Shown one piece after another: positions 1 to 64,000 of a stretch of DNA of 64,000 nt. The notes below the pieces were generated by a model that had not been told where the DNA came from, did not search any database, and was given only the letters and a program-made list of their open reading frames with translations. The position numbers and the translations under genes were made by a program. Within the stretch, counting starts at the first letter, position 1, and the number at the start of each line of letters is the position of its first letter. This stretch comes from Octopus vulgaris (lineage: Eukaryota), in contig OX597830.1 of the NCBI GenBank assembly GCA_951406725.2, positions 67,332,001 through 67,396,000 on the forward strand. Direction: 5' to 3'.

Positions 1-760
1 AATTTCTCCACCTTTTCTGCCATTTTCAGCATATTTCTATTTTCCTCTTTGAAGAATTGCCTCTTTCTGAATTCTCTCTTAATTTCTTAGCTTCCTTTGA
101 TCTTTGTTTATCTCTCAGCCTTCATCTCTAACTAAATCAATCTTTCTGTGCATAAGTTTTCACCTGCCATTTTATTCCTTAAGCCTGGGTTTCTTTTCCA
201 TTGTCTCAATTTCTTTCCATGCAATAACACAACTTTTCTATTCAACGTTCACAGCTAAAGGATAAAGACTTAAATATTCATCTTTATACACATCATGACA
301 ATTCATTTTACTAACCTGGAATTTTACAATCTATTGATTTTGCAGACCAGAACGTCAAGAAATGGCTCAGGTATCTGGTCAGAAACCCAAACAAGTAAGC
401 TTTTATTTTAATCTTAAAATATTCTTGAATAGTTCTGAATTGGGATGAATCATTTCTTGAGAATTTCATCAAAGGATTTGCTTGAAATGAACGCTGTATA
501 TTCTGTTTATGAATAATTTCATAAATTTTCTCACATTGATACGACTGGTTGCTATCATTTATACTGGTAGACCAAGCTATTATTCTCCAGACTGGTAGAG
601 CTATCTGCAATTTTTGAAGAAGGTAGAACTCTATTTTATCTCTTTTTGGTAGATCCAGCTACTAAATTCTATATATTTACTGCAGGCTTCCATTTTGTTA
701 TATTAGTACAGTTAGTGTAGTGGTTTTCATTTTAATATCACTGGGGACAATTTTTAATAC
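1..760 (-). pseudogene. Degraded exon-like segment of unknown product, with paralogs at 36863-37100 and 57351-57612
   Basis: Minus strand has a CAG|GTTAGT donor at 315 and a pyrimidine-rich TTTAG acceptor at 255, defining a 61-nt putative intron. Frames contain stops and no family is recognised. Confidence 0.25.
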
Positions 761-854
761 TAGAAAAACCAGCTTCTATATATCATATAATTAGAGATGG
801 AAAGAATCATTGTATCATATGTTAAACCAGTAGAACCAGTTTCTAATTTCCCCA

Positions 855-1150
<296 letters not shown>

Positions 1151-1228
1151 TGAAAACACAAACATAAAACACAACAACGCGAGGACGTGGAGCATGTAGT
1201 GTATTATTGGACGCCCAGGAAAGAAGGA

Positions 1229-1266
1229 GGGTTTAACGTTTCGAGCGGAGCTCTTCGTCAAAGCCA
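1229..1266 (-). ncRNA. Degenerate minimal type I hammerhead in a PLE-terminus fragment (~1150-1335)
   Basis: Minus strand reads ggctt-TGACGA-a-GAGC tcc GCTC-GAAAC-GT-T-aaacc. C3 is missing or changed. Same family at 37469 and 46725. Confidence 0.55.
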
Positions 1267-1332
1267 TATGAAAAGGAAAGATCCAAAGAAGGGAAGACGG
1301 AGGGAAAAAAATCTCCAACGGTACATACGCGG

Positions 1333-1372
<40 letters not shown>

Positions 1373-1605
1373 TATAATAAACAGGGCAATGGTATAATAA
1401 ACAAGGGTTGATTTTCAACCCTTGTTGCGTTCTCATGAGAGATATCCACATCATTCTGACAGTGTCCAGAGAAACAAGCAGCCAAACCGATTCTATACTC
1501 AACAAATGCTGCAGTTATTCTATATAAGGATCTCTAATTTGCATACCGAAAGTATTTGACACTATAAGTACCAGTGGCCAGTCAGAGGGGAGGTATGTAT
1601 GTTCG

Positions 1606-1641
<36 letters not shown>

Positions 1642-2943
1642 CATAATACACACAATCACATATGCACACAGATGTATATATATGTGTGTGTGTGTATGAG
1701 TGTGCGCGTGTGTGTGTTTCACCGATCACAGGACTTTCGGCTTCATGGAAGAGACTGAATGTTGATCTCAGAATCTTGGACAACATGCAGGAGATTACAT
1801 GGGATCAATATGATTGGCGATATGCACAACTGGATGCTTCACCCAGTTTCCCTCCTTTTCAAGACACTCACCACCACCCATAACCTACCTAACACCAGTT
1901 CTTCCATGCCACTCTTTTTCTACCCAGAATCATTTCACAATTTATCCACCCTTCATCCTTCATTACTGTTCTCTCCACCCATACTTTCAATCCTCGCCCC
2001 TTCCCCAACCCTTCCGTACCTCCAATTTATCTCCCCTCACCCTCCACCACACCACTCACTTTTCCCATACACTGTGCATTCCTCTTTCTCTCCGCCATCC
2101 ACTCCTCCAACCTACCCAACAGCGTGTCATCTCTCTCACTCTTCCTTCTCCTTTTTACAGTATCACCATTTCTTTTCTGTGGTTCTGCATTAAAAGATAT
2201 CCCCTACATTAAAAGACATCCCCTACATTAAAAGATATCATCCTACCCACGTCGTACCGTCAATTTTCACCCTGACACCTCATCACACCTATCTTTTTTT
2301 TAACTCTCCTGCTCCACCTGATCACCTCCATCCTCTCTTCTAAAATACGAAAGGTCACCTTACTCCTTTATAACAGCAAACTCCTGCTGCTCCGACCCTT
2401 TTCTCTCATACTTTACTCCTTTCTACTCCTTCTCCTCTCTTAAACTTGCTCCACCTTGGTGTTTATAATCTTGTAAGAAACATGGTAACCCCACTTGTGC
2501 TGATGGAATGAAAATTACACCCAGATTATGTTGAAATGTGGTAAGCATTAGAAGGGCATTATGGTGTATTAAACATGCCAAAGCACACAGGAGCACGATT
2601 CCAGCCCGGAACAGGATGACTTTGACGATAATGTTGATGCTCATAATGGGGAGAAGGGGGATACAGTATACCACTGTATCGACCAGATTATTAAATGCTG
2701 CTGTACTTCGCTACGTACTGGTCACAGTGAGCTCTTTCTTGATTGCATGATTCTTGTCCATTTTGACCCCAATTTATGAACTAAATCATGTTCCCATAGT
2801 CATAGAGGCCTTCTGTGTGGTCCTGTCCAGTCTGTCGGATATCACTCAGCAGCTGTGTTGGATGGGTGCATCGCCAACAAGGGACGATGGTCAAATGTGT
2901 TGCTATGATTTAGGAGAAATAAACAAGCAACAAAAACATCACT

Positions 2944-2977
<34 letters not shown>

Positions 2978-3171
2978 AAAGAGAAATACAATTTTCACTA
3001 TAAGTGGGTGCGGGGGAGATAGAGAAATGTTATAATATCGGAATTTCAAAGTTTCGTAAAAAGAGGACTGTTTTTTGCACGGAAAAAACATATAAAGGAA
3101 TTAGTTCAACTTACATGAAGACAATTTACCGGGTGTTCTATCGGTATAAACGTCTTCAGCAGCATGTTTCC

Positions 3172-3240
<69 letters not shown>

Positions 3241-3371
3241 AAAATAGTAAAGAGTGAAAAAACGACAGAAGGCTTAAATGTTAAAAAATATATATATTTG
3301 TGTCAAAATGTCTGGAGAATATTGGAAAAATTTTTTCCTTTCCTTAAAATGACATAATTTTATAATTTTTA

Positions 3372-3411
3372 AAGAAATTACCGGTTTCGCGTGTAGCTTT
3401 TCAAATTTCTT
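3372..3411 (-). ncRNA. Minimal type I hammerhead with U3-A8 core
   Basis: AAGAAAT-TTGAAAA-GC tacac GC-GAAA-CCGG-TA-ATTTCTT: 7-bp stem I and palindromic ACCGGT stem III. Confidence 0.75.
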
Positions 3412-3545
3412 GTGACGTTATGTTTATATTGCATGGAGTTATCGTTGTGTTTATTTTCAGGAGATTTCTAAATAAGGGGAGGTAGTGAGTGATTTCTTCC
3501 GGTGTAAGGGAGATAATCGCTTAAAAAACTTTTTCCTTTCCCTTG

Positions 3546-4475
3546 TTAATTTCTCTGTGTCAGTATGTTCGGATGGTTGAGTCTGGGTTTGTACTTTTCA
3601 ATGAAGAATGTTTCCTTGTTCAGTCTCATTTGTGTTGATGATCCGAAAGCACATTGGTAAAATGGGAAGATTAAAAATTGTGGTAGTAGTTGCTTTGCGC
3701 ATTTCTCAATGTGCTCACTAAAAGGTATCATTCTATATTCTGGGAATGCAATCTGTTGTCGATGCAGTGTGCATCTACGCCTGAGTGATAGTCCCGTGGA
3801 ACCCACGTAGTCTTGGTGGCAGCCCGAGCATTTAATGACATAAATTATGTTTTCAGAGGCACAAGTAAAGTTAGATTTGATCTTGAATTTTTGTCCCTCT
3901 TTAAAGAGGAATTCTGATCCTTCTAGCAGGTTAGGGCATGTTGCACAGTTCGATCTACCACATTTTTTTACTTTTGCATCCGTAATTTCAGAAGACAATT
4001 TTGCCTTTGTGAGAATCTTTTTAAGTGATTTAGGCTGTTTGTAGCTTTTAATGATTTGGTGTATGTTTAGAATTTCCTTTAATTTTGGGTTTTTATGAAG
4101 TATTGGTAAATTCTGGGTGATGATGGTGAAGGCTTCTTTGTTTCTGGGGTTGTATGTAGATATGTAAGGTAGTATTTTCGGGGAAGGTGTGTTGTTGTGT
4201 TGAACTTTTCTTAAAGTTTCTATGTTGATTTCTGTTGCACGTCTGATCCCATCCTATATGAGTTGAGCTGGGTAATGTCTGTCAATTAGGGTGTTTTTGA
4301 GTTCTTGCAGTCTAAAGTTCCTGGTATTTTGTTCTGACATTATTGTGCATATCCTTCTTGCAAGGTTGAAGGGGATGTTTGTTTTAGTGTGTCTTGGGTG
4401 GCATGAATTAAAAAGAAGGTATTGTTTGGCGTCTGTGGCTTTGTAAAAAATGTCTGTTTCTATTTTAAGGTTAAT
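3546..4475 (-). pseudogene. PLE thumb, Zn-linker and GIY-YIG endonuclease region
   Basis: TDIFYKATD..YL.FNSCHP..NIP, CxxxxCxxC, YVIKC..C..YVG. Confidence 0.88.
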
Positions 4476-4478
4476 TTT

Positions 4479-5990
4479 TTAAATTAGTATATCCAAGAAC
4501 GGGAGCTCCTTTTGGTTGTATTCCATTGTGAACTGTATATTTGGGTTTATGCTGTTCAATAGGTTTTTAAATTTTAGGAGTTTATCTATGTTTTCATTCC
4601 AGAGAATGAAACAATCGTCTAGGAATCGTTTCCAATTCTCTTTTATGTATTGAGAGAGGGAGTTTCCAAAGATTGATAGAGATTCCTGGTAAATGATTAT
4701 TTCCATGTATCCCATTGTTAAGTTCGCAATGACTGGTGCTGCCCTTGTACCCATAGCAATTCCGGATTTTTGACGGTAAAATGTATTGTCAAACATGAAG
4801 TGGTTATTGTGTAGGATGAATTCAATTGATTTAGTAATGAATTCCTTACTGATCCTTTTTGGTATTTCTTCCGGAAATTGGTCTAACCAGAACTGTATTG
4901 CCTCCAGTCCATAATTATGAGGTATACTGGTATACAAGTTGACTACATCAAATGAAACCAGGATTGTTTCTTCCTTGGTTTTTTTTGGAAGGTGGTTTAA
5001 CATATCTAAGTCATCTCTGATATGGCTATCGACATGTTTAAGGAAGGGTTTCAGGAGGATGTCCATAAGTAGACTTAGTCTGTGTGTTTCACAGGTTGGG
5101 CCAGCTACAATGGGTCGTAGTTTTAGGTCCCCCGGATTAGGTGTGTGTATGTATGTTTTTGGTGATTTTTTAATGGTTTCATTTATAATTTGACTTTTAT
5201 GAATTTTTGGCAGACCATAGAAAAGGCTAGGTTTGCATTTAAAGTTTGTTAGGAAGTCAATCTCTTTGGTTGTCAGTTCCTTTTCATGGGTTTTAATTAG
5301 TGAAGATAGAGTTTTCATTATTTTTTGTGGGGTGTAGTTGGTAATTTTTTCATAATGTAGGTCGTCATCAAGCAAGGAAATTACAAGATTTCTGTAGTAT
5401 GATGTATCCATTATTACAACTGCATTTCCCTTGTCCGCTTCCTTAATGGTTATATCTTCATCATTTTGGAGTTCTATCAGTTCTTTCCATTGTGTAGTGT
5501 TAAAATTTGGGTTAGCTTTCTGTCTATGTATAGTATGGTAGGGGAAGTTCTCAATGTGGTTACAGAATTCGTCAAGATCTTTATTTCTTCCTCTGTGTGG
5601 GATGTGTTCACTTTTGTTCTTGACTAGTGATTCATCTTCAGTATTGAAACTGTTTGATGCTTCTGCTAGTCTTAATTTTCTGCAAAATTCTGTTATATTA
5701 TCCTTGAGTTCATTTAGGTTTGCTCTGCGTGGAGTTGGTGTAAATTTGAGCCCTTTTGCGAGGATATCAATTTTTATGTTAGAAAGAGGTTTGGTTGAAA
5801 GATTGATTATCTTCGGTTTTTCCTTATTACTAGGTTCCAGCCTGTGTCCTGGTGTCCCTGGTCCCTGGCTAAAAAATGTTGGGTGTAATTTTGTTTGTAT
5901 GAGTTGTCTGTGAGGTTGTGTGGTATTTGGTCGGGGGAGTGGTGGTATTGTTGCCTCCGATCGTTGTGTGTGTGTGGGAATCTATGGTTG
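4479..5990 (-). CDS. PLE reverse transcriptase frame (open from 5990, first AUG only at 5411)
   Basis: Manual translation upstream of the ORF-track start gives [21 protein letters not shown] in frame. Confidence 0.85.
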
Positions 5991-6250
5991 TTATTGCTTG
6001 TGGTGTGTGTAAAATTTCTGTATGGGAAATATTTTTGTTTCGAACTTCTTATATGTGGGATGTTGCTTGACATAGTGTTTCTTTGCGTTTGTCTTGTGTT
6101 TAGTGGGGACCAGTAGTTTTGGTTCATGGGGTAGTAGCAATTTGTGTGTGGTGTATTTCTTATCCTAGTGTCGTATTGTGCTGTATGGTGGTTGGGTCTG
6201 GTATTAGGATGTTGTTGGTTTGTTCTGTTTTTGGTGTAATTTCTTTCATA
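5807..6250 (-). CDS. PLE ORF1 C-terminal part (N/H/T/Q-rich), overlapping the RT frame
   Basis: Stop-free from the (TA)n edge to 5807; contains CAT TTT TTA (HFL). Confidence 0.6.
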
Positions 6251-6958
<708 letters not shown>

Positions 6959-6967
6959 TTTGTTTTG

Positions 6968-8534
<1,567 letters not shown>

Positions 8535-8583
8535 TACGTTTAAATATTTATATATTATAGTACGTTTAAATATTTATATATAT

Positions 8584-9118
8584 AGTCAGGTGGTAACAGC
8601 CACTTCCATTAACACGTAAATAATGAGCGGTGTTCCGCAGGGCACTGTTTTGGGACCACTACTGTTCATAATGGCCCTCTCAGACATGCCCTCAGCCACG
8701 CAGAGAGCCACGATCACAAGTTATGCAGATGATACAAAAGTTTCACAGGCAATGCAGAACCCTGAGGACACTAAGGACCAGCAATGTGAGCTGGACGAAA
8801 TACACAAGTGGGCTGAAAAGAATAGCATGCAGTTCAATGCTGAAAAGTTTCAAGCTTTATACTATCAGCATGCAAAACTGAATGCAATACCCATTGAATA
8901 TATTGGACCCGGAGGGATTGCAATCCCAGAGGCACAATGAGTGCTTGACCTGGGTATTCACATGAGTGATGAAGCGACCTTTCATGTACATGTTGCTAAA
9001 CTGGCAATGAAATGTAGACGGCTGGCTGGATGGATTCTTAGAACCTTCAGAACAAGAGAACAAGAAACCATGATGGTCCTCTGGAAGACACTTGTCCTAA
9101 GCCACTTTGGCTATTGCT
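8584..9118 (+). mobile_element. CR1/L2-type LINE family B, internal RT fragment
   Basis: [15 protein letters not shown]; near-identical inverted copy within 16455-16997. Confidence 0.9.
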
Positions 9119-9146
9119 AGGAGCTACAAGTGGATTTTTTGTGAGT

Positions 9147-9749
9147 AAAATTACATTTAATTCATTAATAGCGAAACAATTGTCCCAAAATAATCTGTAT
9201 TTTTGTTATTTTTTATTTGCCCTGTTCGTGTGAGCTAACAATCGTACTGACTTTCATGGGAAACATGTATTTTTGTGGTTGAAACCTTTTGGATTTACTA
9301 GTGCTAGAGTGAGTCATATAGTGACCACTCTCTTATATTTATTTATATATATATATATATAATATATTATAAAATATTATAATAATCCATATATATATAA
9401 CTATAATAGATATACTATTATATTAGTATATATATATTATATATAATATGCTATTTATTTCTAAATATAGTATTTATATTTCCGTGATTTGCGCGCTATT
9501 ATATTATATATATATCATATATATATATAAAATCTGGCGTATATATATATATATAGTTTATGAGGACTATATATTTTATATAAAATTACATATTCATTAT
9601 AGCGAAACAATTGTCCCAAAATAATATATATTGTATATTTTATTTGCCCTGTTCGTGTGAGCTAACAATATGACTTTCATGGGAAACATGTATTTTTGTG
9701 GTTGATTTTGGATTTACTAGTGCTAGAGTAGTCATATAGTGACCACTCT

Positions 9750-9752
<3 letters not shown>
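9147..9752 (+). repeat. Two ~180-bp direct repeats (9147-9333, 9581-9752), each with GAAACAATTGTC (HHR 3' half)
   Basis: Alignable by eye; same ACAATTGT palindrome as the HHR at 55552. Confidence 0.6.
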
Positions 9753-9789
<37 letters not shown>

Positions 9790-9829
9790 CTATATATATA
9801 TATATATATATATAAATATCTATATATAT

Positions 9830-9923
<94 letters not shown>

Positions 9924-9994
9924 ATATAAATATCTATATATATATATATAAATATCTATATATATATATATATATATAATATCTATATATATAT

Positions 9995-10086
<92 letters not shown>

Positions 10087-10235
10087 CTATATATATATAT
10101 ATATATATAAATATCTATATATATATATATATATATAAATATCTATATATATATATATATATAAATATCTATATATATATATATATATATAAATATCTAT
10201 ATATATATATATATATATATATAAATATCTATATA

Positions 10236-10606
10236 TCTCTCTCTATATAAACGGCAGTTTGTCTGTGTGTGTTTCTGTGTGTCTGTTAGGTTGTACCCTC
10301 ACTCTGACCACGGCTTTCAACCGATTCTGATGAAACTTGACACACACATAGCCCAATGTCATAATTCAAAACTAACGCAGCGAAAATTTTGAAAAGTTCC
10401 CCCAGTTCTGAAAGAAATCGATAAATTCGACATGGGGTCGAGAATCAGAAACACAAACCACAGACTGTCTAGGGGACGCAACTCGACCTTTTTAACTAAA
10501 AAAAATTTTACCATCATTTTTTTCCCATTTTTTGGCTATAACGCTCTAAAAATGCTTTATAGTTATTTCCCTTACAAACCCGAGCAACGCCGGGCGATAC
10601 TGCTAG
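10236..10606 (+). mobile_element. Non-autonomous Helitron, copy 1
   Basis: 5' TC(TA)n start, subterminal hairpin CCCGAGC-AAC-GCCGGG (10579-10594), 3' CTAG followed by T; three copies in the window. Confidence 0.8.
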
Positions 10607-10645
10607 TATATATATATATGTATATAAATATCTATATATATATAG

Positions 10646-11038
10646 GGAATCTGCCGGTATTCCCAACGTGAGAGAACATGTCTACTGAGTGACTGTCCCT
10701 TCACTCATCTTCCAGGGACCCGACGCACAAACAGAAACGGGGCCTCAAGCCAACACACAAACCTGAATAACAATAAAAATAGAAACACACCATGCTGCAG
10801 TAATGCTGGTCCAGTCTTTTCAGGAAGACACAAAAACAACAACAACAAAAGTGGAAACTACAACCCTATCCAACAGTGCAACCACACCTCCAGCCAAAAA
10901 CTGCTCCCTAAGCAGGAAAATTCTTTTTTAGCCATGTTGAACATGGCAAAAGAGATACACAAAAACATTCTAGCCATCACTCAACACCATCCTATGCTAT
11001 TACCCCAGTGCACCAATTCCCCACATTGCTGCCACTAA
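10646..11038 (+). CDS. LINE ORF1 C-terminus with CCCH-type zinc finger
   Basis: Frame 2 is open: GICRYSQRERTCLLSDCPFTHLPGTRR...ENSFLAMLN..., stop at 11036. Confidence 0.7.
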   Translation, partial: GICRYSQRERTCLLSDCPFTHLPGTRRTNRNGASSQHTNLNNNKNRNTPCCSNAGPVFSGRHKNNNNKSGNYNPIQQCNHTSSQKLLPKQENSFLAMLNMAKEIHKNILAITQHHPMLLPQCTNSPHCCH

Positions 11039-14000
11039 CACACACAAAAAGTCCAAGCCCCCTGCAACAGTCAAAACCAGCCACTACACTAACCTCCACA
11101 TTCCTACTCAATGCACAAGGTGTCAGCCCTTCCATCAATGCACAAAAATGGAAGGTCCAATTCATTGAAGACTGGGTTGGTAACCATTCACACCACATCC
11201 CTTTCTTCATTCTCACTGAGACCCACCTTGACAACTCCCACTTGGAAGCCGAAGTGAGAGTGAAGAATTTCACAACCATCCGCGCGGATCGTATCGGCAG
11301 GAGGAAGGGTGGAACTGCCATTTTCCTGCATGATTCATTTACGGCAGATGGAAATAGTATATTCTCCAACGGCTACTGTGAATCAGTCACCGTGCACAAC
11401 AAAGCCAATGATCTGACAGTAATTGGGCTCTATAGGCCGCCCCAAACACCCATACTGTGCTTTAAAGAATGCCTCAACAGCATTAAGTGCTTTATTCAAC
11501 AGTGCCATTCTAGCAACATACTCATGATGGGAGACTTCAATCTACCCTGTGTTGACTGGACTACAAACTGTTTGAAACCAAGCACTCCCGCCTCAACCAC
11601 TGACAAAGAAGCAGCAGAGTCACTTTTCGACTTTACGAATGAGTTTTTCTTGTCCCAACTTGTCCTTGCACCAACAAGACATCAGAACATTTTGGACCTA
11701 GTGTTTAGTAACCACACTAACACTATACATAACGTTACAGTGGAAAAAACCCTTCTTTCAGACCATGACATGGTTCTCTGTAACATGAAATTCCACCAGC
11801 CGAAAGCTAATCCTAGTGACCTTCCTCCAGCCCACCCATTTGACAACATGGATCTCCATAAAGCCAACTGGGATGCAATCAGGAACGAGCTATCAAATGT
11901 TGACTGGTCCTTTACACATACACACATCTCCACCAACCATAAAACATCTTGGCAGATCTTTGTAGACACCGTCACAGACATATGTGCAAAACACTCCCCA
12001 CCAAGACCTGTGAACAAAAAGTGCAGAATCCCCCAAAACAGAAAAACCATTATCAGAAAAATAAAAAGAACAAACAAAAAAATTAACAAACTAAAGTACT
12101 GCCAACAGCAACACACACATTCGACGGCTATCGCACTGCTTGAATCCAAAAAATATAACCTCCAACAATGCATGAAGTCCCTCATCAATAACCAAAGATC
12201 AGCTGAGGAGAAGTGGGCCATTGAAAAAATCAAACTCAACCCCAAAGTGTTCTTTTCATTTGCGAGGAAACGCAGGGTCACTGTCTCCACTGTAGGCCCT
12301 CTAATTGACGAAACTGGCACTCTCCAAGATAATGCCAAATCCATGGCCGAGATACTGCAGAAACAATACTGCTCTGTTTTCAGCAATCCTGATATGGCCG
12401 ATCTGGGCTGTATCAGTGATGTCAACCCCCAACACACTATATCGGACATAACGTTTAGTGCCCCTGATGTCTTAGCGGCGATAAACGAAATAAAACACAA
12501 TTCAGCAGTAGGCCCCGATAGGTTCCCTGCTTGTGTCCTGAAGGTGTGTCGACACCAACTTGCATCTCCCCTTGCTAATCTGTGGAGAAACTCACTGGAT
12601 GCTGGCTATATTCCAAAAACCTTCTGTCCCAGTCTGTTGTCCCAGTTTTCAAAAAGGGAAACAAGTCCCTTGCAGTGAATTACCGTCCGATCTCACTCAC
12701 CTCTCATATCATCAAGGTATTTGAGAGGGTGGTGAGATCTCAAATAACCCAATTTCTGGAAAGCAACAGACGGCTGATCTCCAACCAACATGGGTTCCGT
12801 AATGGAAGGGACTGCCTAACGCAGCTCCTGCATCACTTTGAGGACATTTTGAGAGCTTTGGGAGAGGGCTCCAACACCGATGTCATCTACCTTGATTTCA
12901 GTAAGGCCTTCGACAGGGTCGATCACAAGATCCTATTGAAAAAACTATCCAACATTGGTGTCTCTGGAAAGTTACTGAAATGGATTAAGTGTTTCCTGAC
13001 AGACAGATCTCAACATGTTGTAGTTGAAGGGGTAAAATCAAGCCCAGCCAAAGTCAGTAGTGGCGTTCCGCAAGGCACTGTGCTGGGCCCACTTCTTTTC
13101 ATCATTTACATTAATGACATTAATGACATCATCAAGCACAGCAACATAAAAATCTTTGCAGATGACTCCAAGCTACAGAAGGTCATAAATGAGGCGAGTG
13201 ACCGGACATGCCTTCAGTCAGATCTACTGGCTGTTATCCAATGGGCAGAAAAAAACAATATGCTGCTGAACGAGGATAAATCTGAGTTAATCCACTTTGG
13301 AAAAGAGGATGCCCTGAAACTCCCATACTCCCTTCCTTCAGGTGAAACTCTCGCGGCGTCCAACAACATCAGAGACTTGGGAGTAATTGTGGACAACAAC
13401 GTAAGCTGGGCCACTCATATAAACACCAAAGTTGACATGGCCCGCAGAATGTGTTCCTGGATTCTCAGAACTTTCCAGTCGAGAGATATCCACACCATTA
13501 TCCTTCTCTTCTCCACTTTTGCCCGACCCCACCTTGAATACTGTTGTCCACTGTGGTCTCCCCACACAATACAAGGTATCATAAAAGTCGAAGCACCTCA
13601 AAGGGCAATCACAAAAAAGATAGATGGCATGACAGGCCTCGACTATTGGGGTCGACTAGAAAAGCTAAAACTCTATTCTCTGCAACGTCGTCGTGAGCGC
13701 TACATCATCTGCATGATGTGGAAAATATTCCATCAGCATTGCCCAAATGATGTTGGCATCACCTTTAAGGTACATCCAAGGCTTGGGCCCCGTGCCATCC
13801 GCCCAAAACAAAAATCGCACTCTCATCTCATAACAACAATACGGCACAATTATTTCACCTCAATTGGCCCCGCTCTCTTTAACATTACACCAAAACACAT
13901 TAAAACAGAAACTGACCCTATAGGGTTCAAGAAGTCTTTGGACAGATTCCTTCAAGAAATCCCGGATAAACCCCCTACACCCGGATATGTCTCTGTAAAC

Positions 14001-14042
14001 AATAACTCTCTACTTGAGTGGGCCATAGTGCCCAAATTCTGA
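10924..14042 (+). CDS. LINE ORF2 (APE endonuclease + RT), with one frameshift in an A-run near 12620
   Basis: ORF-track segments 11008-12678 and 12582-14042 join if one A is restored (IPKNLLSQSVVPVFKKG). Confidence 0.88.
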
Positions 14043-14131
14043 CTTGAAAGACTTCACCAGGTGGTGCTATTAAGTTAGACATGGCCTGGGCCAATAATGG
14101 CCGAAACCTATCAAAGTATCAAAGTATCAAT

Positions 14132-15947
<1,816 letters not shown>

Positions 15948-15950
<3 letters not shown>

Positions 15951-17086
15951 TTAGCAAACGCCATCTGATGCATGAGAGAGTTCGATGCAGCTGCCCTCAT
16001 CTGCACCTCCTGCCGTGAAGTTGGTTCATCCGGGACACCTGACAGGAAGAGGTCCAGTCCTACTTTAAAGACATCCGCATCTACAGCATGCAGGTCCCTC
16101 AGGTTCTTTGGGAGGATATTGAAGAGATGTGGGCCTCTGAAGCCCAGGCTATCACAATATCTTGTCCTACATCTTCATGGCAAATTTGGAGTCCTTGGAA
16201 CTATGCAGTGGCGCCCGGTTCTGGCATTTGTGTGACTCTCGATGCCAAAGTTTGGGACAATTCCTTCCAGGATCTTCCAGATATATATTGTGGCATATCT
16301 TTCTCGCCTACGCTCCAGGGAATAGAGCTTTAATCTCTTGAGTCTTTCCCAGTAGCTCATATGCTGCACAGAGGCTATCTTCTTCGTGTAGCTTCGTTGG
16401 ATCGCCTCAAATTCTGTGATCATCTTGACACTGGATGGTGACCATAGCTGAGAGCAATAGCCAAAGTGGCTTAGGAAAAGTGTCTTCCAGAGGACCATCA
16501 TGGTTTCTTGTTCTCTTGTTCTGAAGGTTCTAAGAATCCATCCAGCCAGCCGTCTACATTTCATTGCCAGTTTAGCAACATGTACATGAAAGGTCGCGTC
16601 ATCACTCATGTGAATACCCAGGTCACGCACTCATTGTGCCTCTGGGATTGCAATCCCTCCGGGTCCAGTGTATTCAATGGGTATTGCATTCAGTTTTGCA
16701 TGCTGATAGTATAAAGCTTGAAACTTTTCAGCATTGAACTGCATGCTATTCTTTTCAGCCCACTTGTATACTTCGTCCAGCTCACATTGCAGGTGCTTTG
16801 TGTCCTCAGGGTTCTGCATTGCCTGTGAAACTTTTGTATCATCTGCATAACTTGTGATCGTGGCTCTCTGCGTGGCTGAGGGCATGTCTGAGAGGGCCAT
16901 TATGAACAGTAGTGGTCCCAAAACAGTGCCCTGCGGAACACCGCTCATTATTTGCGTGTTAATGGAAGTGGCCCCATTGGCTGTTACCACCTGACTTCTA
17001 TTCTTCAGAAAGTCATGAAGCCATTCTCCCAATTTTCCAACTATGCCAAGATCACGCAGTTTGTGACATATCATTCCATGATCGAC
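15948..17086 (-). mobile_element. CR1/L2-type LINE family B, RT C-terminal half lacking its 3' tail
   Basis: [22 protein letters not shown]; internal stops. Confidence 0.9.
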
Positions 17087-17088
17087 TT

Positions 17089-17121
<33 letters not shown>

Positions 17122-17122
17122 A

Positions 17123-17507
17123 CTAGCAGTATCGCCCGGCGTTGCTCGGGTTTCTAAGGGAAATAACTATAAAGCACTTTTAGAGAGTTATAGCCAAAAA
17201 ATAGCAAAAAAAATGGGAAAAAATGATGGTAAATTTTTTTTTGATAGTTAAAAAGGCCGAGTTGCGTCCCCTAGACCATCTGCGTTTTGTGTTTCTGATT
17301 GTCGACCCCATGTCGAATTTATCGATCTTTTTCTGAACTGGGGGAACTTTTCAAAATTTTCGCTGCGTTAGTTTTGAATTATGACATTGGGCTATGTGTG
17401 TGTCAAGTTTCATCAGAATCGGTTGAAAGCCGTGGTCAGAGTGAGGGTACAAGCAAACAGACACACAGAAACACGCACAGACAAACTGCCGTTTATATAT
17501 AGAGAGA
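17123..17507 (-). mobile_element. Non-autonomous Helitron, copy 2
   Basis: Reverse complement of 10236-10606; CTAG at 17123. Confidence 0.8.
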
Positions 17508-18674
<1,167 letters not shown>

Positions 18675-19908
18675 ACTTTGATACTTTGATAGGTTTCGGC
18701 CATTATTGGCCCAGGCCATGTCTAACTTAATAGCACCACCTGGTGAAGTCTTTCAAGTCAGAATTTGGGCACTATGGCCCACTCAAGTAGAGAGTTATTG
18801 TTTACAGAGACATATCCGGGTGTATGGGGTTTATCCGGGATTTCTTGAAAGAATCTGTCCAAAGACTTCTTGAACCCTATAGGGTCAGTTTCTGTTTTAA
18901 TGTGTTTTGGTGTAATGTTAAAGAGAGCGGGGCCAATTGAGGTGAAATAATTGTGCCGTATTGTTGTTATGAGATGAGAGTGCGATTTTTGTTTTGGGCG
19001 GATGGCACGGGGTCCAAGCTTTGGATGTACCTTAAAGGTGATGCCAACATCATTTGGGCAATGCTGATGGAATATTTTCCACATCATGCAGATGATGTAG
19101 CGCTCACGACGACGTTGGAGAGAATAAAGTTTTAGCTTTTCTAGTCGACCCCAATAGTCGAGGCCTGTCATGCCATCTATATTTTTTGTGATTGCCCTTT
19201 GAGTTGCTTCAACTTTTATGATACCTTGTATTGTGTGGGGAGACCACAGTGGACAACAGTATTCAAGGTGGAGTCGGGCAAAAGTGGAGAAGAGAAGGAT
19301 AATTGTGTGGATATCTCTCGACTGGAAAGTTCTGAGAATCCAGGAACACATTCTGCGGGCCATGTCAACTTTGGTGTTTATATGAGTGGCCCAGCTTATG
19401 TTGTTGTCCACAATTACTCCCAAGTCTCTGATGTTGTTGGACGCCGCGAGAGTTTCACCTGAAGGAAGGGAGTATGGGAGTTTCAGGGCATCCTCTTTTC
19501 CAAAGTGGATTAACTCAGATTTATCCTCGTTCAGCAGCATATTGTTTTTTTCTGCCCATTGGATAACAGCCAGTAGATCTGACTGAAGGCATGTCCGGTC
19601 ACTCGCCTCATTTATGACCTTCTGTAGCTTGGAATCATCTGCAAAAATTTTTATGTTGCTGTGCTTGATGATGTCATTAATGTCATTAATGTAAATGATG
19701 AAAAGAAGTGGGCCCAGCACAGTGCCTTGCGGAACGCCACTACTGACTTTGGCTGGGCTTGATTTTACCCCTTCAACTACAACATGTTGAGATCTGTCTG
19801 TCAGGAAACACTTGATCCATTTCAGTAACTTTCCAGAGACACCAATGTTGGATAGTTTTTTCAATAGGATCTTGTGATCGACCCTATCGAAGGCCTTACT
19901 GAAATCAA
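18675..19908 (-). mobile_element. CR1/L2-type LINE family A, 5'-truncated young copy
   Basis: Peptide DFSKAFD...WAIVPKF is almost identical to 12894-14042; same TATCAAAG tail. Confidence 0.95.
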
Positions 19909-20451
19909 ATGTATGTATATATATATATATATATGTATGTATATATTTATATATATGTATGTGTATGTATATATATATATATGTATGTATGTGTATGTAT
20001 ATATATATATATATGTATGTATGTGTATATATATATATATATGTATGTATGTATATATATATATGTATATATATGTATGTATATATATATATATGTATGT
20101 ATATATATATATGTGTATGTATATATATATATGTATGTATATATATATATATGTATGTATGTATATGTATGTGTATATATATATATGTATATGCATGTGT
20201 ATATATATATATATGTATATGTATGTGTATATATATATATATATGTATATGTATGTGTATATATATATATGTATATGTATGTATATATATATGTATATGT
20301 ATGTATATATATATATATGTATATGTATGTATATATATATATATGTATGTATATATATATATGCATGTATATATATATATGTATGTATATATATATATAA
20401 ATATATGTATATATGTATGTATATATATATATGCATGTATATATATATATG

Positions 20452-20524
<73 letters not shown>

Positions 20525-20540
20525 ATATATATATATACGT

Positions 20541-20571
<31 letters not shown>

Positions 20572-20702
20572 TATATATATATATATGTATGTATATATAT
20601 ATATATGTATGTATATATATATATGTATGTATATATATATATCTATGTATATATATATATATGTATGTATATATATGTGTGTGTGTATGTATATATATGC
20701 AT

Positions 20703-20739
<37 letters not shown>
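19909..20739. repeat. Degenerate (TA)n/(TATG)n tract
   Basis: Seen directly. Confidence 0.95.
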
Positions 20740-20740
<1 letters not shown>

Positions 20741-21123
20741 CTCTATATATAAACGGCAGTTTGTCTGTGCGTGTTTCTGTGTGTCTGTTTGCTTGTACCC
20801 TCACCCTGACCACGGCTTTCAACCGATTCTGATGAAACTTGACACACACATAGCCCAATGTCATAATTCAAAACTAACGCAGCCAAAATTTTGAAAAGTT
20901 TCCCCAGTTCTGAAAAAAATCGATAAATTCGACATGGGGTCGAGAATCAGAAACACGAACCACAAATTGTCTAGGGGACGCAACTCCATCCTTTTTTAAC
21001 TCTCAAAAAAAATTTACCATAATTCTTTTTCCATTTTTTTGCTATTTTTTGGCTATAACTCTCTAAAAATGCTTTATAGTTATTTCCCTTACAAACCTGA
21101 GCAACGCCGGGCGATACTGCTAG
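20740..21123 (+). mobile_element. Non-autonomous Helitron, copy 3
   Basis: TC start at 20740, subterminal hairpin, CTAG at 21120-21123. Confidence 0.8.
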
Positions 21124-21180
21124 TATATATATATACATACAGATATATATATATACATACATATATATATATATACATAC

Positions 21181-21213
<33 letters not shown>

Positions 21214-21214
<1 letters not shown>

Positions 21215-21464
21215 GATTGATTGATTGATTGATTCTAGTTTCAGCTTATGAGCTGTGGCCATGCTGGGGCACCGCCATTTGGTGTTGCTACTTGGTTTTA
21301 CTTCACGAAAGTTTTTTAGCAACTGCCATTTGGTGCATGAGAGAGTTCGATGCAGCTGCCCTCATGTGCACCTCCTGCCGTGAAGTTGGTTCATCTGGGA
21401 CACCTGACAGGAAGAGATCCAGTTTCATTTTAAAGACATCTGCATCCACCCCTTGCAGGTCTCT

Positions 21465-21465
<1 letters not shown>
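21214..21465 (-). mobile_element. LINE family B 3' end with (TCAA)n tail
   Basis: [20 protein letters not shown]; GGCGGTGCCCCAGCATGGCC..GCTGAAAC 3' UTR. Confidence 0.88.
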
Positions 21466-22479
<1,014 letters not shown>

Positions 22480-23330
22480 GGGGTCCCCAGCATCAGTTTC
22501 AGTGACCACAGCTTGCAGGTGGTGAACGAGTTCACTTACCTGGGATCGACGGTCTCCAGCAGCCTGTCCCTCGAGCCGGAGCTGAACAGACCGATTGGGA
22601 GGGCTGCTGCTGCCATGGCTAAGCTCTCTAGGAGAGTGTGGGAAAACAACATGCTCACAATAACCACCAAGATCGCAGTGTACCGAGCCTGCGTGCTGAG
22701 CACCCTACTCTACGGCAGCGAGAGCTGGACAACATACACCCGGCAAGAATGCCGCCTTAGCGGCTTCCACATGCGGTGTCTTCGACGGATCCTTGGCATC
22801 TCCTGGAAGGACCGAGTACCGAACGGAGTCATCCTAGAACAGACTAATATGCCAAGCATGCATGCCCTCCTCGTGCGGAGACGACTGCGCTGGCTCGGAC
22901 ACGTCTGCCGCATGCAGGACGGTCGCATGTCTAAAGACATCCTGTATAGCGAACTCACCACGGGATCCCGACCCAAGGGACGTCCACAGCTACGATACAG
23001 GGATGTGTGCAAGCGCGACCTGAGGACTGCCAACATCAGTGTGGACACGTGGGAGGTAACAGCTGCTGACCGCTCTGCCTGGCGTCGGACAGTGAGGAAA
23101 GGCGTTTCCATGGCTGAGGAAAGGAGATCACAGCTGTGGTCGGACAGGCGGGCCAGGAGGAGGACAACTGCAGCAACACCCCACACGTACCCATCGATGT
23201 TCGTGTGCAGCAACTGTACCAGGGACTGCCTCTCTAGAATTGGACTGTTCAGTCACAGCAGACGCTGCACATCATCAAAGTAGGCCCCACCCTTGGCGCA
23301 TCCCATTGTCTATCAAGACAGACGGGGAGA

Positions 23331-23332
<2 letters not shown>
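22480..23332 (+). mobile_element. RTE-clade (BovB-like) LINE, 5'-truncated, stop-free C-terminus
   Basis: [31 protein letters not shown]-terminal CxxC..H..C; GC-rich relative to flanks. Confidence 0.9.
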
Positions 23333-23369
<37 letters not shown>

Positions 23370-25773
23370 CTGTTCTTCAGCCAGGTTTGCATTGTTGATG
23401 CCTATGTTATCTTCTGAGAATATAGATGCTTTTGTCACAAGAACTAATGCCCTAGTGTAGCGAGGAAGCGTTCATATGCGAATAGTATTTGTGCAAGACA
23501 CCTGCAATCATGGGTGAAGTGAGAAAAATAAGAAGTTAGTTCCTGTTTAGATTGCACAATCCTTGCAAAATTTGTATAAATTTCATGTAAAATATTGTAT
23601 CAAAATATGTCCGTTTTTCAATTGGGAAAATGTACAGCTAAAATGTACACGCTTAAATAAACTTACATTAAATGATATTTATATGTTCATCATAATTTTA
23701 AAAAAACACTTTCTATAACTTATAGAACTATTTAATGTCTTTACTGTTTTCCTTCTTTGAATTTTAGGCTTTGGGAGTCTTTTGATGATTTCAGGATGTG
23801 AACTTTATAATTCATTTATATATATATATAAATTGTGTTTCATATTGCATCTGATGATATTATTTTCCTAAAGATTTTATTTAATTATGCCTAAATTAGT
23901 AAGACATTAAAAGGATCTGCACTGACGTCATAAATACTGAACTTCATAAAAATAAAATAGTTGTAAATACGATTTCAGACCTTCATTTGAATTCAATGAT
24001 GCTAACCATGTTGAAATCTCTAAAACTAAATTGAAAATAAAACTGTTTATCTTTTATCTATAAATGGATTTTTCTGTGTCTATATCCGTTGTAGTTGTTA
24101 GACTTTTAGATGTGGTTATTCTTTGCCTCTTGCTTACTACTGTTACTTATATACCTCCTCCTTCAAACATATATTTTACTTAAAACATGTTTTCTATACC
24201 TAGAAATACTAACCCAAACATTTCTTTCAACAATTAACATTGTTTTTCTTCTTTTCTCTAGCCTGAAACAACAGAAAAACAAATTCAACTGATTTCGGCA
24301 TCGACATCTTCTTCGGATATGTAAGTAGACAAACATTTCCAAATAAACTTTCTTCATCATATCGAAAGACCCACTAAATACCTACATATCTCGATATCTG
24401 ATCCTTACAGAATGTACCAATCTCTCATCCACTTTGCACCTCCTATATTTATCACGTATAACTCGTTGCATGTAAATTTATTTATATGTAATTTGATAAG
24501 TATTTTTACATATATTTTATATTTCTTCTATATTTCTATGTATATTTGATTTCATTCTTTATAACCTTGGGGAATTTTCACGCTTGTACATGCATGATTT
24601 ATGTTGATGTGTATAAATATATATGATTCAACTACTTCGATTGAAATTTCTCATTTATGCGTTCGGGAATCTGTTTGACTTACTAAGACTTGCGTTTTAA
24701 ATTTTCTCTACTCTGTATTTTTTCGCGTAGGCTCTCTATGAGCACTCCGTAAATAGCCGATACATTTTAAAACATACCTACATACTTAATATATATACAT
24801 ATACATATATGTGTGTGTGTGTGTGTATTTATTTATTATAGACTTTCTACTGACTCCGTCTCTCTCTTGTATTCCCAGCCTTTCTTCTTTCCCTTCATCT
24901 CTTCCCTATTTTTCTCTGTCGTTCTCTCACCCTGCAGTCTTTCTCCTCTGCCTGCTGCTGTCGCGTGACCAACTGCCAGTACCCCTTTTTCTTCCCTTCT
25001 TACACTGGTCCTGTAGCTGAACAGTCGCAAATTTTCTGTCGCTATGTTCACCATCTTCCAAGACATTTTCTAAGCGTTACCTCTTCTCCTCGGTCCCAAG
25101 GCCCTATTTTGTTTGCGAATTAGAAAACATATTTAAATGATTAAATGTTTACAAATTTCAATAATATCAGAAAATGATGGGCGAAGTATATAAAAAATGT
25201 GGATCACCAAAAGTTCAGTCATACTGATTTAAGAGAGAAACAGATAAAGAAAGAAGAGAGTAAGCAAAAGGGATTTTGTTACAGTTTCTTTCATCTTGCA
25301 TGTGATTCTTTTTACCGTCGCGTAGAGGGTTTTTCGCCTGTAACGGACTGCTTTGGAATCAGTGTATCTATAATCTTTTCTGTGAAAGGATATAATTTTT
25401 GATTCGTTATAATTCTTATTCTTATTCTTTCTGGAGACCAAGTTTGACATTCTGCCTGGTTGTCTTGCCTGTGGGGAATGGTCATGAAACGTTCCTGTTG
25501 TTTGATTCTCTTACCGAGTCAGTCTGTTTATTTTCTTGAAGGTCCAGTTCTAATCGGAGGTAAAATTTCATTGGTCTAGTGATAGGTTATTGCATGGTGA
25601 TTTGGAGTTGCGGTTTCGAAAGCCGAAAGGAAGTTACATGCCGATCGGTTGAGATTCTCCAACAAAGTAGATGAAATATGCTTTGTAATTTGTGTGTGTG
25701 TGTGTTAATATTTTTATTTAAGAAAATAGTAATAGTAGTAAAATAAGGTGATGATAATAATACTTTCGACTGT

Positions 25774-25945
25774 AGGCACACGGTCTCGAATTTGTGGGGA
25801 AGAGATTAGTCGGTTACACCGACTCCAGTGTTTTTACTGGTACTTAATTTATCGACCCTCAAAAGGATGAAAAGCAAAGTCGACTCGGTGGAATTTGAAA
25901 TCCGAACGAAGCGACGCGCTTACGATTCTGCCAGTTCGCCGCCTA
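25774..25945 (-). mobile_element. tRNA-derived SINE with a Nin-domain-like core
   Basis: A-box TGGCAGAATCG, B-box-like TTCAAATTCC, core GCTTTTCATCCTTTTGAGGGTCGATAAATTAAGTACCAG. Confidence 0.7.
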
Positions 25946-26084
25946 AAAGATAATAATAAAAGAAAGTATACAAAAATGTTAAAATATGAAATTTAATAAA
26001 AATGAAAATGAATAATAGTAAATAATTAATATTGATAAAAATTAATAATTATAAAACTTAAAATATTCAGGCTAAGATAATAGT

Positions 26085-27039
26085 AGTCTATAGTATAAGA
26101 TGTATAGAGGGATGATACAGTAACAAGACAACGACATACGCAGGGGAAACGGCACGAAGCATAGGAGAGCGGGTAAATGGGCATTGGAGAGAACTTAAGG
26201 AAGGTAAAAGCTCATCGATTCTGTACCAACACGCCGAGCAGGAACACGGGGGATCAATCAACAACAGAGATGTTAAAATCTTGTCTACGCATAGAACAGA
26301 TGCAACATTCAGACAAATTACGGAAGCTACACACATAATAGAAGATAAACCTAGCCTGAATAGGTAACTGGAATGGAACACTAGCACACACCACAACATA
26401 TGACAGTAGAGGATCCCCATAAACTGGTTACAATATAAACAAAAACAAAAACATAATGAATAAAATACACAGATAAATAAACAAATAGAAATAAATAACT
26501 ATATAATCTCTTTATTAAATTTAAAAGATTTTTTTTTATTTTTTAAATTTTTAAATTTTTGAAATGTTTTTAAATGTTTTATTATTATTATTATTAGTAT
26601 TGTTGTTATACATACATACATACAATCATACGTAATGATAATAATAATATGTGGATTTAAACACATGAACAAAATAAGAATAAACAAAAACAAATTACAC
26701 GAACGTATATAAACAGAAGATACAAATATTGCAGGCATCTTCCCACATACACACACTATATAAACATAGACGCACATAGAGATATAAGCATGCGCAAATG
26801 AAGACACATACAATAGAAACACAAAATGGCTGACGGTTAGTAACGAGAGACACAAATAAGAAAGAAGAAAACAAAAGACCACTGCATCGGTCACAGGAGT
26901 GTGACGAAAGAACTCTGGCCGAAATAAGATTAAGATTAATGTAAAAAATAAATAACACTGAAGCAAAGTAACACCAAGTATATAGTGCGTGTGTTTTTAT
27001 TGGCTAAACTGGCAAAATGACCATTCCGAAATATAACAA

Positions 27040-27040
<1 letters not shown>
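26085..27040 (+). mobile_element. PLE 3' fragment (same family as 14617-15640) with degenerate HHR at 26877-26920
   Basis: GIY-YIG remnant YAGETARSIGER; gacca-ctgcatcg-GTCAC/GTGAC-GAAA-GAAC-TC-tggcc. Confidence 0.85.
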
Positions 27041-27073
<33 letters not shown>

Positions 27074-27259
27074 GTGAAAACTCACAGTAGCTTATATGAT
27101 ATGATGGAAAGTGTCAGTTGTCCACAATAGTGTAGTGGAGTATATAAGGCTCATTTCGACGGTGTTAAAACAACTTAATCATAGACAGGCGAGATAACTC
27201 ACCCTCATTCCCATTTTGGAATGATGGATATCGGTGTTTCGCCATTTTTGAAGCTTTTC

Positions 27260-27565
27260 AACATTATATACCTGTCTGGGCGCGATGGCAAAACGATTTC
27301 TTCTACTAAGGCCTCGGACCGACCAAAGCCTTGTGAGTGGACTTGGTAGAGGGAAACCAAAGGAAGACCGTCGTATATTATGTATATGTGTATGTGTGTG
27401 TCTTCGTGTCTGTATTTTTCCTTCCACTATCGTCTCACAACCGACGTTGGTGTGTTTACGTTCCCGTAACTTACCGGTTCGCGGATAGACCTATAGAATA
27501 AGTACTAGACTTACAAAGAATGAGTCCCGGAGTTGATTTCCTCAACTAAAATTCTTTAAGGTAGC
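27260..27565 (+). mobile_element. Degraded SINE-like repeat body
   Basis: Resembles, from recall only, an abundant cephalopod SINE body (caaccga..gtaacttaccggttcg..ataagtacta). Confidence 0.45.
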
Positions 27566-28806
27566 CTTAAATAATGGAAATCCACCCCTCCAAAATATAT
27601 AGATAATAGCAAAAATAAATTAGGGAAAATATGTAGTTGTAGAAAAATCGATTTATGCCCACTTGAATGATTCTGTCTCCATAAAAATGTATTATACGGA
27701 TGTACAGTAGTATCAGATAAGTATCAGACTGGAACATATATAGTTAGTACCGTTGTATTTTAAAAAAAGTTATAGAACGCATTTAAATTCATTTACTAAC
27801 ATTAAATATAAAAATTATACTACTCTACCCTCATATATACATAATTTAAGGAATAAGAGCATATATACTAGCAAACGGCCTCCCCTATAATGCTATAGGT
27901 AACAAATGTACTTTATGCATTAGAGAATCATACATTATTCTAAAATATTGCAATTCGGGCATATTAAATAAATTGTCTGATACCATTCATTCATGAACCC
28001 ATAAATTTCACTCATCTTTCATGGAACTCTATAAGACGAGATACAAGGAATGAAGTATTTGGCAGTCCTGCTTATTCTGCTATTAGTAATTGATTATTCT
28101 CGGAATTTATTGGAAAATCGATTGTTTTTTAAACTTCACCCATCATCCTACACTAGAAGTTTCCTTTTGTATATAAGCGTGAATCATCGTAAAATGGTCA
28201 GTATCTGATAGAGTAGCCGACGACCAACGTAATGTAACCAGAAATTTCCTTCCTTTCTTTTATTTTCTCTTACATATCTTCAAACTTGATTAATTATCTA
28301 TTTATTTATCCCTAGTAAAGGGTACATGTCAGTGTGAATCGAAAGGATTCATACCTGCTGACTAATGGACTCCAAAAACGGCCGTCGAATTGCTTCATAT
28401 TGATGTTATAAAATTCTATAAATCATTTCTTCGGAACTCTTCTAAAATTTTAAATCTATAATTAGGATTTCTAACTACTGTAGATGTATCTTATAACTAT
28501 TAATCCTTATTTCAACGTCCTTTAACCTTAAATTTAATATATGTTATATCTGTGTATGTAGTTATGTATTTATTATGTTGATGTAAATCATAAATATGAA
28601 ATGATTATTTCAATTTTTGTCTCTTCTTATACCAAGTTATACATCTCGGTTTCCACCTTAGCACTTCCAAGCAATCGAGTAAAAAATCATTTTCGAAAGA
28701 AAAATAAACAATATTATTTCTGGCCAAAATCAGATCGCCATGTTGATTCGCTAGCCTCTGCACGCATTTATTTTCTCTCCTTCTTTCTGTGTTTCTTCTC
28801 TGTGTA

Positions 28807-28844
28807 TCTTTCTGTTGAAGAACGTAGGCTCGAAACGTTAAAGA
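28807..28844 (+). ncRNA. Degenerate minimal hammerhead in a PLE-terminus fragment (~28770-28975)
   Basis: TCTTT-CTGTTGA-agaac gtag gctc-GAAAC-GT-T-AAAGA; A6 changed to U. Confidence 0.55.
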
Positions 28845-28972
28845 CTTGTTTTATTTATATTTCCTGAGCGCCATACTAATACAATTGTTTGTTTGTATTC
28901 CACCTGCCTTCGTCTTTTGTTTATTTCCGTAAACCTGCCTTCGTCTTTTGTCTATTTTCATAAAGCTTCCCG

Positions 28973-29019
<47 letters not shown>

Positions 29020-30892
29020 TATAGGTATTATGGTGATATTGGATTTTATTTTCTATTTGAAGTAAAGTATTTTCCTTTGTTAATGTAATGTAACCATGTA
29101 GGTGTGATGTTTGCTTTAAAATTACAAGAGATCCAGCAATTTTACTGGCTCTGCTTGTTTCTTTGTTTCTGTTTTTTCTTTTATACTTCACTCTTTCATA
29201 GTTTCTGTTGACGACTTTGACCATTTTGAACTAGATTTGATAATATATCTTCAGTTCTAAAAAAATCAATTTTCTGGACATTTGAAATTATTATTTAGTC
29301 TCGAAAATATTTATCAGATATTTATAAATATATGATATTAATTCTAACTTAGGCATTAGTCAGATCCTTTTGTATTGAAGAAATGAAATGACGTTATAAC
29401 GGTAAGGAAAAGGAAATATTGAATCGGAAACTACAAAGGGGATTCCTGTAGATATAAAGGGAAAAGCGAAAACATTTTGGTTCCAACAAAAGCGATGCTC
29501 AAGTAAATCAAGTAAACTAAGAAAAATGTAAAGTGTGTTACCACCGTGTATTTAGTGTAGCTTTGAAATTTGCCCCATAAACGCTAAGTATCTCCACCAA
29601 ATACATACAGTCAATTCAGAAATGTTTAACCTATCAGTTTATCTCTTCTAATGTTACTGTTTGTTTGTGTCTTAATATACATCTGAAGAAAATGTAGTGG
29701 ATTAGCAGAATTATAAAACGGTCAAACAAAATACCTTATGGTAATTGTTGAAATTTGAGGTCTTATTTTATGTAAGAAATCATACATTGAAGCAGAAGTT
29801 TTTCTAGAGATGTGAATTAAATTAAGCAGATTTACTGTCTTTTACAGTTCATCAGATCTCACTCACCCACACATCCCACAAAACCGAGATAAATGGCAGA
29901 AGGCTATATATCAAAACACAATCAAAATTGTACCAATTAAATGCCATTTGAAAATTGTAGAAATTTGATGACTTGATATTAATTACATGAGTATTTACAC
30001 CCCAGACTTTATGCGTAAATGTACCAATTGGTGTGAAATGAAGTCTATGAACTATATTTTCAACAGCTTGTAATAAAAATCAAACTGACGAGTTTTACTG
30101 TCTGAGCACTTCGTCAAGATTTGCTGACCTCTCTTTTGAAATAAAATTGTTCAAAGCTACTTATTGAAATGTATTCCTAATTTCACAACTGGTCTAAATA
30201 CACATAGATATTACTCCATAAATTTAGTCATAATACTCACTGACTCTTTCTACCTTCTTCTCATATGTTCTTAGCTTTTCTCTCCGCCTTTGTTCACCTG
30301 ACCCTGACCATTCCTCTAGCCCCTGACTCATTCTGACCTTAACTCCCTCTTGGTTATCCTTCTCATCACCTCCTATATTAGTCTTTCAGTAATATTCCAT
30401 TGTTTCTTGCTCCCAACCCATGAAACAATATCACTTTTCTCCTTTTCTTAACTTTTAGATGAAGTTCAAATGTCCAGAATGTTAACTAAACTCCATATGA
30501 CAAACAACTTTCACTAATCTTAAACTTCCTCCTTGGTTCATTTTTTGTAGATCACTTTCTCTGACGAATATAAAATCATGTGATGAAGAAGACAGTTATA
30601 GTGACGAAGAATCCCAAGTAATTTAATGTTTTTCATTTTTTCTTTATTACTTCTGTTTGCACGAATTATGACCAATGTGTGTTTTGGAATTTCATCAAAG
30701 ACTCTGTTTTAACAGCAACCTTATAAATTTTGCTTATGAATATCTTAATACATTTTCCAGTATACCAATGTACAGCTGACTATTATTTTTCACATATGTG
30801 GAACAGCGTTCTATTTCTCGTAGTGATAGATTAGATTACTATTTTACATAATCATAGAGCAAAATAAATTTTCTTTATTAGTGGATGGAAGC

Positions 30893-31235
30893 AATCTGTC
30901 GGTTCCGACGACGAGGGTTCCGGTTGATCCGATCAACGGAACAGCCTGCTTGTGAAATTAACGTGTAAGTGGCTGAGCACTCCACAGACACGTGTACCCT
31001 TAACGTAGTTCTCGGGGATATTCAGCATGACACAGAGAGTGACAAGGCCGGCTCTTTGAAATACAGGTACAACAGAAACAGGAAGAAAGAGGATCACCAC
31101 CATCCCCTGCCGGAGCCTCGTGGAGCTTTAGGTGTTTTCGCTCAATAAACACTCACAACGCCCGGTCTGGGAATCGAAACCGCGATCCTACGACCGCGAG
31201 TCCGCTGCCCTAACCACTGGGCCATTGCGCCTCTA
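30893..31235 (-). mobile_element. tRNA-derived SINE
   Basis: Head GGCGCAATGGCCCAGTGGTTAGGGCAGCGGACTC..GGTTTCGATTCCC with A and B boxes. Confidence 0.8.
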
Positions 31236-31336
31236 CTCATTATTAGTAGTGATAACTACTATATTACGCAATGGTTGAACCAGCTACTGACTTTTTTGTA
31301 TAATTAGGGTAAATTAGAACTTATATATATATTTTT

Positions 31337-31616
31337 TTCTCACGTGATCACGTGACCGACCAGGCTTTCAGATGTTGCTACACATCGCTGGTCACAATGC
31401 GCTTTGCATTGATTTTACCTTCAAATGACGCCACCCCGCTGGCTAAATGAGCAGGCCATCAGAAGAAAGTTGCGGCGAAAGCGTACAGTAGGGATCGCCA
31501 CCAGCCGCTGCCGGTGTTTTCGGTGAATAAACACTCACAACGCCTGATCTGGGAATTGAAACCGCGATCCTACGACCGCGAGTCCGCTGCCCCAACCACT
31601 GGGCCATTGCGCCTCC
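31337..31616 (-). mobile_element. tRNA-derived SINE with the same head but a different body and tail
   Basis: Head nearly identical to 31145-31235; the 3' part does not align. Confidence 0.75.
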
Positions 31617-31733
31617 ACACACACACAAACACACATATATATATATATTGCCTTTAGCCCTGTTTTCCATGTCTATAGGTGCATATAGACGTGGGAATGA
31701 ACATTTTTGTGCGCGCGCGTGTGTGTGTGGGGT

Positions 31734-31791
<58 letters not shown>

Positions 31792-32037
31792 AATAATAAT
31801 AATATTAGGGAATAAATCCAAACTTACAGGGAAAAATTAGATTTAGGATGAAATCCAATTTTATAGTATAAATATATTATATTATATTATATTAAATTAG
31901 AGATAAAACCATTATTAGGCAAATCAAACAGTGAAACGCATAAGCCATTACATAAAATTAATTTAAAAATATAAAATTTAAAATTTAAAAGAATTATTTT
32001 AATAATTTAAACTTATAAATTTTAAATATATATATAC

Positions 32038-32500
32038 AAATAGGCGAGAAAGATATGCCATAATATACATCTGGAAGATCCTGGAAGGAATTGTCCCAAA
32101 CTTTTGCATCGAGAGTTACACAAATGCCAGAACTGGGCGCCACTGCGTGGTGCCAAGGACTCCAAATTTGCCATCAAGATGTAGGACAAGATACTGTGAT
32201 AGCCTGGGCTTCAGAGGCCCACAGCTCTTCAATATCCTCCCGAAGAACCTGAGGGACCTGCATGGGGTGGATGCGGATGTCTTTAAAGTAGGACTGGATC
32301 TCTTCCTGTCAGGTGTCCAGGATGAACCAACTTCACGGCAGGAGGTGCAGATGAGGGCAGCTGCATCAAACTCTCTCATGCACCAAATGGCAGTTGCTAA
32401 AACGCATTCGTGGGGTAAAATCATGTAGCAGCACCAAATGGCGGTGCCCCAGCATGGCCACAGCTTAAGAGCTGAAACTGGAAAACATAAACATAAACAT
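32038..32500 (+). mobile_element. LINE family B 3' fragment with (ACATAA)n tail
   Basis: [22 protein letters not shown]; 3' UTR stem-loops. Confidence 0.9.
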
Positions 32501-32634
32501 ACATATATTTATATGTATGTATATTTTTATATTTATATATTATTTTATTTATAAATTTATTTATTTATTATTTTTTTAATTATTATATAAATATCAAAAG
32601 TATTAAAAGTTTAATAAAATATAAAGAGTAAAAC

Positions 32635-32726
32635 ACTACGATCGTCTCATGGCTGTACGAATTCGAATAACAATAATTTAAATTCAATTAATAATTCAAA
32701 TTATGGTTACAGTCAATCTTCAGGTT
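32635..32726 (-). ncRNA. Degenerate hammerhead with a long AT-rich loop II
   Basis: CTGAAGA-ttgactgta..(~50 nt)..tacagccat-GAGA-CGATCG-TA-gt; palindromic ACGATCGT; A14 mutated. Confidence 0.45.
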
Positions 32727-33652
32727 AATTGAAATATTTTAAAAATAATCAGAAATATTTAAACAATATTTTAAAGATATAAATAATATAATAATTTTAC
32801 TTAAAATAATCTCTATTTTCAAACTAGAAACTTAAAACTTAACGATTATGATTACATCAAAATCGATTATAATGTTAAATATTAATTTTAATTTTTAAGG
32901 TACGAAACCAACCAATAATCTTATATCGGTAATAGTCTATACCTAATTACAAAAATATTTTTTTTTAAATGACTATTATATATATATAAATTATCAATGA
33001 AAATATATAAATGTATATAAATATAATAATTAAGATCTAAAATAATCTCTATAAATAAATATATATTATGCACATATAATAAAGACCTAATAAATTAATT
33101 TTTCATATTTAAAGATGAAATAGCTAATTTCAAAAATACAAACAAACAAACTTAAACGAACTTTCGGAAATCTTATATTTAAAATACTTACTGAAATAAT
33201 CAATTCGTAGTTATATAGAATCGAATAAATACTATAAAATCTATAAATATATTTATCAATGGGAATAAAACTAGCAAATGTTAAATATTAATTTTAATAT
33301 TTAAGTATTAATTTTTAAGGTAAGAAACCCACCAATAATCTAATATCAGTAATAGTCAATATCTAATTTAGCCCTAGGAAGCATCAACGCTTCCTAGGGC
33401 TAAATAGCGGTAATGTGATTTCCTTTATGGGATACCATCACTGCTTATATCTCTCTGAGATATTTAGAAATTTAATATTTCTATTTTTTGTGATCAGTGG
33501 ATTTATTTCACTGGAATTATATGTGTTTACAAGGTCTAGACAGGTATCTGCAGCTAGCAAATCATGCTACTCCAGGTTTTTGTTGTTTTTTGAGAGAAGC
33601 TAATCGAAGATGCGTGCAAAGCCGACGTTTGGTGGTAAAAGAAAAATTAGAA

Positions 33653-34990
33653 ATGAAGAGCTACGCGGAAGCGACAGCGGAAGACTCGGAAAAAGAGAAA
33701 TTAAGAAGCCTAACACCGAAGTCATTGAACTGGGACCCTGAAAAGATGAAGAGATACATGAGCAAAGTAGAAAGAGAAGCAACGAATGTGAAGCTTATAA
33801 TGTCGGAGGAGAAAACGAAAATGTTAAGGAATTCAACAATAGTATACAGAACATTCTCCAACGAATCCAGGAGGATCGAAATAGCACCTGAATTTCAAAT
33901 AGAAGCAATGGTATAGTACTGTATGGATAGAGTGGTTTTTATAAATAGAGGAAGCCAATACGGCAAGGTAAATGTTATATTTGAAAATGTGGAGGCGGCA
34001 AAGAGGAACGACCAAGTGATAGAAGGAAATAGGTGGACTCTCATACCCGACAAACCAGGAAAATGTTAGTGAAAATTAGAGTTGGAAGAATCCCACCCAT
34101 AATAGAGCCTGAATGGGTAATAGTGGGAATCTTCAGAGAGTATTTGAAGAGAGGAAATACAAAGTTGAACGTACTAACAGTGAGCAAAACAATGCTTGAA
34201 TTTTGGGGGTTATGAAATTGAATTACCGACCGGTGAAAAGTTAGATATTGTGCTGCAGGGAAGACCCCCAAAATGCTACTTGTGTGGCATGAGGGGGCAT
34301 ATGCGAAGGAAATGCCCGAATACAGAAGTAGAGAAAAGGTTGGAAACAACGGTGGAAGAAAAAGCAGCCGACGAAGTGAAGAGGGGGAACAATAATAGAA
34401 CGAATATGGTGAAGAGCAGGAAGAGAGAACGTAAAAAGTCACCAACTTTAAAAGAAACGAAAAAAGTAAAGGAATAGCAGAGAATATAACATATCAGAAC
34501 GGTAACACAGAAGAACCCACTATAGAAGAGATAGAGAGAGCGATGGAACTGCAAAACGAAGACAAAACAGAGCGAGAAAATCTAGAGTTCTTTAAGCTCA
34601 AAGATAAAGAAGAACAGATGGAAGAGAAGTATTTGAAAAACTCACCAACTTCAAAAGAAACGGAAACGGATAGAGGAATGGCAGAGAATATTAATTAGAA
34701 TGGTAACACTGAGGAACCAACTATAGAAGAGATATTGAGAGCGATGGAACAGCAAAACGAAGAAGTATATCGCGAGGAAATCTAAAGTTGTTTAAGCTCA
34801 AAGATAAAGAAGAACAGATAGAAGAGACGTATTTGCAGCCGGGAGAAATTACAGATACACAAACGGAGGAAGATGTGAACGAAGCGGTAGACTCGAGAAG
34901 GAGAACACAAGAAAAGAAAGAGAACGAGAGGAAGAAGAAATGTCGGGTAAAGAATAAATGTGGTGAAAAAATGCAGACGGTAATATAATT
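33653..34990 (+). pseudogene. Gag/ORF1-like protein with a CX2CX4HX4C zinc knuckle and E/K-rich tail; frameshifted
   Basis: MKSYAEA.., VKIRVGRIP, GRPPKCYLCGMRGHMRRKC. Confidence 0.75.
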
Positions 34991-35412
34991 ACGAGCGTAA
35001 TGCAATTAATGTTTCAAAAGAACTGTGAATTGAACTGCAAATGAACTGAGAATTGAACTTGTGTTTTGTGAACTTGTGGAAAAAAGAAAAAATGTAGTAC
35101 TTGGAAAAAAAAGATAAAATAGAAAAGGAAAATAGAAAGACTAATGTGAACAATTAATGATACATTTTTTACGATAATGATACGAAGACCATTGTGGTTT
35201 CGCTTCACAGTGAGACACGATGGTATCGAGAATTAATGTGAAAAGTTCAGAGTTCGTCTCGCAGCGGAAGTAAGTCGAAGCGTCTCATTCTCATTATTTG
35301 TTAATCATTCCATCAATCATACATCATTTGTGTTATGTTCCCGTTTGTCTTGTTATGTCCCCTCTATATAATCAAGCCATTGTGCCTATAATAAAGAAAG
35401 AAGCCATGCTAC

Positions 35413-35454
35413 TCCAGACTGATGACGAGCAAGACTCAGAAACATGTCTCTGGA
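35413..35454 (+). ncRNA. Type I hammerhead with canonical core
   Basis: TCCAGA-CTGATGA-cGAG caaga CTCa-GAAA-CATG-TC-TCTGGA; stem I extendable (agcc..tgc / gca..ggct). Confidence 0.8.
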
Positions 35455-36481
35455 TGCAGGCTTGGCTGGAGGGGGTGCTTGTCTCCCCCACGTAAACATA
35501 AGGACACAGGAAATGTGTCCAGACCGACAGGAAGCGTTGATGCTTCCCGGGGCTAAATAGCGGTGGTGTGATTCCCTTTATGGGACTGTCGCGTTAAGTT
35601 GGCAATATACAGCTGCTCTATCGTACCACCACTGCTTATATCTCTGAGATATTTAGAAATTTAAAAGTTCTCTATGTTATCGTCCTGTTTCTTATTACAG
35701 CGCGCTCTCGCTCTGGAAGAGACAGCTTTACATTTGACCCCTCCCTCTTGATCAAACTTCCACATTTCTTCATCAGTCCCGAATCGGGAAAGAATACATT
35801 CTGCTTCAGTACCCTCGGGTCAACACACGTTCGACCCTCTGTTCATTCAGTATAACTTTTCATTTTCTCAACGACTCACAACCACCAAACGAATAGTGGC
35901 TTTTCACAAAAAGGACCGCTGCAAAGCAGCACACAAAAGCACAACCGTTCACGCCAAATCTTTCAGCAGAAATGAAACACGTACCAAAAAAGGAGAAATT
36001 CCGAATGACTTTTATGTCGACCACAAGGACGAAACACAGAGGGACAATACAAAATGAAATGCGGGGTCTACGTAAGCGAATGGTATTTACGTAATGAATT
36101 TGAAAATTTTACGGAAATATATCGAATGAGGAGACGAACAAAGCAAAGTACTGATGGAGTGGGGGAACGGTTATGACCCCGCAGAACGCGTTCCTCCACT
36201 GAAACCATTTTTGTTAACCTTTTATGGACACACTCATGTAGGATCTTTCATTCCCAACACGCATACCACTTGCTTCCATCTTTTCTCATAAGTGTCCGAT
36301 GTTCATGAAGTTGGTTTCTCTGTGTACACAACCAGAATATCCCATTTGATACTTATCAACCATAGACCGGAAACACAGTTTATCCAACCCTACCTGGTAC
36401 ATATATTTTCAAGTACCCGAGTCTATGTGAATCCTTATTTTCCCTTTGTCTTAATTTTCTCTTGGATTTTACTCTGTCTCC

Positions 36482-36518
36482 TGTATCTGAAAAAGACCTT
36501 TGCTTGAAACGTAAAACA
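36482..36518 (+). ncRNA. Degenerate hammerhead in a PLE-terminus fragment
   Basis: tgtat-CTGAAAA-agacc ttt gctt-GAAAC-GT-A-aaaca, about 95 nt before (TA)n. Confidence 0.4.
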
Positions 36519-36624
36519 CCCTTTCTTTCCTTCCTTCTGTGAGCGTCTTATTAACAATTTGCATGTACCATGTTGTTGTTTTTCTTAACTTTTTTGCCCG
36601 TTTTTTATCAATTATATATATATA

Positions 36625-36682
<58 letters not shown>

Positions 36683-36756
36683 CACACACTCACATACGAA
36701 CATACAGACACACACATATATATATATATATATGTATGTATGTATGTATATATATG

Positions 36757-36788
<32 letters not shown>

Positions 36789-36862
36789 TGTATGTATGTA
36801 TGCATGTATATATGTATGAGAATAGAATCATTTTTAAGGTATCAATTGCTTCTGTTAAGTTT

Positions 36863-37189
36863 AATTTCTCCACCTTTTCTGCTGGTTGCTATCATTTATA
36901 CTGGTAGACCAAGCTATTATTCTTCAGACTGGTAGAGCTATCTGCAATTTTTGAAATAGGTAGAACTCTATTTTATCTCTTTTTGGTAGATCCAGCAACT
37001 AAATTCTATATATTTACTGCAGGCTTCCATTTTGTTATATTATTACAGTCAGTGTAGTGGTTTTCATGTTAATATCACTGGGGACAATTTTTAATATTAG
37101 AAAAAAACAGCTTCTATATATCATATTATTAGAGATGGAAAGAATCATCGTATTATATGTCAAACCAGTAGAACCAGTTTCTAATTTAC

Positions 37190-37227
<38 letters not shown>

Positions 37228-37572
37228 GTATGAATGTATGTATGTATGTATATATGTATGTATATATGTATGTATATGTGTATGTATGTATGTATGTATG
37301 TATCTATCTATCTATATATATATATATATATGTAAAGATTTATATATGTATGTATGTATATATATACATGTATGTATGTATATATATACATGAAAACACA
37401 AACATAAAACACAACAACGTGAGGACGTGGAACATGTAGAGTATTATTGGACGCCCAGGAAAGAAGGAGGGTCTAACGTTTCGAGCGGAGCTCTTCGTCA
37501 AAACCATAGGAAAAGGAAAGATCCAAAGAAGGGAAGACGGAGGGAAAAAAATCTCCAACGGTACATACGCGG

Positions 37573-37604
<32 letters not shown>

Positions 37605-37878
37605 CATATACATATGGTATAATTATAAACAGGGTAAATTTTAGGCATTTCTCCACAGATTGAAAAAAAAGATAATGAACAACCTTAATTGATTTTCAAC
37701 CCTTGTTGCGTTCTCATGAGAGATATCCACATCATTCTGACAGTGTCCAGCGAAACAAGCAGCCAAACTGTTTCTATACTCAACAAATGCTGCGGTTACT
37801 CTATGTAAGGATCTCTAATTTGCATACCGAAAGTATTTGACACTATAAGTACCAGTGGCCAGTCAGAGGGGAGGTATG

Positions 37879-37937
<59 letters not shown>

Positions 37938-37970
37938 CATACATAATACACACAATCACATATGCACACA

Positions 37971-38046
<76 letters not shown>

Positions 38047-39470
38047 AGTGTGTGTGTTTCACCGATCACAGGACTTTCGGCTTCATGGAAGAGACTGAAT
38101 GTTGATCTCGGAATCTTGGACAACATGGAGGAGATTACATGGGATCAAGATGATTGGCGATATGCACAACTGGATGCTTCACCCAGTTTCCCTCCTTTTC
38201 AAGACACTCACCACCACCCGTAACCTACCTAACACCAATTCTTCCATGCCACTGTTTTTCTACCCAGAATCATTTCACAATTTATCCACCCTTCATACTT
38301 CCTTACTGTTCTCCCCACCCATACTTTCAATCCTCGCCCCTTCCCCCAACCCTTCCGTACCTCCAATTTATCTCCCCTCACCCACCACCACACCACTCCC
38401 TTTTCCCATACACTGTGCATTCCTCTTTCTCTCCCCCATCCACTCCTCCAACCTACCCAACAGCGTGTCATCTCTCTCACTCTTCCTTCTCCTTTTTACA
38501 GTATCACCATTTCTTTTCTGTGGTTCTGCATTAAAAGATATCCCCTACTCCCCACTCATCCTACCCACGTCGTACCGTCAATGTTCACCCTGACACCTCA
38601 TCACACCGATCTTTTTTTTAACTCTCCTGCTCCAACTGATCACCTCCATCCTCTCTTCTAAAATACGAAAGGTCATCTTACACCTTTATAACAGCAAACT
38701 CCTGCTGCTCCGACCCTTTTCTCTCATACTTTACTCCTTTCTACTCCTTCTCCTCGCTTAAACTTGCTCCACCTTGGTGTTTATAATCTTGTAAGAAACA
38801 TGGTAACCCCACTTGTGCTGATGGAATGAAAATTACACACAGATTATGTTGAAATGTGGTAAGCATTAGAAGGGTATTATGGTGTATTAAACATGCCAAA
38901 GCACACAGGAGCACGATTCCAGCCCGGAACAGGATGACTTTGACGATGATGTTGATGTTCATAATGGGGAGAAGGGGGATACAGTATACCACTGTATCGA
39001 CCAGATTATTAAATGCTGCTATACTTCGCTACGGACTGGTCACAGTGAGCTCTTTCTTGATTGCATGATTCTTGTCTATTTTGACCCCAATTTTTGAACT
39101 AAATCATGTTCCCATAGTCATAGAGGCCTTCTGTGTGGCCCTGTCCAGTCTGTCGGATATCACTCAGCAGCTGTGTTGGATGGGTGCATCGCCAACAAGG
39201 GACGATGGTCAAATGCGTTGCTATGATTTAGGAGAAATAAACAAGCAACAAAAATATCACTGAGAGAGAAAGAGAGAGAGAGAAATACAATTTTCACTAT
39301 AAGTGGGTGCGGGGGAGATAGAGAAATGTTATAATATCGGAATTTCAACGTTTCGTAAAAAGTGGACTGTTTTTTGCAGGGAAAAAACATAAAAAGGAAT
39401 TAGTTCAACTTACATGAAGACAATTTACCGAGTGTTCTATCGGTATAAACGTCTTCAGCAGCATGTTTCC

Positions 39471-39505
<35 letters not shown>
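36863..39505 (+). repeat. Segmental duplication, copy 2
   Basis: 36863-36882 equals window nt 1-20, then jumps to nt 546; colinear to the (TA)n at 39472. Confidence 0.95.
37469..37506 (-). ncRNA. Degenerate hammerhead (duplicate of 1229-1266)
   Basis: ggttt-TGACGA-aGAGC tcc GCTC-GAAACGTT-agacc. Confidence 0.5.
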
Positions 39506-39508
<3 letters not shown>

Positions 39509-39543
39509 GAGTGAGTGGACAAACAAAAGGAGTTACATATATC

Positions 39544-39693
39544 AATCAGAACAGTTTGATTCAAATTCGTTGGTACTTTTGAGTTTCAAACGCGATGCTA
39601 GTCGTCAGCCATTTTGAATTTGAGTTCAAATTCAAAATGGATAACGACTTGCATCGCGCTTAAATCACAACGAATTTGAATCAAACTGTTTTG

Positions 39694-39696
<3 letters not shown>
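39544..39696. mobile_element. Palindromic MITE-like element (~153 bp)
   Basis: AATCAGAACAGTTTGATTCAAATTCGTTG...CAACGAATTTGAATCAAACTGTTTTGATT, with inner arms also complementary. Confidence 0.75.
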
Positions 39697-39756
<60 letters not shown>

Positions 39757-40389
39757 TACATATTGTTCGGGATTATGCGTTTGTTTTGGGGTTTGTGTAT
39801 GTATGCGTACGTGCCTATATGCATATGTACACGTGTATATTTCCTTAGGTGGATAGATAAATCATTTGTTTGACCGCACATTACAGGTTGACGCTCCACC
39901 TACCAACCTCACCAATGACACATCTCAAGCCACGTCTGGTTCCTGGTAGTTTAGTATCCCTAAAATATGATGCACTTAATTGCTCCTTATCCATAACCCT
40001 ACTGCGCCTTTGTGATCCGATGTAGCTCTTGTCTTGTTCCTCGCCTCTTCTCTAATTTCGTCAGAGAATTCTACTGACATCCTTTTCTATCGGTCTTTTG
40101 ATGACTCTAACTCCTTCCTTATACCAATGCTTTCCTTCTTGTCATTATTTATAATACTAAGTCACTGTGGGTGCCCACCCCATCTCACTCTCCAAACTCA
40201 TATTAGTTCACATACATTTCCTGAAAATTTAAATACGCTGCTAGCTTGTGGTTTCTTGCTGTTTCAACTTTCTGTCTCTTAGGTCGATCACACTTACCAT
40301 ATTTAAGAATCAATACAAAAATTGTTTTACGCATCAAGAATATGTCGAATACTGATTTGAAAACTTTCTGTAGTCCTATGCAAAATCAA

Positions 40390-42150
40390 TGGGCACTATA
40401 AGCTGAGAAAGAATGGACCTCGTCTCAAACACCTCTTCATGGCTGATTTAAAACTTTTCGCAAACAGCAGAGTCTGAAAAGGAGGGGCTGGTGTTGAGGC
40501 TGTGCAAATGTGCAACATGGATATAGGGACGGAAGTAGGTATCTCGAAGTTTTCGGTGCTTATTTTGAAGCGAGGGAAAGAGTAAATTGTAGGACTATAG
40601 GAGGGCCAAACGGAGAGAGAATGAAAGACCCGGATGATGATGGGTACAAGTAATTTGGGATCCTGGAGCTGAACAATATATTGCACAAAAAAATGAAGAA
40701 CAAGTTCGTCGCAGCATATTTGATGAAAATAAGAGAAATAATTTGTCAATCCTTAATGAATGTAATAGAAAATCAACACTACTAATTAACAAGAAAACAA
40801 GAAAAATACTCAATGAATACAAAATTGCAGAACAAGGTAGGCCTGAGTTAAAAGAACAGCTGAAGCAAAATATCCTTACCAAAGCACAAAGAATCCGCCA
40901 GTATGAGAAACGTCAACATTTCTCTGAACAAAAGAAAGAATTCAACTCTAACCCCAAAAGATTCTACCAAGAACTTGGCAAAAATAACTTAGAGATCAAT
41001 GCAGCACCACCAGCAGAAATGGAAGAATTTGGGAAAGAAATATGGTCGTCGATGGAACTACCTCAGAAAATGTCTTTTAAAATAAAAAAAACAGCACCTG
41101 AACAACTCTGGACCCTATAATAACTGAAGAGGTCACACAGGCACTGAAAAACCTAAGCAACTGGAAGGCACCTGGGCACAAGATCCTTAAGTCCTGGTTA
41201 AAATACCTGCCAAGAAAACATAAAAGGCTGGCTGAGAAATTTAATGAAATACTAGCAAAGCCAGAGACAATGACTGAATGGCTCACGGAAGGGAAAACTA
41301 TCCTAATTCCCAAATCCTCTGAAACGGCAAACCCACGAAATTACAAAAAGAATACTTGTCTCTCTGCATCTTACAAAGCCTTTACTTCAATAATATCACA
41401 GCGAATGGGTAAGCGTATCGAAGAAAATAGCCTTTGCTTCCAGAAGAGCAGAAGGGATGCTGTAAGGGTTGTAAAGATCAGCTACTTATCACTAAAGCCA
41501 TAACTGAAAACAGTCGCAGAAAGAAGAGAGGGTCTAATTATGGCCAGGGTAAGAGTCGTAGTATCTAACAGGTATGAGGAAAAAGAAGAAAAAACAAACG
41601 ATGTAAAATAACTGAAATCCAAACTAAAACTGGAACAGCAACGGATCATGATAACATGATGGCAAGGAAAGCCCCTTCATGGCAAATATTGGGTTAAACT
41701 AAACTCAAAATAAACAAAGCAAAATCCCAACAATGGCTGAGAAGCTCGGGACTCAGAGTAGAGACTAAAGGATTTTTATTTTCAACACAAGACCAAATCT
41801 TCCTCAATACACACAGGTAGAGAAATTAAGGCTATCAGGTCGGGTATAGTTGCTAGAAATCATCAATAAAAAAAATGCTTTCTACTTGATATATCAATAC
41901 CAACAGATGACAAAGTTTTTCTAAAATAGAGAAACTATCAAAATGCATGAATCTGGAAGTAGAGGTAACACGAATGTGGAATCTAAAAACAGAAACGAAT
42001 AATTCGTATCACAGTAGGTATGATAAAAAGTATTCAGAAAAAGGCGTAAGAAAAGTACTAGGACTTACAAGTAAATATAAACATAGAAAATAGCACAAAT
42101 ATGAAAATAAGAGGACCACAACAAACCGCAGCACATACCCAAGGTGCTCA
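40390..42150 (+). mobile_element. Decayed R4/Dong-like RLE-type non-LTR element
   Basis: NWKAPG, WLTEGKTILIPK, GCKDQLLI, PLHGKY, WLRSSGLRVET..QDQ, DISIP..EK; many frameshifts. Confidence 0.7.
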
Positions 42151-42174
42151 GAGCTATGCTCGGTAGTGCAGTGA

Positions 42175-42615
42175 CAACATGAGATAAAAATAAGCGGTTG
42201 AGCAGGGACTTCACCTGTGCTTGTTTTCAATGAGTCATTACTGAGAGCATGAGGCCTTCGGGCCATTTGACATTGGCGAAGTTGAAATTACGCATAAGAA
42301 ATATGCTCACGTGGTGTTCCAGTTGCATGAGGATTTCATTAATTCTTGTGAGGCGATCTTCACACTTGCCTATGTGGTTTGGAGCCTCCGGTGGGCAATA
42401 TGTATTACATATGACTGTATTGTGTTGCTTTATGTATACAATTAGAATGGCACATACTGAATTTGAATATGACAGTAAGACCTTGGGTTTGAGGTCATTA
42501 CGGATGTATACAGCAACTCTATGGTTCCTTTCCCTTCTGTCTGTTCGCAGTATGATATATTTTGGTACGTGTACTTCTGCATCCTGTATTTCAGGGCTGA
42601 GGTGAGTTTCCACGA
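42175..42615 (-). mobile_element. APE endonuclease fragment of a CR1/L2-type LINE
   Basis: ETHLSPEIQDAEV, RTDR, VAVYI, YCPP, MRNFN. Confidence 0.75.
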
Positions 42616-42647
42616 GTGCTATGCTTAGGGCTTGATTGCATGCAGCA

Positions 42648-42694
<47 letters not shown>

Positions 42695-42701
42695 CTCCCT
42701 C

Positions 42702-42769
<68 letters not shown>

Positions 42770-42906
42770 TTTTAAATCGAATTTATAACTATGTATTCCT
42801 ATGTAAAACAAAGTTGATTGCCGAATTTGAGATATTTTAAAATTCTTATCTTTTGTCTTTGGTTCGACCCGAATACTTCTTAAGCAGTTGTATATATTTT
42901 GTAAGA

Positions 42907-43547
<641 letters not shown>

Positions 43548-44700
43548 CGGCATAACAGGAAAAGTAGGTGAGTGGATACATGACTTCCTGAAGGACAGAA
43601 GCCAGATGGTTGCAGCCAATGGAGCCCTCTCGGGAAAGACACCAATAGCAAGCGGGGTGCCACAGGGCACAGTCTTGGGACCCTTGCTGTTTTTGGTGGC
43701 GCTCTCTGACATGCCCTTGGTAGCACAAACAACATCCCTCACTAGCTATGCTGATGACACAAAGGTAGCACAGGCAATCAAAAACCCAGCTGATGCTGAC
43801 CTTTTACAACAAGATCTGGATGCCATATACAAATGGGCTGAAGACAACAACATGCAATTTAATGCTGGTAAATTTCAAGCCTTACAATATCAAGCTGTAA
43901 ACACATATACATTACAACACAACTATACTGGTCCAGGAGGGATCGAAATCCCAGTATCGAAATCAATACGGGACCTGGGGATAGACATGAGTGACGATGC
44001 ATCTTTTTCTTCACACATCGCGAAGGTGGCGACAATGTGCAGACGACTCACTGGCTGGATCCTGAGGACATTCCGGACAAGAGACTGCGAGACCATGTTG
44101 ACACTATGGAGGACATTTGTCCTAAGCCGCCTGGACTACTGCTCCCAACTGTGGTCACCGCATAGTGTCAAACTAACCACAGAGCTTGAGACAATCCAAA
44201 GACATTTCACCAAGAGGATTTCCACCATGAAAGAAAAGAACGATTGGGAGAGGCTTAGGGAACTCAATTTGTACTCCTTGGAACGAAGACGAGAGAGATA
44301 TGCAGTGATATTTTGGAATTGAGAGCTGTTCCAATCCCCGTACAGGACGTCACTGTGTGGTGCCAAAGGTCCCGTCTTCCACATCCAGGGTAAGGAGCAG
44401 ATACTGTAATAGCCTGGGGTTCAGGGGCCCTCAGCTGTTCAACAAACTGCCAAGAAAACTAAGAGATCTACATGATGCGGATGTGGACATTTTCAAAAAA
44501 CATCTAGACAAGCTGCTTTCCGGGATCCCAGATGAACCCACTGCAAGGTACGAAGCTAACCTAAGGGCAGCAGCTACAAACTCTCTCTTAGATCAGTGGC
44601 CAGCCACGGCAAACTGGACTTAGAAAGGGTAGCAACAAGGGCGGTGCCCCAGCATGGCCTCAGCTGGATGGCTGAAACAAGTGAAAGAGTAAAAGAGTAA
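43548..44700 (+). mobile_element. CR1/L2-type LINE family C (related to B), 5'-truncated, (AAAGAGTA)n tail
   Basis: [33 protein letters not shown]; small internal deletion near 44320. Confidence 0.9.
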
Positions 44701-46167
<1,467 letters not shown>

Positions 46168-46224
46168 TTAATTTTACTCTGCTATGTATTGATACCTTAC
46201 TTACTGTGGTTAACCCCGAATCAA

Positions 46225-46458
<234 letters not shown>

Positions 46459-46477
46459 TATACATATATATATATAC

Positions 46478-46571
<94 letters not shown>

Positions 46572-46634
46572 TTATATATACATATATATATACATATATA
46601 TATACATATATATATATATATACATATATATATA

Positions 46635-48215
46635 ATTTTAATCCAAACGGGAAACAAAAAAACAACAACAAGGGAACAATTACAGTATTATTATTAATAG
46701 GCGCTCAGGAAATGGAAGCAGGGAGGTATGACGTTTCGAGCGGAGCTCTTCGTCGGAAACATAAAGAAGGAAGAGAGAGGAAAGAAAGATCCCGGAGCGG
46801 GCAACGGAGATAGAGAAAAAAACGGCTGGTGTTAGGAGTAGCACATGGTGAAAGGCGGATGTTTACGATAACAAGAGCAAAGTGGGTTTTTAAAGGCAAA
46901 AGAGTGGAGACAAGGTTGGTAACGCAACAGATGTGTGTGTATGTGTGAGTGTGTGCGTGTGCGTGTGTGTATGTGTGTGTGTGAGGCGAGGTAAAAAAAC
47001 AAAAAATATATGTATGTGTTAGTGTGTGCGTCTGTGTGTAGGCGTGTGAGGTAGGGCGAGACGGTGGTCAGCATAGCAGCAGCATAGCAGACAAAGGTCA
47101 GTAGTGAGAGAAGGGAGGAAGGAGGAAGGGAGGGAGGGGAAGGGGTGGGGGCGTATGTAGCGTGCCAGCGTGTGTTGAGTAGTAGTGTGTGTGTGTGTCC
47201 AGTGTCGTGGTAGTATTAGTGGCGAGTAGATTGAATGTGTGTAAGAGTGATGTATATGTTTAAGCAATGTGTGTATATGTGTGCGCGTGTGTGTAACGAA
47301 AAAAAGGGGGGGGGTTTAGGAAAAGGACTCCAGCGGAGGGGAAGATGGAAGAGTGGTCCCGCGGAGACGGGCGTGGGAAAACCCAACGACAAGCGACATC
47401 CCAGGAACGGGCGGGAGGTCTCGTCGGGTCCAAGGGCGAGGTGCATGCGGGCGCATGCGTGCGCGAACCGGCGCAAACGCGTGTGTGCGCGAGCCTTCGA
47501 GTGTGCGCGTACGTATGTGTGCGTGTGGATGTGTGAGTGTGTCTGTGTGTATGTCTGGGTGGCAGTGTGTCCGATGAATGTATGTGAGTATGTGTGTATA
47601 TATGTGTGTGCATAGATGTATGTCCGTGTGTGTGTGTGTGTGTGTATGTGTGTATGAGTGTGTATGTATGTACGTGTGGGTGTGGGGAAGTGTGTGTATG
47701 TGCATGTGTGTGCGCGAACATACAGGTGTGTGAGTGAGTGCGTGTGTGTGTATGTATGTGTGAGTGTGTATGTATGTGTGTGTAGGATGCATGTATGTGT
47801 ATGGGTGTATGTATGCGTGTGTGTATGTATGTATGTGTACGTGCGTGTGTGTGTGTGTATGCGTGTAGGTGTGCGCGTGTGCATGCGTGCATGTATGTGC
47901 GTATGTGTGTGTGTGTGCATGTGTGTGGGTATATATGTGTGTGCGTATATGTGTGTGTATGTGCGTACATGTGTGTGTGTGTGCATGTGTGTGTGTAGGT
48001 GTGTAGGCGTGTGTGTATAGGTGTATGTATGTAAGTATGTATGGGTGTGTCCGTGTATGTGTGTATGTATGTGTGTGTATGTAGCTGTGTGGGCGTGTGT
48101 ATATGTGTGTGTATGTAGGTGTGTAGGCGTGTGTATATAGGTGTATGTATGTATGTCTGGGTGTGTCCGTGCATGTTTGTGTGTGTGTGTGTGTGCATGT
48201 GTATGTAGGTGTGTG
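46635..48215 (-). mobile_element. Non-coding PLE-derived 3' region with degenerate HHR (46725-46763) and GT-rich body
   Basis: CCGACGA-aGAGC tcc GCTC-GAAAC-GT-C; terminus similar to 1150-1335. Confidence 0.55.
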
Positions 48216-48351
<136 letters not shown>

Positions 48352-48402
48352 TATATACATATATATACATATATATATACATATATATACATATATATAT
48401 AC

Positions 48403-48465
<63 letters not shown>

Positions 48466-48472
48466 TATATAC

Positions 48473-48568
<96 letters not shown>

Positions 48569-48571
<3 letters not shown>

Positions 48572-50536
48572 ATGGGATACCTGGAAATCACCCTCTATAA
48601 TAACGTTCTTAACCAATTTGGCACCACTCTCCACACACACATAGAGAAGAACTGGAAGAGATATCTTGATGACTGCTTCATCCTTTGGCCCGAAACCGTC
48701 GAGAAGCTTAACGAATTTCACACTCTTATAAATGGGCTCAACACAAACATTATTTTCACAATGGAATACAGCCCTCAACAAATTCCCTTCCTCGACATCC
48801 TCATTAAAATTCACAACAAAAAAATAGAAACAGACATATACTACAAGCCCACAGACTCCAAGCAATACCTCCCTTTCAATTCATGCCACCCTAGACACGT
48901 TAAAATTAACATTCCCTACAACTTAGCCAAGAGAATTTGCACTATAGTCTCCAATAAAAACACCCGTCTCTTACGTCTACAAGAACTCAAGGGCACATTA
49001 ACAAGCAGGGATTACCCCACGTCACTAATTGACAATGGGATCCAACGCGCCCTAAAACTCAGCACGCAGGAACTTAGACGCCCTAAACCTATTACATCGA
49101 AACCCCATACTCTACCATACATCTCTACACACACCCCCCTCAACAATGAAGCTTTTGACACCATCCTCCAGAACATTCCTGTATTACAAAAAGACCATAG
49201 AATGAACCAAATCCTCCTAACACACGAAATCATAAAGAGCAAAAGGCAACCCAAATCATTGAAAACCATCCTAACAAATGCCAAAGTACTGCCAACCACA
49301 ACAACTAAACCCACAGTAAACAAATGCAATAGACCCAACTGTGGTATATGCATCAACCTAATAGAAGGTCCGGAATTCCTTTTTAAACAAGGACAACGTT
49401 TCACAGTAAAACACAACTTCACATGCGCATCAGAAAACCTAGTATATGTCTTAACTTGCTCGGGCTGTAATGAACACTACATAGGCCAAACAAAAAATAG
49501 CCTCCGCCAACGCATGACTGTCCACAGATCCCAAATAAAAATACAGGAATATAGAAAAATAGCATTTAGTGCACATATTGATACCTGTGCCGCACAACTC
49601 CATCCCAATTTTAGAATCTTTCCCCTCTACAAATTTAAAGACAATGCCACTCATACCCAGCGAATAACCATGGAATCCCACCTTATTAATAAATACAGAC
49701 CACTTCTAAACACATGCCCCTAACACGAACCCACAACAAACACACTTACACCTGCACACACCCTACACACACCTTTACCCAGATATTAACACCATGACAC
49801 ACACAAATATATGGTTCCACACATACACATAATTGAATACGGGTGCAAAACATCCAACACTATTTTTGGAAATGGCTGTAAATATTGACTTCACACAAAT
49901 ACGTTGCTTCCCGATACAGGCACAAGGCCAGCAGAACTATAAATATTGAAAATTGTACCCACACACAAACACATATATACACGCGCGCGCGCCCCAACAT
50001 ACATATAAACACACACGCGCGCGCGCGCACACATACATACATACAGCTCTCCCTGTTCTAAACGAACTTACTTATCCAGTCAAGCGGAAAATACACTCCC
50101 TAACTACGCGCTAAAAAGCTATTTAAAATATCCACATGACGTCTACTGACCAGCCTGAACAATAAGAATTTTCAACAACACTATTTCCGAAAATTCTAAA
50201 CATTCACGTGACCTCTTTATTATGGCCAATAAGAAATTTTAGGCGGGACACTAGCCAAATTTTAACTTCTCTGGAGCCTTTTTTCTTACCCCAACACCAA
50301 CTTCCATTCAAACATTCACGTGACCCCTTCATAATGACCAATCAAAATTTTAGGCGCGAAACCAAGCAAATCCAAAACAACTCTGGAGCCTCTTTTTTTC
50401 ACATATAAGAGACAGACTCTAATCTCTCTTTTATATTTTGATAAGCATAACAAATGCGCAACCGGTAAAAAGAACTTTTACCTAATTAAATTACTTAAAT
50501 TACTTCAATTATTTGTCAGCATTTTCTTCATTTCCT

Positions 50537-50540
<4 letters not shown>
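48569..50540 (+). mobile_element. Penelope-like element, Neptune-type, 5'-truncated within RT
   Basis: [36 protein letters not shown]; stop-free to 49723. Confidence 0.93.
50434..50471 (+). ncRNA. Hammerhead-like motif with U3-A8 core and an A13C lesion
   Basis: TTGATAA-GCAT aacaa ATGC-GCAA-CCGG-TA. Confidence 0.6.
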
Positions 50541-50634
<94 letters not shown>

Positions 50635-50639
50635 TATAC

Positions 50640-50692
<53 letters not shown>

Positions 50693-50705
50693 TATATACA
50701 TATAC

Positions 50706-50784
<79 letters not shown>

Positions 50785-51001
50785 CATATATATATATACA
50801 TATATATATATACATATATATATACACACACACATATATATATACATATATATATACACACACACATATATATACACACACACATATATATATACACACA
50901 CACATATATATATACATATATATATATATACATATATATATACACACACACATATATATATACATATATATATATATATACATATATATATACACACGCA
51001 C

Positions 51002-51036
<35 letters not shown>

Positions 51037-51060
51037 AAAATATATTAAAAAATATATTAA

Positions 51061-52029
51061 AAAAATAATAAAAATGATAAAAATATAAATAAGAATAATT
51101 ATAATAATAATAAATATAATAATAATAATAATATAAATAAGAATAATAAAAATAAAAATAAATTTAATAATTATTATAATAATTATATTGATAAAATTAA
51201 TAATATTAATAATTCCTTAAATGCTGTACATAGATATAATTTTGATAATAATTTTAATAAAATAGAGAATTATAAATATATTTATAATAATGATAATAAT
51301 AATAAGGTTAATAAGAATAAAATATGGTTAATAGTTCCTTATGGAGATCAAGTAAAAACGACTATTATTAAAGAGATTTTAGATGTTATAGAACTATTTA
51401 TTAGAGATAATCGTAAATATAGAAACATTTTCTCTTTTAATAATTTTAGAGTTGGTTATTCTACCACTAATAATGTTGGTAACATTATTTCTTCATTTAA
51501 TAAATATAAACTGAATAATTTTTATAAAAAGAAATTATTTGATAATAATATTAATAATGATAAGACTTATATTAATTGTACATGTAGAGATAAACCTAAT
51601 TGTATATTAAATAATAATTGTGATATTAACGATGTAGTGTATAAATGTATAGTTACATTACATGATAATAACTTTAAGAATAATAATTACCCAAAAGCGG
51701 TTTATATAGGTTCTACTTCCTCAAAAATAAAACTAAGAATCGCACAACATATGAATTCTTTTAAAAATAAAAACTTAATCAACTCAACCGGACTTAGTAA
51801 GTACATTTGGAGTCTTAAATCACTAAATATTAATTATAGTTTAATTTGGGAAATAATTTGTAAAACTAAATCATATACTATAGGAGCTAATTGTTGTTAT
51901 TTATGCTCTAATGAGTTTAAAGAAATTTTATTTTATAAGTATGATAATTTACTTAATACTGGTGAAGAGCGCAAAATAAAATGCAGACATAAGTTACTTT
52001 ACCTATATAATAAGTTTCATGATAAATAG
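51061..52029 (+). CDS. PLE linker + GIY-YIG (Naiad-type), stop-free for ~322 codons, Asn-rich
   Basis: [37 protein letters not shown] (CxCx5Cx5C), [25 protein letters not shown]. Confidence 0.8.
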
Positions 52030-55000
52030 CAATAATAGTTCCCTATTAGGTTACTTTAGTTTAGTTTAAATTAGTTTAGAAAATATTTTTTGGTTATGTA
52101 GTCTAGGCTTTAATTATAGTTAGTCTTTATTGATATTTCTTTGTTTTAATTAGTTCATTTTTAATGTATATTAATATAACAGTTTATGGTATGTTAAAAC
52201 TTTAATAATTTATATTAGATTTTTTTATTTTCTTTATTTATATATTTTTTTATTTTTATTTTATTTTATTATGTATTTTTATTATGCATTTGTTATATGT
52301 ATTTTGGAGGATATATTTATATGTTGATGGGTGTTATTTAGTGGTGTTTTTTTTTTTTTTTTTTTTTTTGAGTTTTGTATGTATGTGTGAATGTTTACGA
52401 TCCCTTTGTTTTTTGTTTTTTATTTGGTATGTTGAATTGACAGATTTTATTTGGGTATTGTCTGTTATAATAAAGTACACACACCCATAACAAATATAAG
52501 TGCCCACTTCATTCGCGCGTACCTGGAATTGCATGTGAGCCTCAACATATACACCAAACGGCCACTCCCGCCCCATATGGACAAATAAACACATACATCC
52601 CCAAAAATGGGCGTAATCCCACTCACACCAATCATATGTATACAATTATACACACTAGAATAATACATAACTAACCCAAATATACAGAACATATTAAAAA
52701 TCACCAACAAACCACCATCACAAATGAAACCTACACCCATACAATGACAAAACTTCCCCCTCCATACCCAATTTACACCCACATAGCAATCCCAATATAT
52801 TCATCCATACATGGACGCACGTGCGTGAAGCACATGCACACAATAAATACGTACAACCCCCCAATACACACTCATATACATACGTATCAAGCTCGACATC
52901 CACAGCAATACGCTTACACCCACTCACACCCAGATGGGTGAATTGCACAACCAGGGAACGTACACACACACGTGTGCGTATTTTGATTGTGCAACTCGCC
53001 CATATGCATGTATGCGGGCGCGATTACATTGTTGCACATATCGAGCCCAACTAGCATGCATATGTACATGTGAGGGGGTACACGTACATGCCGTGCGCGT
53101 GTACACCCTGCATTTATACCCGTGCGTGAATATACACATGGAGACTACCACACAGGTACAAATGTGTATAGTAATGGTAGCCCCATCACTACACTCAATG
53201 TATACTCTCACCCATCCGCACGGATGTGAAAGCGAATCTCCGGTGTATATGTTGAGGCTTATATGTAGCGCAGTAGAGGTGAACGTCGTTGAAATTGTGA
53301 ATGAATGGGTGGAGTTGGGAATTGTAACCGGGTGGTGGGCTAGCGTTGCTGGGAATTGGGAATGGAATAGTGTAGTAGTAAGGCAGGCATCGAGAATAGA
53401 TTTGGGTTACTGCAAGCTGTTTGTTAGAGCTGCTAAGATGAGCTAAAGCTCATAAATGTATATAATAATTTATTATGGTAGTTTTATTAAAGAATCCATT
53501 CATAATAAATTTTTCTAAGTAGTGTTGGTTTGCCACGTGGATATAGTTTTTAGTTCCATTTATTCTATTTCTCCATTCATAATTTTAAATGACGTTTACT
53601 TTCCATGGCGCGTATTCTTTTTTTACATAAGTTATATTTCTATGGTAACGTAATTTTGGTTTGATTTTTTTAACGGCTAAGAATTTAATTTCACTTCATA
53701 ATTTGAAACTGACTTGTAAGTATGTATTTTATTTCTCCTTATGTCATATTGTTATTTTTGATATTCTGGTTAATTACGATGTATTTAATGTTGTTTTTTA
53801 TTGGAGTGTTTATGTATATGAGATTGTGTGTGAGTTTTTAGTTGTATAATTTATTTATCTGTATGAGTGTGGGTGTGTAAATCTTGTTGTATATATCGAG
53901 TTTAGTGAGTATGTATATGCGTATATGTGAGGGAGTATATGTATCTGTTGTGTGTGTGTGTTTTGCGTGTGTGTGTGTTTGTGTGTGAATGTGTATATGG
54001 GTTTGTTATTTAGGTTTTGGGATGTATGTGTTAATTTGTCTGTGTGGGGAGGGAGTGGGTTTTTGGTGTATATTGAGGTTTATAAGTTAGTATAGGTATG
54101 TGTATAAGTCGTGGGTCTGTGGTTTACGTGTGTGTTTTTGTGTGTGAATGTTTAGGTTAGGGGGATTGCTATATAGGTTTGTTATAGAGTTTAGCAAAGG
54201 GAGATTTTATCGTTATATGTTTTTAAGAGTTTTGGTTTATCATGGTTTTTTTTAGGGAATTCGTGGTAATTTGTCTATTTTCGATGTTGGTTGTTTTATT
54301 ACATTGTTTCATTCATAATTTTTGAGTGGTGTTCGTTTTGCCACGTGAATATTATTTTTAATTCCATTTATTCCATTTCTCCATTCATTATTTTAAAAGA
54401 TGTTCGTTTCCAGAGCGGTTATACTTTTTATACATATGTTAAGTTCCTTGGTAAAGTAATTTTGTTTGGTGTATATGTTGAGGCTTATATGTACTTGTGG
54501 GTGTGTGTGAGTGGGGTGGGTGTTTGTATTTGTTATGGGTGTGTGGTTTACGTGTGTGTATTTGTGTGTGAATGTATAGGTTAAAGGGATTGCTATATAA
54601 GTATGTTATAGTGTTTAGTAAAGGGAGGTTTTATCATTTATGTTTTGGGAGTTTTAGCTTATCATGGTAGTTTTATAAAAGAATCCATTCATAATTTTTG
54701 TGTTTATTTGTCTGTGTGGGGTTGAGTGGGTTTTTGGAGTATATGTTGAGGTTTATATGTATGTATAGGTATGTGTAAGTGGTGTGGGTATTTGTATATG
54801 TCGTGGGTGTGTGGTTTACGTGTGTGTATTTGTGTGTGAATGTTTAGGTTAGGGGGATTGCTATATAGGTATGTTATAGAGTTTAGTAAAGGGAGATTTT
54901 ATCATTATATGTTTTTATGAGTTTTGGTTTATCATGGTAGGTTTGTTAAGGAATTCGTAGTAATTTGTGTCTATTTGCGATGTCTGTTGTTTTATTGCAT

Positions 55001-55551
55001 TGTTTCATTCATAATTTTTAAGTAGTGTTCGTTTTACCAAGTGAATATAATTTTTAATTCCATTTATTCCATTTCTCCGTTCATAATTTTAAGTGATGTC
55101 CGTTTTCTAGAGCGTGAATGTGGGTTGTATGTGTGTGTGTGGGGAGTATGAATAAGTATTGTGTTGAAGTATTTAGCTATTTTATTTATTTATAGTTGCC
55201 TAGACGTTTTTATGTGTATGTATAGGGATATATATATAGGTGTGTGATTTAGTGTATGTAGTTAGATATGGTTATATATAATTAGGTATATGTGTATGGG
55301 TGTATATATAGTTTATTATTATATTATTATTATTTTTTTGTTTTGTTTTATATTTTATATTTTATATTTTATATTTTATATTTAATTGTTGATAGGTTTA
55401 TTTTAGTTTATATATTGTTTATATATTGATTATATATGGATTATATATAGGTTATATATGGATTATATATTTATATTTTTTCATTCATACTTTAATTATT
55501 TTAAAATTATTATTTTTATATTTTAAAATATTGATATTTTAGATTGGAAGT

Positions 55552-55594
55552 CCACCTGAAGATTGTCGATCAAGACAAGAAACAATTGTAGTGG
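55552..55594 (+). ncRNA. Minimal type I hammerhead with a fully canonical core
   Basis: CCAC-CTGAAGA-TTGTC gatcaa GACAA-GAAA-CAATTG-TA-GTGG. Confidence 0.9.
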
Positions 55595-55688
55595 CGGTTT
55601 TTTTGACTATTTATTAAAATTTTATGTATTGATTAAGTCTTTCCTTGTTTGTTTTGCAAAATAGTGGTTTTGTCTCTAATAATATTTT

Positions 55689-57248
<1,560 letters not shown>

Positions 57249-57659
57249 TGCACTCCAGTCAGGTTTGCATTGTTGATGCCTATGTTATCTTCTGAGAATA
57301 TAGATGCTTTTGTCACAAGAACTAATGCCCTCTTGCATTAGTTCTTGTGACAATGGATATGTATAAAAAGAATACTGTATATCCTTTTTATGAATATCTT
57401 TATATATTTTCTCACATTGGTGCAATCTTTTATACTGGAGGGCCAAACTATTATTCTTCATTCTGGTAGAGCCAGCTACTATTTTCCCAATAAGTAGAGT
57501 TGTCTACTTTATCTCTTACTGGTAGTTACAGAAACTATATTCCATATATTTAGAGAAGCCTTCTATTTTTTTGTATTATTATGGCCAGTGTAGTAGTCTT
57601 CATTTTAGTATGGCGGGACACTAGAAAGGTCATCATGTAGCTGGAACGACTATGCATCC

Positions 57660-58365
57660 CGAGGTAGGACAATTTTATGCAGAATTAGGAGTAGAAAGCA
57701 GTAAAGTATGAGCGAAAAGGGTTTGAGCAGAACAAGTTCGTTGTTACACAGGAGAGAGATGAACGAGTGGAGAAGGAAAATGATGGACGATAGGGGTTAC
57801 GAGGTGCCAAAAAGGACATTGAAGCTAAAAGATTGGTAGAAATGCGTGGGGAGCAGGAGCTATCTTATAATACAGAACAACAGGAAAAACAAAGATGGCA
57901 CAGTAAAAAAGACAAGAGAGATGACATGCTGTTGAGTAGGCTGAGGAATAAGCGGCGAAGAGAAAGGAGAGGGTGACAGGTGTAGTGGTGGCGGCGGTGG
58001 CGAGATAATTTGATGGCATAGTGGGGTGGGTGGGAGTGATGAATGAAAGTGTGGGCGGAAAGAACAATATTAAATGATGAAGGATGGATAAATAGTGAAT
58101 TTATTCTGGATAGAAAGAAAAGTGGTATCAAGTAAGAACTGGTGTTAGGGAGTTGATGGAGGTGGTGGATGCTCGAAGAGAATTGAAATTGGGTGAAGGG
58201 CCGAGTTAAACATAAATATACATACACAACTTTACAAGAGCACCGTTCCACTGAGGTGGTATGTCTTTTGGAGAACTGCATATCACCAGTGATACTGGTT
58301 CTCTATAATTTCTTCCATGGTGTCCAAGCTTTTAATCACATCTCTGAAGTTCAAGATCCCGAGAT
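57660..58365 (-). repeat. Diverged inverted homolog of ~1720-2420 (old RTE-like 3' remnant plus pyrimidine-rich segment)
   Basis: Shared TTGGACA.CATG.A.GA.ATTA..TGG.GATATGCA and AACACCAGTTCTT..CCAGAAT. Confidence 0.55.
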
Positions 58366-58372
58366 AAGCCTT

Positions 58373-58374
<2 letters not shown>

Positions 58375-58418
<44 letters not shown>

Positions 58419-58424
58419 GCACAC

Positions 58425-58482
<58 letters not shown>
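58375..58482. repeat. (CA)n microsatellite
   Basis: Seen directly. Confidence 0.95.
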
Positions 58483-58486
<4 letters not shown>

Positions 58487-58699
58487 CTATTAACACTGGT
58501 CGTCATCTTTCGAAAAGTCGTGTGCTTCTTAAATAAGATTAGTTAATTCATATGTACTTTCATGTCCTGAATCTAAATATCACCTTGAAAAATGCATATT
58601 AGCTATAGGTTGAAAGACACACGACATATAATATTTGATTATTTTATTATAACGTACAGTTTTTGTCATTATGTTTAATGCTCTAGTCCGTATCTACTC

Positions 58700-60214
58700 C
58701 CTGCCTTTTTGCTTGACGCTTATAGAGGGCTGAAGAATAATGTCCAGCAAGCATCGTTTTGCTCCATTTGCCCTGGTACCGCCGTGTCCATAGTCGAAAT
58801 ATCTTGGTGAAACCGTCAACCATGTTCGTCACTAACTGCCCCACAGCTCGCTAGAAAAACGTCTAAATGTGTCTCCAAACGTGGTTTTAACATGACATGT
58901 TACATCCCATATTCTTGTAAGCCTTGGCGAGGTTTTTCATTAATTCTTTAAGAAGCTCTCAGCTCTGAGGACCAATGAAGACTCCCTCATTTATCATAGC
59001 ATTACTCAGTGGGGGTGGGAATTCTGATGTTAAATACTTGAATCCTTGACCAGATTTGTCCATAGCTTTTACAAATTTTTTCATGAGCCCCACTTTTATG
59101 TGTAGTGATGGGAGAAAAATTTTGCTTGGCTCAGAGAGAGGTGGAAGTTGAACATTTTTTCATCCCAAGTTTCAACGTTTGCCGAGGTGACCAGTCTCTC
59201 CTGATACAGTGCGAACCTCTTGCGCAGCTATCCCATTCACACAGAAAGTAACAGAACTTGGTGTATCCGTCCTGAGAGCCCATCACAAAAGCAACAACCT
59301 TTAAGTCATCACAGAGCTGCCATTGATGTTCACTATATTTTATGCATTGCAGCATAAGCTTTATATTCTCATATGTTTTTTTCATATATGAATCATAGCC
59401 CACATGAACTGAAGGTTCACTATTGCCATTATGCAACAAGAGAGCTTTCAGGCAAATTTTTCATGAATCCATGAACAGCCTTCAGTGACTGGGTTCGTAT
59501 TCAATATCAAGTGCTTCCATCCTTCCATTATGAAAAAATTGCTGAACTGTTGCTGACGGTCATGAAATTTTGAAAGTTTACATCAGCTATTCGGAGATTT
59601 CACTGTTGAAGACGAGAGCCTAGCAGCTTTGCCCTATTCTCAGGTAGTCATAGATCCTTGTCAAGGCCATGGAATTTCCCGTTGTGTTATGAGATGTGAT
59701 CTAGAGGAGTGTGTTTCATCAAAGTTTTGGTCATTCCGCAATCCAGCACTGTTATCCCCTTCTGCTTCCTCTTCACCCTCTTCTTCATCTGACTCGAAGA
59801 ATATGGAAGTTGGTGCATCAGGAACAGATAGACATTTTCCACGTGGAACCTGGCGCATACCTAATGGAATATTTCGATATTCATGGGACTCTTTTTTGAA
59901 AAGCCCTTTTTCACTGGAAGTACCATGCAGAAATAACAATTGCCTGTATTGTCTGTTGGCTCCCGCCATGTCATTCGTACAATAAAAGATATTCCTTTCC
60001 TTTTCCTCTTCAACCATTGGTGAAGGCTAGTAGCACAAGTGTTGCAACACATGTGAGGAGCCCACTTCTTATCCTGGTCGCCAATCTTGCATTCAAAACA
60101 TAGGTGATATACCTTTCTAACCAGAGCAGTAATACGGCGCTTCTGCGATGCAAAGGTCACCTCACCACAAATGTTGCAGAAGTTGTCTGACTTATTCACA
60201 CAAGTGCGAGGCAT
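58700..60214 (-). mobile_element. Decayed DNA transposase, Chapaev-like (CMC superfamily)
   Basis: FCNICG..DQDKKWAPHMCCNTC..WREP..CYFC zinc domain, LHNGN, GYTKFCYFLCEWDS, LHIKVGLMK, FHQDI..RYQG; frameshifts. Confidence 0.75.
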
Positions 60215-61070
60215 TTTAAAGAAGACGACAAAAAATAAGCAGATAAACAGAAAATTCGTTCATAAATTTATCATTAGCAGAAGTGTTTATATCATTCAGT
60301 AGAAAAATAAAATTTATATAAAATGCCTCATATGCATATCAACAGCTTGCTCAATGAATATTTATTATAAGTTTAAAAAGTGTTTGACTAGGAAAATCAT
60401 TTACCTTTTACCTCAGTATATAAACTTGCACAGCACAACCACATCCTACGACTTCTCTAACAATCCTGAAGGGCAGTGCAACTGTGAGTGCGATAAGAAA
60501 CATACTACTGCGTGCTTTTGGAAATTTGTTTTTAATAGGATACCAACGTTGGCGGTGGAATTTATCTTGAAGGTTTCACCAATGAATAGATCTTTCAATT
60601 GATGGAGGCTACAAAAATATTAAATATATTAAACAACAAGATCATTTATCTTTAGCATCTGTTCTTTCCTTCCTTTCATTTTAGTCTCTATTTTTTAACT
60701 ATGCATTAGGTGTATTGTATAACTTTCTCAGCCTGACAGATGTTTAAATTGGTGAAATAAAATTCTCTTATCATCATGTGGCTCTGTTTCTATCCGGAAG
60801 ATTTGATTCATTCCAATCCCATGTCAAAACCAGTGTACCATGCTAAAAACTATAAATCAATAGAAAACAAATTCATGTGTACTTGTGTTAATATGGATTG
60901 GATTATCTCTTCCAGATAATTGTAGTTATACTTATTTATTATAGTATTTCTGTTCAGTTATGTCTTCTCTGTATAATTTGTTATAGAATTTGAAACTCTG
61001 TGTTATTAATGTCAGATGCTGAAATCTCATCATTCCTGCAAACATTCATATTATTTTCTTTTATTTTCAG

Positions 61071-61111
61071 AAATCTGATAAGAAATGGATAGAGGAACAC
61101 ATTAAACTAAG
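61071..61111 (+). other. Candidate 41-nt host exon
   Basis: Polypyrimidine TTTTCTTTTATTTTCAG acceptor, AAG|GTAATT donor, open frame KSDKKWIEEHIKL. Confidence 0.35.
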
Positions 61112-62653
61112 GTAATTCAAGAAATATGCCCCTAAATTTTATAATGTATAAGTACACATATATTAGGATTTCAGTTATGGTAATGTTGTAAATTGAAACA
61201 TTTTTATCAGTTGAGATTCTTCCAGTAATTAGTATACAAAAACATCGCTTAGAGATGTGGATATCTAAAAGCAATGGGCGGGAGAGGTAACTAAAAGAAT
61301 CTCTTAATTGTTGATTTCCATATAAGTCATTTTTTCTTATGTGAAATTTGACTGGCGACTGTTGGTGCTGCCACCTACAGTTGCTTTCGGAATAAGAGAA
61401 GTTGAGAAAGAAAGTTTACTAAGAAATAGGGAGAGAGTAAGGTTTTCTATTTTCTTTACTTTTAACAGTGGATTAGAGATGCAGAAGGCGAGAGACAGTG
61501 ATAGAATGAGGGAAAGTCTCTTACATGTTTAGGATTTCATTCCAGTAGTTTTTCAAAGATATTGTTTTATTTCTCTTGTTAATTTTCTCCCTCCAGTGCT
61601 TGTTAGATTGTTCTTCATACAGACTTCATTACCATTTCCTTTACAAACTACATGCACACCCCTCTGTGTTTCTCTCGGGTGCAAACGTGGGATCTCTTGT
61701 ATTTCCACGCTGCTTATCACGTGAGGATGACTTAGGATTAATTTCCAATATATTTCATCTCGCCATGGTACCTTTCCGTTTGTTTTGTGTGTAGCATTCA
61801 GAATTCAACCATCGTTCGAAACACACGTGGGAAATGTGACCGGTAACTGTTGTTGCTGCTACCTACAGATGATTTTGAGTAAGAGAGAGAGAGAGAGAGA
61901 GAGTGAGTGAGTTAGCTAGAAATAGAAGGGAGGGTGAGGTTTTCCTTTAAAGAGAAAGAACCACGCAGGGCTTATATTTTTTATTATTACAAGATTTTTT
62001 CTTACGAGGGAGAGAACATAAAATAATATTTCTATATAATTCAATTTTCCACCTCATTTTTGAGTGTCCTAGTAGCTGGAAATAACATTATTTCGCTTTT
62101 CTTTGAGCATCCCAATACATCATAACTTAGTATCATGAGGCCAGTTGGACTATGTTCATTTAAAACATTTAGGAATTATATACAGTCGATTTTCTTATTT
62201 CCGTTTTCTTTCTTTTTTTCTTAAACGCTTAGCACTTAAGAAAAGAAGTGAAGAGATAGAAGCAGAGAAATAAAATCTCAGGGGTTTTCTCATAATAATT
62301 TGGGAATATATTAAATTGTTACATTTCCAAACCCTACTCCCTTAGATCACCGGTATTATTTATGAAAAGCATAAAAATGGAGATCAACAGAAGACTAAAA
62401 AAAGTTAAATCTGATTGGTGTTTGATATAACAGTATATCATTTCTGTTCAATTATTACTCTTAATACAGTAATGGTATAAATAATTTTAATAATCACACA
62501 CATGTTTATGAGTGAAAGAGGTTAGGTTTTGTGATGCCGATTTGTTTCTCTTTTATATAAAGAACAAATTAAAGTGAATTAAGCAAAAGTTAAAACTGGT
62601 TTGTGAACTCAGTGGGAAATCCACAGCATCTGCTAATAATGATCCTAATTATA

Positions 62654-62708
<55 letters not shown>

Positions 62709-63241
62709 GAAATTTTACTTTTCTGGCTGGGGACTTGATCTAATTTTATGTGAAGAAACTGAAATGAGTTCATCATAGATGATGAGTTATAACCACGACA
62801 ACGTATATTGTTAGAAGTGTTTTCTTATATAATATTAAATATGAAGAAGTCTCAAAGGTTAAATCGAACATGCATTTTGGAAGTTTGAGATGAAGATCAA
62901 AATGTCTAGCTTTATTGTTACTTAAAAATTCTATAAATGCCAGTTTCCCCTCTTTCCCAAGATGTTAGGGCGAAAGCAGTAATTAAAACATGAAATCCAA
63001 AATATGAGAAATCCTGGTCTTTGTGTTCCGCAGCAAATGTAAATCATAGAAAGAAAATATATGGAAAATTTAAAAGAAAGTCAGCGTATTTAGCCAATTG
63101 GAAATGAAAAAGATGGCAAACATTGAAGCAAAAGACATTTTATTGGAGAAAGATATCTTTTGCAATGAAAATGTGTTGCTGTGAAGATTTAATTTTGATG
63201 TAGGGGCATGTAAGAGAAACATTCTCCTCTTCCTCCTCCTC

Positions 63242-63880
63242 CTCATCATCATCATCATCATTACTGTTTAACGTCCATCCTCCTTGCTGCTATGGGTTTG
63301 ACGGAGTGACAGGAGCTGGCCATCCAAGAAGCTCTCCAGACTCCAATTGTCTGTTTTTACATGGTTTCTAGGGCTGGATGCCCTTCCTAACGCCAACCAC
63401 TTTGCAGAGTGTGCTGGGTGCACTTTACGTGCCACCGGCACGGGTTCATTTTACATGGCACTAGAACCTGTAAATCACATGCCTGTGTATATGGATGACC
63501 GGGATATTACTTAGCGTGGTACGTCTTTTCAAGTACAGCAGATCATCACAACTCCCGGTCCCTTGATATTTCCTCAGTGTAGCCCAGTGTCTGAAGATAC
63601 TTTCTCACCATTTCGTCCCATCGCATCTTTCCCCGTGTATTCCATCCACAAGTTCTCTCCACAATTAGGGATCAGCTCTTCTTTATGCAACCGTCCTCAT
63701 CCACACGCAACACATGACCAAACCAGCGCAGTCTCTTCTCTTGCTCACAACATCTGATGCCTCTTAAATCATATAGTTTTCCTCTTAAATCATATACACT
63801 CTGACATCCAGCGGAGCATTCTAGCTTCGTTTCTTTCAAGTGTTCGCAAGTCATCTGTTGTCATAGCTCATATTCCACCG
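63242..63880 (-). mobile_element. RTE-clade LINE 3' end with (GAT)n tail
   Basis: EKRLRWFGHVLR; UTR motif GGCTGGATGCCCTTCCTAACGCCAACC (+ strand). Confidence 0.75.
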
Positions 63881-64000
63881 CCAGTGGTTTCATTAAAATA
63901 AATCCAACAGTAATGGGGAATCTACAAAAAAAAAATTAACCTGAATATTGAAAAATGTTTCTGTCTTTAACTTTTTTGATGTACTACAATTTGCTGTTAA

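Follow-up and report, generated by a model that had tools for sequence, protein, structure and literature searches.

An in-phase slippery heptamer between a separate ORF1 and the reverse transcriptase frame marks a two-ORF clade of endonuclease-bearing, Neptune-type Penelope-like elements

Penelope-like elements (PLEs) that carry an endonuclease (EN+), among them the paraphyletic Neptune group, are described as single-ORF elements in their canonical form (Craig et al. 2021, PMC8557442, in its available text). Two-ORF organisations are associated with Athena and with Coprina, which a legend in the preprint of the same paper presents as organised like Athena, both being endonuclease-less; there a coiled-coil-type ORF1 is reportedly split from the reverse transcriptase (RT) by a frameshift, and the legend to Fig. 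1 of PMC8557442 allows for an ORF1 set apart by a frameshift that comes with a pseudoknot. Frameshifting in PLEs is already in print in these general terms. Beyond that legend, the literature covered, in the portions available, holds no frameshifting ORF1 in EN+ PLEs (Repbase, figure artwork, Arkhipova 2017 (Terminons) and Gladyshev 2007 lie outside this scope), and the accessible parts of PMC3846280, PMC6431247, PMC5408684 and 10.64898/2026.07.22.740005 describe no such ORF1 in EN+ elements. In HIV-1 gag-pol, a structural ORF precedes an enzyme ORF in the -1 frame and the slip takes place on U UUU UUA (PMC5009743, whose available sections leave Penelope unmentioned).

In this work we describe a PLE from the octopus that combines a GIY-YIG endonuclease with a separate ORF1 and this same heptamer. 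Within the 64-kb window (the whole stretch of DNA that was analysed), ORF1 of the element reads CAT TTT TTA GCC on the minus strand, with the heptamer T TTT TTA at 5876-5870 providing ORF1 codons Phe-Leu and the RT lying in the -1 frame. A sequence-only reading of the window had proposed this arrangement, and it holds: a canonical X XXY YYZ heptamer stands in phase at a -1 overlap. Two further elements of that reading were confirmed, namely that ORF1 ends about 60 nt past the heptamer (stop TAA at 5809-5807, 60 nt downstream) and that the RT frame has no ATG until 5411, which lies beyond the motifs IINLS (5810), KGLKF (5756) and ADKG (5438). The RT frame is also open upstream as described; its start lies at 5981, after a TAG at 5984-5982, and the position of 5990 given for it was off by 9 nt.

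The window's copy, all on the minus strand, is 5'-truncated at about 6250 and retains the 3' part of ORF1 (5807..6250), as judged from the list of open reading frames and from intact copies elsewhere, with an N/H/R/T/Q-rich low-complexity tail. The RT-GIY-YIG frame, which would be entered at the slip, spans 3546..5876 and includes RFLDD at 4628. A zinc-finger-like linker, C-x4-C-xx-C, joins RT to endonuclease (3936..3962) in the layout of the Neptune rows in the available Fig. S2 of PMC8557442, and the GIY-YIG core (3699..3848) has an internal CxxC and two downstream His residues (CCHH-type), with a Pfam GIY-YIG match at E 0.007, under the curated cut-off. The 3' UTR or pseudo-LTR (3240..3545) ends in a (TA)n tract. 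Because of the 5' truncation and two premature RT-EN stops, at 4481 and 4256, this copy is inactive. Within this 3' UTR or pseudo-LTR, a descriptor scan placed a candidate minimal hammerhead-like motif at 3372..3411, with a 7-bp stem I, a U3-A8 variant core and a palindromic stem III, and predicted the motif twice in each of L091, L214 and L253; a search of the PLE against Rfam gave no hammerhead match. The U3-A8 core is the variant found in host families, as against a canonical C3-G8 core in the metagenome relatives L253, L256, L258 and L259. Full-length copies have the element's 3' end a second time in front of ORF1, in some of them partly in inverted orientation, and ORF1 therefore lies inside the pseudo-LTR-bounded unit.

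These features allow the element to be placed among described PLEs. Its RT is of PLE type, with N-terminal INLS/GxKF and DKG motifs, and its C-terminal GIY-YIG carries the CCHH motif, PF01541 being assigned to many homologues. The endonuclease position separates it from Naiad and Chlamys, in which GIY-YIG is N-terminal; its presence, together with the dispersal of copies over many contigs, separates it from the endonuclease-less, telomere-associated Athena and Coprina. A CX2-5CxxC linker with a long spacer before GIY-YIG is Neptune-type and unlike Nematis, the Neptune assignment being drawn from this linker layout. In place of the single ORF usual for EN+ PLEs, two overlapping ORFs were found in four intact copies and in six host families. 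There is strong support for reading the element as a bicistronic PLE of Neptune type that bears an endonuclease and a -1 slippery site, as had been suggested from the window alone, and the arrangement extends far wider than one element, to six families and a metagenome clade. Whereas canonical EN+ PLEs have been described as single-ORF (PMC8557442, as available), the present clade has a separate ORF1 of 410-535 aa in -1 overlap with RT, and resembles Athena and Coprina in having a coiled-coil-type ORF1 split from RT at a frameshift.

The 2.8-Gb host genome contains many near-identical copies of the element. A pattern built on the flanks alone found 151, of which 100 were listed and scored by eye: 97 of the 100 have a perfect T6A, 2 a substitution and 1 a T5. 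A homopolymer error, which would have meant that the two frames are really one, is rejected, since 99 of the 100 listed copies keep the length of the run. Phase conservation across copies, which had been proposed as a check, was likewise found, with 53 of 69 anchors (a set that includes lower-scoring copies) in phase and the others showing truncations, point changes or indels; the site was kept in all of the first 30 loci retrieved, which as best matches are a favourable sample. A fused ORF1-RT frame (about 1,205 aa) occurred in none of 150 RT matches, the longest frame reaching 984. From four intact copies the full ORF1, whose recovery had been called for, was obtained as 451 aa from its ATG, followed by 776 aa of RT-EN from the slip; the RT-EN frame of full-length copies has no Met over 155 codons, and in the intact copy L091 the heptamer is the sole T6 run within the 451 codons of ORF1. 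A PLE copy (L127) and a LINE copy (L241) are each 5'-truncated right at the heptamer AG beside (TA)n, for which target microhomology is a sufficient explanation.

Other PLE families of the same host share the signal. A pattern with T6A set at a constant spacing ahead of [VI]INLS gave 311 genomic matches against 7 for a reversed control, and a pattern blind to the T-run gave 936 against 19; of the first 30 loci of the latter, 21 carry a heptamer in phase, located at -69, -78 or -90 nt, while the remaining 9 are decayed copies. A loose variable-gap pattern, at chance level overall (2,709 matches against 2,881 in the control), served for spotting families alone. Across the six host families with a complete ORF1, RT is 43-63% identical and ORF1 25-45%, and the distance from ATG to slip varies from 399 to 510 codons with the heptamer in phase in all six, the ORF1 core being conserved and the low-complexity tail free in length yet fixed in frame. 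One young host family reads T TTT TTT followed by AC.

The signal also extends beyond the octopus. An RT scan of metagenome contigs returned 80 loci, from which we examined the 70 with the RT start in the match and dropped the 10 without. A T6 run lies at most 250 nt upstream of the RT start in 30 of these 70 loci, in slip phase in 29 and out of it in 1 (p 3e-13 assuming independence, which the loci do not fully have). An initial metagenome scan by ORF1 alignment gave no matches; a profile of the ORF1 core matches 22 of the 80 loci, none of them among the long single-ORF loci. We constructed a quick RT tree of 56 rows, comprising the six host families and 50 of the 70 metagenome loci, hand-picked by removing near-duplicates and some short or decayed loci, with a midpoint root for drawing. 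The elements with ORF1 and slip site form one RT clade of 35 rows (SH-aLRT 99 in this quick tree), outside which fall single-ORF relatives with an equal linker. An in-phase heptamer is present in 28 of the 29 metagenome rows of the clade (T6A or T6G in 26, TTTAAAC or CCCTTTT in 2), the member without one being L280. The conserved signal is real, and it defines a two-ORF clade of Neptune-type PLEs. Outside this clade, a separate PLE lineage (L316, L319, L320) has a different ORF1 and an in-phase slippery heptamer, with SGNH-esterase-like motifs recognised by eye at the end of that ORF1, where Pfam gives just NXPE4_C at E 0.05; its sequences suggest that the layout of ORF1 plus slip site may have arisen or been refitted more than once. 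Bivalve gill symbionts are given as the source of several RT homologues, and five PLE RT-GIY-YIG proteins (P0030, P0045, P0061, P0067, P0088) are filed at NCBI as bacterial symbiont proteins; the symbiont-labelled homologues are probably host DNA in metagenome bins.

Taken together, the sequences make it very probable that RT-EN is produced as an ORF1-RT-EN fusion by programmed -1 ribosomal frameshifting on U UUU UUA. We analysed 39 slip sites, chosen for having a heptamer and including two from outside the clade, with T6A in 31, T6G in 6, T7 in 1 and TTTAAAC in 1. No Met precedes INLS in 34 of the 39, an in-frame Met being present there in the other 5, and an RT-frame stop stands directly 5' of the heptamer in 9; these stops and the missing Met together indicate that ribosomes must move into the RT frame on the heptamer or immediately past it. 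Under such a scheme the majority of ribosomes would complete the 451-aa ORF1 while a minority would change frame and produce a fusion protein of about 1,205 aa, and this minority would set a gag/pol-like ratio of ORF1 to fusion. The likeness to HIV-1 lies in the identical heptamer and in the order of the two ORFs, enzyme in -1 (PMC5009743, as available); the PLE differs in being a non-LTR-type, GIY-YIG element, without a stable stem-loop at the usual spacer and with an ORF1 that is not Gag-like by Pfam.

Splicing offers another route to the same enzyme, the T-run then being the polypyrimidine tract of an intron whose removal links the beginning of ORF1 with the RT frame and which is kept in genomic copies. 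The accessible text of PMC3846280 states that PLEs may retain introns, an AG follows the T-run in 29 of the 39 sites, and the window's own family, alone among the families, has a phase-compatible pair of sites: a perfect (9/9) donor at ORF1 nt 168 (phase 0), a CAG in RT phase 0 located 4 nt past the heptamer AG and phase-compatible with this donor, and two database gene models whose first exon is ORF1 residues 1-56. Across the clade, however, the AG is missing from 10 of the 39 sites, one site reads TTTAAAC, and the six host families have no donor in common. A conserved acceptor at TTTTTTAG, which the sequence-only reading had named as a possible refutation, is accordingly not found, leaving one family-specific splice route. 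Nothing in an acceptor, moreover, calls for a run of exactly six T uninterrupted by C or for a fixed ORF1 phase, and the LINE discussed below, from which copying would remove any intron, retains the T6A signal; contigs from four presumed-RNA runs cross the junction unspliced, a weak observation because the runs may be DNA and the donor is covered by one of them, and one that carries no information on expression level. We regard splicing as very unlikely: a -1 slip accounts for phase, composition and position together, which splicing does not do across the clade.

It is also extremely unlikely that RT-EN is translated separately, by reinitiation or by non-AUG or internal initiation as proposed for LINE-1 ORF2, with the T-run incidental. 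Such initiation has a precedent, since AUG-independent initiation of ORF2 is favoured for mammalian LINEs (PMC5009743, as available), and 5 of the 39 sites have an upstream in-frame Met. It leaves unexplained, however, why the heptamer keeps one phase in 29 of 30 loci whose flanks are unalignable; the ORF1 stop is usually inside or just before the conserved start of RT, and a start at the first AUG (5411) would remove 155 residues including conserved motifs. Equally unlikely is slippage of RNA polymerase or RT on the T-run, yielding some fused-frame RNAs on which ribosomes stay in frame. In its favour, the junction of the neighbouring LINE is an indel hotspot, its length differing in 41 of 100 listed copies, 10 of which fuse ORF1 and ORF2; the PLE junction, in contrast, is stable (1 of 100 listed copies with a length change), L264 with TTTAAAC has no long run on which a polymerase could slip, and polymerase slippage is blind to a codon phase that is nevertheless conserved. 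Were the enzyme made from fused RNAs that are then copied in cis, most genomic copies would be expected to carry the fusion, and they do not.

Programmed frameshifting thus being the favoured account, we examined what might stimulate the slip. A hairpin or pseudoknot downstream, for which folding had been recommended, was found neither in the window's PLE nor in the six host families (z -0.9 to +1.6, with no stem-loop or pseudoknot 5-9 nt downstream), and the 39 sites have no conserved fold (mean z -0.34; z below -2 in 4 of 39), under a folding model that scores no pseudoknots and with many downstream stretches almost unpairable. The clade therefore differs from the pseudoknot-coupled frameshift of two-ORF PLEs in the legend of PMC8557442 (as available) in having no conserved fold of pseudoknot strength, and because no stimulatory structure is conserved the efficiency of slipping could be low.

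A different regularity lies in the position of the ORF1 stop. In 24 of 76 protein homologues, whose median identity is 31%, it falls exactly 12 codons from TTT (11 from UUA), and it does so again in 12 of the 39 DNA sites, where the span from slip to INLS ranges over 63-207 nt. Among 37 elements, codon 12 from TTT is a stop codon in 12 and reads TGG in 8. Eukaryotic disomes have a spacing of about 10-11 codons. We speculate that a ribosome terminating at an ORF1 stop 11 codons downstream, about one ribosome length, may stimulate the slip in much of the clade. Stalling of one ribosome at a stop boosts -1 slipping by the next ribosome behind it, at a distance of 8-10 codons, in E. coli reporters (Smith et al. 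2019, PMC6815119, as available); that system shares with the PLE clade a heptamer one ribosome length before a stop and the absence of RNA structure, and differs in being engineered, bacterial and maximal at 9 codons A-site to A-site, as against a natural, eukaryotic case with 11 codons deduced from spacing. Stop position works otherwise in SARS-CoV-2, via refolding of a pseudoknot (PMC8168617, as available). The idea fails for the window's recently active family, which has TGG at codon 12 (5837..5839, minus strand), where many relatives have their ORF1 stop, and its own stop at codon 22, and also for the 7 of 39 sites that stop at codons 3-6; inheritance of an ancestral stop, or constraint from the RT frame, could give an equal peak. 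On these sequence grounds, a large, unannotated EN+ PLE clade whose structure-free -1 frameshift is driven by a ribosome terminating 11 codons downstream is a tentative proposal that we consider rather doubtful. If true, it would be a natural eukaryotic case of collision-driven frameshifting, with enzyme output tied to the ribosome load of ORF1.

These results change the anatomy assumed for EN+ PLEs, in that an entire clade encodes an additional protein family that lacks a Pfam match. The enzyme would be made as a fusion alone, with the consequence that gene callers and repeat libraries truncate RT and miss ORF1, and the two-ORF anatomy is relevant to efforts to set up PLE retrotransposition in vitro, which the available text of PMC8557442 lists as a task still ahead. 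The sites of the clade also provide many naturally occurring -1 slippery heptamers that share no conserved RNA structure, and with them other stimulators of eukaryotic frameshifting become directly testable.

The ORF1 family itself is large, its profile matching 1,154 protein clusters (50% identity) at E 0.001. Pfam returned nothing at cut-off for six ORF1s. The N-terminal 250 residues are predicted to be all-helical (pLDDT 79, pTM 0.57); with this predicted fold Foldseek gave no match at E 0.001, and VIA-align gave generic helical hairpins (best Z 9.5) with no specific match, a lack of structural matches that is no proof of a new fold. FL or FF occurs in the last 45 residues in 76 of 87 listed homologues of at least 330 aa, against 11 of 87 in a control window. 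With its predicted helical N-terminal half and low-complexity basic tail, ORF1 is presumably an RNA-packaging scaffold. A perfect splice donor after ORF1 codon 56 (region of L091:4317) coincides with the break point of the gene models P0003 and P0004, which open with the N-terminus of ORF1 and run on into host genes (PTPRT-like and DGCR6-like); judged from sequence, these chimeras may be either exonisation or an artefact of gene prediction.

The window contains two occurrences of the TTTTTTAGCC decamer where 0.09 would be expected (2 being reached in 0 of 100 shuffles), the second site lying in equal phase at 10924-10933 (+) in the ORF1/ORF2 overlap of an unrelated APE-RT LINE. That LINE is 5'-truncated (10648..14125, plus strand) and comprises the ORF1 end, with CCCH-type fingers and a stop at 11036-11038, and the APE-RT ORF2, whose first ATG is at 11524 and which has a frameshift near 12620. 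The family has an ORF1 of 409 aa, with a Myb/SANT-like start (under cut-off) and the CCCH-type fingers, and an ORF2 of 1,039 aa whose first Met is 200 codons past the slip. Its heptamer T TTT TTA (10924..10930, plus strand) is also in phase in a sister LINE family, at a different distance and continuing GCT or GCG. Both the PLE and the LINE site read TTTTTTAGCCA, and the claim that two unrelated retroelements use an identical 11-nt context stands as far as T6A plus G is concerned; the GCCA is not conserved, GCC directly following the heptamer in 1 of 39 PLE sites and the sister LINE having GCT or GCG, and the 11-nt identity is probably T6A and G plus a chance match. In the LINE only, the stretch 10931..10982 (+) holds a near-perfect palindrome of 17 nt that adjoins the heptamer and, as an alternative fold, a stem-loop that begins after a spacer of 5 nt (z -3.5). 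This stem-loop makes -1 frameshifting plausible in the LINE as well, within a comparison that covers two related families.

The slippery run of the LINE (10918-10947, plus strand; copies L231-L250) is an indel hotspot, with 20 of 100 listed copies lacking 1 nt, 10 lacking 2 nt, 9 lacking 3 nt and 2 showing gains. The 2-nt deletions fuse ORF1 and ORF2 into a frame of 1,468 aa, and deletions recur on both SNP sub-haplotypes. No such hotspot was seen at other A6/C6 runs, at the PLE site (1 of 100) or in the sister LINE without an adjacent palindrome, and it may reflect either RT slippage beside a hairpin or an assembly artefact. Short LINE ORF2 fragments also lie among long (TA)n tracts at 6410-6960 (-) and 8620-9000 (+) of the window, one being a 3' end that terminates in a short tandem tail, the other an RT piece.
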